Made by a program: the position numbers and the translations under genes | Assembly (NCBI GenBank): GCA_003164895.1 | Contig: PLUL01000014.1 | Location: forward strand, 100,954 to 164,953 | Source of the DNA: Bacteroidota bacterium | GTDB taxonomy: Bacteria > Bacteroidota > Bacteroidia > Palsa-948 | Direction: 5' to 3' | Length of the DNA: 64,000 bases | The notes under the pieces: generated by a model | What the model was told of the DNA's origin: nothing | Databases searched by the model: none | Seen by the model: the letters and a program-made list of their open reading frames with translations, nothing else | Shown: positions 1 through 64,000 of the stretch, one piece after another | How the letters are laid out: every line of letters starts with the position of its first letter | Position numbering within the stretch: position 1 is the stretch's first letter

Positions 1-1439
1 GAAATATTGAAAGAATTATTATTTGATACTGAATTTATTCCCAACAACAATGCAGATACCGGATGTGCGTAATCGCTTGCAGAAGTAGCGGTTTGATTAT
101 CAAAACTTGTTACCGTATAATAATAGGATGAATCAGGAGTAACAGTATAATCATCATACGTTAAGTTAGGTGTGGAAGCGATGTATTGCCAGTACCCGCT
201 GGTATCTCTGCTTCTGAAAATTCTATAACCTCCAATCGGATAAGTTCCGGCTATACTTGCCGACCAGTTAAGTGAACAATGATTTACGTTTGGCGCAACA
301 GATAATCCTTGCGGAACCGATGGAAGCAGAATGTTAGAATTGTGTGATGAAACAAGTTCGGCAAAACCAACTCCAGTAATAGGTAAATTGTTCACAGTGC
401 CTTTGAGTGTGGTGGTTCCTTCCCAGAATTTGAATAGTGTTACATTAATTATCTGATTGGCAATTTTAGGTGTCATGTCAATATTCACTCCATGCTTAGG
501 TTCAATCAACCTCCATTTACTCGAATAATATTTACTGTTTGTTACATCGTGCCAGTAGCCGGTTCTTTCATAAAAAAAAGAGTAAGAAGTATCTTGCGAA
601 TCATCCGGAAAAACAGAACTTACCATTCTCCATTCGGGTTGAAAAGGAACACTGGTTGTATCAGAATAAATTTGCCAGATATTATATTCAGAAGGTGTTT
701 GCGGCTGACCAAGAACTGCGTTTGGTCTATCCGCCTGCATGGAGAACCATTCGTATTTATTATTAGTATTTGTTCCAACAGTGAACGGTCCCCACTGGCG
801 ATCAATCCATGCAATGCCCGAAGTGATGGTATCGCTCACGCGATTATATTTAATTGTTCCCTACACATTCATATTGGTGAGAGAATAATAAAATGACGAG
901 TCGCCATGATTTCCAAGAGCGATAAAACCATTTTTGCCTACAATCAACGGAGCACGGTTACTTGTAACTGTTACATTAAGCAAATCATTATTGGTAGGAT
1001 CTTGTGAGTTAAAATTATATTTGAAAGTTTTATTATCAGTTGGATATGTCCAGATGGAATTATCGCTTATTTGCGCAGGAACGGAATAAGTAAAATCCCA
1101 TTTATTAGGAAGTGAAATAAATCTGGGATACGCTTGTAAAACATTACTTTTAAAAGTACCGCCCGATGAAATATTAAAAATGCGCATATTGCCTGTGCTG
1201 AAATAACAAAGCATCACATCATATTCTTTGTATTGCGGAGCTAACCCGATTAAATGCAAATTTATATACCACCATTCTGTTTTTGTGGTGATGGATGCTG
1301 CATGGCTGCCTTCATCAGTAGGAAAAGAAAGCACACTTCCTGCAGGAGAATAAGGATAGGTTTGCCAAGTTTGAGCATAAGAAATTGTTGAAAGAAAAAA
1401 TATTAAGGATAGAAAAATAATATAGTACGCTTTTTTCAT
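1..1439 (-). pseudogene. Secreted AttH/CrtC-like lipocalin-domain protein with C-terminal FN3-like region; interrupted by an in-frame TAG at 861-863 and running off the window edge
   Basis: Signal peptide MKKAYYIIFLSLIFFLSTISYAQ; AttH-type motifs DEGSHAAS...EWWYINLHL and WIDRQWGPF; the reading frame continues unbroken after the TAG (GTIKYNRVSDTITSGIAWIDRQWG...); FN3-like GYRIFRSRDTSGYWQYIAS near the window start. Confidence 0.5.
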
Positions 1440-1692
1440 AGACAGCTATTTTGAATAGTGGATTTTCAAAAGCAAATGTAAACTATTGAAGATAAATGCA
1501 AAAATATTTTTTACACTAATATCCTCATATCTTTACACATCTGCGAGTATGATTATATTTCTTCTTGCTCTTTTGGAATAAAACATATTAGATAATGATA
1601 TTACAACAAAGATATTAGTGATTAGTAAATATCCTTTTTCATTTTTCATATTATAAAAGAATTTTGCTTTCCTTTACTCATAATTAAACTTC

Positions 1693-3411
1693 ATGAAAAA
1701 ACATTTACTCTGCTTTTTAATTATCGCTTGTCCGTTTTCAATTATCAATTGCTTTTCTCAAGGCACATGGACAGCACTTGCACATAATTCTCCCGATGCG
1801 AATGGTGGAGTAATGCTTTTGCTTTCGGATGGAACTGTAATGGCAAAAACTGTTTATGCCACCGGAGACACCACTCAGTTTGGAGTGGTTTGGGATAAAC
1901 TCACTCCTGATATTCATGGCAGTTATGTAAACGGAACATGGTCGCACCTTGCTTCCATGCATAATTCACGCCTTTATTTCGCTTCACAGGTGCTACGAGA
2001 TGGTAATGTATTTGTGGCAGGCGGTGAATATGGTACTGGAGATTCTCTTGCAGAAGTTTATAATACATTAACTAATAGCTGGACAATGGCTCCTCCAACA
2101 ATACCTTATATAGGCGATGCCAACTCGGAGATATTGCCTGATGGCAGAGTGCTTCTTTCTGTATTCATTCAAGACAATTCAACCATTTTTAATCCGAGTA
2201 CAAACACATGGTCAGCCGGAGCAGCTACTCATGGCTATTTGGATGAATCGGCTTGGGTAAAACTTCCTGATAACAGCATTCTGGCGGTTGACATGGGTTC
2301 TACAAGTTCTGAAAGATATATTCCTGCTACGAATCATTGGGTGGTAGATGGTATAGTACCCGATTCTCTTTATGATTCTTGGGGATATGAATCAGGTGCA
2401 GGATTTATGTTGCCCGATGGACGCGCTTTTTTTCTTGGTTCAACGGGACATACTGCTTATTATACACCAACAGGAAATACAAGTCCCGGAACTTGGGCTG
2501 TTGGTCCTGATATTCCGAATGGATATGGAACTCCCGATGCCGCAGCTGCCATGATGGTGAATGGAAAAATTCTTTGTGCTGTTTCACCTGCTCCGCGCGA
2601 CTCCAATGTTTTTTATAGTCCGACGGCATTCTTTGAATTTGATTATCTCACCAACTCCTTTACACAAGTAAGCGCGCCAGGTGTTACAGGAGACACTCTA
2701 AGTGAAGCTTGTTATGTAACCAACATGCTTGATCTGCCCAATGGAACGGTTCTTTTTTCGAATCAATATTCCAATCAATACTTTATTTACACTCCAAGCG
2801 GTTCTCAGCTTGCTTCCGGTATGCCTACAATAAATAATGTAACACGAAACGCATGTGTGTATACGATCACAGGAACATTATTCAATGGAATTTCTGAAGG
2901 TGCAGCGTATGGCGATGACTGGCAAATGGCAAGCAACTACCCCGTTATTCGTTTAACATCCGGAACGAATGTATATTATGTGCGCACATTTAACTGGAAC
3001 AGCACCGGAGTGCAAACAGGAACAAAGCCCGATACCACAGAATTCACTGTGCCTGCATCTGTACCGGCAGGAACTTATTCGCTGGTGGTTACCGCCAATG
3101 GCATTGCATCAAATCCTTTCACATTTAATTACACTACCTGTGGAAGCGGAATAGATGAATTGGAATCGTTAAACAATAGCGTGGTGGTTTATCCAAACCC
3201 ATCCAACGGAATGATGAATGTAAAATTGTTAATGGATTATAGCAAAACATCGAGCATGGAAGTTTATAGTATGATGGGAGAAAAAGTATATGAAGTCCAA
3301 TTTTCTTTACTGAATACCCAATTATCACTCGATGTTCCAAACGGAATTTATTTTCTTCATTTAAAAACCGAATTGGGAACAGCAGTAAAGAAAATAATTA
3401 TCAATCGTTAG
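1693..3411 (+). CDS. Secreted Kelch/galactose-oxidase-like beta-propeller protein with Ig-like (DUF1929-like) domain and T9SS C-terminal sorting domain
   Basis: Signal peptide; repeated propeller-like blades (GGEYGTGDS, LPDGRV, LPDGRAFFLGS); C-terminal ...VVYPNPSNGMMNVKL...GIYFLHLKTELGTAVKKIIINR is typical of a T9SS CTD. Confidence 0.55.
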   Translation: MKKHLLCFLIIACPFSIINCFSQGTWTALAHNSPDANGGVMLLLSDGTVMAKTVYATGDTTQFGVVWDKLTPDIHGSYVNGTWSHLASMHNSRLYFASQVLRDGNVFVAGGEYGTGDSLAEVYNTLTNSWTMAPPTIPYIGDANSEILPDGRVLLSVFIQDNSTIFNPSTNTWSAGAATHGYLDESAWVKLPDNSILAVDMGSTSSERYIPATNHWVVDGIVPDSLYDSWGYESGAGFMLPDGRAFFLGSTGHTAYYTPTGNTSPGTWAVGPDIPNGYGTPDAAAAMMVNGKILCAVSPAPRDSNVFYSPTAFFEFDYLTNSFTQVSAPGVTGDTLSEACYVTNMLDLPNGTVLFSNQYSNQYFIYTPSGSQLASGMPTINNVTRNACVYTITGTLFNGISEGAAYGDDWQMASNYPVIRLTSGTNVYYVRTFNWNSTGVQTGTKPDTTEFTVPASVPAGTYSLVVTANGIASNPFTFNYTTCGSGIDELESLNNSVVVYPNPSNGMMNVKLLMDYSKTSSMEVYSMMGEKVYEVQFSLLNTQLSLDVPNGIYFLHLKTELGTAVKKIIINR

Positions 3412-3486
3412 CATTCTTATTGTTCCATGATCACTTTTCATTTGCATCAAGCAGATTATTGTATCTTCAAATCCTAAAATAATTCT

Positions 3487-5673
3487 ATGAAAAAGATTTA
3501 CACTCTTGCTACTTGCTACTTGTTAATTGCTACTTGTGCTTTTGCGCAAAAGAAAGAAATCACCCTTGAAGTCATATTCGTAAAGAACACATTTGCGGTG
3601 AAACATATTTATGGATTGGAATCCATGAAGGATGGAGAACATTACACAACCCTAGCCAACGGAAAAAGTAATCCTGCCATTGTTAGGTATGAATACAAAA
3701 CAGGAAATGCGGTTGATACCATTCTGAAAGAAGACTGGCTATTGACTCCTGACAAGAAAGAAAAAATATCAATTGAAAATTATTCCTTCAGCGCGGATGA
3801 AAAGAAAATTCTCATCGCCACTGAAACCGAACCTATTTACCGTCATTCCACAAGAGAGAATTATTATATCTGGAACAGAGAGACAAAAAAACTTTCTGCA
3901 CTTTCATCAGGCGGCAAACAATCGCTTGCTGAATTTTCTCCCGATGGAAACAAAGTGGCATTTGTGCGCGAGAACAATCTTTTCTTCGTTGATCTTTCAA
4001 GCGGAAAAGAAACTCAGATAACTAAAGATGGAAAAGTAAACAGCATTATTAATGGCGCTACCGACTGGGTGTATGAGGAAGAGTTTTCTTTCAACAAAGC
4101 CTGGTTCTGGTCACCCGATGGAAACAAAATTGCGTATTACTGTTTTGATGAATCGAATGTAAAAGAGTTTTCGATGAACAAATACGGCACCCTCTACCCT
4201 ACCGAATACAAATTCAAATATCCGAAAGCCGGAGAAGATAATTCCAAAGTTTCAATTCATGTTTTTTATCTCGATTCGCAGGAAGCATTAACGCTCAATC
4301 TGGATGCTGAATATATTCCGCGCATCAAATGGACTGCAAATCCGAATCTGCTTTCTGTTCAAACGCTCAATCGCCTGCAAAACATACTTGAATTATATAT
4401 TATTGATTGCAGAAAAAACCACGACCCTATAAAACCCATCATTACCGAAACCAGCGACACCTACATTGAGATTGCCGATGCCCTCACGTTTCTTCCTAAC
4501 GGAAAAGAATTTATCTGGAGCAGCGAAAAGGACGGACACAATCATCTTTACCTCTATGATATAAATTCAGGTTTTGTATCTCAAATCACAAAAGGCGATT
4601 GGGATGTGATAGATTTGAAAGGTTATGACGAGAAAAAACAAACGCTTTATTATTTATCAACCGAAATATCTCCGAATAACAGAAATCTTTATTCCATTTC
4701 AATCGAAGGAAAAAATAAAAAGAAACTTTTCCCATTGCAGGGAACTGACGATGCTGAATTCAATACTACGTTCACCTATTACATTCATACTTTTTCAAAT
4801 GCAAATCATCCGCCCACGATTGTTCTGCGCACTGCGGATGGAAATGAAGTTCGGACTCTGGAAGATAATGCTGCACTGCAAAAAAAACTCAGTGATTACA
4901 ATCTTACCACAAAAGATTTCTTCAAATTTAAAACCGAAGATGGCACAGAATTAAACGGATGGATGATGAAACCTGCTGCTTCGAAAGAAGATGGAAACAA
5001 AAAGCGTCCTGTTCTTATGTTTGTCTATGGCGGTCCCGGAATTAACACCGTGAACGATGCATGGGACAGAGATTATTTATGGTATCAGATGCTTTGTGAA
5101 AAAGGATATATTATTGTTTCGGTAGATAACAGAGGAACAGGCGGACGCGGAAAAAAATTCAGAGACTGCACCTACAAACAACTCGGAAAATTAGAAACTG
5201 AAGACCAGATTTCTGCGGCAAAATATTTAGGAACACTTCCTTATGTAGATAAAAACCGCATTGGCATTTGGGGTTGGAGCTATGGCGGTTATATGAGTTC
5301 GCTCTGCATTACGAAAGGTGCTGATGTTTTCAAAATGGCGATGGCAGTTGCACCTGTTACCAACTGGAGATATTATGACAATGTTTATACCGAGCGTTAC
5401 ATGGGTTTACCAAAAGATAACGGCAGCGGATATGACAACAACTCACCGATCAACCACGTTGATAAACTGAAAGGAAAATTCCTGCTTGTGCATGGAACCG
5501 CAGATGACAATGTTCATTTTCAGAACTCAGTGGAGATGGTAACTGCATTGGTAAAAGCAAACAAGCAATTTGATTTTTTTGCTTATCCCGATAAAGCGCA
5601 CAGTTTGAGTGGAAGGGATACTCATTTGCATTTATATAACATGCTGACGAATTTTGTGTTGAATAATTTGTAA
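3487..5673 (+). CDS. dpp4: Dipeptidyl-peptidase IV (S9B family serine peptidase)
   Basis: 728 aa with signal peptide; N-terminal beta-propeller region; catalytic GWSYGGY nucleophile elbow; C-terminal HGTADDNVHF. Confidence 0.85.
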   Translation: MKKIYTLATCYLLIATCAFAQKKEITLEVIFVKNTFAVKHIYGLESMKDGEHYTTLANGKSNPAIVRYEYKTGNAVDTILKEDWLLTPDKKEKISIENYSFSADEKKILIATETEPIYRHSTRENYYIWNRETKKLSALSSGGKQSLAEFSPDGNKVAFVRENNLFFVDLSSGKETQITKDGKVNSIINGATDWVYEEEFSFNKAWFWSPDGNKIAYYCFDESNVKEFSMNKYGTLYPTEYKFKYPKAGEDNSKVSIHVFYLDSQEALTLNLDAEYIPRIKWTANPNLLSVQTLNRLQNILELYIIDCRKNHDPIKPIITETSDTYIEIADALTFLPNGKEFIWSSEKDGHNHLYLYDINSGFVSQITKGDWDVIDLKGYDEKKQTLYYLSTEISPNNRNLYSISIEGKNKKKLFPLQGTDDAEFNTTFTYYIHTFSNANHPPTIVLRTADGNEVRTLEDNAALQKKLSDYNLTTKDFFKFKTEDGTELNGWMMKPAASKEDGNKKRPVLMFVYGGPGINTVNDAWDRDYLWYQMLCEKGYIIVSVDNRGTGGRGKKFRDCTYKQLGKLETEDQISAAKYLGTLPYVDKNRIGIWGWSYGGYMSSLCITKGADVFKMAMAVAPVTNWRYYDNVYTERYMGLPKDNGSGYDNNSPINHVDKLKGKFLLVHGTADDNVHFQNSVEMVTALVKANKQFDFFAYPDKAHSLSGRDTHLHLYNMLTNFVLNNL

Positions 5674-5736
5674 AAGAACTTTGCCCGGACAGTAACTTAA
5701 AGAATTCTTTTCAGGATAAGAACCTGACTGAATAAA

Positions 5737-7296
5737 ATGAAAAAAACATTACTCCTTCGCGTTTCTCCCATTACAGCTCACAGCGATACTACTTTAGCAG
5801 AATACACAGCCAATGAGCTAAGCATCTCTAAAAACGATATTACAGGAATCAGACGCATCCGCCAGTCCATCGATGCACGCAGCAGGCAAGTAATGGTTCA
5901 AGTTCAGGTTGAAGTATTCATTAATGAACCTTTCATCAAAACTGAAGTCCAAAAATTCATTTTCAAAAATGTTTCTAATGCCGAACCTATAATCATTGTC
6001 GGAAGCGGACCAGCAGGAATCTTCGCGGCAATCAAAATAATTGAACTTGGTTTCAAACCAATAATTCTAGAAAGAGGAAAAGAAGTATCCGAACGCAGGC
6101 GTGATATTGCACAACTAACTAAAAACAGAATCGTAAATCCTGAAAGTAATTATTGTTTTGGCGAAGGCGGTGCCGGAACTTTTTCTGATGGTAAACTCTA
6201 TACTCGCTCAACCAAGCGCGGAGACATTGAACACATCCTGCAATTATTTGTATCGCACGGCGCAGAAGAACGCATACTTTACGAAGCGCATCCGCATATC
6301 GGCACAAATAAATTGCCTAAGATAATTTCTTCCATGCGAAAAACCATCACCGAACATGGAGGCGAATTTCATTTCAACAGCAAAGTTTCAGAATTGATTG
6401 TAGAAAATAATTCCTGCAAAGGAGTAAAACTATCAAGCGGTGAAACGGTAAACGGAAAATCAGTCATACTTGCCACCGGACATTCAGCGCGTGATATTTT
6501 CTTCATGCTTCATCATCAAAATATTTTAATTGAATCAAAACCTTTTGCATTAGGTGTAAGAATAGAACATCCGCAACTATTAATTGACAGCATTCAATAT
6601 CATTGCAATCTTCGAGGAGAATATTTGCCTCCGGCATCATACAGTTTAGTTCATCAAGCTCAGGGCAAAGGAGTTTTTTCTTTCTGCATGTGCCCGGGCG
6701 GAATCATTGCACCTTCCATGACAAATCCGGGAGAAGTTGTTGTGAACGGCTGGTCGCCATCCCGAAGAAATAATCCATATGCAAATAGCGGTTTAGTGGT
6801 GAGTGTGGGCAAAGATGATTTTAAATCATTCGAAAAACACGGTGCTCTTGCTGCTTTGCATTTTCAGCAGGCAGTGGAACAACAGGCATTTGTTTCAGGC
6901 GGAAAAAATTTACAAGCTCCCGCTCAGCGCATTACAGATTTTATTTCTGGAAACACTTCTTCTACTCTGCCTAAAAATTCTTATTTCATCGGAACGACCT
7001 CTGTAAATTTAAGAGAAGTGCTTCCGCAAAGCGTAAGCAAAAGTTTGAGAGAAGGATTAATTGCATTTGGCAAAAAGATGAAAGGATACATTACCGAAGA
7101 GGGAATTATGGTTGCCACCGAATCACGCACTTCTTCGCCGGTTCGCATCCCGCGCGATAAAGAAACATTGCAGCATCCTCAGGTGAAAGGACTTTATCCC
7201 TGCGGTGAAGGAGCCGGTTATGCCGGAGGAATTGTTTCTGCAGCTATGGATGGCGAACGTTGCGCAAAAATGATTGGCATACTACATACAAAATGA
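5737..7296 (+). CDS. NAD(P)/FAD-dependent oxidoreductase (COG2509-type FAD-dependent protein)
   Basis: Dinucleotide-binding [21 protein letters not shown]...ILERG; later FAD motifs SDGKLYTRS and [10 protein letters not shown]. Confidence 0.7.
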
Positions 7297-7363
7297 GCAG
7301 ATATATATTTTAGTTTTAGTTTTTTTATTATTCGTAAATTCGTTCCCATTAGTTATTCGCACA

Positions 7364-7984
7364 ATGAATTTTTCATCCAAACATATAGAAGACGTCATCA
7401 ATGAGTTTGCAAAACTCCCGGGTGTTGGCAGAAAAACTGCGATTAGATATTTGCTTCATGTTCTGAAGCAGGATGACAAAGAGACCGAAACATTTGCAGC
7501 CGCACTCATCAACATGAAGAAAGAACTGAAACATTGTTCGGTCTGCCATAACATTTCTGATAAAGAAATTTGCAATATCTGCTCCAACCATAACCGCGAC
7601 AAAACTGTTCTTTGCGTGGTGGAAGACATCCGCGATGTAATGGCGATTGAAAGCACTCAGCAGTACAGAGGCGTTTATCATGTGCTGGGTGGGATTATTT
7701 CTCCTCTTGATGGAATTGGTCCCGCTGATTTGAATATTGAATCTCTCGTAAAAAGAATTTCAGAAGGTGAAATAAAAGAAGTCATCATGGCGTTTAGTAC
7801 AACCATGGAAGGCGACACCACCAACTTTTATTTATACAAACGATTGAAGGAATTCAACATAACCGTCTCCACCATCGCAAGAGGAATTTCCATCGGAGAT
7901 GAACTTGAATATGCGGATGAAATAACTCTTGGTCGTTCAATTACCAACCGTATCCCTTACGAAAACGTGTTACCCATTCGATGA
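7364..7984 (+). CDS. recR: Recombination protein RecR
   Basis: HhH region [12 protein letters not shown]; C4 zinc finger CSVCHN...CNICSN; Toprim region. The start was moved to the ATG at 7364 because the 7274 ORF start overlaps the upstream gene. Confidence 0.9.
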
Positions 7985-9930
7985 AACTATCTGTCATTAT
8001 TGTCAACTACAACGTCGAGCATTTTCTCGAACAGTGTCTGCATTCTGTTCGCAAAGCAGTAAAAAATATTCCTGCAGAAGTTTTTGTAGTGGATAACAGC
8101 TCTGTAGATGGCTCGGTAGAAATGGTCAAGAATAAATTTCCTGAAGTTAAATTAATAGCGAATGAAAAGAATACAGGATTCTCAAGAGCAAACAATCAGG
8201 CGATCAAAGAAGCGAAAGGAGAATATATTTTACTCCTGAATCCTGATACTGTTGTTCAGGAAGATACGTTTGAGAAGACGATAAAATTTATGGACGAACA
8301 CAAAGATGCCGGGGCATTGGGCGTGATGATGCTAGACGGAAAAGGAAATTTCCTACCCGAATCAAAACGCGGACTCCCTACTCCATCGGTTGCATTTTAT
8401 AAAGTATTTGGACTCTCTGTATTATTTCCAAAATCAAAAACATTCGGAAAATATCACCTTGGCTTTCTCGATAAGAACAAAACTCACGAAGTAGATATTC
8501 TTGCCGGTGCTTTCATGTTGATTCGGAAATCGATTCTTGATAAAATTGGTTTACTTGATGAAACTTTCTTCATGTATGGAGAAGACATTGATTTATCTTA
8601 TAGAATTACACTTGCAGGATATAAAAATTATTATTTCCCGGAAACGCGAATCATTCATTACAAAGGAGAAAGCACGAAGAAGAGTTCCGTTAATTATGTT
8701 CTCGTCTTTTATAATGCCATGGCAATCTTCGCAAAAAAACATTTTGCCAAGAATCAGGCAAAGATGTTTTCTCTGTTAATTTATTTTGCAATTGCACTTC
8801 GTGCCGGAATTTCCATCTCAAAAAGATTTCTCAAACAGATTTTTGTTCCGCTTCTCGATGCATCCATTCTCTATGCCGGATTATATTTCATCAAAGATTA
8901 TTACGAACACAATGTAAAGTATGTTGCCTATCCTGAAAAACTGGTACTGCTTGCATTCGGGATTTACGTTTTCATTTGGCTGTTTTCCGTTTTTCTCAGC
9001 GGAGGTTATGACAAACCTATCCGGCTGCAAAAAATAGTTCGCGGAATTTTTTTGGGAACCGGAATCATTCTTGCTATTTACGCGCTGCTTCCCGAAGAAT
9101 ATCGTTTCTCGCGCGCTCTGATACTTATTGGAACCGGATGGGCAACGATTGCGATGCTTTCAACGAGAATGCTTTTTCATCTTTTCGGAATTAAAGAATT
9201 TCTTCTGGAAGGAAGCGCCTCAAAACGATTGGCGATTGTCGGAAGTGAAGAAGAGTTCAAAAGAGTGCTGGCACTTTTAAAAGAATCTTCCGTCAAAATT
9301 GGATTCACCGGATTTGTGAGCAGCGAAGGAAATAATTCTAATCCTTCAATTGATTTCTTAGGAAAATTTCATCAGCTTCAGGAAATCATCGAAATGTATA
9401 AAATTGATGAAGTAATTTTTTGTGCAAAGACTATTTCTTCCGAAAAAATTATTGATGCGATGAGTTTGCAGGGCAATGAAAATGTGGAATTTAAAATCGC
9501 TCCCCAGGAAAGTTTATCCATTATAGGAAGCAATTCCATTGACACGGCTGGCGACCTTTATACGCTTGATATAAACTCTGTAAATAAGCCATCAAACAGA
9601 AGAAAAAAGAGAATCATAGATATTTCTTTCTCAATAATTTTCATTGGGTTAATTCCTGTTTTAATTTTTGTGGCAAGAAATCCAATTTATTTTATTGGAA
9701 ACATATTTAAAGTATTGTTGGGATTTAATACCTGGGTTGGATTTAATATCAATCATCAACCTTCAGATATTAATCACCGAGCAGGTATTCTCTCACCTTC
9801 TGATTCATTGAAATCAAATAATATTACTCCTGAAGTAACCGAACGGCTGAATAAAATTTACGCGAAAGATTACAGCGTAAAAAATGATGTGAATATTATT
9901 TTAAAGGGGATTAGAAATCTTGGTCGTTAA
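7981..9930 (+). CDS. Family 2 glycosyltransferase fused to a WbaP-like membrane/CoA-binding-like C-terminal region, with no recognisable phosphotransferase catalytic domain
   Basis: N-terminal GT2 signature VIIVNYN...[10 protein letters not shown]...LLNPDT; multiple TM helices in the middle; C-terminal [12 protein letters not shown]...KIDEVIFC... resembles the non-catalytic part of polyprenyl glycosylphosphotransferases; start overlaps the recR stop (ATGA). Confidence 0.6.
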
Positions 9931-9951
9931 ACATCCTCTTTAGTAAAAACA

Positions 9952-11142
9952 TTACTTCAAAACCTTTTGCACCAGGTCAGCAGCTTCCTGCAATTGAATA
10001 GCAGAATGAACTTTCAACCCTGATTCATCAATGATCTTCTTTGCTTCAACGGCATTGGTGCCTTGCAAACGAACAATGATAGGAACATTGATAGTGCCCA
10101 TGTTTTTGTAAGCATCCACAATTCCCTGTGCAACACGGTCACAACGAACAATACCACCAAAAATATTTACGAGAATAGCTTTTACATTTGGGTCTTTTAA
10201 AATAATTCTGAACGCTTGTTCAACTCTGGCAGCATTAGCGGTTCCGCCCACATCTAAAAAGTTTGCTGGTTCTCCTCCTGAAAGTTTGATGATATCCATC
10301 GTTGCCATTGCAAGTCCGGCACCATTTACCATGCAGCCAACATTTCCATCCAACTTTACATAGTTAAGTTCATGCTCACCTGCTTCAACTTCCGTAGGAT
10401 CTTCCTCTAATTTATCGCGCATAGCAACGTAATCAGGATGACGATACAATGCATTGTCATCCAACGCAACTTTAGAATCCACCGCAACAATTTTATTATC
10501 GGAAGTTTTCAGCAGAGGATTAATTTCAAAAAGAGAAGCATCAATCGTTTCGTATGCTTTGTAAAGTGAAGCGATACACTTTGTCATATTCTTAAATGCT
10601 TCTCCGCTAAGTCCGAGATTGAATGCAATTTTACGACATTGAAAATCTCTCAAGCCAACTTTCGGATCAATTTCTTCTTTAAAAATTCTCTCAGGAGTTT
10701 TTGCTGCAACTTCTTCAATCTCCATTCCGCCTTCCTGTGAATAGATGATCATATTTCTTCCAAGCGCACGATTGAGCAGAACGCTCATGTAATATTCCTT
10801 AGTAGGAGTTTCACCGGGATAATAAACATCCTGAGCCACTAAAACCTTGTGAACTATTTTTCCATGCGGACCGGTTTGATGCGACACCAACTTCATTCCG
10901 ATCATTGCTTTTGCCTTTTCCTTTACATCATCCAACGTCTTCGCTAATTTCACACCGCCTGCTTTTCCTCTTCCTCCTGCATGAACTTGTGCTTTCACGA
11001 TCCATATCGGAGTGTTGGTTTGCTTTTGAAGTTCTTTTGCTGCATCAACCGCCTGATCTGCTGTCTCAGCTACAATTCCTTCTTGAATAGAAACACCGAA
11101 ACTTTTTAATATCTGTTTGCCTTGATATTCGTGGAGATTCAT
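9952..11142 (-). CDS. sucC: Succinyl-CoA synthetase (ADP-forming) beta subunit
   Basis: MNLHEYQGKQILKSFGV N-terminus (ATP-grasp) and C-terminal CoA-ligase domain; start taken at the internal ATG that gives the conserved N-terminus. Confidence 0.9.
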   Translation of the reverse strand: MNLHEYQGKQILKSFGVSIQEGIVAETADQAVDAAKELQKQTNTPIWIVKAQVHAGGRGKAGGVKLAKTLDDVKEKAKAMIGMKLVSHQTGPHGKIVHKVLVAQDVYYPGETPTKEYYMSVLLNRALGRNMIIYSQEGGMEIEEVAAKTPERIFKEEIDPKVGLRDFQCRKIAFNLGLSGEAFKNMTKCIASLYKAYETIDASLFEINPLLKTSDNKIVAVDSKVALDDNALYRHPDYVAMRDKLEEDPTEVEAGEHELNYVKLDGNVGCMVNGAGLAMATMDIIKLSGGEPANFLDVGGTANAARVEQAFRIILKDPNVKAILVNIFGGIVRCDRVAQGIVDAYKNMGTINVPIIVRLQGTNAVEAKKIIDESGLKVHSAIQLQEAADLVQKVLK

Positions 11143-11277
11143 AAAATATATTTTAGTTTTTATACAACGCGAATATACTAATTCATGTAAATGACATGCA
11201 TCAAAATTATGCACAATAGTTGATTCCATCTTTCAATTATTAGTTGCATTTGTTCTCATTCGTATATTTGCATCGAA

Positions 11278-11928
11278 ATGATTTTTGCAAACGATATACA
11301 CAAATCCTACCACTCGCTCGAAGTGCTGAAAGGCGTTTCGCTTGAGGTGAAGAAAGGAGAAATTGTTTCCATCGTTGGAGCATCCGGTGCAGGAAAAACA
11401 ACTTTGCTTCAGATTCTCGGAACGCTTGACAAAGCCGACAAAGGAGAAATAAAGATCAACGAAACGAATATTCAAACGCTCAGCGAAAAAAAACTTGCCG
11501 GATTCAGAAATAAACAAATAGGTTTTGTTTTTCAATTCCATCATTTGCTTCCCGAATTTACTGCAATTGAAAATGTGTGCCTTCCCGCTTTCATTGCAGG
11601 AAAAGGAAAGGTTGAGGCAGAGGTTAAGGCAAAGGAATTGTTGTCCTTTTTAGGATTAACAGACAGAGTCCATCACAAACCAAATGAACTTTCCGGTGGA
11701 GAACAACAAAGAGTTGCAGTTGCTCGTGCGCTGATAAATAATCCATCCGTAATTCTTGCCGATGAGCCATCAGGAAATTTGGATTCAGCTACAGCAAAAG
11801 AACTTCACAACTTATTTTTCACGCTCCGAGAAAAATTTCAGCAGACGTTCATCATCGTTACTCACAACGAAGAACTCGCCAATATGGCGGACAGAAAATT
11901 GGTGATGAAAGACGGACGAATGACTTAA
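11278..11928 (+). CDS. ABC transporter ATP-binding protein, LolD-like
   Basis: Walker [11 protein letters not shown]-loop, [15 protein letters not shown] signature, Walker [12 protein letters not shown]; 216 aa with FtsE/LolD-like architecture. Confidence 0.85.
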
Positions 11929-11946
11929 TTATTCATCAACCATTCA

Positions 11947-14004
11947 TTACCAGATTACCACCCTCAAGCTATCTGGCTGATACATTCCATCGCCTTGCTT
12001 CACATTAAATGTTTTATAAAACTCCGGAATGTTGCTTAGCGGACCATTCACACGAAATTGCGAGGGCGCGTGAACATTGGTCATTATCTGCCTTGCGAGA
12101 GATGCATTTTTAATATTTACCATCCACGCATACGCATACGCAAGAAAGTAACGCTGATCAGGAGTGAGTCCACTTATTAATTTATTTTCTTTGTACTGAG
12201 GAGTTTTTTTAAACGCTTCGTAACCCATCACCACACCGCCAAGATCGGCAATGTTTTCGCCTTGCGTTGCATCTCCGTTCACGTGCATGCTGTCGAGCAC
12301 AATGAATTTGCTGAACTGCTTCACAATTAATTTTGTCTTGGCAATAAATTTTTGTTTGTCCGATGGCGCCCACCATTTGTTCAGGTTTCCATTTTCATCA
12401 TACTGGCTTCCTTCATCGTCAAAGCCGTGAGTTATTTCGTGCCCGAAAGTGGAGCCGCCAATAATTCCATAGAGGATCGCATCATCGGGCATGCGTCCTT
12501 CAAAGCCGGGAACAATGATGTTGCAGGCAGGCACAACAATTTCGTTGTTGCCGGGATTGTAATATGCATTGTAAGTTTGCGGAGTCATTCCCCATTCTTT
12601 TCGGTCAACAGGTTTGCCATATTTATTTATGTTGTAATTGTAAAACCAATTGTTGGCGCGCATCACGTTCGAACAATATCCGCTGCGGTCAATGTTGAGT
12701 GCGCTCAGGTCTTTCCATTTATCAGGATAACCCACCTTCATCACGATGGCAGAAAGTTTGCTCAGCGCTTTTGTCTTGGTGGAATCACTCATCCAATCCA
12801 ATTTTTTTAGATGCTCTGCAAATACATCACGGATGTTGTTTCCTATCTCCAGCAATTTTTCTTTCGAACCCTTTGGCAAATATTCATCCACATACACCTG
12901 ACCAATTAATTCACCAAGAGAAGAATTATTGGTTTGCTCCACCACACGTTTCCATCGCGGCTTCTGTTCGGTAACTCCATTCATTATTGTAGAATAGAAT
13001 TTAAAATCCTGTTGTTCCAATTCTTTATTGAGATATGTTGCGTAGGAATTCACTGCGTTCCATTTTAAATAAGTTTTCCAGTTGTCAATGGAATATTTTT
13101 TCAGCAATGTATTCAGTGTTTCATAAAATTCGGGCTGACCAACCACCACCGAATCCGCATTTTTAATTCCCATCTCCGGCAGAATTTCATTCCATGCAAT
13201 GTTTGAAGTAAGTTTATTGAATTGAGTCAAGCTCATCTTGTTATAATTCTTTATCGGATCTCGAAGCGCTTCTAACTTGCGCGAGGATTTTGCAAGCTCC
13301 GTTTCCAATTTCATGATGGCTTCTGAATTCTTTCCGGCAAGAGATTCATCCTGACCAATGAGTTTCAGCATGGCAACAATGTGTTTCACATATTCCTTGC
13401 GAATGTTTTCAGTGCGCGCATCGGTGTTGAAATAATAATCACGCTGACCTAATCCCAAACCTCCCTGGTAAAATATCAATGCGTACTTTGAACTTATCTT
13501 GTCATCCTGACCTACATAAAAAATAAATGCAGGGTGAATTTGCAGCGTATATAAATGAGCCATGGTTGTCATCAGGGACTTAACATCTTTCACTTCATCA
13601 ATTTTATTCATCACATCATTCAGAGGAGCAATTCCATTCTTATCAATAGACGCCGTATCCATGCCCGAGGCAAAAAAATCACCAATCTTTTGTTTGTTGC
13701 TTCCTTTGGCGGCTTTGGTATCGCCCGATGCTGTTACGCACACGCGCCTCACCTGTTCGTTAATGGTATCGTCAATCAATTTAAAAATGCCGTTGCTGTT
13801 CTCCGATGCCGGAATTGCATTGCGCTTGAACCAGCCCCCATCGGCATAATGAAAAAAATCCACAGCGGGATTAACTGTGGTATCGCGGTTGGTTACCAAC
13901 GGATCGGGCAGAACTTGCTCGGTTGTTTTTTTACCGGCATTGTTGCAGGCAATGAATGCAAGCAAAAGAAATGATGCTGCGGCTAAACTGATTTTGAATT
14001 TCAT
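11947..14004 (-). CDS. pepO: M13 family zinc metallopeptidase (PepO/neprilysin-like), lipoprotein
   Basis: HEITHGFDDEG zinc-binding HExxH; GENIADLGG; NAYY; N-terminal lipoprotein signal LLLAFIACNN (the ORF may begin 9 codons upstream at 14031). Confidence 0.85.
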   Translation of the reverse strand: MKFKISLAAASFLLLAFIACNNAGKKTTEQVLPDPLVTNRDTTVNPAVDFFHYADGGWFKRNAIPASENSNGIFKLIDDTINEQVRRVCVTASGDTKAAKGSNKQKIGDFFASGMDTASIDKNGIAPLNDVMNKIDEVKDVKSLMTTMAHLYTLQIHPAFIFYVGQDDKISSKYALIFYQGGLGLGQRDYYFNTDARTENIRKEYVKHIVAMLKLIGQDESLAGKNSEAIMKLETELAKSSRKLEALRDPIKNYNKMSLTQFNKLTSNIAWNEILPEMGIKNADSVVVGQPEFYETLNTLLKKYSIDNWKTYLKWNAVNSYATYLNKELEQQDFKFYSTIMNGVTEQKPRWKRVVEQTNNSSLGELIGQVYVDEYLPKGSKEKLLEIGNNIRDVFAEHLKKLDWMSDSTKTKALSKLSAIVMKVGYPDKWKDLSALNIDRSGYCSNVMRANNWFYNYNINKYGKPVDRKEWGMTPQTYNAYYNPGNNEIVVPACNIIVPGFEGRMPDDAILYGIIGGSTFGHEITHGFDDEGSQYDENGNLNKWWAPSDKQKFIAKTKLIVKQFSKFIVLDSMHVNGDATQGENIADLGGVVMGYEAFKKTPQYKENKLISGLTPDQRYFLAYAYAWMVNIKNASLARQIMTNVHAPSQFRVNGPLSNIPEFYKTFNVKQGDGMYQPDSLRVVIW

Positions 14005-14259
14005 GATTATTGTATTAACTAATGGTTGCAAAACTAAATAAATTTGATTTGGGGAAGGGTTTTATTGGTGATTCTCTCGCACAAAGAAAGACCTTCGTTA
14101 GAAGACGAGGAAGTTTTACTTAAGTGCTATTCCACTCCACACTTCAATCCTAACCTTTTTTTATAATTAATCTCATAATATCTATTTAATTCCTTAAGCC
14201 GAGCTGTTTAGGATTATAAATCCTTATCCGCAAATTCAAAATCCAAGATTATTAAGAAA

Positions 14260-14967
14260 CTATTTTACAAATGAAAGTATTTGTTGCTTGAATTTATAAC
14301 CTAATGTATCGGTAGTGGTTCCAAAATATAAACTATCTCTCTCTTTATAAATAAGTCCAACGTTTCGAGCATATTTCTCAAATTCATTTTGATATTGAAT
14401 AAGATTTATGCTTTGAAACTGCGAAACTAATGCCACAGAATCAAAGGGCATCCCTCCTACTGCATCGTACTGATCCACCGATGTAATTTGATAAGTTTTA
14501 TTGCCAAGCGTATTATATACATTGCCGTTCCATTGCGTATTTAAGCGAGGCGGAAATATAAACCGGAGATAGGTAATGTTTTCTTCTTTTCTTTCGAGCG
14601 TGGTTTGCGTGCGTGTGGCTGACCACACTTTGGGAACACTCCATGCTGTATCCCATGTATGGGTAGTGAAATGAAACATTTTATAATATCGCTCCATTCG
14701 TAAAGTTGGTCTGCCGGAATTATCTAAAAAAGTTGCGGCAATTAATTCCTTTAGCTGATAACGGGTAGAATCAAATTGATTGGGATTGTTAGCATAAATA
14801 GAATCCACCTGGTAAATCACATAATGCCCCACATCATTGGGATAATAATTGTATCCGAAATTAACTGAAGCAGTAACAGGTTTATCTTTTTTACAGGAGA
14901 AGAAAAAGAAAATGAATATGGAAATAAAGAATATGGTATATGGAAATATTTTATTAAATATTCTCAT
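14260..14967 (-). CDS. Hypothetical lipoprotein
   Basis: Signal peptide plus lipobox FFFFSCKKD; no recognisable catalytic motif; start overlaps the mnmA stop. Confidence 0.5.
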   Translation of the reverse strand: MRIFNKIFPYTIFFISIFIFFFFSCKKDKPVTASVNFGYNYYPNDVGHYVIYQVDSIYANNPNQFDSTRYQLKELIAATFLDNSGRPTLRMERYYKMFHFTTHTWDTAWSVPKVWSATRTQTTLERKEENITYLRFIFPPRLNTQWNGNVYNTLGNKTYQITSVDQYDAVGGMPFDSVALVSQFQSINLIQYQNEFEKYARNVGLIYKERDSLYFGTTTDTLGYKFKQQILSFVK

Positions 14968-16064
14968 AGTATTGCTTTTTCAATGATACCTCCACCCACG
15001 ACATCATCTCCTTCATAAAATACCGCAGATTGCCCCGGTGCAATGGCAGAAACTTTTGTATGAAAAAAGACATCCACAGAATTCTCATCTTCCTGATTTA
15101 CCGTACTCATCGCGCCAGCATCTTTGTGCCGGATTCTTGTTACCGATTGAAAATTTTCAGGAAGTTTATCGTACTTTATTAAATTAATTTTTTTGACATT
15201 CATTTTTTGCTGCTTCACATCTTCCAGTGTGCCGAGAATTACCGTGTTGGTGTCAACATTAATTTTTGTTACATACAATGGTTCGCCAACAGCAATTTCC
15301 AATCCTTTGCGTTGACCGATTGTATAAAAAGGATACCCTTTATGTTTTCCAATAACAGTTCCATCCGCCAAAACAAAATCTCCTTCTCCGGCTTTTGTAT
15401 CAATGTCTTTTACTTTTCTTCTCAGGAATCCGCGATAATCGTTATCGGGAATAAAACAAATTTCATAACTCTCGCTTTTATTCGCAAGATCGGCAAAACC
15501 TTTTTCGGTAGCAATTTTCCTTACGTCTTTTTTGGTTAAATCGGCAAGCGGAAAAATAGTTCGCTTTAAACTTTCCTGAGTCAATCCCCACAAAACATAC
15601 GACTGGTCTTTTGTGTCGTCCAATCCTTTCGACAAAATATATCTTCCGTTTTCAAAACGCGTTCGTGCATAATGTCCTGTGGCAATAAATTCGCAATCGA
15701 GTTGATCGGCACGTTTGAGCAACGCATCCCATTTTATATAAGTATTACAAAGCACACATGGATTTGGAGTTCTGCCTGCAAGATATTCATCTACAAAATT
15801 ATTGATGATGGCATCTCCAAATTCCTGGCGCAAATCCAAAACATAATGAGGAAATCCATTTGCAACCGCAAGCGAGCGCGCATCGTTGATGGAATCCAAA
15901 CTACAGCAGCCGGTTTCTTTTTTTGATCCTCCGGCAGTAGCGTAATCCCAAGTTTTCATCGTGATGCCGATAACTTCATATCCTTGTTCGTGAAGAAAAA
16001 GCGCTGCCATGGAACTGTCAATTCCTCCGCTCATTGCCACTAAAACTCTGCCTTTCTTTTTCAC
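14964..16064 (-). CDS. mnmA: tRNA-specific 2-thiouridylase MnmA
   Basis: PP-loop VAMSGGIDSSMAA; conserved Cys residues; about 366 aa. Confidence 0.9.
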   Translation of the reverse strand: MKKKGRVLVAMSGGIDSSMAALFLHEQGYEVIGITMKTWDYATAGGSKKETGCCSLDSINDARSLAVANGFPHYVLDLRQEFGDAIINNFVDEYLAGRTPNPCVLCNTYIKWDALLKRADQLDCEFIATGHYARTRFENGRYILSKGLDDTKDQSYVLWGLTQESLKRTIFPLADLTKKDVRKIATEKGFADLANKSESYEICFIPDNDYRGFLRRKVKDIDTKAGEGDFVLADGTVIGKHKGYPFYTIGQRKGLEIAVGEPLYVTKINVDTNTVILGTLEDVKQQKMNVKKINLIKYDKLPENFQSVTRIRHKDAGAMSTVNQEDENSVDVFFHTKVSAIAPGQSAVFYEGDDVVGGGIIEKAIL

Positions 16065-17092
16065 TTGTGATTTTTTTTCTTTTGCTGTTCTTTGCTTTTT
16101 TCAAGCATTTGTTTTTTTAATACATCCACCGAATCAAAAGTTTTTTCAGAAGTCATTTTTCCATCTTCATCCCACTCTGTCCATTTTCCGGTTTTGTTAT
16201 CGTAATAATAATTTCCTTCCGATTTCTTTTTATCCGCTTCGTAATTTTCTATAAAATATCCATTTAAAGTTCCTAAAGAATAATTTACTTCTTTAAGTTT
16301 GTTTCCCTTTTCATCCCAATATTCCCATTTACCTTCCTGCAATCCGCTTTTATATTGACCTTTCACTTTGGGTTTGCCATCCTTTTCATGCCATTCTCCA
16401 AAATCACCATCCAGTTTTTCAAGGTTATAATTCTCTCTTCCGATAATTACTAATCCGCGTCTGTCGTAATAAATCCATTTGCCATGCTTGAGCGAATGCT
16501 GATAATGTCCGACAGTGGAAATAATTTTTCCGGGATAATAATATTTAATTTCCCCTTCAAGAAATCCCGAATTGTAAGTGCCTTCTGTTTTCGGACTTCC
16601 ATCATCGTAATATTGTTTCCAGTCTCCGTTCAAAATGCTGTCTTTCCATGTTTTTTCTTCTACAAGTTTTCCTTCCTGATTAAAATTCTTTTCGGCTCCA
16701 TTTTTCTTCCCGTTCTTATAAGATTCCTCTGATACAAGTGCATTCGGTGCGTCATAATATCTCCAAACGCTATCTTTTTTCTGATTAATGTATTTTCCTT
16801 CTGCCATCAGAATATTTCCGGGGAAATAATGTTTGGTCATGCAAACGGAACCATCTTTTGAATACTTGGAAACTGTTTGCAATTCACCTGTGTCATAAAA
16901 ATATTTGAATTCACCAATCGGTTTATCGTCCTTGAAATTTCCATCGTAAATCGGTCTTTCGTGTTCATCTTTTTTTATCCAATGACCTTGCCTTTTTCCG
17001 TTCTTATCCATTTGGTTTAATGAAGATGGCTGTGCAAAAAGAACAACGGAAGCTAGAATAAAAACAAGTGATAATAATGCGGGTTTAATCAT
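16061..17092 (-). CDS. Secreted MORN-repeat-variant protein
   Basis: Signal peptide; many repeats of the G.W..YY..G....EG.Y.NG.K.G.W type. Confidence 0.6.
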   Translation of the reverse strand: MIKPALLSLVFILASVVLFAQPSSLNQMDKNGKRQGHWIKKDEHERPIYDGNFKDDKPIGEFKYFYDTGELQTVSKYSKDGSVCMTKHYFPGNILMAEGKYINQKKDSVWRYYDAPNALVSEESYKNGKKNGAEKNFNQEGKLVEEKTWKDSILNGDWKQYYDDGSPKTEGTYNSGFLEGEIKYYYPGKIISTVGHYQHSLKHGKWIYYDRRGLVIIGRENYNLEKLDGDFGEWHEKDGKPKVKGQYKSGLQEGKWEYWDEKGNKLKEVNYSLGTLNGYFIENYEADKKKSEGNYYYDNKTGKWTEWDEDGKMTSEKTFDSVDVLKKQMLEKSKEQQKKKNHK

Positions 17093-17135
17093 ATTAAACG
17101 AAGATACGAAGAAAAGATAAATAAAATTGTTTTAC

Positions 17136-18254
17136 CTACAATGACTTACTAAACTCAATAATTGAATTTGCAAGATTGCCCCACGACAATTTACTTTTCA
17201 GCAATTTTATTTCCTCCTGAAATTTTGATTTCAAATTCTGGGAGAAATAATTTTCAATTGCCTGTGCAATAAGACCTGAATCTGGCAAATCAACTATTAA
17301 TCCTGTTTTATTGTGAATAATACTTTCTTTTAATCCGCCGGTATCCGTTGCGATAAGCGGAAGATCAAAATGATATGCAATGGAAGTGATTCCGCTTTGC
17401 GTAGCAGATTTGTATGGAAGCACGCAAACATCCGCAGAAGAAAAAAATAAAGGCACTTCATCATCGCTGATGTAACGAACATGTAAAGAAATTTTATTTA
17501 GAATTCCCAATTTTTCAATTTGCTGATTGTATTTATCAAACGAACCGTATACTTCACCGGCAATCACCAAAACATATTCATTGTTCAATTTAGCAACAGC
17601 ATCAATGAGCAAATCAAGTCCTTTGTAATCACGAATGAAACCAAAAAACAGAATAACTTTTTTTTCTTCCGGTATATTTAACTTTTTCTTTGCTTCAACC
17701 GGATCCGCATTTTTTCCAAAATGGTCATACAAAGGATGAGAATGAAAAATATATTTTGCATCAGGAATCAATTTCAATAAATCATTTTTTACAGAATCGC
17801 TCATCACAACAAAACCGTGGTTTTGTTTCAGAAAATATTTTGTAAATGCTGTATCAAAAAACTTTTTCTCATGCGGAATTACATTGTCAAGAATCGTAAT
17901 CACCTTAGATTGTTTTCTGACTTTTTTCGCAACAGTTCCAAGCGATGGAGCCATGTATGACATCCAGTATTTCATCAGCAAAATATCAGGAGAAAAAATT
18001 TTAATCTTATTTGCAGCTGAATAATAACTGAGCGGATTCAATGTGTCCAAAACTCTTTCTGAAGGAATTTTATCCGCATTATCCTTCTCCGTAACCATTT
18101 GCGTTTCTCCGGGAAAAAGAAAATCAGGATACTGACGCGTGAACGTAAAAGGTCTTACAAAATGTTCTTTTTCAAAAGCACGATAAAGAGAAGCGTTGAA
18201 TTGGGCTATACCGCCACGATAAGGATAAAAAGTTGAAAGAAAAGCAAGTTTCAC
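17136..18254 (-). CDS. Glycosyltransferase family 4 (GT-B, group 1)
   Basis: C-terminal GT4 pattern ...VIAGEVYGS...LPYKSATQSGI...; first gene of a tight glycosyltransferase operon. Confidence 0.7.
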   Translation of the reverse strand: MKLAFLSTFYPYRGGIAQFNASLYRAFEKEHFVRPFTFTRQYPDFLFPGETQMVTEKDNADKIPSERVLDTLNPLSYYSAANKIKIFSPDILLMKYWMSYMAPSLGTVAKKVRKQSKVITILDNVIPHEKKFFDTAFTKYFLKQNHGFVVMSDSVKNDLLKLIPDAKYIFHSHPLYDHFGKNADPVEAKKKLNIPEEKKVILFFGFIRDYKGLDLLIDAVAKLNNEYVLVIAGEVYGSFDKYNQQIEKLGILNKISLHVRYISDDEVPLFFSSADVCVLPYKSATQSGITSIAYHFDLPLIATDTGGLKESIIHNKTGLIVDLPDSGLIAQAIENYFSQNLKSKFQEEIKLLKSKLSWGNLANSIIEFSKSL

Positions 18255-18285
18255 GGCTAATGGATAATGGATATAAAACCAAAAA

Positions 18286-19377
18286 TCATTTTACCAATTT
18301 TGTTATGAAATTAAAAATCGTGTCAACAGAAATATCTTTCATGCAATGTTTTTCACCTCGTTTACATGAATTTCCATAATAACAATCACATCCTGAAGTC
18401 GGTTCTGCAATTACACCGTTGTTGTACAAATAAAATTCATGTTTATTAAAAATATTATTGAACAGCACAAGTGGTTTTTTCAATCCAATGGCAATGTGCA
18501 TCATCATGGATACAGCCGTCAGAACGCAGTCGCAAACAGAAGTGAAAGCGATAAATTCAGGCAAGGAAAAAGTACCCGGATAAAATGCTCCGGTGGCAGA
18601 GGAATATTTTTTATTCATCTCGTCTTCATCCGGTCCGCCAAGCAAAAGAGGAAAATAATTTTGCGCCTGAAGTTTTTTTATCAACTCAATCCAATAAGTT
18701 TCGGGCCACAAACGGGTTTGCCAGCGCTTTCCGCAACCGGTATTTAATCCGATTATTTTTTTACTTCCGGCTTTCTCCTTTACGAATTTGAATTTCTCGG
18801 CAAGTTTTGAATCGAAGTTAAGAAGATACGGTTCTCCCTCGAACTTCATATCGCATATTTCAAAAATTTCTTCGAGATAATTTTTTGTGTTCTGCTTGGA
18901 AATATTATCAAAAACTCCGGTAATTAATTTATGTTCAGCGTGCGGAGTAGCAATAGAAACATGATTATCCTTCCATATAAATCCAAATTTCCTTTTTGCC
19001 TTCACATTCTGTAGCAATATACATGCTTCTTTATCTTTATCCAGATTTATGGCAATGTCATAATCTGTATTGCTGATTTTGAAGACGGAAGTAAAATCAA
19101 AACGACAGATTTCATTTACCCAATCTTTTGGAAGAATTTCGGGCGTGTGAGTAACCCATGTAATGTGCGGAGAAGGAAACTCTTTTTTGAAACGCACCAA
19201 CAAAGGCGTGGAACGCATTACATCGCCAATCGCTCCGAGTTTGATAATTAAAATTCGTGTTTCAATCTTTTCGTACTCATCGCAGGAAGAACAGACTTTA
19301 TCGCGCAACTTATTCGGAACGCAGGGAATTTCCCCTTTAAAATATTTGCAATCGAATTTTATTTCCGACAACTTCAT
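18286..19377 (-). CDS. Glycosyltransferase family 9 (heptosyltransferase-like) with Cys-rich N- and C-terminal extensions
   Basis: GT9 N-terminal motif ILIIKLGAIGDVMRSTPLL; extra Cys clusters CKYFKGEIPC...CSSC (N-terminal) and CDCYYGNSCKRGEKHC (C-terminal). Confidence 0.7.
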   Translation of the reverse strand: MKLSEIKFDCKYFKGEIPCVPNKLRDKVCSSCDEYEKIETRILIIKLGAIGDVMRSTPLLVRFKKEFPSPHITWVTHTPEILPKDWVNEICRFDFTSVFKISNTDYDIAINLDKDKEACILLQNVKAKRKFGFIWKDNHVSIATPHAEHKLITGVFDNISKQNTKNYLEEIFEICDMKFEGEPYLLNFDSKLAEKFKFVKEKAGSKKIIGLNTGCGKRWQTRLWPETYWIELIKKLQAQNYFPLLLGGPDEDEMNKKYSSATGAFYPGTFSLPEFIAFTSVCDCVLTAVSMMMHIAIGLKKPLVLFNNIFNKHEFYLYNNGVIAEPTSGCDCYYGNSCKRGEKHCMKDISVDTIFNFITKLVK

Positions 19378-20312
19378 AATCCTGCTTTCTTTTCTATTTG
19401 ATATTTATTTTTATCCGAAGAATGACGAACAATAAGTTCTGAAACAAATCCGGTAAGAAATAATTGAGTGCCAACAATCATTGCAAGCAAGCCAAAATAA
19501 AACAGCGGACGGTCGGTCATTTTGTGAACATCCATAGCGAATTTGAGATAAGCAAGATAACAAGCAATTACAAAACCGAAGAAAAAAATAATCGTACCAA
19601 GCAATCCGAACAGGTGCATGGGGCGTTTGCCAAACTTTGTAACAAAACCTATGGAAAGTAAATCAAGAAATCCATTGATAAATCTTTCCAATCCGAACTT
19701 TGTAGTTCCGTATTTCCTTTTCTGATGCTGAACTTCCTTCTCCCCTATTTTCCTGAAACCTGCCCAACCTGCAAGCACAGGAATATAGCGATGCATTTCT
19801 CCATACACGTCAATATTTTTCACAACCTCTTTTTTGTAAGCTTTCAATCCACAGTTAAAATCATGAAGTTGAATTCCCGACATTTTTCGTGTAGCCCAAT
19901 TAAAAAGTTTTGTAGGAATTGTTTTAGTGAACGGATCAAAACGTTTTTTCTTCCAACCGGAAATCAAATCATAATCATCCTGAGAAATCAATTTATACAA
20001 ATCTGGAATTTCATCGGGGGAATCCTGAAGGTCTGCATCCATTGTAATGACAACATCGCCTTGAACTTGCTCAAATCCCATTTGAAGCGCGGCAGATTTT
20101 CCATAATTTCTTCTCATGCGGATTCCTTTCACATTTGAATTTTGTGAAGACAACTGCTCAATTATTTTCCATGAACCATCGTTGCTGCCATCGTCAACAA
20201 AAATAATTTCGTAAGACAAATGATTGGCAGCACAAACCCGCACAATCCATTCGGAAAGTTCAGGCAAGGATTCTTCCTCGTTCAATAATGGAATTACGAT
20301 GGATATATTCAT
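19374..20312 (-). CDS. GT2 polyprenol-phosphate glycosyltransferase (GtrB/ArnC/DPM1-like)
   Basis: ISIVIPLLNEE...IIFVDDGSNDGS...ITMDADLQD catalytic region followed by two C-terminal TM helices. Confidence 0.8.
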   Translation of the reverse strand: MNISIVIPLLNEEESLPELSEWIVRVCAANHLSYEIIFVDDGSNDGSWKIIEQLSSQNSNVKGIRMRRNYGKSAALQMGFEQVQGDVVITMDADLQDSPDEIPDLYKLISQDDYDLISGWKKKRFDPFTKTIPTKLFNWATRKMSGIQLHDFNCGLKAYKKEVVKNIDVYGEMHRYIPVLAGWAGFRKIGEKEVQHQKRKYGTTKFGLERFINGFLDLLSIGFVTKFGKRPMHLFGLLGTIIFFFGFVIACYLAYLKFAMDVHKMTDRPLFYFGLLAMIVGTQLFLTGFVSELIVRHSSDKNKYQIEKKAGL

Positions 20313-20959
20313 GAATTTTGTGCTGGTTGTTGAACACCGCTTTCAGGAAACAGCGGAGGAGTTTTGCGGACAAATATCGCCATGATAAAACCAAAAACAG
20401 AATACCAAAGCAACGTGAAGAAAATATCTTTTATCATTCCGACAATAGTTATATTTTTTGCGGCTTCAAATTTTGCCTGCATGTCGTCAATCGTTTGGTC
20501 AATTTTATCCTGAGGAGCATTGAATTTTTCCATCCACGCAGTAGTTTTTTGGATTGTTGCGTTTTCAATATTTTCCATCAGATGAGGATCAAGGTAATTA
20601 ATTGTACGCTGATAACCCGAATTCATTACACCGGCAATTACAGACATAATCATAATTGCAAAAAATGCCTGCCAGTAAGATATTTTTTCAAGGGAAGAAG
20701 TTTTTTTCAAACTAAGGGAGAAAAATATGTACAATCCTAAAATCAGTAATCCAAAACCGATGCCGAGCCACCAGTTTGTCATGATTTCTACACCCATAAA
20801 ATAAATTAACAACGACAGAATTATTATTATTCCGCCCAGTATAAGTCCGAATTGTAATGCCTTTTTGTTTAACATGGTTTTTATTTTGTTGGCAAAGTTA
20901 ATAGTTAATAGAATATCTGAACAACGAACAATAAAACAATCTATTGCCCATTTCATCAT
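20309..20959 (-). CDS. DUF4199-like integral membrane protein
   Basis: Four predicted TM helices; translationally coupled to the GT2 gene, an arrangement often seen with GtrB-like enzymes. Confidence 0.5.
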   Translation of the reverse strand: MMKWAIDCFIVRCSDILLTINFANKIKTMLNKKALQFGLILGGIIIILSLLIYFMGVEIMTNWWLGIGFGLLILGLYIFFSLSLKKTSSLEKISYWQAFFAIMIMSVIAGVMNSGYQRTINYLDPHLMENIENATIQKTTAWMEKFNAPQDKIDQTIDDMQAKFEAAKNITIVGMIKDIFFTLLWYSVFGFIMAIFVRKTPPLFPESGVQQPAQNS

Positions 20960-21000
20960 TCAAAATTTTTTATTGATTATTCGATATTCGTTTTATCTTC

Positions 21001-21104
21001 GCCGCGGGTAAGCCCTGTACGACCAGCTCCTGTTGAACTTCCCCAGGATCGGAAGGTAGCAAGGATAAAATGGTTGAGCGGTGCGCTACAGCAAGCTTAC
21101 CCTT
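21001..21104 (+). ncRNA. ffs: Signal recognition particle RNA (bacterial small 4.5S type)
   Basis: 8-bp terminal helix GGGUAAGC/GCUUACCC, extended by CUGUA/UACAG; domain IV-like CCAGGAUCGGAAGGUAGCAAGG resembles the E. coli CCAGGUCAGGUCCGGAAGGAAGCAGCCAAGG with its GGAA tetraloop; followed by a T-run. Confidence 0.6.
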
Positions 21105-21200
21105 TTTTATTTCTCGATTTCATCTGTATCGTGGAGGCAAATTTAATTCCAAAATACATTAATTACTATATTTGTCTTTAGAAATATCACATTAAAGTAA

Positions 21201-21680
21201 TTGCCAAGCGATTTTGCTGTGAAAAAGTTAAAACAAATGTCAATAAGAAATTTTCTGTATTTTTTTATTTTCGGTATTTCTATTGGAAAAATTTCTGCGC
21301 AACAAACATTTGCCCTCGCAAACACAAACAACAAGATTGAGTTTCATAATCCTTCGTCATCTCACCATCTTTCTTTTTCTGAATCACAAAATATTGAATT
21401 AAATAATTATAACACATCCAAACAGTCATTTGTTTTTAAAAATCACAAAGCAACAACCCTCTTTAATACCAATTTATTTCACAATCAAAGTAAGACATCT
21501 TTTAAACTTACCGGTCCGCAAGGCGCAATAATTGGAGCTGTAATCGGTGGTTTGGTTGGTTATTATGCTATTACTAATAATGCGCATCCTACTGTACCTA
21601 CTCTTACCAAAGTTTATGGCACATTTGCGGGTGCAATAGCTATTGCTCCTATTGGATATGTATTATGTATCGCTTTTTAA
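21201..21680 (+). CDS. Hypothetical secreted protein with C-terminal glycine-zipper TM region
   Basis: Signal peptide; GAIIGAVIGGLVGYY glycine zipper. Confidence 0.45.
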   Translation: MPSDFAVKKLKQMSIRNFLYFFIFGISIGKISAQQTFALANTNNKIEFHNPSSSHHLSFSESQNIELNNYNTSKQSFVFKNHKATTLFNTNLFHNQSKTSFKLTGPQGAIIGAVIGGLVGYYAITNNAHPTVPTLTKVYGTFAGAIAIAPIGYVLCIAF

Positions 21681-21709
21681 AAAATTAAACTTGCCTTAAA
21701 TATTCTATC

Positions 21710-22237
21710 ATGAAACATATTTTATTTTTTACTCTCTTTATTTCAGCATCTCTATTTTCCTTTTCTCAAAAAAGAGATACGTTTAATCTTTTTCAGAAAC
21801 AAGCTAAGCGAAAAGATGTAAACAAAGAACTTCAATCGCATCCACCAAGCAAATTAGATTCGATTTACTATATAAAATACGGAACAAATGCAGGAAGATG
21901 CGTGGGTTATTGTTTTCACGAAGCCACTATTGATTCAAACAATATTGTTATCGTAAAAAAAACGATGAGAGAAGATAAGAATTATCCGATGAAAACCGAC
22001 AGCACTCACACCACCAGCGACCAATGGAATATGCTGATAAACTCCATTGAAATAAATTCTTTTTTTTCTATTCCCGAAAAAATTGGAGAACCTGGCGCAA
22101 CTGACAGAGGAATTGAGTGGATTGAAATTAATTACACCGGAAAAACTCACAAAGTTACTTTTGATAGCGCAGAACTTGAGGATTATGATGGCATTAAAAA
22201 CTTAGATAAACTTTTGAAAAGTGTAACTCATTTTTGA
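21710..22237 (+). CDS. Hypothetical secreted protein
   Basis: Signal peptide [20 protein letters not shown]; no known motif. Confidence 0.45.
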
Positions 22238-23256
22238 GTTACTTCCAAAATTCCTTTGCATATTTTTTTTACAATCGCAGGTCCTTCATAAATAAATCCT
22301 GTATAAACCTGCACCAGCGAAGCGCCTGCATTCAATTTTTCAATTGCATCCTCGGCAGTATGAATTCCGCCGGAGGCAATGATGGGAATACTTTTGTTGG
22401 ATTTTTCGGAAAGATATTTTATCACTTCGGTAGAACGTTTTGCTAATGGTTTTCCGCTCAGCCCTCCGTTTCCAATTGCTTGGAGTTCGTAGTTCGGAGT
22501 TCGGAGATTTTCTCTGAAGATAGTTGTGTTGGTTGCAACCACTCCGTCAATTTTTGTTTCACGAACAATTTCAATAATGTCATCTAATTGTTCATTCGTT
22601 AAATCAGGAGCGATTTTAAGAAACAAAGGTTTCTTTCCTCTCGAAGTATTTATCTCCATTAATCTATTCAGAATTTTCTTCAATGGTTCTTTCTCCTGAA
22701 GTGCGCGAAGATTCGGAGTGTTGGGAGAACTTACATTCACTACAAAATAATCCACATAGTCATATAATTTCTCAAAACAATATTCATAATCGGCTAAAGC
22801 GTTTTCATTCGGAGTAACTTTATTCTTGCCGATATTTCCTCCGATAATTACTTTGAAATTTTTTCTTCGCTTCAATCGTTCCACCATCGCCTCCACTCCA
22901 TCATTATTGAAACCCATTCTGTTTATCAATGCTTCATCTTCTTTCAGGCGAAACAAACGTGGTTTGTCATTGCCGGATTGAGCTTTTGGAGTTACCGTTC
23001 CTACTTCAATAAAACCAAAACCGCAATTTGCCATCTCATCAAAAAAAGTTGCATCCTTATCAAAACCTGCAGCAAGTCCAACTGGATTCGGAAACTTTAA
23101 TCCGAAAATATTTTTTTCTAAATGAACATCTTCATACTGATAAATAATGCCAAGCAAAAAAGATACGAATGGAATTTTCAGCAGAGCAACAACAATGTGA
23201 TGAGAAATTTCGGGTGGAAACAGAAAAAGAAACGGGCGGATGAAAAGTTTGTACAT
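22228..23256 (-). CDS. pyrD: Dihydroorotate dehydrogenase (quinone), class 2
   Basis: N-terminal membrane-association helix; [19 protein letters not shown]; FMN-binding SSPNTPNLR and GGI...A motifs. Confidence 0.9.
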
Positions 23257-23305
23257 CGCCTGCAAAGTTAGTTATTACCTTTGAAGTTCATAAAACAAAA
23301 AAACT

Positions 23306-23674
23306 ATGAAAGCATTTTATACCATCGGGCTTCTCATTCTTTCCAACATTTTCATGACACTTGCGTGGTACGGACATCTCAAGTTCAAAGAATTGAACTG
23401 GTTTCAGAACGCGGGATTCATTACCATTGTTCTTATCAGTTGGGGAATCGCGCTGTTTGAATACTTGTTTCAGATTCCGGCAAACCGAATTGGGTATGAA
23501 GGAAATGGCGGACCGTTTAATCTGGTAGAACTGAAAGTGATTCAGGAAGTAATAACACTTATAATTTTTTCAGGATTCATGCTCCTTGTTTTCAAAAACG
23601 AAGCGCTGAAATGGAATCACTTGGTAGGATTTGTATTTCTTGTGTTGGCGGTATTTTTTGTTTTCAAAAAATAA
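23306..23674 (+). CDS. DMT-superfamily small membrane protein (DUF486-like)
   Basis: 122 aa with four predicted TM helices. Confidence 0.5.
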   Translation: MKAFYTIGLLILSNIFMTLAWYGHLKFKELNWFQNAGFITIVLISWGIALFEYLFQIPANRIGYEGNGGPFNLVELKVIQEVITLIIFSGFMLLVFKNEALKWNHLVGFVFLVLAVFFVFKK

Positions 23675-23722
23675 AGTTAACTCTATACACATTTTGGTCA
23701 AGCATCCTGTTAGGTATAATAA

Positions 23723-26347
23723 TTACCTAACCAAAGTAACACGCCCTACATATTTGTGGGTTTTATTATTTGTATCAACAATATTTATTTTCCATACATA
23801 AACATCTTCCTGGGCTAAATTACTACCGATTTTTCCATCCCAACCATTTGCAATATCATACGATTCAAATATTTTATTTCCCCATCTATCAAATATAAGT
23901 ATATGAAACGATTTAATATACGTTCCTTCGCCAAAAAATAATTCATTCTTACCATCGGCATTGGGAGTAAAACAATTGGGAATATAAAATGTGAACGGAG
24001 CTTCCACTCTTAAACAATGAATAGATGTATCTTTGCAGAATCCGCCAGCATCGGTTACAATAAGAGTGATACAATAAACTCCCGTATCGGAATATGTATG
24101 CGAAGGATTATGGGCAGAACTTGTATCCAAACTATTCGGATCACCAAAATTCCAAAACCAAGTTGCAGCATTGGTAGAATGATCAATACAATTAACCACT
24201 GCATCCAATAAATTTAAAGTGTCAGGATTAGCTGTGAACGCAGAAGTAGGTGGTCCGGTGGATGAAATATTGATTACCATTTGATTCGTACAGCCATTTG
24301 CATCAGCTACCAACACATTGTATGCTCCGGCAGCAAGATTGGAGATTGTTTGTGTTGATTGTACAGGATTTGTAAGCCATAAATAAGTATATCCGCCAAC
24401 GCCTCCGTTAGCATTTATAGTAGCCGTACCATTGGATAGTCCACACGAAGCGATAACAGAAGTTTGTGTAAGAGTAATAGCGGTTGGTTGTGTAATATTC
24501 ACTGATTGAGGAATTGTACATCCATTTGCATCTGAAACAACCACAGAATATGTTCCGGCAGATAAAGCGCTTGCTATTTGAGTATTCTGGCCGGTAGGAA
24601 TCCAAACATAATTATAGGGGGCTGTTCCCCCGGAGCCGGTTGCGGATGTACTTGCATCGCTTCCGCCTGCACAAGATACATTTGCAACTACCGAAGCAGT
24701 TGCTGCGATAGGGGTAGGTTGATTTACTGCAACTGTATAGGATGAACTGCAACCCGAAGCATCACTCACCACAACAGAATAAGTTCCGGCATTCAAATTA
24801 GAAACAGCACTGGAAACAGCGCCATTTGACCAGTGATAAATATAAGGCGCATTTAAACCATTGGTTGCAACTGATACGCTTCCATTGTTTCCTCCGTTAC
24901 AAGAAACACTGTTTGATGCCGTAGTAGCATTTAAAATTCCGGTAGATATTACTATAGTATCATTTCCGGTGCATGCTCCATTTGAAACAGTAAGAACATA
25001 AGTTGTTGTAGAAGCCGGATTTGCAACTGGATTAGAAATGCTCGGATTACTTAATCCTGCTACAGGACTCCACGTATAAGTAACTCCGCCGGTAGCATTT
25101 AATTGAACAGGTCCTCGACAAGTGGATGTGTCTCTGCCTGCATTAGGAACAGGAGCATTTAAAACATGAACCACCAATGGAATTGTAGTAGTTGCGGCAG
25201 GAGTACCATTATCAGCAGCAGTAAAATTAATTGTGTTATATCCAATATTTGAAGCTTGCGCAATAAGTTGTGCATTAAACTGTGAAGTGTTTCCGGATGT
25301 ATTTGTGAGAATTGAAAAACCATTCATGGTTGTAGTAGCATTTGCATTTGTAATTTGACCTGCTTCGGGCGACAACCAAAGAATATTAAATGGAGTAATA
25401 TCACCCACACAAGCAGTAACTGTATCGCAAATACCCAATCCATTTGCAATAGGCGGAATATTATTGCTTGAAGAACAACTGGTAAATGAAAACGATTGAT
25501 TATTTAACCATGCAACACCACTCGGAGCACCGTTAGGTCCGTTGTAAGTACTACCTGCCTGATCAAATGTACCGAACTGAATAAAATTAGTGCCATCACC
25601 CGAATTAGCACCCACTGTAGCTGCCGTTCCTCCAAATCCATTTGTTCCGCCGGAAGCATCTCCGGTAGTCCATTGCATTTCTTTATAACAAAACGAAACA
25701 TTATTTCCATTGGGAATGATTGGATCAACACCATTTGTCATAATCAACTGAAAAGTATTCACTTTATCGGAATGTGTATCGTAATATCCAACACCATCCC
25801 ATTGTATAATCATATAAGTAGGGGTAAGTTTATAATAAACAATGCCACTGGCTGGATCGCGTGTATCTACATCTCCCCAAAACGGAGCTACCATTACATA
25901 TTGAGTAGAAGGAAAAGTAGCTGCAGAAAAATCGGATTTAGCAACATCAAATGTAACATTTCCATTATTGTTTATGAATACTGAAGGGTATTGGTGACCA
26001 TACAAACAAAAGTTAAATCCAAGATTCATCTGAACGGTTGACCAATCATCATTGCGATAACTGGGAGCCACTCCTGGTCCACCACTCACTCCGCTACCAT
26101 CAAACTGAGCGATTTGCCATGAAGCATCGCGTGTTTTCCAGCAAGTACATCCATTAGTAGCAGGAGTAGGAATAATATTTCCGGGCAGATAAATAGGATC
26201 AATGGGAGTAGTCTTATTTATTATTTTTTCATTTCCGGTTAACATGCCTTGCTTTTTAAGCGCATTATAATCGAGGGATTGAGAATATGAATTATTCCCA
26301 ACCATAAGGAGGAACATTAATGCTGAATATGAAAGAACTTTATTCAA
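23723..26347 (-). CDS. T9SS type B C-terminal-domain adhesin with SprB repeats and a PKD domain
   Basis: Signal peptide; repeated SprB-type units (...NGGNNGSVSVATNGLNAPYIYHWSNG..., ...CAGGSDASTSATGSGGTAPYNYVW..., ...CGLSNGTATINANGGVGGYTYLW...); C-terminal gliding-motility CTD FYIPNCFTPNADGKNELF...FDRWGNKIFES...GWDGK. Confidence 0.8.
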   Translation of the reverse strand: MNKVLSYSALMFLLMVGNNSYSQSLDYNALKKQGMLTGNEKIINKTTPIDPIYLPGNIIPTPATNGCTCWKTRDASWQIAQFDGSGVSGGPGVAPSYRNDDWSTVQMNLGFNFCLYGHQYPSVFINNNGNVTFDVAKSDFSAATFPSTQYVMVAPFWGDVDTRDPASGIVYYKLTPTYMIIQWDGVGYYDTHSDKVNTFQLIMTNGVDPIIPNGNNVSFCYKEMQWTTGDASGGTNGFGGTAATVGANSGDGTNFIQFGTFDQAGSTYNGPNGAPSGVAWLNNQSFSFTSCSSSNNIPPIANGLGICDTVTACVGDITPFNILWLSPEAGQITNANATTTMNGFSILTNTSGNTSQFNAQLIAQASNIGYNTINFTAADNGTPAATTTIPLVVHVLNAPVPNAGRDTSTCRGPVQLNATGGVTYTWSPVAGLSNPSISNPVANPASTTTYVLTVSNGACTGNDTIVISTGILNATTASNSVSCNGGNNGSVSVATNGLNAPYIYHWSNGAVSSAVSNLNAGTYSVVVSDASGCSSSYTVAVNQPTPIAATASVVANVSCAGGSDASTSATGSGGTAPYNYVWIPTGQNTQIASALSAGTYSVVVSDANGCTIPQSVNITQPTAITLTQTSVIASCGLSNGTATINANGGVGGYTYLWLTNPVQSTQTISNLAAGAYNVLVADANGCTNQMVINISSTGPPTSAFTANPDTLNLLDAVVNCIDHSTNAATWFWNFGDPNSLDTSSAHNPSHTYSDTGVYCITLIVTDAGGFCKDTSIHCLRVEAPFTFYIPNCFTPNADGKNELFFGEGTYIKSFHILIFDRWGNKIFESYDIANGWDGKIGSNLAQEDVYVWKINIVDTNNKTHKYVGRVTLVR

Positions 26348-26524
26348 TGTGTTATTGTTTATTCTTTTATTAGACGTAAAACAATCTAAAAGGTTGCCCT
26401 TAACATTATAATAACACGAAGATATAATTAATTTCTTTCAAGATGAACCATTAAAAAGGTAATGTAATTAACGCATCAATGTTTATTTCTATATCTATTT
26501 ATTCCTTTTCAGTGTTTGCGAAAA

Positions 26525-26662
26525 GTTACGGCAGATAACCTGCCTGCGGCTCTCGAAAATTATATTCAGTTTATTGAAAAGGAAGTGAATGTGCCGGTAA
26601 GTATTATCTCGGTGGGACCGGATAGAACGCAAACGCTGGAACGTGCCGGGAAAATGGTGTAA
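26525..26662 (+). pseudogene. purA: 3' remnant of adenylosuccinate synthetase (last ~45 codons of purA)
   Basis: Translation VTADNLPAALENYIQFIEKEVNVPVSIISVGPDRTQTLERAGKMV* matches the conserved PurA C-terminus (E. coli ...[42 protein letters not shown]); there is no upstream purA body. Confidence 0.6.
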
Positions 26663-26748
26663 GCCCTCTCCTAATCTATTTTCATTTCTTGACTTTTGCA
26701 CAAAGTACAACTTCGCGCGCACGGAGAAAAATGGTTTGTTACAGTCAT

Positions 26749-27336
26749 TTATTTTTTTGTCAACTGTTTCCATTTCTGTTTGTCCATCATAGGAATAGAA
26801 AAGTAAACTGTCACGCAAATTGGTTTGTCCGGTTCCCGTTTGATGACCATTTTCGGACTTCCTACTTCTTCGACTTTCCCTAATGATATCTTGCCTTTTG
26901 AAGAAAATCTATTTGTCCATTTCCTTGAAATATAAATATCCACATCAAGTTTTTTCCATTTCCTTATTTTGTTACCTAAAAATTCTTTGATATGTTTATC
27001 TGCGCACTTGCCACAATAAAATTTCACTACAATACTATCGCATACATTGTTTGGATTGTCAAAGAAATATTCCAATTCAACTTTTTCAAATCCATCAACA
27101 AGCACTTTTAAATTTGCAATTGTGTCAAGGTGCATCGTTGTGTCTGTCGGGTGAATAGTCCATGATGTGTCTATTTGAATAATTGTCTCGGAAAATGAGA
27201 TTTTATATGTGCTGTCAACATATCCACGAAGTAGTTTTTTTATTTCATTTCTACTGTCTCCTAAAAATTCCTGACCAAACACAAGTATGGGAAGAAAAAT
27301 TGCCAAAATGAGAGAAAGTCGTGGCTTGGTTATCAT
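26749..27336 (-). CDS. Hypothetical secreted protein
   Basis: Signal peptide MITKPRLSLILAIFLPILVFGQ. Confidence 0.45.
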   Translation of the reverse strand: MITKPRLSLILAIFLPILVFGQEFLGDSRNEIKKLLRGYVDSTYKISFSETIIQIDTSWTIHPTDTTMHLDTIANLKVLVDGFEKVELEYFFDNPNNVCDSIVVKFYCGKCADKHIKEFLGNKIRKWKKLDVDIYISRKWTNRFSSKGKISLGKVEEVGSPKMVIKREPDKPICVTVYFSIPMMDKQKWKQLTKK

Positions 27337-27403
27337 TTTAAATGCTTGCTTACTTGTTCTCTACTTCTCAAATGTACTTCTTTCGATTGCAGCTTCACGG
27401 TTT

Positions 27404-28849
27404 CTATCTGGATGCTCTGCTCGATAGAATAGTTTCTTTGGGAAGAATACGGATGGCAACCCGAATGTTCTTATTTGCTTCCGCCTGATTTTTAGGACGA
27501 CGATAAATCATTTCGCTTCCTCCATAACCAAGTGCGGTAAGGCGTTCGCCTAAAATTCCTTTTTCTATCAAATACTTTTTTATTGTTTCGGCTCTGAGCT
27601 GCGATAATTTTTTTGAACTTCCCGAAAAACTGCCTTCTTCATATTGATCATAACGATCGGCTTTTATTCTTTTATTTCCGCTTGTGTGCCCTTGTATTTC
27701 CGCTTTAATTTCAGGATTCATTTTCAGGTACGAAACCAATTTATCTAATTCATCAAGCGCACCGGGTTTCATTGCATAGGTGTTAGGGTAAAAATATATT
27801 TTATCCATCACAAAATTATCTCCTTCCATTACCGGAGATAACAAAACATCCTGAGTGATTGAACCGGCATCATCTTTAGTAGAAAAAGAAACAATTTTAT
27901 TTTTATATCCAAGTGCAGAAAAAGTGATTGTGTATTGCGTATTTTTTTCTAAAGTTATTTGGTATTTCCCTTTTTCATCCGAATGGCTGATTGAATTTGG
28001 CGCCTTTTGTTTTTTTGCGCAAATAATATCCGCAACAATGGCGCAATGTTTTATGCTATCCTTTACCGTGCAAGTAATAAATTTCGCTTCGTCTTTCTTG
28101 GTTGGATTCATCACAGGCAAAGAAGGATTTGCAGTAACAGTATTTTTTGCAATTACAACAGGTTTTGTTTGAGGATTCAAGTAAACAGTTTTTTCTATTT
28201 TAATTTTCGCAAATTTCTTTGCGTAATTACGACTCATTGCAGCTTTAAATTTTTGCGAATACTTTTCATTCTTCAGCGTGAAACGGTAACCGCAATCTGT
28301 TCCCTCCACATGATAAATATTCAACATATAAACCTCGCCTATTTTTGCAGGAACGGCAGAATGATAAGCTGTGTAATAAAAATCTTTTGCTCTATCTTCA
28401 GAATTGGTGTTATTATAACTCACATCTGATGACAAAGACAATCCGGTGCCGGAAAAATACATATCTCCTTTGTAAAGATTAGCCCTAACAGGCGCAATGT
28501 TTTTTGTTTCTATTTCGTTTACGCTAATGTTAGCCGGAATTTTATATAAAAAATAGTTGAACGTGTTTCCTTTTTTCTCAGGATATATTTCAAAAGCAAT
28601 TTCGCAGTTCTCCTTCGCATAAATTTTATACCAGAATGATTTTGAAGTGTCGGGATTAGAATAAAGCACTGCATTATTTTCAACATCGGTTGTTATTGTA
28701 TCCGAAGCATTTTTGGAAACAGCATGAATGCCGCTTTCTTCAATAACAATTTCATTTACAAAATGGCAATCATTATTAAAACGTTTGGTTTGTGAAAATA
28801 AATAAGCTGGCACAATTAATAAAAACACCAGCAATCGGTATGATTTCAT
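27404..28849 (-). CDS. OmpA-family outer-membrane-associated protein
   Basis: Signal peptide (start at MKSYRLLVFLL); C-terminal OmpA/MotB peptidoglycan-binding domain ...AETIKKYLIEKGILGERLTALGYGGSE... Confidence 0.7.
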   Translation of the reverse strand: MKSYRLLVFLLIVPAYLFSQTKRFNNDCHFVNEIVIEESGIHAVSKNASDTITTDVENNAVLYSNPDTSKSFWYKIYAKENCEIAFEIYPEKKGNTFNYFLYKIPANISVNEIETKNIAPVRANLYKGDMYFSGTGLSLSSDVSYNNTNSEDRAKDFYYTAYHSAVPAKIGEVYMLNIYHVEGTDCGYRFTLKNEKYSQKFKAAMSRNYAKKFAKIKIEKTVYLNPQTKPVVIAKNTVTANPSLPVMNPTKKDEAKFITCTVKDSIKHCAIVADIICAKKQKAPNSISHSDEKGKYQITLEKNTQYTITFSALGYKNKIVSFSTKDDAGSITQDVLLSPVMEGDNFVMDKIYFYPNTYAMKPGALDELDKLVSYLKMNPEIKAEIQGHTSGNKRIKADRYDQYEEGSFSGSSKKLSQLRAETIKKYLIEKGILGERLTALGYGGSEMIYRRPKNQAEANKNIRVAIRILPKETILSSRASR

Positions 28850-29053
28850 GGCATACTTTTTTATTGAGTCGTTCTTAAAGACAAACCACCCAATGTAGTT
28901 TATACAAAAAGACAACGAAATGTTGTTACTTATTCATGATTCTAAAAAGAGTGTTAACACATGATTGTTAATTAAGCGCTGCTGACTTTAATCATTTCGT
29001 TTAATTCTTATATCATTATCTTTATCGAATCTTAATTCAAATTAAAAAATAAA

Positions 29054-29830
29054 ATGGAAGAATTCGTTACAAGTAATCTCGCCGTGTTCATAGATTTTCA
29101 GAACATAGCTTACACCAATAAAAAAGATGCGAAGTCACTGGATGCGCATACCAAGCAGGTGAAATCGGAAATGCGCAGCACAATCAATTATCTGAAAAGT
29201 CGCGGCAGGTTAATTGTAAAAAAAGCATATGCCGATTGGGCTGGACAGTTTTCAACTTACCGTCAGCAAATGCTGGAGGATTCCATTGAACTAACCGAAG
29301 TGCCTTCGCAATTCAGCGGAAAAAATTCTGCCGATATTAAATTAGCAGTTGACGCGTTGGAAATTGCTTTATCAAAAAATTATATTGATACGATTGTGGT
29401 CATTTCAGGCGACAGCGATTACGCTCCGTTGATTTCCATGCTTCGTGAGCATAACAAATATGTGATTGTGATAGGAAGAAAAGAAAATTTAAGCGCATTG
29501 CTCAAAGGTTATTGCGATGAGTTGAAAACATTTTCGGATATTCTGATTGAAGAAGAAGAGGAAGAAATTGCCGACGAAAATGATATTCGTTATGCTTATA
29601 GACTGCTGAAAGAAGCAGCTAATTATTTCAACGAAAGAGGAAAGAAAATAAATGCAGCAGGAATAAAAAGTCATCTTGTGCAGCTCGATTCATCCTTTAG
29701 CCAGACAAAATATGGATTTAAAATGTGGAACGATTTTTTGAAACGAGCGGAAAAAGATAAAATTATAAAGCTGGAACAACATCCGAAAGATGCTCGTTCA
29801 TTTTTTGTTTTGCCTTACGGAGAAAAATAA
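29054..29830 (+). CDS. NYN (LabA-like PIN) domain protein with C-terminal OST-HTH/LOTUS domain
   Basis: LAVFIDFQNI...VVISGDSDYAPLISMLREHNKYVIVIG (NYN) then YAYRLLKEAANYF...IKSHLVQLD...YGFKMWNDFLKRAE (OST-HTH-like). Confidence 0.65.
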   Translation: MEEFVTSNLAVFIDFQNIAYTNKKDAKSLDAHTKQVKSEMRSTINYLKSRGRLIVKKAYADWAGQFSTYRQQMLEDSIELTEVPSQFSGKNSADIKLAVDALEIALSKNYIDTIVVISGDSDYAPLISMLREHNKYVIVIGRKENLSALLKGYCDELKTFSDILIEEEEEEIADENDIRYAYRLLKEAANYFNERGKKINAAGIKSHLVQLDSSFSQTKYGFKMWNDFLKRAEKDKIIKLEQHPKDARSFFVLPYGEK

Positions 29831-29845
29831 TAAAATGTTTTTCGC

Positions 29846-30355
29846 ATGGTAAAATATACCACGATCATATTGAAATTCGACAAGCAGGGAGAAAAAACGG
29901 GATGGACTTATATTAAAATTCCTTCCGATGTGGCAAACAAATTAAAACCCGGCAACAAAAAATCTTTCCGCGTAAAAGGGAAATTAGATACTTATTCCTT
30001 TAAAAAAACTTCGTTGCTTCCAATGGGAAATGGAAATTTCATAATGCCTCTCAATGCTTCCATTAGAAAAACAATTGGCAAAAGACACGGAGCAATGCTT
30101 AACGTTCAAATTGCAGAAGATAAAAGTGATTTTGTTTTTAATCCAGACATGATGGCGTGCCTTGCTGATGAACCTGTTGCGCTAAAGTTTTTCAAACAAC
30201 AACCCGGTTCGCATCAAAAATATTTTTCAAAATGGGTTGACAGCGCGAAAACAGATATAACAAAAGCAAAAAAAATTGCGATGGTTGTTAATGCACTTTC
30301 AAAAGGACAAGGATTTGCAGAAATGATTCGTGCCAATACAAACAAAAGATATTAA
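29846..30355 (+). CDS. DUF1905 / YdeI-OmpD-associated family protein
   Basis: N-terminal DUF1905-like beta region and C-terminal YdeI-like helical region (...FFKQQPGSHQKYFSKWVDSAKTDITKAKKIAMVVNAL). Confidence 0.5.
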   Translation: MVKYTTIILKFDKQGEKTGWTYIKIPSDVANKLKPGNKKSFRVKGKLDTYSFKKTSLLPMGNGNFIMPLNASIRKTIGKRHGAMLNVQIAEDKSDFVFNPDMMACLADEPVALKFFKQQPGSHQKYFSKWVDSAKTDITKAKKIAMVVNALSKGQGFAEMIRANTNKRY

Positions 30356-30504
30356 TTGAGAATTCACAGCTTCTATTTATTTAAACTTTAAACACAATAA
30401 TTTCAGCAAAGATGAGTTAAAGTTGCACCTGAGAGGTGAATTTTCCTACTTTTGAGAAACAACTAAAAAACGATTAGTCAATAAGATTATTAGCAAATGA
30501 GCCA

Positions 30505-31173
30505 ATGAGAAAAAATAAAAATATATTGCTTTTCATCAGCATATCAGCACATTTGCTAATTAGCTCATTTGCTTTTGCGCAGGATAAAGATCTGATTCAG
30601 TTTTCGGGGGTTGTGCTAGAAAGAGACAGTTTAGTTCCTGTTGCATTTACCAGGATCATGATTAAAAACTCGCATCGTGGAACGATTGCCGACTATAACG
30701 GATATTTTTCTTTCGTTGCACAGAAAAAAGATACACTTGTTTTTTCCTCAACCGGATATAAGAAATCAATTTATGCAATTTCAGATACACTTACCGGCAA
30801 CAAATATTCTCTTATTCAGGTTTTAAGTTCTGACACCACTAATCTTCCGGTAACAGTAATTTATCCATGGCCAAGTCCGGATGAATTTAAAAAAATTTTT
30901 CTTTCTAAAAATATTCCTAACGATGATTTAACTCGCGCTAAAAATAATTTAGCTCAGGAAGCCATGAAAGAACGATTTCAAACTATGCCGATGGATGGAA
31001 GCATGAATTACAAAAATCAAATGGCGCAGCAATCCAGTCGTCTTTATTGGGCAGGGCAATATCCTCCAAACAATCTTCTTAATCCGATTGCATGGGCGCA
31101 ATTTATCAAGGCGTGGAGAGACGGGCAATTTAAGGCAAAACCAAAAACTGATTCTGAGCAGGAAGATAAATGA
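30505..31173 (+). CDS. Secreted CarboxypepD_reg-like domain protein
   Basis: Signal peptide; FSGVVLERDSLVPVAFTRIMIKNSHRGTIADYNGYFSF carboxypeptidase-regulatory-like fold; stop overlaps the start of the next gene (ATGA). Confidence 0.55.
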   Translation: MRKNKNILLFISISAHLLISSFAFAQDKDLIQFSGVVLERDSLVPVAFTRIMIKNSHRGTIADYNGYFSFVAQKKDTLVFSSTGYKKSIYAISDTLTGNKYSLIQVLSSDTTNLPVTVIYPWPSPDEFKKIFLSKNIPNDDLTRAKNNLAQEAMKERFQTMPMDGSMNYKNQMAQQSSRLYWAGQYPPNNLLNPIAWAQFIKAWRDGQFKAKPKTDSEQEDK

Positions 31174-33758
31174 AAAGAAGTCAGAAGTCGGAAGTTAGAA
31201 GGCAGAAGTCAATTTCATCTTCTATTCATAATTGTATTTTTATTTTTTTATTTTCCATCTGCCTTTTACCATCTTATATCCTACATGCTCAAGCTACTCT
31301 ATTCGGAAAAATTACTGACAAAGAAAGCAAACCCATCAGCGACGTAAAAGTTTCTGTTGCAAACTCAAAAAAATCAACAAGCAGCAACGAAAAAGGAGAA
31401 TATGAAATCACTATTCCTTCCGATACAAATATCACTATTGAATTTTCTCACGTAAGTTTCGGAATCAGATTAAAATCTGTTCGCCTTTCCGCAGGTAAAA
31501 AAGAAAAATCCGATATTGAAGTTGAAACCACAAAATCCCTTGACACCGTTATCATTGAAGATAATGGCGTGCGCGCAAATTTTATTCAAACGATTCCCAC
31601 AAAAGATCTCTACGTTCAGTCGGGCGCATCAGGAGATTTTAATGTTATTGTTTTTACTCAACTTGGTGTTCAGCAAAGCAACGAATTGAGTTCTGGTTAT
31701 TCTGTTCGCGGAGGAAATTACGATGAGAATCTTGTTTATGTGAACGACATTGAAGTATATCGTCCGTTTCTTGCTCAAACCGGTCAGCAGGAAGGATTGA
31801 GTTTTGTAAACTCCGATATGGTTTCGGCAATTAATTTTTCTTCGGGAGGATTTGAAGCGCGCTACGGAGATAAAATGTCTTCGGTGCTTGACATCCGCTA
31901 TAAAAAACCAAGAACATTTGCCGCTTCAGTTTCGGGCGGATTACTTAACAATGCAATTCATATTGAAGATGCATCAAAGGATAAACGATTCACTTATAAT
32001 ATTGGCGCAAGAGAAAAATCGGATTCATATCTTCTTCGTTCGATGGATACAAAAGGCACTTACAAGCCGCTTTTTCTTGATTTGCAATCGTATCTCACTT
32101 ATGATATTAACGATGAATGGGAAATTGATTTTCTGGCAAACATCTCGCGCAATCGGTACAATTTAATTCCTCAATCAAGCAAATCTACTTTTGGAACAGT
32201 GAATCAGGCACTTCAGTTGGATATTAATTTTGACGGTCAGGAGTTAGACAGTTACCAAACATTTATGGGAGCTTTCTCAAGTATTTATCGCCCTCACGGA
32301 AAAGACCTCACGTTAAAATTTATCACATCGGCTTTTAACACGCAGGAAAATCAAACGTATGACATTCTCGGGCAATATGCTTTGAACGAATTGGAAACAG
32401 ATTTCGGAAGCAGCAATTTCGGACAATCGGCTTACAATATCGGCGCAGGTGCTGCATTGACTCACGCAAGAGATTATTTGAACGCCACCGTTTACAACTT
32501 TGAACACAAGGGAAATAAAATATGGAGAAAGCGGCAGCTTTGGTGGGGAATAAAATATCAGCACGAAATAATTCACGACCAACTAAGTGAATGGCGAATG
32601 ACGGATTCGGCAGGATATTCTCTTCCACATGTTCAGGATTCAGTCGGTTCTTTAAATCCACAGCCGTATCAGAATCTCAGTTTGAATAATGTAATCAACT
32701 CAAATAATGATTTGTCTTCAAACAGATTTTCAGGATATGTTCAACACGCATGGAACTGGGACACAAAAGATACAGGAGAATTTATTTTTACTGTTGGAGC
32801 GCGCGCAAATTACTGGGACTTGAACAAGCAATTACTTTTTAGTCCGCGTGGTTCGCTTGCGTTTAAACCGAAATGGAAACACGATGTGCTTTTCAAAGCT
32901 TCGGCAGGATATTATTACCAGCCGCCATTTTTTTGGGAGATGATTGATTTTAACGGAATGCTTCATCCCGATGTAAAAGCGCAGCAATCCATTCATTATG
33001 TTCTTGGTTCAGATATAAATTTCAAGGCATGGAATCGTCCGTTTAAATTCATCACCGAACTTTATTACAAGCAGCTCAATAGTTTAAATCCGTATGAAAT
33101 AAATAATGTGAGTATTCGCTACGCTGCTGAAAACACCGGCACCGGTTACGCAACTGGAATTGATTTTAAATTGAACGGAGAACTTGTAAAAGGTGTTGAC
33201 TCGTGGCTGAGCATGTCCATCATGAAAACAATGTACAACATCAGCAACGATGCATATTATCTCTATCGTAACAGCAGTCTGGACACAATTATTCCAGGAT
33301 ACACAGCTAATAATAAAATTTTTGACAGCGTGCGTGTAAAACCAGGAAATATTCCACGCCCAACCGACCAACGAGTAACCTTTAGTTTATTTTTTCAGGA
33401 TTATTTGCCGAATCTTCCGCGATGTAAAATGCACATGAATCTTCTTTTCGGAACGGGATTACCATTTGGTCCTCCCGGAATTTTGTATGAAGATATTTTC
33501 AGAATGCCGCCATACCGCAGAGTGGATATTGGTTTTTCCTATGAAATAATCAAAGAACATGCGAAGGATGATGAAAATAAAAGAAGAAAACTTCCAAACC
33601 TGAAATCTATATGGTTTAGTTTGGAAGTTTATAATTTGCTTGCTGTGAATAATGTGGTTTCCTATTATTGGGTGCGCGATGCATCTGGCAGGCAATACGC
33701 AGTTCCAAATTATCTTTCTCCTCGTTTATTAAATGCAAGAATTATGGTGAGGTTTTAA
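31170..33758 (+). CDS. TonB-dependent-receptor-like outer membrane beta-barrel with N-terminal CarboxypepD_reg domain
   Basis: ATLFGKITDKESKPISDVKVSVANS...GEYEITIP; plug-like SGYSVRGGNYDENLVYVNDIEVYRP; long beta-rich barrel; C-terminal aromatic ...NARIMVRF. Confidence 0.75.
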   Translation: MKRSQKSEVRRQKSISSSIHNCIFIFLFSICLLPSYILHAQATLFGKITDKESKPISDVKVSVANSKKSTSSNEKGEYEITIPSDTNITIEFSHVSFGIRLKSVRLSAGKKEKSDIEVETTKSLDTVIIEDNGVRANFIQTIPTKDLYVQSGASGDFNVIVFTQLGVQQSNELSSGYSVRGGNYDENLVYVNDIEVYRPFLAQTGQQEGLSFVNSDMVSAINFSSGGFEARYGDKMSSVLDIRYKKPRTFAASVSGGLLNNAIHIEDASKDKRFTYNIGAREKSDSYLLRSMDTKGTYKPLFLDLQSYLTYDINDEWEIDFLANISRNRYNLIPQSSKSTFGTVNQALQLDINFDGQELDSYQTFMGAFSSIYRPHGKDLTLKFITSAFNTQENQTYDILGQYALNELETDFGSSNFGQSAYNIGAGAALTHARDYLNATVYNFEHKGNKIWRKRQLWWGIKYQHEIIHDQLSEWRMTDSAGYSLPHVQDSVGSLNPQPYQNLSLNNVINSNNDLSSNRFSGYVQHAWNWDTKDTGEFIFTVGARANYWDLNKQLLFSPRGSLAFKPKWKHDVLFKASAGYYYQPPFFWEMIDFNGMLHPDVKAQQSIHYVLGSDINFKAWNRPFKFITELYYKQLNSLNPYEINNVSIRYAAENTGTGYATGIDFKLNGELVKGVDSWLSMSIMKTMYNISNDAYYLYRNSSLDTIIPGYTANNKIFDSVRVKPGNIPRPTDQRVTFSLFFQDYLPNLPRCKMHMNLLFGTGLPFGPPGILYEDIFRMPPYRRVDIGFSYEIIKEHAKDDENKRRKLPNLKSIWFSLEVYNLLAVNNVVSYYWVRDASGRQYAVPNYLSPRLLNARIMVRF

Positions 33759-33777
33759 TTTCACTTTTCACTATATA

Positions 33778-33813
33778 AAAAAGCCCATCCATAAAATAAT
33801 GAACGGGCTTTAA
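33778..33813. terminator. Bidirectional rho-independent terminator between convergent genes
   Basis: Hairpin AAAGCCCATCC...GAACGGGCTTT flanked by A/T runs; lies between the TonB-receptor gene (+) and the GAPDH-like gene (-). Confidence 0.6.
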
Positions 33814-33830
33814 AATATTATTTTTATTTC

Positions 33831-35318
33831 TCAGTAATATCTCAATCGAATAACTTCAGCAAGATATTTTGCCAAACGGAAAACCTGTTTTGTGTAACCG
33901 TACTCATTGTCATACCAAACGTAAAGAACGATGTGCGTTCCATCTTCTGCAACAATCGTTGCTTGGCTATCAAAAACCGAAGGACAAGGATTTCCAATCA
34001 CATCGGTAGAAACCAATTCGTTTGAATAACAATATTGTATTTGCTCCACCAAATCACTGTATAAAGCTGCCTTGCGCATAATTTCATTTACTTCTTCTTT
34101 GGTAGTTTTTTTGCTCACTTCAAGATGCAATATGGCAAGCGAAACGTTTGGCGTAGGAACTCGAACAGAATTTGCTGTAAGTTTTCCTTTCAGCGAAGGA
34201 AGAACTTTTCCAACCGCACTCGATGCGCCTGTTTCTGTAATCACCATGTTGAGTGGCGCTGAACGACCTCTGCGATATTTTTTGTGATAGTTATCCAAAA
34301 GATTTTGGTCGTTTGTGTAGGAATGAATTGTTTCAAGATGTCCGTTCTTTATATTTAAAGATTCTTCAATTACTTTCAGAACCGGAATGATTCCGTTTGT
34401 AGTGCAGGAAGCAGCAGAAAATATTTTTTCAGTTTTGATGTCAAATTTTTCGTGGTTCACTCCGAAAACGATATTCGGAATATCTCCTTTTCCTGGCGCA
34501 GTCAAAAGCACTTTACTGATTCCTTTCGCCAAAAGATGTTTTCCCAATCCTGCTCTGTCGCGCACAGTTCCAGTGTTATCAATCAGCAACGCATCGTGAA
34601 TTCCATAAGCCGTGTAATCAAGTTCTTCAAACTTTGTTGCAGCAAGCATCTTCACTGAATGACCGTTGATGATGAGCGACTGATTTGCAAAATCTTCTGT
34701 AACAGTTCCTGGAAATGGTCCGTGAACAGAGTCGGTTCTCAAAAGGTCAGCACGTTTCACCAAATCCGCATCGGAATAGTTTCGTGTAACAATTGCGCGC
34801 AAGCGAAGTTGTTCTCCTTTTCCCGCCTGAGAAATTAATTCTCTCGCCGCGATACGACCGATTCGACCGAATCCATACAAAACAACATCTTTCGGAGTCA
34901 ATACCAATTTATCTTTTCCGATAAATGTTTTTAATTTGTCTGTGATGAATTTTGTTCCGTCATTTCCATATTTTGTTTTTTCCTGAATCCATTCCGATGC
35001 AAGTTTGCCGATGTCAATGCGCGAAGGAGATAAATCCAATTTCTGAATTTCGCGGGCAATGAGAAGCGTATCGTGAATGGTGATGGGTTGCTTTACAATA
35101 TTTTTTGCATAGAGATGAAGATTCATCAATTCGCTGCTGCTGCGGTCGGTAAGTTCGTTGTGAAAAATAATCAGCTCAATGGATTTTTCATACCAAAGAG
35201 TTCCAATAATGCTGATTAATTCAATGGCAGCTTTTTCCTGTTTTATCCAGTCGTTAAGACCAGATTCGTAACCGTTTTTCATGGCAGGCGATTTTGGCGT
35301 TAATGTGTCAGAGTTCAT
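33831..35318 (-). CDS. Long-form glyceraldehyde-3-phosphate dehydrogenase family protein (about 495 aa, N-terminal extension)
   Basis: NAD-binding VVLYGFGRIGRIAAREL; catalytic SAASCTTNGIIPVLKVI (ASCTTN); about 130-aa N-terminal extension as in PRK08289-type GAPDH. Confidence 0.75.
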   Translation of the reverse strand: MNSDTLTPKSPAMKNGYESGLNDWIKQEKAAIELISIIGTLWYEKSIELIIFHNELTDRSSSELMNLHLYAKNIVKQPITIHDTLLIAREIQKLDLSPSRIDIGKLASEWIQEKTKYGNDGTKFITDKLKTFIGKDKLVLTPKDVVLYGFGRIGRIAARELISQAGKGEQLRLRAIVTRNYSDADLVKRADLLRTDSVHGPFPGTVTEDFANQSLIINGHSVKMLAATKFEELDYTAYGIHDALLIDNTGTVRDRAGLGKHLLAKGISKVLLTAPGKGDIPNIVFGVNHEKFDIKTEKIFSAASCTTNGIIPVLKVIEESLNIKNGHLETIHSYTNDQNLLDNYHKKYRRGRSAPLNMVITETGASSAVGKVLPSLKGKLTANSVRVPTPNVSLAILHLEVSKKTTKEEVNEIMRKAALYSDLVEQIQYCYSNELVSTDVIGNPCPSVFDSQATIVAEDGTHIVLYVWYDNEYGYTKQVFRLAKYLAEVIRLRYY

Positions 35319-35445
35319 AGTATATATTTTTAAAGGTTAATGTTTTTTTTTCGTGATGCAAATATGCAAATTTTCTCTTTGGAAATGAATTGATAAAACG
35401 CAAGGTCAAAGATTTTTTATTAATAGTTTCAAACAGGATACAAAA

Positions 35446-35485
35446 AATAAATCCCGACATTTTTTCAATGCCGGGATTTAAAAAT
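35446..35485 (-). terminator. Rho-independent terminator downstream of rpoD
   Basis: Inverted repeat AAATCCCGACAT / ATGCCGGGATTT followed by a T-run on the minus strand. Confidence 0.65.
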
Positions 35486-35501
35486 ATAATACGTTTCATG
35501 A

Positions 35502-36368
35502 TTAGCCGAGATATGCTTTCAATAGTTTGCTTCGCGAACTGTGGCGCAATCTGCGGATAGCTTTTTCTTTTATTTGTCTTACTCGTTCACGAGTAAGGTC
35601 GAACTTAGCTCCAATTTCTTCCAATGTTAATCCGTGAGGATGTTCTCCAAGTCCGAAAAATAATCGAACCACATCGCGCTCTCTGTCTGTCAATGTGGAA
35701 AGTGAACGCTCTATTTCTCTTTTCAAAGATTCAGAAATCAAAGAAAAATCTGCTCGTGGAGAATCCTGATTCACAAGTAAATCTGCCAAACTATTTTCTT
35801 CTGCATTTGGAAGAGGTGCGTCCATCGAAACGTGCCTGCCTGAAACACGCTGTGTATCTGTAACTTTATCTTCCGGAATATTTAATTCCTTGGCAATTTC
35901 TTCAGCCGTTGGTTCGCGTTCGTAAGTTTGTTCAAGCTTAGAAAATGTCTTGTTCATTTTATTCAAAGCACCAACCTGATTCAATGGCAAACGCACAATT
36001 CGAGATTGTTCCGCCAACGCCTGAAGAATGGATTGACGAATCCACCACACCGCATACGAAATAAATTTGAATCCACGAGTTTCATCAAAACGTTTTGCCG
36101 CTTTGATTAACCCTAAATTTCCTTCATTAATAAGGTCGGGTAAACTTAATCCCTGGTTCTGATATTGTTTTGCTACTGACACAACGAAACGGAGATTTGC
36201 ACGAACAAGAGCTTCCAATGCCTGCTGGTCATCCTCTCGGATTCTTTTTGCCAAAGCAACTTCATCTTCTGCGGTAATAAGTCCTTCTCGTCCAATTTCC
36301 TGTAAATATTTATCAAGTGATGCGCTCTCACGATTTGTGATAGACTTTGTAATCTTTAGTTGTCTCAT
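35502..36368 (-). CDS. rpoD: Primary RNA polymerase sigma factor (Bacteroidota-type sigma-70, about 287 aa)
   Basis: [28 protein letters not shown]...; region 2 ([10 protein letters not shown]), region 3 and region 4 ([28 protein letters not shown]). Confidence 0.9.
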
Positions 36369-36389
36369 AATTTATTTTTGATGTCTGAT

Positions 36390-36425
36390 ACGAAAAAAAG
36401 GCGTGCAAAGTTACGCCTTTTCTTC
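36390..36425 (-). terminator. Rho-independent terminator downstream of htrA
   Basis: Hairpin AAAGGCGTGCAAAGTTACGCCTTT followed by T8 on the minus strand. Confidence 0.65.
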
Positions 36426-36492
36426 TTTTAGTCAAATTTATTATCGAAAGTCAATTAGGTCATACTTTAATGACTTGGATGTAATATACTTA

Positions 36493-37956
36493 TCATAGTC
36501 CAAAAGCATAGTACGCTTTCATGCCATTTGTGTAAACTCCTTCAATCAACACACCACCTTCTTTGTTTTCGAGGGCAACTTTCACATCATCCAAAGATTC
36601 TATTTTCTTTTTATCAATGCTGGTAATAATGAAACCCTTTTTTATTCCTGCGCTCAAAAGTTTTCCTGCTTCGAGAGAAGTGATTTTCACTCCAGCATCT
36701 ATACCCAATCGTTTCATATCAGATTCTGAAATCGGTTCAAAAGTTGCGCTAAGCATTGACAGAACTTCGCTCTTACCTGCTTTTGGAATCATTGCATCAC
36801 CGCTTTTGCTTCTGAGTGTTACAGAAAAAGTTTTTTCTTCACCATCTCTTTTAACCATTACGGCAAGTTTATCTCCAGGACGGTAATTTGCAATCTGCTC
36901 CTGAAGTTCAGGAACATTATCAACATTAGCTTCTCCGACTTTTAAAATAATATCACCTTCCTTAACACCCGCCTCATCCGCACCTCCTCCTTGCAAAATT
37001 CCTGTCACATAAATTCCTTTGGTATCAGAACCGAGTTTTTTCTCATCAATCAGCTTAGAGTCTATGTCTCGAATATTCACTCCTAAAAATGCGCGTTGAA
37101 CTTTTCCAAATTCCAATAAATCATTCACAACCTTTTTTGCAAGGTTAACAGGAACTGCAAAAGAATATCCGGTGTACGAACCCGTATTCGAAGCGATGGC
37201 TGAATTAATTCCAATCAATTGTCCATTTGTATTGACCAAAGCTCCACCGCTGTTTCCGGGATTCACTGCGGCATCGGTTTGAATATATGATTCCACAGGA
37301 TTTATTCCACGAGACTGGTCTTCTTCAAGAGCATTTATGTTACGCCCTTTCGCACTTACAATTCCTGCTGTAACCGTAGAAGTAAGATTAAACGGATTTC
37401 CAACTGCAAGCACCCACTCGCCAACCTTCACATCGTCAGAGTTACCATATAATAGATAAGGAAGATTTTTCTCCTCAATTTTCAGAAGTGCTATGTCAGT
37501 TGCAGGATCTTTACCAATTACTTTTGCCTTATAGGTACGCCTGTCATATAATGTCACTTCAACTTTGTCGGCATCTTTGATGACATGATTATTCGTAACA
37601 ATATATCCATCACCCGAAATAATTACGCCTGATCCATAACCCATTTGGGTTCGCGGACTTTGCTGTGGTTGCTCCCATCCCCACATGTGAAAAGGGTCAT
37701 AATAATAAAGTTGATTTCGTTGTGGAGCGTATTCTGTTTTTACGTGAACAACAGCAGGTAAAGAAATCTCCGATGCCTTAATGAAATCGGCAGATGCTTC
37801 CGGAGCCATTCCATTAAAGTTGGCAAACTTTACGGGATAATTGTTCGGCACATTTGCCTGAATTGATTTTTCGTTACCAACAAAATAGTGGTCAACGGTA
37901 AGCGCTGTTGCCCCTCCAATCAGCGCAATAAAAAAAATGGATGCTAAGCGTTTCAT
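36493..37956 (-). CDS. htrA: Periplasmic serine endoprotease DegP/HtrA (Do family) with two PDZ domains
   Basis: Signal/TM anchor; catalytic triad context HVIKDAD...DIALLKI...GNSGGALVN; two PDZ-like segments. Confidence 0.9.
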   Translation of the reverse strand: MKRLASIFFIALIGGATALTVDHYFVGNEKSIQANVPNNYPVKFANFNGMAPEASADFIKASEISLPAVVHVKTEYAPQRNQLYYYDPFHMWGWEQPQQSPRTQMGYGSGVIISGDGYIVTNNHVIKDADKVEVTLYDRRTYKAKVIGKDPATDIALLKIEEKNLPYLLYGNSDDVKVGEWVLAVGNPFNLTSTVTAGIVSAKGRNINALEEDQSRGINPVESYIQTDAAVNPGNSGGALVNTNGQLIGINSAIASNTGSYTGYSFAVPVNLAKKVVNDLLEFGKVQRAFLGVNIRDIDSKLIDEKKLGSDTKGIYVTGILQGGGADEAGVKEGDIILKVGEANVDNVPELQEQIANYRPGDKLAVMVKRDGEEKTFSVTLRSKSGDAMIPKAGKSEVLSMLSATFEPISESDMKRLGIDAGVKITSLEAGKLLSAGIKKGFIITSIDKKKIESLDDVKVALENKEGGVLIEGVYTNGMKAYYAFGL

Positions 37957-38226
37957 AGTTTTTATTTTTTTTAAGTTGTGTGTGTTTATGTTTGAAATTG
38001 TAACGCAAAGATTCTGCCAAAGTTGTTTTATTAATACACCTTTAACATTTTTTAACAGATAAATCTATAAACAAAAAAAATCAACATAACTCGCATTCAT
38101 CACATGAATATCATTCAAAACCAATTACTAACAATTGTTAAAAACCTTTGAATTATGAGTTCTATTAAAATAACTTTGCTACAGTTCTGATTTGCTAAAA
38201 AATCTCAGGAGAAAAGTATTGTCAAA

Positions 38227-38976
38227 ATGTCGGGGTCAAATAAATCATTATTGTTCTTGCTTGGACTCGTTTTAGGATTACTTGCCGGTGCAAGTTTTTT
38301 TATTTTCAAGATGGATGACATTTTAAAAAAGGTAAATCTGTTCAGGATGCCAAAGGATACAATTATCATTCAGCAGGCGAACAATATTGAGGATAAAAAA
38401 AGTAAAACAGAAATTAAAAAATACATCGGACAAAAAGATACATCACATAAATCAATGACTTCAGCCGAAATGCTCGCACAAAAATATTCAAGGGAAGTTC
38501 CCGTCAGAAGAGTGATGGCGGAAGCGGATTCTCTTTTGCATGATGTTGCGATTGCAAAAAAAGATTCCTCATCTGAATATTCAAATCAAAAATCTGCCGA
38601 TAATTTTATTGTAAAAAAAGATGAACTTCTGGATTCAAAAAATTTTGAAGTGATAAATCTCCAGCAAAATGAAAATGCAAATCCTTCCGATTCTATTTTG
38701 GAAAAAGTAAGCGGAATAAAAGATACAAAGAAAAATATTCTTGCTTCATTCAAAGTTGAATTCTGGCAGTCTCCAATTAATTACAAGGGTTTTAAAATGA
38801 CAAAAAATAAAATTGTTTTATTTGGAATTAATCCCGAAGACAACCTAAAACTTTTCCATTTGAATGACGACATCTTCATGAAACACAATCAGAATTATTA
38901 CAAATTATATTTCACCGATGATTTCAAACAATTTGAAAAAGTGACAGACACATCTATAATTGCTAAGTTAAAATGA
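38227..38976 (+). CDS. Hypothetical membrane-anchored protein
   Basis: N-terminal TM helix LLFLLGLVLGLLAGASFFIF; K/D/S-rich with no known motif; translationally coupled to dapF. Confidence 0.45.
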   Translation: MSGSNKSLLFLLGLVLGLLAGASFFIFKMDDILKKVNLFRMPKDTIIIQQANNIEDKKSKTEIKKYIGQKDTSHKSMTSAEMLAQKYSREVPVRRVMAEADSLLHDVAIAKKDSSSEYSNQKSADNFIVKKDELLDSKNFEVINLQQNENANPSDSILEKVSGIKDTKKNILASFKVEFWQSPINYKGFKMTKNKIVLFGINPEDNLKLFHLNDDIFMKHNQNYYKLYFTDDFKQFEKVTDTSIIAKLK

Positions 38977-39755
38977 GATTTGGATTTTATAAATATCAAG
39001 GCACAGGAAACGATTTCATCATTGTTGATAATCGCAAGTTGAAAATAAAGTTGAGCACAAAACAGATTGCGCATTTATGTCAACGGCATTTTGGAATTGG
39101 CGCAGATGGATTGATGCTTCTTAAGAATAAAAAAGGTCTTGATTTTGAAATGGTTTATTACAATTCAGATGGAAAAGAAAGCACGTTCTGCGGAAACGGA
39201 AGCCGTTGCATTGTTGCATTTGCAAAAAAATTGAGTGTAATCAAAAAATCAGAAACCACTTTCCTTGCTACGGATGGAATTCACACAGCTAAAATAAATG
39301 GAAATGTTATCAGCATGAAGATGAACGATGTGAAAAATATTGAAGTTGGGAGAAATTATTATTTACTAAATACTGGGTCTCCTCATTATGTGAAATTTAC
39401 AAGCGGAATAGAAGATGCAGACATGATTTCTCAAGGAAAAAATATTCGTTACAACGACAGATTCAAAAAAGAAGGTGTGAATGTGAATTTGGCAGAAAAA
39501 AATGGAAAAGGAATTTATGTCCGCACTTATGAGCGCGGTGTGGAAGACGAAACTCTTTCCTGCGGAACCGGAGTAACTGCAACGGCTTTAGCAGCATCCA
39601 TTCACGGAGTTTCAACATCAAAAAACCACAGCAAGATATTAACACAAGGCGGTGAATTAACAGTGCGTTTCCATAGAGGAAATCACAACACGTTTACCGA
39701 TATTTGGCTGGAAGGTCAGGCGAAATTTATATTTAAAGGAGAAATAGATATTTAA
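38973..39755 (+). CDS. dapF: Diaminopimelate epimerase
   Basis: YQGTGNDFIIVDN; catalytic FCGNGSRC and LSCGTG. Confidence 0.9.
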   Translation: MRFGFYKYQGTGNDFIIVDNRKLKIKLSTKQIAHLCQRHFGIGADGLMLLKNKKGLDFEMVYYNSDGKESTFCGNGSRCIVAFAKKLSVIKKSETTFLATDGIHTAKINGNVISMKMNDVKNIEVGRNYYLLNTGSPHYVKFTSGIEDADMISQGKNIRYNDRFKKEGVNVNLAEKNGKGIYVRTYERGVEDETLSCGTGVTATALAASIHGVSTSKNHSKILTQGGELTVRFHRGNHNTFTDIWLEGQAKFIFKGEIDI

Positions 39756-39857
39756 TGATTACACAGATAAAAAAAAAAGATTACACCGATTGCATTTTAC
39801 AAAAAAACATATCGGTGTAATTAAAATTAAATCGGTGCAATCAGTGCATTAAAAAGT
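39756..39857 (+). promoter_or_regulatory. Repeat-rich element upstream of the SMC-like operon: 11-bp perfect inverted repeat plus direct repeats
   Basis: ATTACACCGAT (39780-39790) and ATCGGTGTAAT (39811-39821) form a perfect inverted repeat; ATCGGTG recurs at 39831-39837; GATTACAC is duplicated at about 39757 and 39779; A-rich spacers. Confidence 0.45.
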
Positions 39858-41216
39858 ATGATAAAAAAATTAATGAGCCGCGAAGAGATTTTCGAAAGCA
39901 TTGCGCTTGATTTCGAATACCTGATTCCTCGCGATATAGAAACCATTTTGCTGCTTCTCACACTTAATTCAAAAATTGAGAATCAGGAAATTGACGACAT
40001 CTTTTCTCAAAAAGATTTTGAAGATGCAGTGGATGATGTGATTGTTCATTTAAAACGCGACCGGAATATTCAGCGGGAAAGTATTTCCAAAAGATTAAGC
40101 CAGCATTTTTATACAACGCTTAAAGTCGGTGAAGAATATCGTTATCAGCTAACCATTTTTGCAAAGGAGTTTTCAAATCTTCTAATGAACGAAGTAACTC
40201 CTAACTATGAGAATCTCGAATTGATACACACATTCAAACGCACATTGCCTGTTCAAGATGACGATGTAACTAATATTGAAAAATTCAACTATTGGTACAA
40301 ACACCACTACAGCGCTTCCAAGAAATTTATTCTTTCGCATACAGATAATCTCCAGTTGTTCGTAGATAAAAAAGTTGCGGAACTAAGAACGCTGCTGAAA
40401 CCAAATACAGAAAATCCGAAAGAACTTATCGGACAATTTCTTGTCATTTTCGAACAGCTCGGAAAGCAAACTGAAGGAGTAACCCAGGCGCTTCACTTCA
40501 AACAAGATATCATTGACAAGATAAAGAACTCAGAACCTAATTTTAAAGATGTTCGTCAGTCCTGGGAACTTTACGACAAGATAAATAACGAAGTGATAAT
40601 CTTCTTTGAAACCATTGACAGTCGCGTATTGAACATCAACGATAAAATTCAACAGGCGCGCACGAGATTAAAATCTTTGTATGACAATTTGCGCTACAAA
40701 CAGCAATACAAACTCAAAGTTGAAAAATTCCTGTTGATGCTTTTGAAACACAGCAAAATTGTTGATGAAAAAATTGCATTGCCTCATAATGTTGAGAAAA
40801 AAGAAATTCCATATTTCAGAGACAAATTCGTTTACCCTCCTGTTATTGACTTTGGCGAATATCACAAAATAGAATCGCCATTCTATCAGGAAGATGAAGA
40901 GTTCAAAAGATTGAGCGAACTGGAAAAAATGAAACAACTTGCGCGCGCAGAAAATACAATCAAATGGATGAGCGACATCCGCAGCGAAATAGAACTTGGT
41001 CGTGAAGTTATTTTCGAACAATGGATGGATAAAATTCTTGATAAGGAGCAAAATCTGGAAGTACCGATAGATGTTTGCTTTAGCTTAATTGATGAATATA
41101 AAAACAGAGAAGATGTTCAATTAGATATTGAAAGAAAACTGATGACAACACTTCATTCAAATGTTGCTCTTTGGAAATTAAAAATCAAACCCAATCAAAC
41201 AGAACTTTCCGAATAA
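39858..41216 (+). CDS. Hypothetical 452-aa protein; candidate kleisin-like MksF/JetA-type subunit by position and size
   Basis: No catalytic motif; K/E-rich helical protein of MksF/JetA-like length sitting directly upstream of a 231-aa gene and the SMC-like gene. Confidence 0.4.
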   Translation: MIKKLMSREEIFESIALDFEYLIPRDIETILLLLTLNSKIENQEIDDIFSQKDFEDAVDDVIVHLKRDRNIQRESISKRLSQHFYTTLKVGEEYRYQLTIFAKEFSNLLMNEVTPNYENLELIHTFKRTLPVQDDDVTNIEKFNYWYKHHYSASKKFILSHTDNLQLFVDKKVAELRTLLKPNTENPKELIGQFLVIFEQLGKQTEGVTQALHFKQDIIDKIKNSEPNFKDVRQSWELYDKINNEVIIFFETIDSRVLNINDKIQQARTRLKSLYDNLRYKQQYKLKVEKFLLMLLKHSKIVDEKIALPHNVEKKEIPYFRDKFVYPPVIDFGEYHKIESPFYQEDEEFKRLSELEKMKQLARAENTIKWMSDIRSEIELGREVIFEQWMDKILDKEQNLEVPIDVCFSLIDEYKNREDVQLDIERKLMTTLHSNVALWKLKIKPNQTELSE

Positions 41217-41223
41217 ATAAAAT

Positions 41224-41919
41224 ATGGAGAACACCGACACACAACAAGCAATCAACTACGAGTACAATTACAGCTACGAATTTCTGAGCAGCGAACGTGC
41301 GCGCAAGCATTTTGCCGATACGGATTTTGCGCTGAGAAGCGGGAGACACATTCAGAACTTCGGAAACGATTTCAAGATGTGGGATTTCGTAAATGATTTT
41401 TACGAGAAGGGACTCGCAAAATATTACATGGAACTTTTGGGCATGGTGCTAAAAAAAGAATTCAATGAAAGAGAATCGTATTTCTTTTTGGATTTTCCTG
41501 AAGAAGGAAATAAAGGCAAATTCGGCTATGACAGAACCTATGCGCTGGACGACCGTCTCGTGATATTTGCAATCCTTTTGCTGAACCTTTACAAGGAGAA
41601 ATTCTTTGAGAACAAGGAAGTGAAATGGGACGAACTGCTTTACATCACCGAGGAAGGCGAGAACAAAGACCTCTGGCAAAAACTTCTTTTCGGGGAGAAC
41701 AAACGCAACTTTACACCTTCGGAAAAAGAAGAAGTACGCAGAAAAATTGAACGCACTTTGCAAACCTGCGAGCGCATGGGCTGGATTCGATGGATCAGCT
41801 ACGAAGATTTGCATTTTGAAATCATGCCCAGCATTGACCGCATTGCAAAACTTTATCAGACAGAAATAAATAACGTGGAACTGTTAACGGAATATTTGGA
41901 TAATAATTTACCATCATAA
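41224..41919 (+). CDS. Hypothetical 231-aa acidic protein; candidate MksE/JetB (MukE-like) subunit
   Basis: Size and position match MksE/JetB; acidic/aromatic composition; 8-nt spacing from the upstream gene. Confidence 0.4.
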   Translation: MENTDTQQAINYEYNYSYEFLSSERARKHFADTDFALRSGRHIQNFGNDFKMWDFVNDFYEKGLAKYYMELLGMVLKKEFNERESYFFLDFPEEGNKGKFGYDRTYALDDRLVIFAILLLNLYKEKFFENKEVKWDELLYITEEGENKDLWQKLLFGENKRNFTPSEKEEVRRKIERTLQTCERMGWIRWISYEDLHFEIMPSIDRIAKLYQTEINNVELLTEYLDNNLPS

Positions 41920-41973
41920 ACTGAAAAGAAAACATAAACCGAAAAAAGAATCTTGTAAATCGTATATATAATC

Positions 41974-44900
41974 ATGGCAAGCTATCCTAAAATCTACTCT
42001 CTCGACACCGTTGGTGTGAGACAACATTATAATTCTGAATATCTTTTTCACGCGGTGAGGACGGACTTCACTGGCGGAAACGGGCTTGGAAAATCCATCA
42101 TTGCCGATTTGATGCAATTGATAATTGTTCCGAGGCGCGATATGTGGAAACCAGGCACGGAAGGAATCGGCAAGGACGAAAGACGTGTGGAAGGAATTCC
42201 GTTGAACAAAGAATATATTCAATATGCGTATGCATTTCTGAACATTGAAAGAAAACAAGGACAGTTTTTAACGATTGGAGTTTACATTTCAAAGACTCCG
42301 CGCATTCCGGTGCGACCGTTCATCATTCAGGCTGGAAATAATTTTGAAGGCGGAAATCTCGTTCCGTTCAGCCGCCCGTTGCACCCTTCGGATTTCATGA
42401 ATGACAGCAAGACCATTTATGATCTGCGCGAACTTTCGAAGCACATGAAAGAAAAACACTCCTTATATATGAAGGATTTCTTTCAGACAGAAGGGATTAT
42501 GCAGTATTACGATCTGATGTACAAGAACAATATTCTTCCTGTAAATCTTACAAAACCTGAGAACTTAAAAACATATTCAAAGGTCATTCAGTCGTTTGCA
42601 AGAGCGAAATCTCTTGACATCACCAATTCGAAAAGTCTTCAGAATTTTTTATTCGAAGACAATGAAGAAATAAAAAGAACTTTTGAAGAACAGAAAGATC
42701 AGCTTCACAGTTTGATAAAACAGTACAGAGAAAATCATTTTCACACACAGGAACTTCAGCAGAAGCAGAAAAAACTTTTATCGCTTCTTGAAACCGAAAG
42801 AAAAAGCGTTGCCGCCAAAGAAGAGTTTTTAAAATCAAGCGCAACATTTTCTCATAAGCAACACAACAATGCGCTTGCTCGACACGAGAACAATACCAAG
42901 CACATTGAAACTTCCACTAAAAATCTTTTAAGACAGAAGAACGAACTTGAAAAAGTTACGGAAGAACTTTACATCTGCTACACCAATCTCCAGAAGGTTT
43001 GTTTGTTGATGCGAGAAAAATACGAAGTGCTTCTGAAAGATTTCAGCGATGAAACCATTCAAGCGCGCAAGTTATCTGCCGACCTTCTTCGCGATAAAAT
43101 AAATTTGATCGCAGGACTTTATCCGATAGTCGCGCAATACGAAAGCGTTGAAAAAATTCAGCACAAGTTGCATGAACAACAATCTTACAGAGGAAAGAAA
43201 AATAGTTTAAATAAAATTCTTTCGCTTTATTCTCTTGCAGATTTTGAACAATCACTTTGGGCGAAAGAAGATTTCCTTTCTGCTTCCCGACATTACAATG
43301 AAAAACTGAGCGAACTTCCTCAGCAGATAGAAGAACTTGAAACACTTGTTGCACTTTTTGAAGGAACACGAGATGATTCGTTTTTCCACTGGGCGATTCA
43401 AAATAATAAGCCGCTTACCAAAGAACAGGAAACTGTTCTGATGTATTTGAAAGAACTTCCGGTAACAAAACCTACAGATGTTGAAGAAGGAACACGCTAC
43501 ATTGCAAATCCATCTGCACTCCTTGGGAATTTTGAGAAAGATGAGAATGGCGGCATCTGGATAACATTCGGTGAAGTACGCGAATTCGTTCCGCTTATTA
43601 AAAAGCAACGCTTTACGAATACAAAAAATCTAAAAACGATCTTAGAAAAAGATACTAAGGCGATCAAGCTTTCACTGGAAGAAGCGCATCAGGAATTAAA
43701 AATGATACAGCGACTTTCTGATGAATTAACTGAGATTGGGTTCAATCAGGAACTTACCGACATCTGGGAAACTAAAGTTGAGATAGAGAATTACACAATC
43801 GACAATTCTTTGAACGAAGAAAAAATTGAACTCATCAAAGCAAACTGGGATGACATTCAAAAATTAGATGCGCTTCAGCTTGAATTCTCTACCATAGAAC
43901 ACGATGCAATTGAGATTGCCAAAAAACAAAGCGACATTAAGAACAAAATGAATTCAACCAAACAGGCGTACGGAACCTGTGAATATGAATTCACCAAACT
44001 GAGATTGGAAAGCAATATTGAAATTGAAATTCCGAATGAAGATTATTCTACGTTGGAATTGGATGCGCTGGATGTAATAAAAAATGGTTTCGAATCGAAA
44101 ATTAAAACCTGCAACGAGCAAAAAAACTGGAGCGAGAAATACATGATCGCTGCAGAAGGAGAATTGCGCGGTTACAGAAGCAGCGAACCAATCCTCAAAC
44201 AGCAAATGGAAGAATCGCTGGTTGTCTTCAACGAGAAGAAACAACTGCTGGAATCTGAAACCGGAATTGTATTTGAACCAACATTAATTACAGGTGAACT
44301 CAACGAAAATATTATTGAACGATTGGAAAGAAAGAGCGAAGAACTTTTAGAAGCATATCACGAAGAGTTTACACGCGTTACAGAAGCATTTGAAGAAACG
44401 AGAGGCGATAAAAATCCTGAACTCATCACCGATAAATTTAATTTCCGCACATTAGTAAATATTCTCTGCGGAAAATTGGGATTAGAAGGATTAGGTCCAG
44501 AATTGGAACGACTGAACGAAGAGTTGAAAAAATTCGGAGACCTTCAGCTTACAATTATAATAGATGTTTTCAAAAAAGTGGAAGTGCAGTACAACGCTTT
44601 CAGAAAACTAATCACCGAACTGAACTTCTTCTTCAAGGAAAACCGAATCAGCGGAGTATATAATTTTCAGGTGGACTTTAACGACCGCAGAGATATTTCT
44701 GTGGATTGGATTCGCAGAATGCGCGAACATGCAAAGTACCAGCGTTTGTCTGCAAAACTTTTCATCACTGCAGAAAATGAAGTTTCTCCCGAGCATCTCA
44801 TCCTCAATATTGCAAAAACACTCAGCGATGTAGGCGACTGTGAAATTGGTGATCTGCTCGATCCGAAATTTTATTTCGACCTGCGCGTAGGATTGTTTGA

Positions 44901-45588
44901 CGAGCAAGGCAACCGTTATCCCGGTTCGGGCGGTGAAGCGTACACAGCGCTCGCGCTTCTCTGCATCGGCAGAATGTCGGTCATTCAGCGCGACAAGAAC
45001 CGTACGGGAGTTCGCTTCATCATCATTGAAGAGTTATCGAACATTGACGACACCAACTTTGGTTTGTTCCCCGAGATTGCAAAAATGTTCGGCTACCAGC
45101 TGCTCACGATGACACCAAAACCTTTTGGTTCGTACAGCGAAAGCGAATGGTACCTGCACATGCTCATCCGCGGAAAAGACAAGAATATTAATTACCAGCC
45201 GATGAGTTTCTTCCGTACAAAAATGAGCAAGCAGCGACTGGAAGAATACATGGGCGATGGAAAAATAATTTCGAAAGTGGTGGAAGAAGCAGAAGTTAAG
45301 GAAGAAACGCCAACTATTACCGAGACCGGACATAACCTTGTTCTGGCAAATGTAATTGAAGGATTTATTGACCACGTTACAAACGAAATTGAAATTCCAA
45401 TTATTGCTGATGAAATTTTAAACTTAACTGAAGAATCTCCTGTTAATGAAGATGTAATTAAGGATGAAATTCCTGAACCTCCACAAATTAGCAGCGAACT
45501 TCAGGAAGAACGCAAACAGGAATTTTTAGGATTGAGCGAGGAAGAAAAAACGGAAGAGAAGAAAGATGAGAATAAAGGAGAAGAATAA
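41974..45588 (+). CDS. SMC-like ATPase of MukB/MksB/JetC type (1204 aa)
   Basis: N-terminal Walker A DFTGGNGLGKSIIADLMQLIIVP (compare MukB [23 protein letters not shown]); Q-loop QGQFLT; roughly 700-aa K/E/Q-rich coiled-coil middle; C-terminal signature PGSGGEAYTALALL, Walker B VRFIIIEEL and D-loop SNIDD; acidic disordered tail. Confidence 0.65.
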   Translation: MASYPKIYSLDTVGVRQHYNSEYLFHAVRTDFTGGNGLGKSIIADLMQLIIVPRRDMWKPGTEGIGKDERRVEGIPLNKEYIQYAYAFLNIERKQGQFLTIGVYISKTPRIPVRPFIIQAGNNFEGGNLVPFSRPLHPSDFMNDSKTIYDLRELSKHMKEKHSLYMKDFFQTEGIMQYYDLMYKNNILPVNLTKPENLKTYSKVIQSFARAKSLDITNSKSLQNFLFEDNEEIKRTFEEQKDQLHSLIKQYRENHFHTQELQQKQKKLLSLLETERKSVAAKEEFLKSSATFSHKQHNNALARHENNTKHIETSTKNLLRQKNELEKVTEELYICYTNLQKVCLLMREKYEVLLKDFSDETIQARKLSADLLRDKINLIAGLYPIVAQYESVEKIQHKLHEQQSYRGKKNSLNKILSLYSLADFEQSLWAKEDFLSASRHYNEKLSELPQQIEELETLVALFEGTRDDSFFHWAIQNNKPLTKEQETVLMYLKELPVTKPTDVEEGTRYIANPSALLGNFEKDENGGIWITFGEVREFVPLIKKQRFTNTKNLKTILEKDTKAIKLSLEEAHQELKMIQRLSDELTEIGFNQELTDIWETKVEIENYTIDNSLNEEKIELIKANWDDIQKLDALQLEFSTIEHDAIEIAKKQSDIKNKMNSTKQAYGTCEYEFTKLRLESNIEIEIPNEDYSTLELDALDVIKNGFESKIKTCNEQKNWSEKYMIAAEGELRGYRSSEPILKQQMEESLVVFNEKKQLLESETGIVFEPTLITGELNENIIERLERKSEELLEAYHEEFTRVTEAFEETRGDKNPELITDKFNFRTLVNILCGKLGLEGLGPELERLNEELKKFGDLQLTIIIDVFKKVEVQYNAFRKLITELNFFFKENRISGVYNFQVDFNDRRDISVDWIRRMREHAKYQRLSAKLFITAENEVSPEHLILNIAKTLSDVGDCEIGDLLDPKFYFDLRVGLFDEQGNRYPGSGGEAYTALALLCIGRMSVIQRDKNRTGVRFIIIEELSNIDDTNFGLFPEIAKMFGYQLLTMTPKPFGSYSESEWYLHMLIRGKDKNINYQPMSFFRTKMSKQRLEEYMGDGKIISKVVEEAEVKEETPTITETGHNLVLANVIEGFIDHVTNEIEIPIIADEILNLTEESPVNEDVIKDEIPEPPQISSELQEERKQEFLGLSEEEKTEEKKDENKGEE

Positions 45589-45616
45589 TGCATTAAAGGA
45601 TTAACAATTTCAAAAT

Positions 45617-46030
45617 ATGGAAGTGCGCATTGGAAATAATAGCGAGTATTTGCTATTGAGAAATATAACATTAGAAAGTCTTCAAAATTATTTTTATAAT
45701 ACAACAATTGAAATTCATTTGAATGGTTTTTCTTCAAACATTAAAGCATTTGGGGAAATTAATGAATTGACAGGATTAATTCTCAACCTCAAAAAGCTAT
45801 ATCAAAAACTTGATTTTCAATTTACATTTGGGAATCTGGAAGATAACATAGGAATAACAGTCCAGACAAATCCGACAAATGCAGGACAAATTGAATTGAA
45901 AGGGTTTCTCAAGAATAGCTATGGCACAGGGAAACTTGAATTTAAAATAGTAACAGACCAATCTTATTTGCCTGAAACAATAAACCAATTAGAGATTGTA
46001 TTATCCGATTTAAAAATTAACACGAAATAA
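45617..46030 (+). CDS. Hypothetical 137-aa protein immediately downstream of the SMC-like gene
   Basis: Starts 29 nt after the SMC-like stop; very AT-rich; no recognisable motif. Confidence 0.4.
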   Translation: MEVRIGNNSEYLLLRNITLESLQNYFYNTTIEIHLNGFSSNIKAFGEINELTGLILNLKKLYQKLDFQFTFGNLEDNIGITVQTNPTNAGQIELKGFLKNSYGTGKLEFKIVTDQSYLPETINQLEIVLSDLKINTK

Positions 46031-46044
46031 GATATTCCTGAATC

Positions 46045-46806
46045 GTGCAAGCACCCTACCAAACACTTTCTATCTTTTTTATTCTAATTGCATCATCATT
46101 CTCGCTTTCAAGTTGCAGCACCAAGAAAAATCTTGAGCTTGCTTTAGCCAATCCCACTACCACCACTTCACTCACACTCAGACGGTGCAACTTAAAAACA
46201 TTACCTCCCGAGATCGGCACTCTTAAAAACTTAAAAACTTTAAAAATCTATAAATGCAAACTCGAAACGCTTCCTCCCGAGATCGGGAAACTTGGCAATC
46301 TTGAAACACTTATTTTAAGTTCCAACAAATTAAAAACGCTACCACCTGAAATTGGTAGTTTTGAAAAATTAAAATACCTTTCTCTTTCCTATAACAAATT
46401 AGAAAAACTACCGAAAGAAATCGGAAATTTAATAAGTCTTGAAGTTCTTTCTCTGAACGGAAATAAATTAACCGAATTACCACAGGAAATTGGCAAACTG
46501 AATGGTCTTACATATTTGAACATTGAAAAAAATAACATCAGCGAACTTCCTTCATCAATTGAAAATTTCACCATCCTGAAAACTTTTATCATCGGCAGAA
46601 ATCTATTCAGTAAGTTACCGGAGCAGATCGGCAGACTTTCTCATTTGGTGGAATTAAATGTTTCGGGCAGCGGTGCCATGCTTCAGATACCAAACAGCAT
46701 TTGCGAAATTTCTTCTCTCGAAAATCTTTATGTGGATGCTTCCACTCAAATTCCTTATTGCCTGCAATCGCGCCATGATTTGAGGTTTAAAATTATTGTT
46801 CAATAA
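46045..46806 (+). CDS. Leucine-rich-repeat lipoprotein
   Basis: Lipoprotein signal ILIASSFSLSSCS; about nine tandem 23-residue LRRs of the L..LP.EIG.L.NL..L.L..N.L type. Confidence 0.7.
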   Translation: MQAPYQTLSIFFILIASSFSLSSCSTKKNLELALANPTTTTSLTLRRCNLKTLPPEIGTLKNLKTLKIYKCKLETLPPEIGKLGNLETLILSSNKLKTLPPEIGSFEKLKYLSLSYNKLEKLPKEIGNLISLEVLSLNGNKLTELPQEIGKLNGLTYLNIEKNNISELPSSIENFTILKTFIIGRNLFSKLPEQIGRLSHLVELNVSGSGAMLQIPNSICEISSLENLYVDASTQIPYCLQSRHDLRFKIIVQ

Positions 46807-46851
46807 TTCCTGCACATATTTCGGAAAAGAAGTTATTCTTAACTTCGTATA

Positions 46852-47400
46852 ATGCAGTCGCCTTACAAAATCTCCAATCTTCTCCCTGCCACCGATGCGG
46901 TGCTGATGAACGGTGTATATCTTGTTCTGCTTTATGCAACTCGCATTCCTCCTCACCTGCTCGTCTCCGTGAATGGAAAACTATTTACCCTGAGCGTGAA
47001 AGGTGCGAGTGTGGACGGAGAACTATCCGCATTGCTAACGCTCATCCGCAGAAAAAAGATTGAAACTATTTTCATTCGTTTGCAAATGCCAGTGCTTTTA
47101 ACTATGGAACAACTGCGCGAAGAAATCAGGAATTGCACTCTCGCCTACCCGCGTGCGGATATCGGAATTGCAAGCTGCCTCACTCCCATAAAAGATTTCT
47201 GCCATTCGGTTTACGATACGGATACAAAAAATATAAACTTAATTTTCGATCTACTGCCAAAACTTCAGGAAAGAAATGCTATGCAAGATTGTTATCAGTT
47301 GAATCTTCACCTAACTTCCAATAATTTCGAAATAAAAAGATACGAAGTGAATGATGTGAACGAAGCGATCAGACATTCATCGCTTATAATGGCAATCTAA
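46852..47400 (+). CDS. Hypothetical protein
   Basis: 182-aa ORF with no recognisable motif; same strand and tightly spaced in the cluster. Confidence 0.4.
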   Translation: MQSPYKISNLLPATDAVLMNGVYLVLLYATRIPPHLLVSVNGKLFTLSVKGASVDGELSALLTLIRRKKIETIFIRLQMPVLLTMEQLREEIRNCTLAYPRADIGIASCLTPIKDFCHSVYDTDTKNINLIFDLLPKLQERNAMQDCYQLNLHLTSNNFEIKRYEVNDVNEAIRHSSLIMAI

Positions 47401-47413
47401 TCAACAAAAAACT

Positions 47414-47920
47414 GTGTTCTTATCTAGCAAAAAAATATTCCTGCGCGCTGTTCTGCCATCGGATGTGTATCTGCTTTACAAATGGGAGAATGACAAAGCC
47501 AATTGGGAGGTAAGCGGAACAAAAAAGCTATTTACTAAAAAAGAAATTTCAGATTTCATTTCTACTCAGAAAGATATTTACCTCGACAAACAGCTGCGAC
47601 TTATGATTTGTATGCAATCTTCATCAAAAAGTGAAGATGCAATAGGATGCATTGACTTGTTTGAGTTTGACGAAACAAAACTGAAAGCTGGAATCGGAAT
47701 TCTCATAGACAAAAAAAACAGAAAGAACGGTTATGCTTCCGAAGCATTACATTTGCTGGTCAAATACAGTTTTAAAATTTTATATTTGAAAGAATTATTT
47801 TGTAATATTTCAGAGGAGAACAAAGCAAGTATGGAACTTTTTAAAAAGCAGAAATTCAAAATCATCAGTAAGAAGAAAAATATTTATTCTCTTCAGTTAT
47901 TCAACAATAAGTATTTTTGA
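47414..47920 (+). CDS. GNAT family N-acetyltransferase (RimJ/RimL-like)
   Basis: GCIDLFEFDE...GIGILIDKKNRKNGYASEAL acetyl-CoA binding motif A. Confidence 0.7.
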   Translation: MFLSSKKIFLRAVLPSDVYLLYKWENDKANWEVSGTKKLFTKKEISDFISTQKDIYLDKQLRLMICMQSSSKSEDAIGCIDLFEFDETKLKAGIGILIDKKNRKNGYASEALHLLVKYSFKILYLKELFCNISEENKASMELFKKQKFKIISKKKNIYSLQLFNNKYF

Positions 47921-47929
47921 ATTACGATC

Positions 47930-48991
47930 ATGGCTAAAAAAAAGAACTCGATTTTCAAAAAAATACTTCTTTGGTTGCTGCTCATCATTCTGCTGACAGC
48001 AGGCGCAGCTGCTTATATCGGCTACAGAATGATCTTTCTCCCTAATGTTTCGCTTGGAGAAAAAAAATCAGAAATAGTTTTAATTCCGACCGGTTCAAAT
48101 TTTGAGGATGTCATAAGGATTTTGTCCGGTGCAAATATTTTAAAGAACAAAATTTCTTTCATCCGCCTTGCAAAACTGAAAAAATACAAAGACAATGTAA
48201 AACCCGGGCGATACCGAATTTTCGACAGCATCAATAATAATCAGCTGATAAATATTTTACGCACAGGAATGCAGGAACCGGTTACCGTTACTTTCACCAA
48301 CATCCGAACAAAAGACCAATTGGTTTCGCGCATCTGCAAAAAACTGGAAGCGGATTCGATCGAACTTCGTGCGCTGCTCTCCAACGATAAATACCTCAAA
48401 GATAATTTCGGATTTAAAGGTGAAACCATTCTGGCGATGTTCATTCCGAATTCATACGAATTCAAATGGAACACATCCGCAAAACAATTTGTGGAACGCA
48501 TGCAAACCGAATACAAAAAATTCTGGACTCCTGAAAGAAGGCAAAAAGCAAAAGCAATAAACCTGACACAAATACAAGTGTCAATTCTTGCTTCCATCGT
48601 ACAATCGGAACAATTGCAATTTCCTGATGAACGTCCGACCATTGCAGGACTTTATCTGAATCGTTTGAAAATCGGAATGTGTTTACAAAGCGACCCGACA
48701 ATTATTTATGCCATTGGAGATTTCAGCATCAATCGCGTGCTTGACAAAGACAAAGAATTTTCTTCTCCTTATAATACATACAAATGTTCCGGTTTGCCGC
48801 CCGGCCCGATTTACATTCCAGAAATTTCATCGTTAGAAGCAGTGCTGAATTACCAAAAGAATGATTTCCTTTATATGTGCGCCAAGGAAGATTTTTCGGG
48901 CAGACATAATTTTGCTAAAATACTTGCCGAACACAACCGCAATGCTGAGAAATACCGAAAAGCGCTGAACAAAAACAAAATAATGAGGTAG
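47930..48991 (+). CDS. mltG: Endolytic murein transglycosylase MltG (YceG-like)
   Basis: N-terminal TM anchor; conserved YNTYKCSGLPPGPIYIPEISSLEAVLN (MltG NTY...GLPPGPI motif). Confidence 0.85.
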   Translation: MAKKKNSIFKKILLWLLLIILLTAGAAAYIGYRMIFLPNVSLGEKKSEIVLIPTGSNFEDVIRILSGANILKNKISFIRLAKLKKYKDNVKPGRYRIFDSINNNQLINILRTGMQEPVTVTFTNIRTKDQLVSRICKKLEADSIELRALLSNDKYLKDNFGFKGETILAMFIPNSYEFKWNTSAKQFVERMQTEYKKFWTPERRQKAKAINLTQIQVSILASIVQSEQLQFPDERPTIAGLYLNRLKIGMCLQSDPTIIYAIGDFSINRVLDKDKEFSSPYNTYKCSGLPPGPIYIPEISSLEAVLNYQKNDFLYMCAKEDFSGRHNFAKILAEHNRNAEKYRKALNKNKIMR

Positions 48992-49161
48992 TGGAAAATT
49001 TCAAGCCAAAACCCATAATTGACTTATTAACAGCCATTTTTGATAAAAAAATTTGGTTTGTTCAAAAAATAATTACTTTTGCCACTATCAATAATCAAAC
49101 ACATACCATTAACACTGAATTTGTTTCAGGGTAACCCTCAGAAACTAAAACTTTTAATTCA

Positions 49162-50913
49162 TTGAATATGAAAAACCAATTACAAAATGTTGCATTGTCA
49201 TTATTAGCTGTTGCAGGTCTTGCTTCTTGTGCCGGCTTGGGTTCCATGATGAAAAAATATGACAAAATGGTAACTTATGAAGTTAAACCAAATCCACTTG
49301 AAATGCAAGGCGATTCTATCCTTGTAAACGTAAGTGGAAAATATTCTCCCAAATATTTTGCAAAGAAAGTTACTCTTACAATAACTCCAACTATCAAATA
49401 TAACGGTGGAGAAAAAGCGTTGAAGCCAGTTACTGTCAGAGGTGAAAAAATTACAGATGGAAGCGGAGCAACAATTAAGTTTAAAGATGGCGGTAATTTT
49501 TCATATACTGACAAAACTGCTTACATTCCTGAAATGAAAACCTGCGACCTCGTTGTAAAAATAAAAGGACAGCAAAAAAGCAAATCGAAAGATTTTGTTG
49601 AAAAGAAAATCGGAGATGGAACTATCATCACTCCGCTTCTTGTAAAGAATGATGAAAAGCCATTGCTTGGAAAAGATAATTTTCAAAAATCTTATCCTGT
49701 AACTCAGAAGACAGAAATTTTCTTCCTTATAAATATGGCTGATATTCGTGCTTCTGAATTAAAAGCAGAAAGCATGAGTGCAACTAAAAAATTCATTGAA
49801 GAAAAGCATTCTGCAAAAAGATTTTCCTACAAAGGAGCAAATATTTCCGCTTATGCTTCTCCTGATGGAGAACTTGCTTTCAATGCACATCTTGCCGAAG
49901 ACCGCGCAAAAGCAACAGTGAAACACTACATGGGTGTTGCTAAAGAAAAAGGAAAAGACAAGCAAGAGATGATTCCAGGTGCTGACAAAGAAACATTCTA
50001 TAAAACAGTAACTACTGCTGAAGACTGGGATGGTTTCAAAACCGCAATGCAGACATCTAACATTAAGGATAAAGAACTTGTGCTGCGTGTATTGGAAATG
50101 TATCCTGATGGCGAAAAACGTCAGAAAGAAATTAAAAATCTTTCTGCAACTTACAATGAAATCCGCGAGCAGATTCTTCCAAAACTTCGCAGAAGTGTTA
50201 TGACTTGGGATTGCGAACAAATGAGTCGCCCTGATGATGAAATTTCTAAACTCGCTGCTTCATATCCAGATAGCTTGGCGAACGAAGAAATTCTTTACGC
50301 TGCTACTCTATCAAACGACATCAACACAAAACTCAGCATCTACAAAAATGCTGACCGTCTTTATGGAACCGACTGGAGATGTTCAAACAATGTTGCTTAC
50401 TGCAATATTCTTTTAAATAAATCTGCTGATGCTAAAACTGCAATGGACAAAGCAAACGGTTTGAACAACAGCGCACCAGAGGTAAATAATAATCTTGGTA
50501 TTCTTGCTCGCTGGAACGGAGACCGCAAAACTGCAATGACTTTTTATAACAAAGCTGGTTCCAGTGCAGAAGTTAGCCATAACAAAGGAATCGTAAATAT
50601 CCGTGATGGAAAATATTCCGATGCTGTTTCTAATTTCGGAAGCGAAAATTCTTTCAACTCTGCTCTTGCAAAAGTTCTTGCAGGAAATGGAGATGGCGCA
50701 CTCGCCACTTTGGATGCAAGTCCTGAAAAAGAAGACGCTCTCAGCTATTATCTGAAAGCAGTTGTTGGCGCAAGAAAAGGTCAGGCAGATTTGTTGATCA
50801 ATAATTTAAAAATTGCAATTAACAAAGATGCTTCTTTCAAGAGCAAAGCAAAAGAAGATCTCGAGTTCTTTAAATTCCGCGAGAACGCAGACTTCAAAGC
50901 GCTTGTAGGATAA
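49162..50913 (+). CDS. Hypothetical lipoprotein with C-terminal TPR-like repeats
   Basis: Lipobox LAVAGLASCAG; C-terminal helical repeats (NLGILARWNGDRKTAMTFYNKAG..., YYLKAVVGARKGQ...). Confidence 0.5.
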   Translation: MNMKNQLQNVALSLLAVAGLASCAGLGSMMKKYDKMVTYEVKPNPLEMQGDSILVNVSGKYSPKYFAKKVTLTITPTIKYNGGEKALKPVTVRGEKITDGSGATIKFKDGGNFSYTDKTAYIPEMKTCDLVVKIKGQQKSKSKDFVEKKIGDGTIITPLLVKNDEKPLLGKDNFQKSYPVTQKTEIFFLINMADIRASELKAESMSATKKFIEEKHSAKRFSYKGANISAYASPDGELAFNAHLAEDRAKATVKHYMGVAKEKGKDKQEMIPGADKETFYKTVTTAEDWDGFKTAMQTSNIKDKELVLRVLEMYPDGEKRQKEIKNLSATYNEIREQILPKLRRSVMTWDCEQMSRPDDEISKLAASYPDSLANEEILYAATLSNDINTKLSIYKNADRLYGTDWRCSNNVAYCNILLNKSADAKTAMDKANGLNNSAPEVNNNLGILARWNGDRKTAMTFYNKAGSSAEVSHNKGIVNIRDGKYSDAVSNFGSENSFNSALAKVLAGNGDGALATLDASPEKEDALSYYLKAVVGARKGQADLLINNLKIAINKDASFKSKAKEDLEFFKFRENADFKALVG

Positions 50914-50926
50914 AAAACAATATTTA

Positions 50927-50962
50927 CAAAAGCCCACTGAGAAATTGGTGGGCTTTTTTTAT
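50927..50962 (+). terminator. Rho-independent terminator
   Basis: AAAAGCCCAC TGAGAAATTG GTGGGCTTTTTTTATTTT; perfect 8-bp stem followed by a T-run. Confidence 0.75.
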
Positions 50963-51012
50963 TTTGTACAGTCCATAATTGTTCTACCTTTACCCATTAA
51001 ATTCCAATTTTA

Positions 51013-51540
51013 TTGAGACGTAACTCCCATACACTTTACTTTTTACTTTCGTTCATCCTTTTTTTACTTTCTACAAACTACTCTTTTTGTTCTTCTTCTC
51101 ACGGCGATACTACTCAAAAATATTTTCTTGCTATGAAAGGGCAAGTTGTGATTGGAAAAAAATATTTATCCAAAGCATTTATCCGTATTTATGCTGACAG
51201 TTCTTCCACTCCTATTCAAAAACTTGAATCTGATATTGAAGGATACGTTGCTTTCCAACTTCCTCTTCAAAAACTTTATATTATTAAAATTTCAAAACAA
51301 GGATTTGTAACCAAAATAATTACGGTTGATGCTCACTTGCCAAAATCTAAAGAAACAGGAAATTATTATTTTGAATTTGCTCTTGAATTGTTTGAGAATA
51401 TTGAAGGATTGGACGTATCTATGCTTAAAAATCCGATTGCAAAAGTTTTCTTCAATACATTCACCAAAAAATTTGACTACGACTTTAATTATACGGCAAA
51501 GATTAATAATGATTTAAAAAAAAATGTACCACAACTATGA
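51013..51540 (+). CDS. Hypothetical secreted protein
   Basis: Signal peptide LYFLLSFILFLLSTNYSFC; weak carboxypeptidase-regulatory-like beta segment. Confidence 0.4.
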   Translation: MRRNSHTLYFLLSFILFLLSTNYSFCSSSHGDTTQKYFLAMKGQVVIGKKYLSKAFIRIYADSSSTPIQKLESDIEGYVAFQLPLQKLYIIKISKQGFVTKIITVDAHLPKSKETGNYYFEFALELFENIEGLDVSMLKNPIAKVFFNTFTKKFDYDFNYTAKINNDLKKNVPQL

Positions 51541-52000
51541 TGTTCTAAAAAAACAAAGTAAAACACAAATTCCCAGTACTGAAACAAAAACTGAAATTAC
51601 AAAAACAGATGTAGTAACTCCTGACACTACAAAAAAAGATAAACCTGTCAATTCTGAACTTGTCATAAAAAGAGGACAAGAAATCACTTTTTCAATTAAA
51701 GTGCTTTCTTCCAGTGAACAACTCCCAAGAACTTCTGCTAAATTCAAAGGAATAGTCAATACAAAAGAATATCAGGATGGTAATTCATTTATCTATTTTG
51801 TGGGTGATTATGCTTCGCGAGAGGAAGCAGAAAAAATGAAAGTAAAAATTTCCAGCTATTTCCCCGATGCAAGTATTGTTTCTTTCAAGGATGGAAAGAA
51901 AATTAAAATGAATGAAGCCGAGAAAACTCCAAACCAAAAATTATTTTCTCCTCGATTCTTACCAATTATTAATTCAGCATTTTCTAAAAAACTCCCATAG
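51524..52000 (+). CDS. SPOR-domain-like protein
   Basis: C-terminal ...FSIKVLSSSEQLPRTSAKFKGIVNTKEYQDGNSFIYFVGDYASREEAEKMKVKISSYFPDASIV resembles a SPOR peptidoglycan-binding fold. Confidence 0.45.
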   Translation: MYHNYDVLKKQSKTQIPSTETKTEITKTDVVTPDTTKKDKPVNSELVIKRGQEITFSIKVLSSSEQLPRTSAKFKGIVNTKEYQDGNSFIYFVGDYASREEAEKMKVKISSYFPDASIVSFKDGKKIKMNEAEKTPNQKLFSPRFLPIINSAFSKKLP

Positions 52001-52504
52001 TACAACACCCGCGCTCACAGCAATATTGAGAGAATGTTTTGTTCCGCCTTGCGGAATTTCAATGCAGCCATCACACACATTCATAATATCCTGCTGAACG
52101 CCATTTACTTCGTGACCAAAAATCAAAACCAGATTTGAGATTTGAGGTTTGAGATTTGAGATTTCGTTCAACGAAATACTTCCCTCCGCTTGTTCAACAG
52201 CATAAATTTTATAACCAGATATTTTCAATTCATGAATTGCCTCAAGAGTTGATTTATAATATTTCCACTTTACAGTTTCGGTTGCGCCAAGAGCGGTTTT
52301 AAGAATTTCTTTGTGAGGTGGATACCCTGTAATTCCACAGAGATATATCGCTTCCACCGGAAAAGCATCAGCTGTGCGAAAAATAGAACCTACATTGTAC
52401 GCGCTTCTCACATTATCGAGCACAACAACAATCGGAAGCTTTTTGGCAGATCGAAACTCCTCAACGGTCTTTCTTTCAAGTTCCGAATTAGCAAGTTTTC
52501 TCAT
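51974..52504 (-). CDS. TrmH/SpoU-family RNA 2'-O-methyltransferase
   Basis: VVVLDNVRSAYNVGSIFRTADAF; LVLIFGHEVNG; IPQGGTKHSLNIAVSAGVVLWE (SPOUT knot motifs). Confidence 0.75.
   Translation of the reverse strand: MRKLANSELERKTVEEFRSAKKLPIVVVLDNVRSAYNVGSIFRTADAFPVEAIYLCGITGYPPHKEILKTALGATETVKWKYYKSTLEAIHELKISGYKIYAVEQAEGSISLNEISNLKPQISNLVLIFGHEVNGVQQDIMNVCDGCIEIPQGGTKHSLNIAVSAGVVLWEFFRKC
52131..52165. repeat. Heptanucleotide tandem repeat (AGATTTG)x5, slightly degenerate, inside the TrmH-family CDS
   Basis: agatttg agatttg aggtttg agatttg agatttc; encodes ISNLKPQISNL on the minus strand just before the conserved LVLIFGHE motif. Confidence 0.7.
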
Positions 52505-52565
52505 ACTGTTTATTCAAGGTTTAAGGTTCAAAGTTATTCGTAAATTCGTAAATCTTACATTATAA

Positions 52566-55232
52566 ATGTCCTCCATATATAAATATCGTGCTGCCAAAAA
52601 CGGAAGTAAAAACGGAGATTTCGAAACTCCGTTGATGCAGCAGTATGCCAGCATCAAATCAAAATATCCTGATGCGATTCTTCTTTTTCGAATTGGAGAC
52701 TTCTATGAAACTTTTGGAGAGGATGCGATTAAAACTGCTGCCACTCTTGGTATCACGCTCACTAAAAGAAGAAATGGCGCAGCATCTGAAGTGGAGCTTG
52801 CAGGATTTCCATATCATGCACTTGATACATATCTACCAAAACTTGTTCGCGGAGGACACCGCGTTGCTATTTGCGACCAATTGGAAGACCCAAAGTTCGC
52901 CAAAAAAATTGTTAAGCGAGGAATAACAGAACTCGTAACGCCCGGAGTATCTTACAACGACAAAACACTTGATCACAAAGCAAATAATTTCCTTGCATCC
53001 ATTCATTTTGATAATAAGAATGCAGGAATTTCTTTCTTGGATGTTTCTACCGGAGAATTCATTGTGGCACAAGGAACCATAGATTACGCTGAAAAACTTT
53101 TGCAGAATTTCAAGCCGAGTGAAATACTTTTCCAAAAAAATAAAAAGAAACAGTTTGCAGAATTTTTTGGGGAGAAATTTTATACCTATGGTTTGGATGA
53201 ATGGGTTTTCAGCGAAGATTTCTCTAATGAAACTTTACTAAAACATTTCGGCACAGCTTCGCTCAAAGGATTTGGTATAGAAAATATGAATCTTGGCATT
53301 GTTGCCGCAGGCGCCGCACTTCATTATCTTGCCGCCACCCAGCATGACCGCGTTCAGCACATTCAATCCATTTCACGTATTGAAGAAGATCATTACGTGT
53401 GGTTAGATAAATTCACCGTGCGTAACCTCGAACTTTTCTGGTCGCCAAACGAACGGGCAAAAACGCTGATTGATATTCTTGACAATACAATTTCGCCAAT
53501 GGGATCACGCATGATGAAGCGCTGGCTCTCCATGCCTCTAAAAGAAAAACAGCCTATTGAAGAACGCCTGAACAGTGTTGAACTTCTTTTGAAACAGCCT
53601 GAACTTTCTGAAAAAATTGCCAATCAGATACAACTCATAGGAGATCTGGAAAGATTGATATCCAAAGTTGCAACAGGAAGAATTTCTCCCCGCGAAGTGG
53701 CACATCTCAAAAGAGGTCTTGCAGCAATTGAGCAAGTAAAACTATTGTGCGAATCATCTTCAACAATTGAAGATGGGAAAGGAAGTTCATCATTAAAAAA
53801 AATAGCTGAACAGTTAAATCCTTGTCTTCTTATTCGTGAAAGAATAGAAAAAGAAATTGTTCCCGAGCCGCCGCCCATGCTGAACAAAGGAAAAGTTATA
53901 GGCGATGGGGTGAACGCTGAATTGGATGAATTGAGAAAGATAATGTCGTCTGGAAAAAATTATTTATTAGAAATACAACAGCGTGAAAGTGAACGAACTA
54001 AGATAGGTTCTTTAAAGGTTAATTTTAATAATGTTTTTGGATATTATTTGGAAGTAACAAACTCGCACAAAAGCAAAGTTCCTTCCGATTGGATTCGTAA
54101 ACAAACTCTTTCCAATTGCGAACGCTATATCACCGAGGAATTAAAACAGTACGAAGAAAAGATACTGGGCGCGGAAGAAAAGATACTCGCACTGGAAACA
54201 CAGTTGTTCAACGATCTTGTTCTTTCCCTTGCAGATTACATCCCTCCTATTCAGCTCAACGCTTCTCTTATAGCACGATTGGATTGTCTGCTTTCATTCA
54301 CCCGAACAGCACACAAAAATAATTATGTGCGCCCGCATATCAACGACAGCAAAGTCATTGACATAAAATCAGGGCGTCATCCTGTCATCGAAACACAATT
54401 AGCGGTGGGCAATGAATACATTGCCAATGATATTTATCTTGACAACGAGCAGCAACAGATCATTATTATCACTGGTCCGAATATGTCCGGTAAATCTGCA
54501 TTGCTGAGGCAGACCGCACTCATCGTCATCATGGCGCAAATGGGAAGTTTTGTTCCGGCACAAAACGCCGACATTGGCATCGTGGATAAAATATTTACTC
54601 GTGTGGGAGCTTCGGATAATCTTTCTCTCGGAGAATCCACCTTCATGGTGGAGATGAACGAAACAGCAAGCATCCTAAATAATCTTTCGGAACGAAGTTT
54701 AATTCTGCTGGATGAAATCGGAAGAGGCACCAGCACGTATGATGGCATTTCCATCGCTTGGGCAATTGCGGAATTCTTACACAACCATCCAACGAAACCA
54801 AAAACACTTTTTGCCACGCACTACCACGAACTGAATGAAATGGAAAAGACAATGCCAAGAATTAAGAACTTCAATGTATCGGTGAAAGAAGTTGGCAACA
54901 AGGTGATCTTCATGCGGAAATTAGTGCCAGGTGGAAGCGAACACAGCTTTGGAATTCATGTGGCAAAGATGGCGGGAGTTCCTAAAAAAGTAGTGGACAG
55001 GGCAAATGAGATACTTGAAAAACTGGAATCAAGAGATGAAAGGATAGACGAAAATTCAAAATCAAAAATTTCAAATTCCAAAGCGGATGATATTCAACTT
55101 AGTTTTTTTCAACTTAATGATCCAGTGCTTGAACAAATCAGAGATGAAATTCAGCAAACTGACATCAACACATTAACGCCTGTTGAAGCACTGATGAAAT
55201 TGAACGAGATCAAGAAACTTATCGGTGGCTAA
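52566..55232 (+). CDS. mutS: DNA mismatch repair protein MutS
   Basis: N-terminal [35 protein letters not shown]; Walker [14 protein letters not shown]; STFMVEMNE; [12 protein letters not shown]; 888 aa. Confidence 0.9.
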
Positions 55233-55902
55233 TTTCGGTAATTGTTTTATTATATGCATCCACCACCATGTGAGCATGTTTGATTCTGCTCAATTTAAAT
55301 GAGATTGAAACTATATCGCAGGTAATTGCTCCAAGCATTAAATATTCTCCGTTCATCCTTCCTTGCGCCAATTTAGCGATAGTAGTTGCTGAAGGTGCTC
55401 TTCTGGTGCGTCTCGGAGCGTTTTTAAAATACGTGTAAGCGCCAAATATAAATAGTGGAATAGATACTATCATGGTTGTCTTCTGAATAAATTTCAAATC
55501 ATTCACTTTCTTTATCATCAGATTTATTTTCTTATCCCCAAGTTTTCCGACAACAGCAAGCATATCTGGTTCTTCAATTTTTCGTTCTTTAAAATAATAT
55601 TTATCTCCCGATGATTGCATTGAAAGATCAAAAGGCATCGAATTTGAATTTACAACCGGAGGAACATAATTTTCAAAAGATTCCTGAATACCGTTATAAT
55701 AAATAACAATTTTTATTTCCTGTTTCGGCAAAGTATAAAGCGGACCGTCAGGCAAATCCAACCGTTTGTAGCGAACATCATTCAGATTTACTTCCGCCAA
55801 TTTCACAACAAGCTTTTCGCCGCTGCGTTTTACAATAGTATCCTGAGCTTTCAAAATTTGAAAAGAGAAAAAAATAAAACAAAAAAGAATTAAATTCTTC
55901 AT
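55219..55902 (-). CDS. Hypothetical secreted protein
   Basis: Signal peptide [20 protein letters not shown]; hydrophobic C-terminal segment. Confidence 0.45.
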
Positions 55903-55905
55903 AGT

Positions 55906-56745
55906 TTAATAATAACTGTATTCATACTTTATAGCATACTCCGGTTTATCAGTACAATCCTTGTAATAAATTTCTTCTGTCATATTTCCTTTTTCATCGT
56001 ACTTAAATTCCGTTTTACCGACACACGTTTTTTCTTCAAATTGGCTCGACTGAATAATGCGCGAGTTGTTATCGTAAACAAAAGAAGTGCTTGAAATAAG
56101 TTTTATGACTTTGTACATCGGTTTTTCATCGTTACCATCGCTTCCTATTCTTTCCGAAGACAATTTAATTTCATAATTATCTTCTCTGATTTTATTTCCT
56201 TTATCATCATACTTGCAAACAATTATTTCTTGTGCAGGAACATCTTTTTCAAGAGCAATATGATGTTCAATGATTATTTCCGAAAGACGGTTGTTATCGT
56301 AATAATAAGTGCAGGTGTGAACAGTTTCGGTATCAATGTGAACATTTCCATAATCCAAGAGTCCGTTTTTATAATAATAGATGTGTTTTTGAGTTGGCTT
56401 GTTGGGTATGATTTTCTCCTCATCCAATAGCTTTCCTGTTGAATCATATTTCGATTGAGTGATTTCAGAAATTTTTTCTTCGGAAGAATACAAAATAGTT
56501 TCAATGAGGTCTCCCAATTTATTATACGTTTCAAACGAAGATTCATGTCCTTCTTTTGAAAGAGTACCATTTTTATCGTAGGAATAAGAAATACCCTCGC
56601 AGCTTTTTATCTTTTTCAGTTCGCTTTGCTTTTCTTTTTGCTCCAAGATGGGCGATGATTCTTCTTGTGCAGAGACCAAATTGCCAATATCCAATAGCCA
56701 GTAGCTAATAGCTAACAGCAGGAATTTTTTCTTATTGAATTTCAT
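55906..56745 (-). CDS. Hypothetical secreted repeat protein (YD/MORN-like short repeats)
   Basis: Signal peptide; repeats of the YxYDxxGxL / xYKYDEKGN type. Confidence 0.45.
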   Translation of the reverse strand: MKFNKKKFLLLAISYWLLDIGNLVSAQEESSPILEQKEKQSELKKIKSCEGISYSYDKNGTLSKEGHESSFETYNKLGDLIETILYSSEEKISEITQSKYDSTGKLLDEEKIIPNKPTQKHIYYYKNGLLDYGNVHIDTETVHTCTYYYDNNRLSEIIIEHHIALEKDVPAQEIIVCKYDDKGNKIREDNYEIKLSSERIGSDGNDEKPMYKVIKLISSTSFVYDNNSRIIQSSQFEEKTCVGKTEFKYDEKGNMTEEIYYKDCTDKPEYAIKYEYSYY

Positions 56746-56813
56746 AAATTAATTTCTGAATTTAGCAAAGATATAAGAAACCACTTGAATTAATTCTTGC
56801 ATCTTTCATGAAT

Positions 56814-57587
56814 TTATTTTTGCATAAACTCAGGGTGCACCATTCTTATTATACTAAGTTTATTGCCATATAAAGAATTTTGTCCATCCTCATTTTTTCT
56901 CACAAATTTATGCAAAGCTCTTTTAAAATTCTGATAACGATAGTGTGAAAAATGAGCTTTATTGAGAACAGTTGCAGTATTATAAAAAAGTAGTTTTTTA
57001 TTTTTTTTATCAAAGATTAATATTTTAAAAAATATCCAACAATTTGATTTAGGATCAAGGTCTCTAATGGAAGAATAGTATTCAATAATATCTGTAAAGA
57101 GAAAAATTGTTCCTTGGTATTTTGATAAGATGTTATACATTTTATCACTCATAGTCAAACTTTTCACCGTTGAATCACGAACTAATTTTTCTGTATTTTT
57201 TATTTCATTGTTCAATAAAACGTAATCACTATCTTGAATCATTGGTACATAATGCGTAACATGATAATAGAAATATTTATGATATACTGAGAGACAGTGC
57301 ATTTGTAAATTATATTCATATCCTGTATTTCTTTTGTAATCATTGGGAGTAATTCGAGCATACAACAACGAATCTCTAATATTGTCAATTAATTTTATAT
57401 TTTTTATTTCTCCGGAAAGTACACAAGGCATTAGTATTGCAAGAGTATCATTCCATTTTAGTTTTTGAGGAATGTATAAAAATTGAGTTTTGTCTTTTAT
57501 AGAAGAATTTAGATTCTGACTTAATACATTAAAGGCAATAAAAAATAAAACACTTAATAAAAATAATTTGCTATTTGTACTTTTCAT
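56814..57587 (-). CDS. Hypothetical secreted protein
   Basis: Signal peptide MKSTNSKLFLLSVLFFIAFNVLSQ. Confidence 0.45.
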   Translation of the reverse strand: MKSTNSKLFLLSVLFFIAFNVLSQNLNSSIKDKTQFLYIPQKLKWNDTLAILMPCVLSGEIKNIKLIDNIRDSLLYARITPNDYKRNTGYEYNLQMHCLSVYHKYFYYHVTHYVPMIQDSDYVLLNNEIKNTEKLVRDSTVKSLTMSDKMYNILSKYQGTIFLFTDIIEYYSSIRDLDPKSNCWIFFKILIFDKKNKKLLFYNTATVLNKAHFSHYRYQNFKRALHKFVRKNEDGQNSLYGNKLSIIRMVHPEFMQK

Positions 57588-57599
57588 TTCAATATAATT

Positions 57600-58733
57600 T
57601 TACTCAAAATAATGCGGTAAAAATCTACTTGTGTTATTTGTTACTAAGGATGAAGCTTCGCGGATACCTATTCCTGCCGACTCACCTCCTATCACCCATG
57701 AACCAATGACAGGATGATTGCCTTCGTAATCAGGCAGCTTGCACAGTTGCTGAAATATAAAACCTTCCCCGCCGTAATCTCCTTTAGTTTCTTCCAGCAT
57801 TTTACCATCCTCCACAATGCGGATATTTGCTCCTTCACGTGAGAGTAAAGGTTTTATTGCATAACTTTTCAGAGAGTGTGGTTCATCAAAATAACATTCA
57901 AGCAAGTTGGGATGATTGGGAAATAATTCCCACAGCACAGCAAGAATGGCTTTGTTACTCAGCAACATTTTCCACATCGGTTCAATCCAAAGCGTATCGC
58001 TTTCGTGCAGATGGATTCCAAAATCTTCGTTCACAATCCATTCCCAAGGATAAAGCTTAAACATGTTATGAATTTTATTTTCAAAAGTATCAGTGAAACA
58101 GCTTCCGTTCCAGCCAATATCTGTAACACCAATGTATTCAGTGTCCAATCCTGCTTCGTTGGCGCAATCCTGCAAATAACTCACCGTAACATAATCTTCG
58201 GGGAATTCATCCAGACAGGAAAAGTAAAGCGTTTCTTCCGAGATATTTTCTTTCATCCATCTCCAACTGTCAATTAATTTTTCGTGAATGCTGTTGAACT
58301 GATCTGCTTTAGGATGCAGTTCCTGCTGCCACTGCCATTGCACCATGGATGCTTCGAAAAGCGAAGTTGGAGTATCAGCATTGAACTCAAGCATCTTTGG
58401 CGGCTCATTAAGATTGCCGTTCCACGACAGATCAAATCGTCCGTAGATGGAAGGATGATCATCTTCCCAGCTTTTTTTCAGGAGATAAATGAATTTTTCG
58501 GGAATGCGAAAGAGATGAAACAAATTATTTTCGATGCAATGCTCCACTGCTTTGATGCAAAGTGAATTTAATTCTTCCGTTGTTTTTTCAAGAACTTCTA
58601 TCTGCTCGGCAGAAAACTTATAGCAAGCCGATTCATCCCAATAAGGTATTCCGTTAAGTGTGTGAAAATTAAAGCCGAGATTCTCCACCTGTTCCTGCCA
58701 GTGCGGACGTGGAATTATTTTTTCGCGAATCAT
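57600..58733 (-). CDS. Glutathionylspermidine-synthase-family (pre-ATP-grasp, YgiC/YjfC-like) protein
   Basis: LEFNADTPTSLFEASMVQWQW matches the GSP-synthetase family core (LEYNADTPTSL.EA); about 377 aa. Confidence 0.65.
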   Translation of the reverse strand: MIREKIIPRPHWQEQVENLGFNFHTLNGIPYWDESACYKFSAEQIEVLEKTTEELNSLCIKAVEHCIENNLFHLFRIPEKFIYLLKKSWEDDHPSIYGRFDLSWNGNLNEPPKMLEFNADTPTSLFEASMVQWQWQQELHPKADQFNSIHEKLIDSWRWMKENISEETLYFSCLDEFPEDYVTVSYLQDCANEAGLDTEYIGVTDIGWNGSCFTDTFENKIHNMFKLYPWEWIVNEDFGIHLHESDTLWIEPMWKMLLSNKAILAVLWELFPNHPNLLECYFDEPHSLKSYAIKPLLSREGANIRIVEDGKMLEETKGDYGGEGFIFQQLCKLPDYEGNHPVIGSWVIGGESAGIGIREASSLVTNNTSRFLPHYFE

Positions 58734-58824
58734 GTAATTAAATTGAAGATGCAGACAGATTAAAAAATGGATTCATACAGACAACTTCCGTTTGAAACGG
58801 ATTCCATCTGTATGAATCTTTTTC

Positions 58825-59592
58825 TCATGAACCCGAAGAAAATCCTCCTCTGCCTGTTGAACCAAATCCTCCTCTTGACGAACCGGGTCTGCCATTCGGT
58901 GTTCCCATGCGACCAGCACGATTGCCAGTAATCTGACTTCTATTGCCGATCATATTTCCATTTCCATGGTTTCCCATGTTACCTCGATTATTTGAAACCT
59001 GACTTCTGTTGCCACCCATGTTCATATTACCACGGTTGCCTCTGTTGCCCATCATATTTACATTACCGTGGCTACCATTAGCAATAGCTCTGCCATTTGA
59101 CGCTCTCACTCCCGCATGATTTCCATAAGCAGCTCTGCTTCCATATCTGCCGCCACGAACACCTCCGGCAAAACTTCTGCGTCCATAGTAATGATGCCCG
59201 CCTTCCCAATAGCCCGGATGAAACCAACCGTTGAAACACCAAAAGTGGCTGCGGTACGGATAAAACGGATACCCATATCCAAATCCCCATCCGAAATAAG
59301 GATAAAATCCTCCGTAATAACCATAGTACGGATTATAATATCCGTCGTAATAATTATTATAATTATAATAGTTGTTATAATAAGGATCGTTAGAATTATT
59401 TGAAGGATTGTTAGCTCGATAGGACGAACTATCTTCTTGCCGATAATTATTATCGTTCGATGAGTTATTATCCTGCGGATGTCCCGAATAATAAATATCG
59501 TCTTCGTTGTTGTTGTTTTGCGCGCTGATTTTTCCTGAAGTTAACAGGAAGAAAAGGAGCGGTAGGACGAGTAATGTGCTTTTGTTTTTCAT
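58825..59592 (-). CDS. Secreted low-complexity Tyr/Asn/Gly-rich protein
   Basis: Signal peptide; NNYYNYNNYYDGYYNPYYGYYGGFYPYFGWGFGYGYPFYPY followed by (GNRGN/MGN)-type repeats. Confidence 0.5.
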   Translation of the reverse strand: MKNKSTLLVLPLLFFLLTSGKISAQNNNNEDDIYYSGHPQDNNSSNDNNYRQEDSSSYRANNPSNNSNDPYYNNYYNYNNYYDGYYNPYYGYYGGFYPYFGWGFGYGYPFYPYRSHFWCFNGWFHPGYWEGGHHYYGRRSFAGGVRGGRYGSRAAYGNHAGVRASNGRAIANGSHGNVNMMGNRGNRGNMNMGGNRSQVSNNRGNMGNHGNGNMIGNRSQITGNRAGRMGTPNGRPGSSRGGFGSTGRGGFSSGS

Positions 59593-59851
59593 GGCGCTTG
59601 TGTTTTTAAAGAACTACGTTAGTACTACTCCAAACATTGTGCCATTGTAAATATACAATCAATTTATCAGAATATTACTATAAAAAATGTTAAATTATAA
59701 GATTGTTGATAAAACCATTCCGTCTTTTAATTTCTATGCCTACATTTCTGCCGTCCAGTCAGGTTAAGAAAGTTAAATAAAGTTAATTCGTTCTTTATTA
59801 AAAATAAAGAATCAATATCTTCGCATTAGATCGTCAATTAATATCTCTTGC

Positions 59852-60184
59852 ATGAACAATTCTTTGCTGTTAACCGAGTTCAGGCGTGTGGTAGAGTTTC
59901 CTGATAAGGAATTTGCAAAACTCATTCCCTTATTTGAACCTCTCACAGTAAAAAAGAACCAACATCTTTTTAAAGCAGGCAGCATTGCCAAGCATGTATA
60001 CTTCATACAAAAAGGATGCATGCGCCAATACCTGATCAACAAGAGCGGAGAAGAACGCACTATTTATTTTCAACTGGAATGCGGCTGGTGCTGCGTATTC
60101 TCCAAAGATTCTCAGCAGATGCTTTTAGTTTCTTGCTTCCGACAGGGCGCGGGTTGTGCGCCAGGGCAAATATCTCATCAGTAA
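59852..60184 (+). pseudogene. Crp/Fnr-family regulator, 5' fragment only (cNMP-binding domain truncated after about residue 79)
   Basis: N-terminus ...LFKAGSIAKHVYFIQKGCMRQYLINKSGEERTIYFQLECGW is typical of Bacteroidota Crp/Fnr regulators; similarity ends at about 60088 and the frame runs on into antisense of the toxin gene. Confidence 0.5.
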
Positions 60185-60260
60185 TTTTCTTAACAAATTT
60201 CCCGGGCAGGTGTTCAAGTTCTTTAGCAGCAGATTTTCGAAATGAAATACTATACGTCAT
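60060..60260 (-). pseudogene. RelE/ParE-family type II toxin, C-terminally truncated
   Basis: MTYSISFRKSAAKELEHLPGKFVKKITDEIFALAHNPRPVGSKKLKASAENLWRIR matches the RelE/ParE N-terminal two-thirds; the expected ...VGDYRIIYEI... C-terminus is replaced by STSRIPVENK* (sequence antisense to crp). Confidence 0.5.
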
Positions 60261-60451
60261 AGTTTTCCTTTCTTCTTCAACATCTTCTTTACCTTTTCAA
60301 TAGGTATTCTCTTTTCATCCCTTCTTGATTCGGCAATAATAACATCCAGTAGGTCTTCTATATGCTCTTCAAATTGTTGAAGTGTTTTCATGTCTATCTG
60401 AACGGCAACTCTCTTGTTCCGTTCGTTAGTAATATATGAAACGCCAGTCAT
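60257..60451 (-). CDS. Putative type II antitoxin (Phd/YefM- or RelB-like), apparently intact
   Basis: 64 aa; 4-nt ATGA overlap with the toxin start; charged helical C-terminus. Confidence 0.45.
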   Translation of the reverse strand: MTGVSYITNERNKRVAVQIDMKTLQQFEEHIEDLLDVIIAESRRDEKRIPIEKVKKMLKKKGKL

Positions 60452-60615
60452 AGTAATTATTTTTTACAAAGATAAGTAATTTCTGTGCTTCAAGCTTCAT
60501 GTTTGCTTTTTGAGTAAAGCAAGTTGCTCTTGGTTTGCAAGTAGTATAAATATCAGAAATATCATTTATACAATTTCTTAGTATATTTATATCCCCAAAC
60601 GGAAATCATTCAAAC

Positions 60616-61554
60616 ATGGATAACATTCAATTAGAAAAAGGTTTTGATGAAAAACTTTCCAAGAACCTGAACATAGAACCCAAGGATTGGATGCCGGATA
60701 ATTACCGCAAGCATCTCATCCGCCAGATTTCTCAGCACGCTCATTCAGAAATTGTCGGCATGTTGCCCGAAGGGAACTGGATAACACGCGCTCCGAGTTT
60801 GAGAGCAAAAATGGTGTTGATGGCAAAAGTTCAGGATGAAGGCGGACACGGTTTGTATCTTTACACCGCTGCCGAATCGTTAAATATTTCCCGCGAGGAA
60901 TTGCTTGACCAGCTTCACACAGGCAAAGCAAAATATTCTTCCATATTTAATTACCCCACTCTCACTTGGGCTGATATTGGCGCTGTGGGTTGGTTAGTGG
61001 ATGGTGCAGCAATCATGAATCAGGTAATGTTACAGCGCACTTCTTACGGACCATACGCAAGAGCAATGGTAAGAATTTGCAAAGAGGAAAGTTTTCATCA
61101 GCGTCAGGGTTATGAAATTATGTGCAAGATGGCTGGCGGAACAAAAGAGCAAAAAGAAATGGCGCAGGATGCACTCAACCGCTGGTGGTGGCCATCATTG
61201 ATGATGTTCGGTCCGCCTGATGCAGAATCACCCAATACCGAGAACGCGATCAAATGGAAAATAAAACGCGAGAGCAACGACCAGCTTCGCCAGCGTTTCG
61301 TGAATCAAACCGTTCCTCAAGCAGAGATCATCGGATTAAAAGTTCCGGATAAGAACTTAAAATGGAACGAAGCAAAACAAGGATATGATTTTGGAGAACC
61401 GGACTGGAAAGAATTCAAGAATGTGATCAGCGGAAACGGTCACTGCAACAAAGAACGCCTTGAAGCGCGGGTGAAAGCACACGAAGAAGGTCGCTGGGTA
61501 AGAGAAGCCGCAATGGCGTTTGCAGAAAAACAAAACGAAAAAGTAGCAGCATAA
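60616..61554 (+). CDS. paaA: 1,2-phenylacetyl-CoA epoxidase subunit A
   Basis: Ferritin-like di-iron protein; N-terminus and length match PaaA ([18 protein letters not shown]..., ...[11 protein letters not shown]). Confidence 0.85.
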
Positions 61555-61565
61555 AATTTATTAAA

Positions 61566-61862
61566 ATGGGAAATACAAAAGACAGTCAAGGAAAATTATG
61601 GGAAGTATTCGTACAGAAAAAACCCGGACAACCATTTGTTCACTGCGGAAACCTTCACGCCTTTGATAAAGAAATGGCTCTACAAAATGCACGCGACCTT
61701 TACACTCGCAGAGGTGAAGGAACTGCTTTGTGGGTAGTGCCATCGGATGCGATCGTTGCAAGTTCGCCTGAAGACATCGGACCGTTCTTTGAACCGGCAA
61801 ATGATAAAGTTTTCCGTCACCCGACATTTTATAATGTTCCGGAAGGCGTAAAGCATATGTAG
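61566..61862 (+). CDS. paaB: 1,2-phenylacetyl-CoA epoxidase subunit B
   Basis: 98 aa; GQPFVHCGNLHAFDKEMALQNARDLYTRRGEGTALWVVP is typical of PaaB. Confidence 0.8.
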   Translation: MGNTKDSQGKLWEVFVQKKPGQPFVHCGNLHAFDKEMALQNARDLYTRRGEGTALWVVPSDAIVASSPEDIGPFFEPANDKVFRHPTFYNVPEGVKHM

Positions 61863-61885
61863 TCACAACTTTCACAGATTAACAC

Positions 61886-62644
61886 ATGACAAAACAAGAA
61901 GCTCTTTTTAAATATTGTTTGCGCCTGGCAGACACAAGTTTGATATTGGCACAACGTAACGGAGAATGGTGCGGACACGGACCCTTTCTCGAAGAAGATC
62001 TGGCACTTACCAACATTTCACTCGATCTGCTCGGACAGGCAAATTCAATTTTTCAATATGCCTCTCAGGTTGAAGGCAAAGGACGAACTGAAGACCAGTT
62101 AGCATTTCACCGCAATGAACGAGAATTCTACAATACATTGATCGTAGAACAGCTTAACGGAGATTATGCGAAAACTATTCTTCGTCAGTTCTTATGCGAT
62201 GCGTTTGATTTCTATTTCTACTCAGAACTAGTAAAGAGCAAAGACGAAACGCTTTCTGCCATTGCCGCGAAGTCGTTGAAAGAAATCACTTATCATTTTC
62301 GTCACTCGTCTTCGTGGGTGGAACGCTTAGGTGATGGAACGGATGAAAGCCATAACCGAATTCAAAATGCATTGAACGAACTTTGGCGATTCACCGGAGA
62401 AATGTTCGAGATGAATGAAGTGGATTCTGTTTTAATAAAAGAAGGAATTGCAGTTGATCTTGCAGCGATTCAGACAAAGTGGGAAAGCAAAGTGAAAGAA
62501 ATTCTTGAGAGGGCAACTCTAAAAATTCCTTCAACTGCTTTTATGCAGCGTGGCAGTCGTGAAGGAAAACATACTGAACATTTAGGATATATTCTTGCTG
62601 AAATGCAGTCGCTGCCAAGAGCATTACCGGATGCAAAATGGTAA
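61886..62644 (+). CDS. paaC: 1,2-phenylacetyl-CoA epoxidase subunit C
   Basis: 252-aa ferritin-like protein in the paaA-B-C-D order. Confidence 0.75.
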   Translation: MTKQEALFKYCLRLADTSLILAQRNGEWCGHGPFLEEDLALTNISLDLLGQANSIFQYASQVEGKGRTEDQLAFHRNEREFYNTLIVEQLNGDYAKTILRQFLCDAFDFYFYSELVKSKDETLSAIAAKSLKEITYHFRHSSSWVERLGDGTDESHNRIQNALNELWRFTGEMFEMNEVDSVLIKEGIAVDLAAIQTKWESKVKEILERATLKIPSTAFMQRGSREGKHTEHLGYILAEMQSLPRALPDAKW

Positions 62645-63135
62645 CCACACAATTATCGAAAGAAAAAATATTCTCACTTCTTTCAGAAATTCCTGATCCC
62701 GAAATTCCTGTTATAAATATTAAGGAGCTTGGAATTTTGCGCGATGTAGTAATAAAAGAGAATGATGTGGAAGTTGTTATCACACCAACTTACAGCGGCT
62801 GCCCGGCAATGAAACAAATTGAAGATGATATTATATCAAAACTCAAAACCAATGGAATTGAAAATGCAAAAGTGAAAATGGTTTATCATCCCGCATGGAC
62901 AACCGATTGGATCACCGAAGAAGCAAAAAATAAATTAAGGCAATATGGAATTGCTCCTCCTGAAAACACAACTGTAGATAAAGGTGCACTCATGGGAAAG
63001 AAAAAAATTTTAGAATGTCCTCGCTGTCATTCGAAAAACACTGTGATGGTTTCCCAATTCGGTTCCACAGCTTGCAAAGCACTTTTTCAATGCAGCGATT
63101 GCAAAGAAGCATTTGATTATTTCAAGTGCATCTAA
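62638..63135 (+). CDS. paaD: Phenylacetate-CoA oxygenase subunit PaaD (DUF59 Fe-S assembly-like domain plus C-terminal zinc ribbon)
   Basis: DUF59-like ...VVITPTYSGCPAM...; C-terminal CPRCHS...CSDC zinc ribbon; overlaps the paaC stop. Confidence 0.75.
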   Translation: MVTTQLSKEKIFSLLSEIPDPEIPVINIKELGILRDVVIKENDVEVVITPTYSGCPAMKQIEDDIISKLKTNGIENAKVKMVYHPAWTTDWITEEAKNKLRQYGIAPPENTTVDKGALMGKKKILECPRCHSKNTVMVSQFGSTACKALFQCSDCKEAFDYFKCI

Positions 63136-63187
63136 TATTATCTTTGCAGCCTTTTAAAAATAAAATCAAAAACCCCGAACATTAATT

Positions 63188-63634
63188 ATGAAGAAAATTG
63201 TTGATTACCGAAAACTTTTAGGAGTGAATAAAACTGCCACGTTAAGTGAATTAAAAACGATTTACAGGAATTTTATGAAGGAACACCATCCGGATAAATT
63301 TCAGGATGACCACGAGCATAAATCTGCATCCGAAGAAAAGAGCAAAAAAATTATTGAAGCGTATCATTTTTTAGTAAGCATTGCACCGGAAACTGTTACG
63401 CAAAATCAAGAACAATATATTAAGACCACCACTACTTCAGCCATTGTTGATTTTACTTACAAAGCACAAACTCTGGAAATTCATTTTGAAGATGGAAGCG
63501 GCTACGAATATTTTGATGTTCCGCACAACACCTACAACAAACTTTGCAACTCTGAATCTCAGGGAAGATTTGCTCGAAGACATATTTACAATGAATTTGT
63601 CTACCGGAATATTAAAAGGATCGAAACAGAATAG
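63188..63634 (+). CDS. J-domain protein with C-terminal KTSC domain
   Basis: DYRKLLGVNKTATLSELKTIYRNFMKEHHPDK (J-domain HPD motif); C-terminal EIHFEDGSGYEYFDVPHNTYNKLCNSESQGRFARRHI (KTSC-like). Confidence 0.65.
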   Translation: MKKIVDYRKLLGVNKTATLSELKTIYRNFMKEHHPDKFQDDHEHKSASEEKSKKIIEAYHFLVSIAPETVTQNQEQYIKTTTTSAIVDFTYKAQTLEIHFEDGSGYEYFDVPHNTYNKLCNSESQGRFARRHIYNEFVYRNIKRIETE

Positions 63635-63639
63635 ATTTA

Positions 63640-64000
63640 TTATTTTTCCGCTTCGCCAATCTTCAACTTGCTTATCACTTTTACCGGACCCGTGCAATAT
63701 TGATTGTGGCAGGAAATACATTGGTCAACCATTTCATTGAACGCATGTTTACGTGATGCTCCGTCTTTCACAGAATATAAATTTTGCAAACGATTCAAAT
63801 AATTTTCAGAGAACTTATCAAATGCATTTGACCGCACGGTAGAATCGGTAGCTTTTGCAGTATATATTTTTTGAAATGAAACAGGAAAAGTATCGAGTGT
63901 CCTATCATTTATAATATAATCGCGAAGCAAAGAGGCATGCGAATGCATATTTCTCATAAGCTTAGCTAATTCGCTCGACCCATTTGGATTTATTGAATCC
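63640..64000 (-). CDS. Hypothetical protein with CxxCH motif; partial, since the 5' end may lie beyond the window
   Basis: ...VDQCISCHNQYCTGPVK contains a c-type heme-binding CxxCH; the frame is open to the window edge. Confidence 0.35.
   Translation of the reverse strand, partial: DSINPNGSSELAKLMRNMHSHASLLRDYIINDRTLDTFPVSFQKIYTAKATDSTVRSNAFDKFSENYLNRLQNLYSVKDGASRKHAFNEMVDQCISCHNQYCTGPVKVISKLKIGEAEK

Follow-up and report, generated by a model that had tools for sequence, protein, structure and literature searches.

Reviews have proposed that MukBEF and the MksBEF complex of Pseudomonas derive from the plasmid-cutting Wadjet system through nuclease loss, and the origin of MksBEF by such a loss from a four-gene ancestor was put forward in PMC10586767. 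Repeated loss of MksG across the Wadjet group has been published (Bürmann 2025; Liu 2023; Fig. S1A of PMC7617805). The original prediction took the Bacteroidota to rely normally on SMC-ScpAB; a Hi-C study of two gut members of the phylum reported no known condensin homologue (PMC10197239). The MksBEF-type operons of P. aeruginosa are chromosomal and encode three subunits in the order F-E-B with no MksG/JetD, as does the operon described here; a chromosome role has been shown in P. aeruginosa and is predicted for the present operon.

A 64-kb window (the whole stretch of DNA that was analysed, from contig PLUL01000014.1 of a Bacteroidota bacterium) was compared with 73 related Bacteroidota loci, each taken with 10-kb flanks. 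The window carried three co-directional plus-strand ORFs at 39858-45588, separated by intergenic gaps of 7 and 54 nt, and these matched exactly the tightly spaced genes of 452, 231 and 1204 aa in which the original prediction had seen an MksFEB/JetABC-like module. The order F-E-B was kept in every related locus complete enough to show it (about 70 loci), and neighbouring F, E and B genes on one strand are the arrangement of the broad Wadjet group and MukBEF-like (Mks) complexes. A scan for sigma-70 promoters and terminators performed no better than on shuffled sequence, the sigma-70 models being unsuited to Bacteroidota. We think it reasonably likely that the operon encodes a complete and active MksBEF-type SMC complex, descended from a four-gene Wadjet-group system by a single nuclease loss, inherited vertically under constraint since then, and probably chromosomal in its role.

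The three subunits and their closest relatives

The first gene (39858..41216, + strand) encodes 452 aa. Searches of sequence families in Pfam, NCBIfam and PADLOC were uninformative for this protein, as was a profile search of the PDB, and its identity came from structure prediction alone. In the predicted layout, a winged helix at the N terminus is followed by three long helices (residues 140-298); residues 305-346 form a disordered linker, and a second winged helix spans 347-445. The top 13 fold matches of the model were all MukF. The model indicated a kleisin of the MukF/MksF/JetA type with winged helices at its N- and C-terminal ends.

The second gene (41224..41919, + strand, 231 aa) encodes a KITE subunit of the MukE/MksE/JetB type. 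Its product matched Pfam MksE (PF21980) with 55.2 bits against a cut-off of 27, and MukE with 23.5 bits, while PADLOC JetB (JetB1) was reached at E=1e-3 only. In the reverse direction, the KITE family HMM detected E. coli MukE with 41 bits. The likeness to MukF and MukE on which the original prediction depended was present in both small proteins, as MukF folds for the kleisin and as the Pfam MksE family for the KITE subunit, and the expected order kleisin-MksE-MksB was borne out for all three proteins.

The third gene (41974..45588, + strand) encodes an SMC ATPase of 1204 aa with a MukB-like head, two coiled-coil arms and a hinge. The motifs quoted in the original prediction were found: the Walker A motif FTGGNGLGKS followed by QLIIVP (residues 32-53), the signature GSGGE (about residue 985), the Walker B motif RFIIIEE, with EE in place of the usual DE, and the D-loop LSNID. 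The residues of these four motifs were invariant among 24 homologues of 29-80% identity. The protein scored above threshold with Pfam MukB_N (PF04310; 28.9 bits, cut-off 23), a single-sequence search of the PDB returned the MukB head 3euj (E=2.6e-4), and in the PDB search with the SMC family profile MukB was the sole match (7nyw, E=6e-13), with none of JetC, Smc or Rad50 significant. The approximate layout was an N-terminal head (1-240), an arm, a hinge (~469-550), a second arm, a C-terminal head (~827-1095) and an acidic tail (1096-1204). The tail, encoded at 45259..45585 on the + strand and ending with the conserved EERKQEFLG, was clade-specific: tails of ~70-190 aa occurred only in the closest clade (the window and loci L004, L006, L007, L008 and L010), in which the motif E-R-K-Q-E-F-L was kept though tail length and sequence differed.

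An identity with Rad50/SbcC or RecN, which the original prediction had named as a possible misreading of the third protein, was rejected. Pfam and NCBIfam gave no SbcC, AAA_23 or SMC_N family matches, the PDB profile search returned no significant Rad50, SbcC or RecN chain, and the partners of the protein are a kleisin and a KITE subunit. Some source databases name the homologues "exonuclease SbcC", for which our results give no support, and others name them "hypothetical protein".

Among solved complexes, E. coli MukBEF matched each of the three subunits best, in sequence and in structure; the family HMMs detected MukB with 49.7 bits in addition to MukE, and the kleisin folds were those of MukF. 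The two also share the lack of a nuclease and a chromosomal housekeeping locus. MukBEF serves in chromosome segregation and has MatP, topoisomerase IV and AcpP as partners. The present complex differs in coming from another phylum and in the size of its SMC protein, which at 1204 aa against the 1486 aa of MukB must have much shorter arms. It also fell outside MukBEF in the strict sense, as the NCBIfam MukE equivalog, whose cut-off is 250, gave 20.6 bits and no NCBIfam MukB or MukF model matched. Wadjet types I and II (JetABCD / MksBEFG / EptABCD) share the overall architecture and, in the relatives of the window, a Toprim nuclease fold. However, the PADLOC models for JetA, JetC and JetD did not match the window proteins, the weak JetB1 match was the only recognition by the JetA, JetB and JetC models of types I-III, the family profile found no JetC in the PDB, and the nuclease gene was absent from the window. 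The family HMMs likewise gave no match on an Acinetobacter B-E-F-G operon or a Bacillus type II operon. The earlier label therefore held as to an Mks-type module, but the proteins were closer to MukFEB than to JetABC.

The fourth gene of relatives and the slot downstream of B

A fourth gene of 280-320 aa lay downstream of B, either next to it or a few genes away, in 49 of the 73 related loci (46 identified by clustering, and L019, L065 and L067 by tblastn). Pfam JetD_C matched 13 of 44 members, and no other Pfam family was matched. The AlphaFold model (pLDDT 88) had as its best Foldseek matches MksG (8b7f, E=2e-5) and JetD (7til, E=4.5e-4), while in a search of the family profile against PDB sequences MksG was non-significant (E=1.3). 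The JetD_C matches and the fold search point to an MksG/JetD-like Toprim nuclease. The nuclease-bearing relatives were, like the window proteins, unseen by the PADLOC JetA and JetC models.

Bacteroidota F-E-B-G operons are catalogued in Data S1 of Bürmann et al. 2025, among them Flavobacterium macacae RQVR01000010.1 (our locus L059), Sphingobacterium siyangense and Bacteroidales bacterium DNSQ01000001.1. Their B proteins were 28-51% identical to that of the window, and the genes agreed in order, in size and in the overlap of start with stop codons; unlike the window's clade, these operons kept the MksG/JetD-like gene after B. In the part of Data S1 that was covered, no entry corresponded to six contigs and three protein accessions from the clade that lacks the nuclease.

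In the window, the slot taken by the nuclease gene in relatives (45589..46044, + strand) held a WapI-like ORF (45617-46030), and no Toprim MksG/JetD was encoded with the operon. The absence of a Toprim gene from the 64 kb, as originally predicted, was upheld by three approaches: the family-nuclease HMM run against six frames of the window (best E=0.28), tblastn, which gave no trace, and PADLOC, in which JetD was absent among 25 of the 30 families matched by the 48 other window ORFs. The nuclease gene was also absent from the 10-kb flanks across the entire nuclease-less clade. The PADLOC matches in the window included ATPase-Toprim, AriA and PtuA; these are probably explained by a 216-aa ABC-type ATPase (11278-11928), the only other small Walker-A protein of the window.

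In a neighbour-joining tree of B (midpoint-rooted, no support values), the nuclease-less loci, all but L061, formed one clade nested among nuclease-bearing loci, and the sister of this clade, L019, still had its nuclease gene. This single nested clade points to one loss of the MksG/JetD gene, in the ancestor of the window's clade. Of the two readings originally offered, one a condensin with an auxiliary role and the other a Wadjet-like module whose effector was lost or replaced, the loss of the effector gained direct backing from the tree and from the MksG/JetD-like gene that relatives carry after the SMC gene. Both an auxiliary condensin and an effector-lost Wadjet fitted the data and are not mutually exclusive, since the observations agree with a defence-type ancestor whose nuclease was lost and whose motor then persisted, strongly constrained, in housekeeping surroundings. 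The operon thereby shares with other nuclease-less Wadjet-group operons (MksBEF) an origin by nuclease loss from a four-gene ancestor. It differs from them in that the loss would be independent and in a Bacteroidota-specific lineage, in that its proteins have diverged beyond the reach of the PADLOC JetA/JetC models and of any kleisin sequence model, and in the extra acidic tail with its conserved motif on the SMC protein of the window's clade.

Replacement of the effector was not borne out. The genes in the slot varied by locus and encoded secreted or unrelated proteins, and no conserved fourth gene stood in place of the nuclease in any nuclease-less locus. The 137-aa ORF downstream, described as an orphan, was present but was not a complete orphan, as it matched Pfam PF24716, a WapI-like immunity protein, with 52 bits. 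That this protein or the LRR lipoprotein took over as a new effector or sensor seems most improbable to us. Both genes sit where the lost gene stood, and the LRR gene, present downstream of the operon as described, recurred 3' of it in four closely related loci; yet the WapI-like ORF was restricted to the window's organism among the related loci compared, L006 and L010 passed from B straight to the next housekeeping genes, and elsewhere the slot held a PPIase, an OMP barrel protein, an MFS transporter or a PhoD phosphatase. The LRR protein, if it is a lipoprotein as originally described, would moreover lie outside the cytoplasm.

Selection, synteny and mobility

Between the window and L008, dN/dS was 0.041 for F, 0.025 for E and 0.074 for B; in deeper pairs, synonymous sites were saturated while dN was still 0.03-0.2. 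These ratios (0.03-0.07) indicated strong purifying selection on the trio after nuclease loss. Identity to six close relatives was 72-93% (F), 85-97% (E) and 59-83% (B), against 54-82% for dapF, 79-84% for htrA and 66-68% for mltG in the same comparison, so that conservation of the trio equalled or exceeded that of its neighbours. All three frames were intact in about 18 divergent genomes.

We strongly disfavour, and judge very unlikely, a reading in which the operon is what is left of a Wadjet-like system, useless once its nuclease was gone and now in decay. The effector gene is absent, and in L003, an assembly of the same organism from another sample, the kleisin gene had a premature stop at codon 258, one of 3 SNPs in 12.9 kb; if the stop is real, there are conditions under which the organism can do without the system. 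Decay is nevertheless at odds with the intact frames across divergent genomes, with the low dN/dS, with the invariant catalytic motifs, and with an amino-acid identity at least as high as that of the flanking housekeeping genes.

The synteny dapF-FEB-...-GNAT-mltG was kept in the window's clade, and a cdaA / methyltransferase / OmpA-like context was kept by some members of the next clade. The two nuclease-less subclades differed in the neighbourhood of the operon, so that at least one move or rearrangement must have taken place. Integrase, OLD/GajA-like, DUF932, SSB or DUF1281 genes lay within 10 kb of 16 of the 49 nuclease-bearing loci and of none of the 25 others. Cross-order dS between nuclease-bearing operons was low (0.3-0.6 for Dysgonomonas against Sphingobacterium, and 0.2-0.27 for Lentimicrobiaceae against Parabacteroides), which argues for their recent transfer. 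A tblastn search of 72,556 plasmids with the SMC protein gave no match.

These distributions bear on whether the operon still serves anti-plasmid defence, using an unlinked nuclease or a non-cleaving compaction, silencing or sequestration such as has been proposed for Smc5/6. We consider this unlikely, though well worth weighing. The nearest relatives are four-gene MksG/JetD-like systems, often beside mobile-element and defence genes and subject to cross-order transfer, but the window's clade had no such marker genes within 10 kb. The operon was syntenic and conserved as much as or more than adjoining core genes, while conflict systems show the opposite, a sporadic distribution and fast divergence (PMC10586767). 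An intact ATPase is compatible with continued defence, and the search for a nuclease in the window's genome spanned 64 kb only; on the other hand, no conserved fourth gene substituted for the nuclease in any nuclease-less locus. The possible natural null allele of the kleisin would suit a non-essential accessory system.

Predicted activity and significance

The preferred reading, a domesticated and still active MksBEF-type complex that probably works on the chromosome, suggested the following course. The ancestor would have been an F-E-B-G system of the Wadjet group, a four-gene type that is mobile and found widely in Bacteroidota. Its MksG/JetD Toprim nuclease gene would have been lost once, in the ancestor of the window's clade, and the three-gene motor would thereafter have passed vertically, in a housekeeping neighbourhood and under strong purifying selection. 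In the complex itself, the MukB-like ATPase B would form a dimer, and kleisin F would bridge its heads while carrying the KITE subunit E, likewise as a dimer. Most likely it would use ATP to entrap DNA and extrude loops, leaving the DNA uncut, and the substrate would probably be the chromosome and not plasmids, as proposed for P. aeruginosa MksBEF and for MukBEF.

The operon is a fresh case of a loss that is already on record for other bacteria, as repeated MksG loss has been published and the nuclease-bearing relatives have been catalogued. It nevertheless adds an SMC complex in Bacteroidota that is overlooked by standard defence-system detectors and by most annotation pipelines. Here the mobile, nuclease-bearing forms and the vertical, slow-evolving, nuclease-less forms are sister groups in one phylum. 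To our knowledge, the direction and consequences of the switch from Wadjet to condensin have not been studied where both states coexist in one lineage. The two groups offer a clean comparative pair for the domestication of an SMC defence motor, in which changes in selection, genomic context, the added tail and partners can be followed.

A bolder proposal, which we offer as tentative, is that, once the nuclease was lost, the Mks complex turned into a true condensin that organises the chromosome in one uncultured group of Bacteroidota, with the acidic EERKQEFL tail as a new docking or autoregulatory element. If this is true, the lineage would represent an independent replay of the proposed transition from Wadjet to MukBEF, with its nuclease-bearing sister clade still extant. 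If the complex is widespread, it could be behind some of the "unidentified SMC complexes" to which Hi-C maps of Bacteroidota have pointed (PMC10197239).

Identity and surroundings of the operon

The operon consisted of three co-directional, tightly spaced ORFs on the forward strand: an mksF-like kleisin gene (F; 39858-41216, 452 aa), an mksE-like KITE gene (E; 41224-41919, 231 aa), and an mksB-like SMC ATPase gene (B; 41974-45588, 1204 aa), separated by 7 nt (F-E) and 54 nt (E-B), exactly as originally predicted. The motifs quoted for the third protein in that prediction were likewise all present. Its Walker A was FTGGNGLGKS followed by QLIIVP, its signature GSGGE, its D-loop LSNID, and its Walker B RFIIIEE, with EE in place of the usual DE; these ATPase motif residues did not vary across 24 aligned homologues (29-80% identity). 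With 28.9 bits, the protein exceeded the Pfam cut-off of 23 for the N-terminal domain of MukB, and the MukB head was the only sequence match of the single sequence in the PDB. The SMC family profile matched full-length MukB more strongly (E=6e-13), with no significant match to JetC, Smc, Rad50, or RecN chains in the PDB.

The 231-aa protein matched Pfam MksE (PF21980; 55 bits, cut-off 27) and fell slightly under the threshold for MukE. Sequence searches of Pfam, NCBIfam, PADLOC, and the PDB returned no match for the 452-aa protein. Its AlphaFold model (37 homologues, pLDDT 73.5) had a winged helix at each terminus, with three long helices and then a disordered linker between them, a predicted layout that is that of a kleisin. 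The top 13 Foldseek matches of this model in the PDB were MukF chains (E 4e-8 to 3.5e-4), followed by JetA (2e-3). Based on the Pfam and PDB matches and on the kleisin layout and fold, the module is a complete kleisin-KITE-SMC set, and the Pfam, PDB profile, and Foldseek results thus agreed with the predicted assignment for all three subunits. PADLOC Jet models missed the window proteins except for one JetB match (E=1e-3). By sequence and fold, the proteins were nearer to MukFEB than to JetABC, and this MukBEF-like signal in all three subunits was unexpected.

The genes around the operon were housekeeping genes, with a sigma-70 factor, an HtrA-type protease, and dapF upstream, and a 137-aa ORF, an LRR protein, a GNAT acetyltransferase, mltG/YceG, and mutS downstream. 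Over the SMC gene, the window matched a 397-kb scaffold from a metagenome-assembled Bacteroidota genome with 100% identity. The 137-aa ORF (45617-46030, forward strand) was found where predicted; it was not entirely the orphan it had been taken for, since it matched the WapI-like immunity protein family of Pfam (PF24716, 52 bits). No toxin gene was evident adjoining it, and among the loci examined it was restricted to the window's organism. Among other window ORFs, PADLOC reported matches to ATPase-type defence models (ATPase-Toprim_I-B, AriA, PtuA, and HEC-01A/02A), which probably came from a 216-aa ABC-type ATPase (11278-11928), while an MzaA match (E=7e-50) probably came from the genuine mutS (52566-55232).

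Relatives and their nuclease gene

Scanning a single genome for each species yielded 73 related loci, nearly all from Bacteroidota, including Chitinophagales, Saprospiraceae, Cytophagales, Flavobacterium, Chryseobacterium, Pedobacter, Sphingobacterium, Bacteroidales, and Dysgonomonas, among others. The F-E-B order held in every locus complete enough to show it. When neighbouring ORFs were clustered, 46 loci proved to share a conserved fourth gene (280-320 aa) directly 3' of B or a few genes downstream, and tblastn added L019, L065, and L067, for a total of 49. The fourth protein carried invariant Toprim-like motifs (C-E-N, E-L-W-x-x-G-G, and D-W-D-x-x-G). JetD_C was the only Pfam family matched (13 of the 44 members; best E=2.7e-5), and some members already carried the UniRef name "Wadjet protein JetD C-terminal domain-containing protein". 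Its modelled fold (AlphaFold, pLDDT 88) was closest in the PDB to the Corynebacterium MksG nuclease (8b7f, E=2e-5), then to Pseudomonas JetD (7til, E=4.5e-4) and topoisomerase VI-A. Given these motifs, JetD_C matches, and fold, the fourth gene is MksG/JetD-like, which makes the family as a whole a Wadjet-group system of four genes. This family is already in the literature: in Data S1 of Bürmann et al. 2025 (PMC7617805), Bacteroidota four-gene operons were entered as "FEBG", and the entry Flavobacterium macacae RQVR01000010.1 corresponded to our locus L059.

Several loci departed from the common pattern. Four (L025, L044, L047, and L064) were labelled Altiarchaeales, Trueperaceae, Nautiliaceae, and Comamonas in a family otherwise restricted to Bacteroidota; these were probably mis-binned contigs, with transfer beyond the phylum as the alternative. 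In two Saprospiraceae loci (L034:4261-10000 and L037:6219-10000), the operon was split by 4-6 kb of unrelated genes between mksE and mksB, including an M57 metallopeptidase, a di-haem oxidoreductase, and a glyoxalase-like protein, with the nuclease gene still downstream. In two other nuclease-bearing loci (L042:10001-13311 and L049:2388-5734), the SMC gene lay in two ORFs; the break is due either to sequencing error or to pseudogenisation through a frameshift or stop.

Loss of the nuclease gene

In a midpoint-rooted neighbour-joining tree built from 64 full-length B sequences, drawn without support values, all nuclease-less loci but L061 fell in one clade (the window, L004, L006-L008, L010-L018, L020, L022, L036, and L038). 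The clade was nested within the nuclease-bearing subfamily, and its immediate sister, L019, retained the nuclease gene. Searched by family HMM and tblastn, neither the 64-kb window nor the 10-kb flanks around the clade's loci contained a nuclease-gene remnant, and no canonical JetD was among the PADLOC matches listed for 48 other window ORFs, in line with the predicted lack of a Toprim partner. The tree points to a single, ancient loss of the nuclease gene in the clade's ancestor. The original prediction had offered, as one of two readings, an effector "lost or replaced"; the nested clade and the nuclease in its relatives spoke for loss, while replacement found no support, as the slot after B varied among members. 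It held the WapI-like ORF and LRR protein in the window, a PPIase or OMP barrel protein in close relatives, and an MFS transporter or PhoD phosphatase in more distant clade members; in L006 and L010 it was empty. The nuclease-less loci shared no conserved substitute effector, and neither the WapI-like nor the LRR protein was supported as a nuclease replacement. We place high confidence in the operon's identity and evolutionary history.

The closest relative, L008, carried a gene for an SdpI/YfhL-family small membrane protein between mksE and mksB (9587-9982) and a PPIase gene after mksB (13879-14271); the operon's surroundings seem to accept small unrelated genes readily. The SMC protein of the window ended in a variable, Ser/Thr/Glu-rich acidic tail (residues 1096-1204; 45259-45585) closing on a conserved short motif, E-R-K-Q-E-F-L (EERKQEFLG). 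This tail measured 70-190 aa in the window's closest clade and was absent from the family's other clades; it is a gain in the window's subclade. L003 (12,886 bp), another metagenome assembly of this organism, differed from the window at only 3 positions in 12.9 kb. At 40630 (L003:6650), kleisin codon 258 changed from TTA (Leu258) to a TAA stop in L003, either a naturally occurring null allele or an error of assembly; a genuine stop would make the system non-essential.

Constraint, mobility and proposed role

Constraint on the operon was strong, with dN/dS between the window and L008 of 0.041 (F), 0.025 (E), and 0.074 (B); in deeper pairs, dN stayed at 0.03-0.2 while synonymous sites were saturated. 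These selection data made decay of the operon after nuclease loss very unlikely. Across six close relatives, identity to the window was 72-93% for F, 85-97% for E, and 59-83% for B, compared with 54-82% for dapF, 79-84% for htrA, and 66-68% for mltG among flanking core genes. The operon thus evolved no faster than its core neighbours, with divergence tracking theirs. Synteny was stable in the window's subclade (dapF-FEB-...-GNAT-mltG) and in part of the next, where the operon lay among cdaA, a methyltransferase, an OmpA/TolB-like gene, and a TPR gene. Judged from sequence, the trio appears to have stayed functional and to behave as a core locus.

Tyrosine integrase, OLD/GajA-like ATPase-Toprim, DUF932, SSB, or DUF1281 genes occurred within 10 kb of 16 of the 49 nuclease-bearing loci and of none of the 25 other loci; integrase, DUF932, SSB, and OLD/GajA-like neighbours are typical of integrative elements and defence islands. 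Between nuclease-bearing operons of different orders (L048 vs L072; L053 vs L058), dS was only 0.3-0.6 (Dysgonomonas vs Sphingobacterium) and 0.2-0.27 (Lentimicrobiaceae vs Parabacteroides), which indicates recent horizontal transfer.

By analogy with MukBEF, MksBEF, and JetABC, the complex would dimerise via its kleisin, entrap DNA, and extrude loops with ATP; without MksG/JetD, captured DNA would stay uncleaved. Chromosome organisation or segregation is the most likely present role, with about an even chance of being correct, on the model of P. aeruginosa MksBEF. That complex is likewise regarded as a JetD-loss derivative (PMC10586767); its chromosomal role has been demonstrated, whereas that of the window operon is proposed by analogy. 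A defence role, using an unlinked nuclease or non-nucleolytic restriction, is a less likely alternative; in its favour, the nuclease search covered only 64 kb of the genome. The combined explanation by identity, history, and chromosomal function is reasonably probable.

Nuclease loss, flagged as unusual in the original prediction, is an established phenomenon, as Bürmann et al. 2025 (PMC7617805) map MksG/JetD loss "across the Wadjet group" (Fig. S1A) and tabulate many "FEB" operons. Six contigs and three accession prefixes of the nuclease-less clade had no entry in the part of that table examined, and to that extent the clade appears uncatalogued. A Hi-C study of two gut Bacteroidota reported no known condensin homologue and inferred unidentified SMC complexes (PMC10197239). 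Specific to the present family are well-resolved sister groups within one phylum, the one nuclease-bearing and mobile, the other nuclease-less and domesticated.

Follow-up and report, generated by a model that had tools for sequence, protein, structure and literature searches.

Wadjet operons normally carry the gene of the Toprim nuclease JetD directly downstream of their SMC gene, and the locus described here raises the question of what has taken its place. In the window, by which we mean the whole 64-kb stretch of Bacteroidota DNA that was analysed, the gene of an SMC-like ATPase is followed by a short open reading frame of 137 codons and by the gene of a leucine-rich repeat (LRR) lipoprotein. 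The first-pass annotation had proposed these two genes either as novel accessory components of the SMC module or as hitch-hiking cargo from the same acquisition event. Had they turned out to be new Wadjet accessory proteins in the place of JetD, this would have been of consequence for SMC-based immunity, but the evidence points the other way. With a probability of roughly 0.7, we favour the reading that the 137-aa ORF is an orphan WapI-like immunity gene, that the LRR gene encodes an unrelated envelope lipoprotein, and that neither of them works with the SMC module.

Both genes are part of a run of plus-strand genes that extends without a break from 38,227 to 48,991 and comprises, in this order, a 249-aa gene for which no family is named, dapF, the three genes of the SMC triad, the 137-aa ORF, the LRR gene, a 182-aa gene, a GNAT acetyltransferase gene and mltG (YceG). 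The triad opens with a 452-aa protein in the position of the kleisin MksF/JetA (39,858–41,216, plus strand), which is conserved and always comes first in the triad wherever the DNA of a related locus extends far enough. It continues with a 231-aa MksE/MukE/JetB-like subunit (41,224–41,919, plus strand), for which Pfam MksE (PF21980, 1.5e-14) is a far better match than PADLOC JetB (1.1e-3), with further matches to MukE (2.8e-5) and to MukE in the PDB (1e-3). The third member is a 1204-aa MukB/JetC-like SMC ATPase (41,974–45,588, plus strand; MukB_N at 1e-6, the MukB head in the PDB at 3e-3). A spacer of 28 nt (45,589–45,616), the left edge of a variable single-gene slot, separates the last base of the SMC stop codon from the 137-aa ORF, which starts with an ATG (45,617–46,030, plus strand); the distance had previously been given as 29 nt. 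After another 14 nt the 253-aa LRR gene begins with a GTG (46,045–46,806, plus strand), and the conserved 182-aa gene, to which no family is assigned (46,852–47,400, plus strand), marks the right edge of the variable region.

The short gaps of 28 and 14 nt, together with the lack of terminator-like sites on the plus strand between 45,000 and 48,500 in a chance-level promoter and terminator scan that is not calibrated for Bacteroidota promoters, suggest that the 137-aa gene is probably co-transcribed with the SMC gene. Bacteroidetes-type TAnnTTTG motifs are found at 38,171 and 49,074, and the stretch from the SMC stop codon to the start of the 137-aa ORF is free of them. Such co-transcription would be compatible with a functional link between the two genes, a reading that is tempered by the equally tight packing of the whole stretch from 38.2 to 49.0 kb. 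In tightly packed Bacteroidota chromosomes, adjacency to an SMC gene is a poor ground for inferring function. Integron-like attC sites hidden in the gaps beside the slot genes were ruled out, as these gaps of 0–32 nt are too short to hold them.

The identity of the 137-aa protein is best approached through its family. It had been described as free of any detectable motif, a statement that did not survive a profile search: the protein matches Pfam PF24716 (WapI-like immunity protein) with an E-value of 1e-13 and 52.1 bits against a gathering score of 27, and the alignment spans residues 9–130 of the protein and positions 7–135 of the 138 positions of the profile. A word-indexed single-sequence protein search gave one relative, so that an exhaustive phmmer search of 1.84 billion representative proteins was needed, which yielded 63 homologues at E ≤ 1e-3. 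Nearly all of them are single-domain proteins of 130–150 aa with a common D-Q-[ST]-[FY]-L-P motif, and all 18 proteins obtained from the profile search were already annotated with PF24716. Structure prediction from the single sequence reached a pLDDT of 33 and became confident only with an alignment of 19 sequences, from which AlphaFold2 produced a model with a pLDDT of 91.5 and a pTM of 0.83. The model places two beta4-alpha repeats in a beta4-alpha-beta4-alpha fold of the Whirly/PUR/MRP type, as in CdiI immunity proteins, and thereby also speaks against a motif-less protein; its structural matches share 8–12 % sequence identity with it. The Whirly-like fold is a versatile and recurrent toxin-binding immunity scaffold, whose examples include the CdiI structures 5FFP and 4NTQ (PMC9424270), and WapI itself neutralises the Rhs-family tRNase WapA of B. 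subtilis (PMC4436062). A PDB sequence search with the profile of the 137-aa family returned nothing meaningful, with a designed protein at E 0.078 as the top hit. We found neither a signal peptide nor a nuclease motif in the 137-aa protein, and neither it nor the LRR protein gave a JetD match in Pfam or PADLOC. The 137-aa protein belongs to the WapI-like immunity family with a Whirly-like fold.

The frame itself is not a chance ORF, since at its base composition the chance of 137 open codons in a row is about 3e-6 per start. Its AT-richness was described correctly, with a GC content of 29.2 % and a GC3 of 25 % compared to 37.3 % for the window, 39.5 % for the SMC gene and 36 % for the LRR gene. 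This atypical composition, the confinement of the gene to one species and the lack of a cognate toxin nearby would also suit a functionless passenger, the relic of a decayed toxin–immunity cassette that drifts neutrally and is expressed by read-through only. We consider such a passenger unlikely, as the frame is intact over its full length, the family-conserved residues G90, D114 and Q115 are all present, and the fold model is confident. Identical copies of the protein occur in 14 public contigs, with one and the same gene arrangement in each of the five that are shown. The sources of these shown copies are one sample series, the metagenome-assembled genome (MAG) GCA_003168055.1 and a JGI metagenome; the 14 contigs probably represent one population, so their identity is only weak evidence of selection on the gene and counts little against the passenger.

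As no toxin gene lies beside the 137-aa gene, we call it an orphan. Its upstream neighbour is the SMC ATPase gene and not a gene of an Rhs/WapA-type toxin, and no RHS-repeat or Rhs-like gene is found among the ten largest non-SMC ORFs of the 64-kb window, which encode peptidases, T9SS cargo, a glycosyltransferase, OmpA-like and CarboxypepD_reg-domain proteins, MutS, HtrA and a sigma factor. The homologues of the 137-aa protein are found in rather different surroundings. One gene (L011) lies 14 nt 3' of the gene of an RHS-repeat protein of more than 1333 aa, another (L010) sits within an array of small ORFs together with an RHS fragment, a third (L012) is located beside an IS91-type transposase and an integrase, and a fourth (L013) overlaps the end of a large truncated ORF, with genes for a relaxase and a TrwB-like coupling protein adjoining. 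The closest homologues, at 44–55 % identity, are orphans in unrelated contexts with no cognate toxin identified: the nearest of them (L102, 48–55 % identity depending on the method) lies beside a PIN_3 (PIN-domain) toxin gene, one (L103) follows a gene that appears thioesterase-like from its translated sequence, and the 760 bp upstream of one (L014) contain no called gene. None of these seven loci contains any part of an SMC triad.

Whirly, PUR-alpha and MRP1/2 proteins have the same fold and bind single-stranded nucleic acids, and the 137-aa protein could in principle be such a Whirly/PUR-like binder with a cellular role apart from both immunity and SMC. We hold this to be improbable: its sequence falls into the immunity family and not into the Whirly or PUR families, its identity to the structural matches is low, and its patchy, species-specific spread, its low GC content and the Rhs genes and mobile elements around its homologues are in keeping with conflict systems.

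The gene content behind the SMC gene was compared across 88 related loci, nine of them from genomes and 79 from metagenomes, with 28–97 % SMC identity. The close relatives (59–83 % SMC identity; L001–L007, L018, L019 and L068) keep the synteny of the window, which runs from a sigma factor gene, htrA, an unknown gene and dapF through the triad to the 182-aa gene, the GNAT gene and mltG. What directly follows the SMC gene varies: it is the 137-aa WapI-like gene in the window, a 177-aa OMP beta-barrel-like gene in L001 and a 131-aa PpiC rotamase gene in L005, all three with an LRR gene; a 148-aa PpiC-like gene in L018, where the LRR gene is missing; the LRR gene itself in L004/L068 and L019; and the 182-aa gene in L003 and L007, which have no LRR gene. 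When the WapI-like family profile was run against all ORFs of at least 60 aa in the 88 SMC loci, the ORF of the window was the sole match, with none in the other loci (0/88). Co-occurrence of 137-aa homologues with jetABC-like triads, which the first-pass annotation had suggested as a check, is thus not observed, and the homologues are found without the SMC module, an outcome that the first-pass annotation had itself named as refuting its proposal. The 137-aa gene, seen in a single species, was inserted later into a variable single-gene slot 3' of the SMC gene. The earlier idea of hitch-hiking cargo was right in that the two genes are unrelated to SMC and wrong in its timing, as the triad is vertically inherited and the 137-aa gene came later.

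That a JetD-like Toprim gene is to be expected in this position is borne out, for this family, by the distant relatives. In all of the approximately 41 loci whose SMC identity does not exceed 43 % and whose DNA extends far enough downstream (~41/41), a JetD-like Toprim gene directly follows the SMC gene, encoding 280–313 aa and starting at or just before the SMC stop codon. The JetD-like assignment is suggested by weak profile hits, motif conservation and position: Pfam JetD_C (PF09983) is matched by 13 of 33 of these proteins with a best E-value of 2.3e-6, the PADLOC JetD matches are weak, and the best PDB sequence match is MksG (8b7f), with the same motifs aligned but at an E-value of only 0.42. 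Residues E171, D212 and D214 are invariant within C-E-N ... D-W-D, which corresponds to the Toprim-like E...DxD pattern. In the 18 loci with at least 45 % SMC identity, a complete SMC gene and downstream DNA, the JetD-like gene is absent throughout (18/18), and tblastn with the family's own JetD-like proteins detected no JetD remnant in the close relatives or, at E ≤ 10, in the window. In a neighbour-joining tree of the SMC cores, the JetD-less loci form one clade nested among JetD-containing loci, which indicates a single loss. The deep long-branch tips L042, L045, L076 and L083 of this tree are unreliable and were ignored; the SMC gene of L076 is cut by the contig end, and there at least the 'longest ORF' rule must have settled on a different protein. 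JetD was lost once, in the ancestor of the clade, long before the 137-aa gene arrived, and the 137-aa gene is therefore no replacement for JetD.

The triad that remained is under strong purifying selection, with a dN/dS of 0.044 for the SMC gene against L005 at a dS of 0.92; as dS is saturated for several pairs, only the values for the window against L005 and L001 were used. Walker A, the signature SGG and the Walker B-like EE are invariant across SMC relatives with and without JetD, and the SMC protein of the window has an acidic low-complexity C-terminal tail at about residues 1095–1204. The nearest solved sequences to the triad proteins are MukE and MukB. No Pfam, PADLOC or PDB match was obtained for the 452-aa protein, JetA, MksF and MukF included, and no PADLOC JetC match for the SMC protein. 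The triad occupies a fixed site between dapF and mltG in the subclade of the window, and its flanks differ in the sister subclade. It appears to be a member of a divergent Wadjet/MksBEFG-like family and a JetD-less, MksBEF-like derivative of it. Our literature search found no published description of a Bacteroidota Wadjet/MukBEF-like family.

Against this background, it is very unlikely that the 137-aa protein, alone or jointly with the LRR protein, has taken over from JetD as a novel accessory or effector subunit of a Wadjet-like system. Its gene does lie in the exact position of the JetD-like gene of distant relatives, the short gaps suggest co-transcription, and the Whirly-like fold binds DNA or RNA in other families. 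However, the gene is restricted to one species and its family is absent from all 88 other SMC loci, the loss of JetD dates to the root of the clade, in whose other members the slot holds different genes or none, the protein lacks a nuclease motif and belongs to the PF24716 immunity family, its homologues never adjoin SMC genes, and the lipobox makes the LRR protein extracytoplasmic. The LRR gene, in turn, is present in only five of eight close relatives and in none of the distant loci, so that neither gene has the distribution expected of the novel accessory components that had been proposed. Recruitment of the Whirly-fold protein as a species-specific, nucleic-acid-binding partner of SMC is a notion to which we give at most the same slight credence.

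For the second gene, the lipoprotein call of the first-pass annotation was confirmed. Read by eye, the hydrophobic N-terminus of the 253-aa protein ends in a lipobox L-S-S-C at residues 21–24, and residues 8–24, LSIFFILIASSFSLSSC, fit the lipobox pattern [LVI][ASTVI][GAS]C. About nine eukaryote-like repeats of 23 residues had been counted, in good agreement with the eight full LxxLxLxxNxLxxLPxEIGxL repeats of 23–24 residues and the partial ninth that we find; six strict regex matches at an exact spacing of 23 residues are flanked by degenerate units. These repeats belong to the SHOC2 / plant R-protein type, which makes 'eukaryote-like' an apt label; the Pfam matches are LRR_14 at 1e-34 and LRR_8 at 2.5e-30, and more than 220 clusters of similar SHOC2-type LRR proteins exist in bacteria and eukaryotes. 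Orthologues with 64–85 % identity occur only in L001, L004/L068, L005 and L019, two of these five loci looking like one genome, and all of them have a lipobox or lipobox-like cysteine. With a dN/dS of 0.09 against L005, the LRR gene is vertically inherited and clade-restricted. Its product is predicted from the sequence to leave the cytoplasm and to be held in the cell envelope by a lipid anchor; as the SMC complex is cytoplasmic, a protein exported in this way could not act with the SMC DNA motor. A two-gene cassette, in which the 137-aa and LRR genes were acquired and work together, can be dismissed as highly improbable despite their same-strand arrangement 14 nt apart, because L001, L004/L068, L005 and L019 have the LRR gene but not the 137-aa gene, a different gene or none taking the place upstream, the GC contents differ (29 % against 36 %), and the 137-aa protein is cytoplasmic whereas the LRR protein is exported.

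The preferred reading, an orphan immunity gene next to the gene of an unrelated lipoprotein, would imply the following course of events. The 137-aa gene would derive from polymorphic-toxin systems of the Rhs, WapA or CDI type and would have been inserted, in one species, into the slot 3' of the SMC gene, where transcription running on from the genes upstream probably accounts for its expression. Its product would remain in the cytoplasm and may bind and block the C-terminal nuclease-type toxin domain of toxins from competitors, by analogy with WapI acting on the WapA tRNase and with Whirly-like CdiI proteins acting on CdiA-CT. It would thereby act like the orphan immunity genes of Bacteroidales, which lack an adjacent cognate toxin gene and are documented in that order (bioRxiv 10.1101/471110; PMC10470768; PMC12247911). 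For the subclade of the 137-aa protein, family membership and the modelled fold point to toxin neutralisation; counting against the immunity reading, experimental immunity function is available only for the distant B. subtilis WapI, the closest homologues are orphans too, and the fold also occurs in nucleic-acid-binding proteins. The LRR protein would be exported via Sec and LspA and lipidated, its eight to nine SHOC2-type LRRs presumably forming a protein-binding solenoid in the envelope. The triad would represent a MukBEF/MksBEF-like complex that descended from a divergent, four-gene Wadjet-like ancestor, lost its JetD-like Toprim nuclease once and has been kept nuclease-less since.

Both slot genes are of known kinds, and the JetD-less clade is more notable than either of them. 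The 137-aa gene provides an example from environmental (peat, groundwater) Bacteroidota, beyond the gut Bacteroidales, of an orphan immunity gene standing alone in a slot of the core chromosome. A divergent Wadjet-like family with a single nuclease loss offers matched relatives with and without the nuclease for the question of how SMC-based defence systems turn into chromosomal condensins. As a tentative proposal, to which we assign slightly less than even chances, an uncultured Bacteroidota clade has turned a divergent, four-gene Wadjet-like plasmid-defence system into a nuclease-free MksBEF-like SMC complex, with the acidic tail gained in the subclade of the window and the vacated site becoming a hotspot for single-gene insertions, among them the WapI-like gene. 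If true, the proposed derivation of P. aeruginosa MksBEF and of MukBEF from defence systems would have an independent counterpart in this clade.

Among known systems, the 137-aa protein is closest to WapI of B. subtilis. It scores above the PF24716 gathering threshold over the full domain, it is a single-domain cytoplasmic protein of the same size (about 135–150 aa), and at least one of its homologues (L011) is encoded directly 3' of an RHS-repeat toxin gene. Unlike WapI, it is encoded beside an SMC ATPase with no toxin gene upstream, its host is a Bacteroidota MAG and not a Firmicute, and its closest homologues are likewise orphans. With the Whirly-like ('sPC4L') CdiI proteins of Burkholderia dolosa (5FFP, 'Immunity 23 family') and Enterobacter cloacae (4NTQ), the model of the 137-aa protein shares the two beta4-alpha repeats, although the sequence identity is only 6–8 % and the Pfam families differ; these CdiI proteins are encoded beside cdiA toxin genes, whereas the 137-aa gene stands alone. 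It resembles the orphan immunity genes and acquired interbacterial defence (AID) clusters of Bacteroidales as an immunity-type gene of patchy spread at the level of strains or species and of atypical composition, without a cognate toxin. AID systems, in contrast, are arrays on mobile elements, often with recombinases, whereas the 137-aa gene is a single gene of the core chromosome with neither recombinase nor repeats, and its protective role would hold by analogy.

SHOC2-type LRR proteins such as XopL, XopAC and XopAE of Xanthomonas and the LIC_11051-like proteins of Leptospira resemble the 253-aa protein in their 23-residue LxxLxLxxNxLxxLPxxIGxL repeats. The LIC_11051-like proteins also have a lipoprotein signal, as the 253-aa protein does. 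Unlike the Xanthomonas effectors, the 253-aa protein carries no effector domain, neither an E3 ligase nor Fic, and with scores far under the family cutoffs it falls outside all named NCBIfam LRR families. The triad differs from known MksBEF and Wadjet systems in its very divergent sequences, in its independent nuclease loss in Bacteroidota and in the acidic C-terminal tail of its SMC protein. It appears to correspond to MksBEF in its composition of a kleisin-position gene, an MksE-like gene and a MukB-like SMC gene with no Toprim gene, and its descent from a four-gene system is supported by the tree.

The window is core Bacteroidota chromosome, since it carries genes for a sigma factor, HtrA, MutS and MltG and also encodes two substrates of type IX secretion: one, at 1693-3411, combines Kelch repeats with a Por_Secre_tail domain, and the other, at 23723-26347, is of the NIDO/SprB/PKD type and bears a CHU_C domain. 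The SMC locus is flanked by conserved genes. On its upstream side, a 249-aa ORF with a hydrophobic segment at its N-terminus (38227-38976) shares 4 nt with the start of dapF and is kept in relatives at 43-81 % identity; the Bacteroidetes-type -7 motif TAACTTTG lies ahead of it at 38171, and no family was matched by this ORF. On the downstream side, a 182-aa protein (46852-47400) without a match in Pfam, NCBIfam or PADLOC is kept at 61-84 % identity in all close relatives (loci at 59-83 % SMC identity sharing the dapF to mltG site) whose DNA extends that far, and in every contig long enough its gene is followed by genes for a GNAT acetyltransferase and MltG.

The junction directly 3' of the SMC stop codon (45589-46044 and its equivalents in the related loci L001, L005 and L018) is a hotspot. 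Across these four genomes it holds three different single genes, namely the 137-aa WapI-like ORF of the window (45617-46030), an OMP beta-barrel gene in one genome and a PpiC rotamase gene in two, and the gaps flanking them measure just 0-32 nt. Neither a recombinase nor repeats were seen at the junction in any of the four.

The SMC protein itself ends in an acidic low-complexity C-terminal tail (45256-45588, residues ~1095-1204), an extra segment that is limited to the subclade with at least 59 % SMC identity (the window, L001, L003-L005, L018 and L019); the SMC proteins of the relatives carrying a JetD-like gene and of the 45-49 % clade stop at ~1100 aa. Tail length varies within the subclade, giving whole proteins of 1172-1355 aa, while an E-E-R-K-Q-E-F-L-G motif close to the end is conserved. 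Among the public assemblies of the window's population, one, L098 (ERZ28664818 scaffold_2015), has the SMC gene broken into two ORFs where a stretch of unknown bases falls. The split is an assembly artefact and does not mark a pseudogene.

A short JetD-like Toprim gene (280-313 aa) is present in distant members of the triad family. The complete four-gene system was also observed in a contig that bears the name 'Candidatus Altiarchaeales archaeon' (L009, MTER01000033.1) and whose JetD-like protein is ~75 % identical to that of L008, a Bacteroidia MAG; the archaeal label probably reflects mis-binning, the alternative being a recent transfer.

A single loss removed the JetD-like gene from a monophyletic clade that numbers at least 18 loci, the window among them, and the triad kept in this clade shows a dN/dS of ~0.04. 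In the window and in L008, the sole JetD-bearing locus scanned, PADLOC returned no match for the first triad gene and only weak matches for the remaining system proteins. The SMC triad (39858-45588; loci L008, L009 and L032-L092) falls into a divergent family of the Wadjet/MksBEFG-like type.
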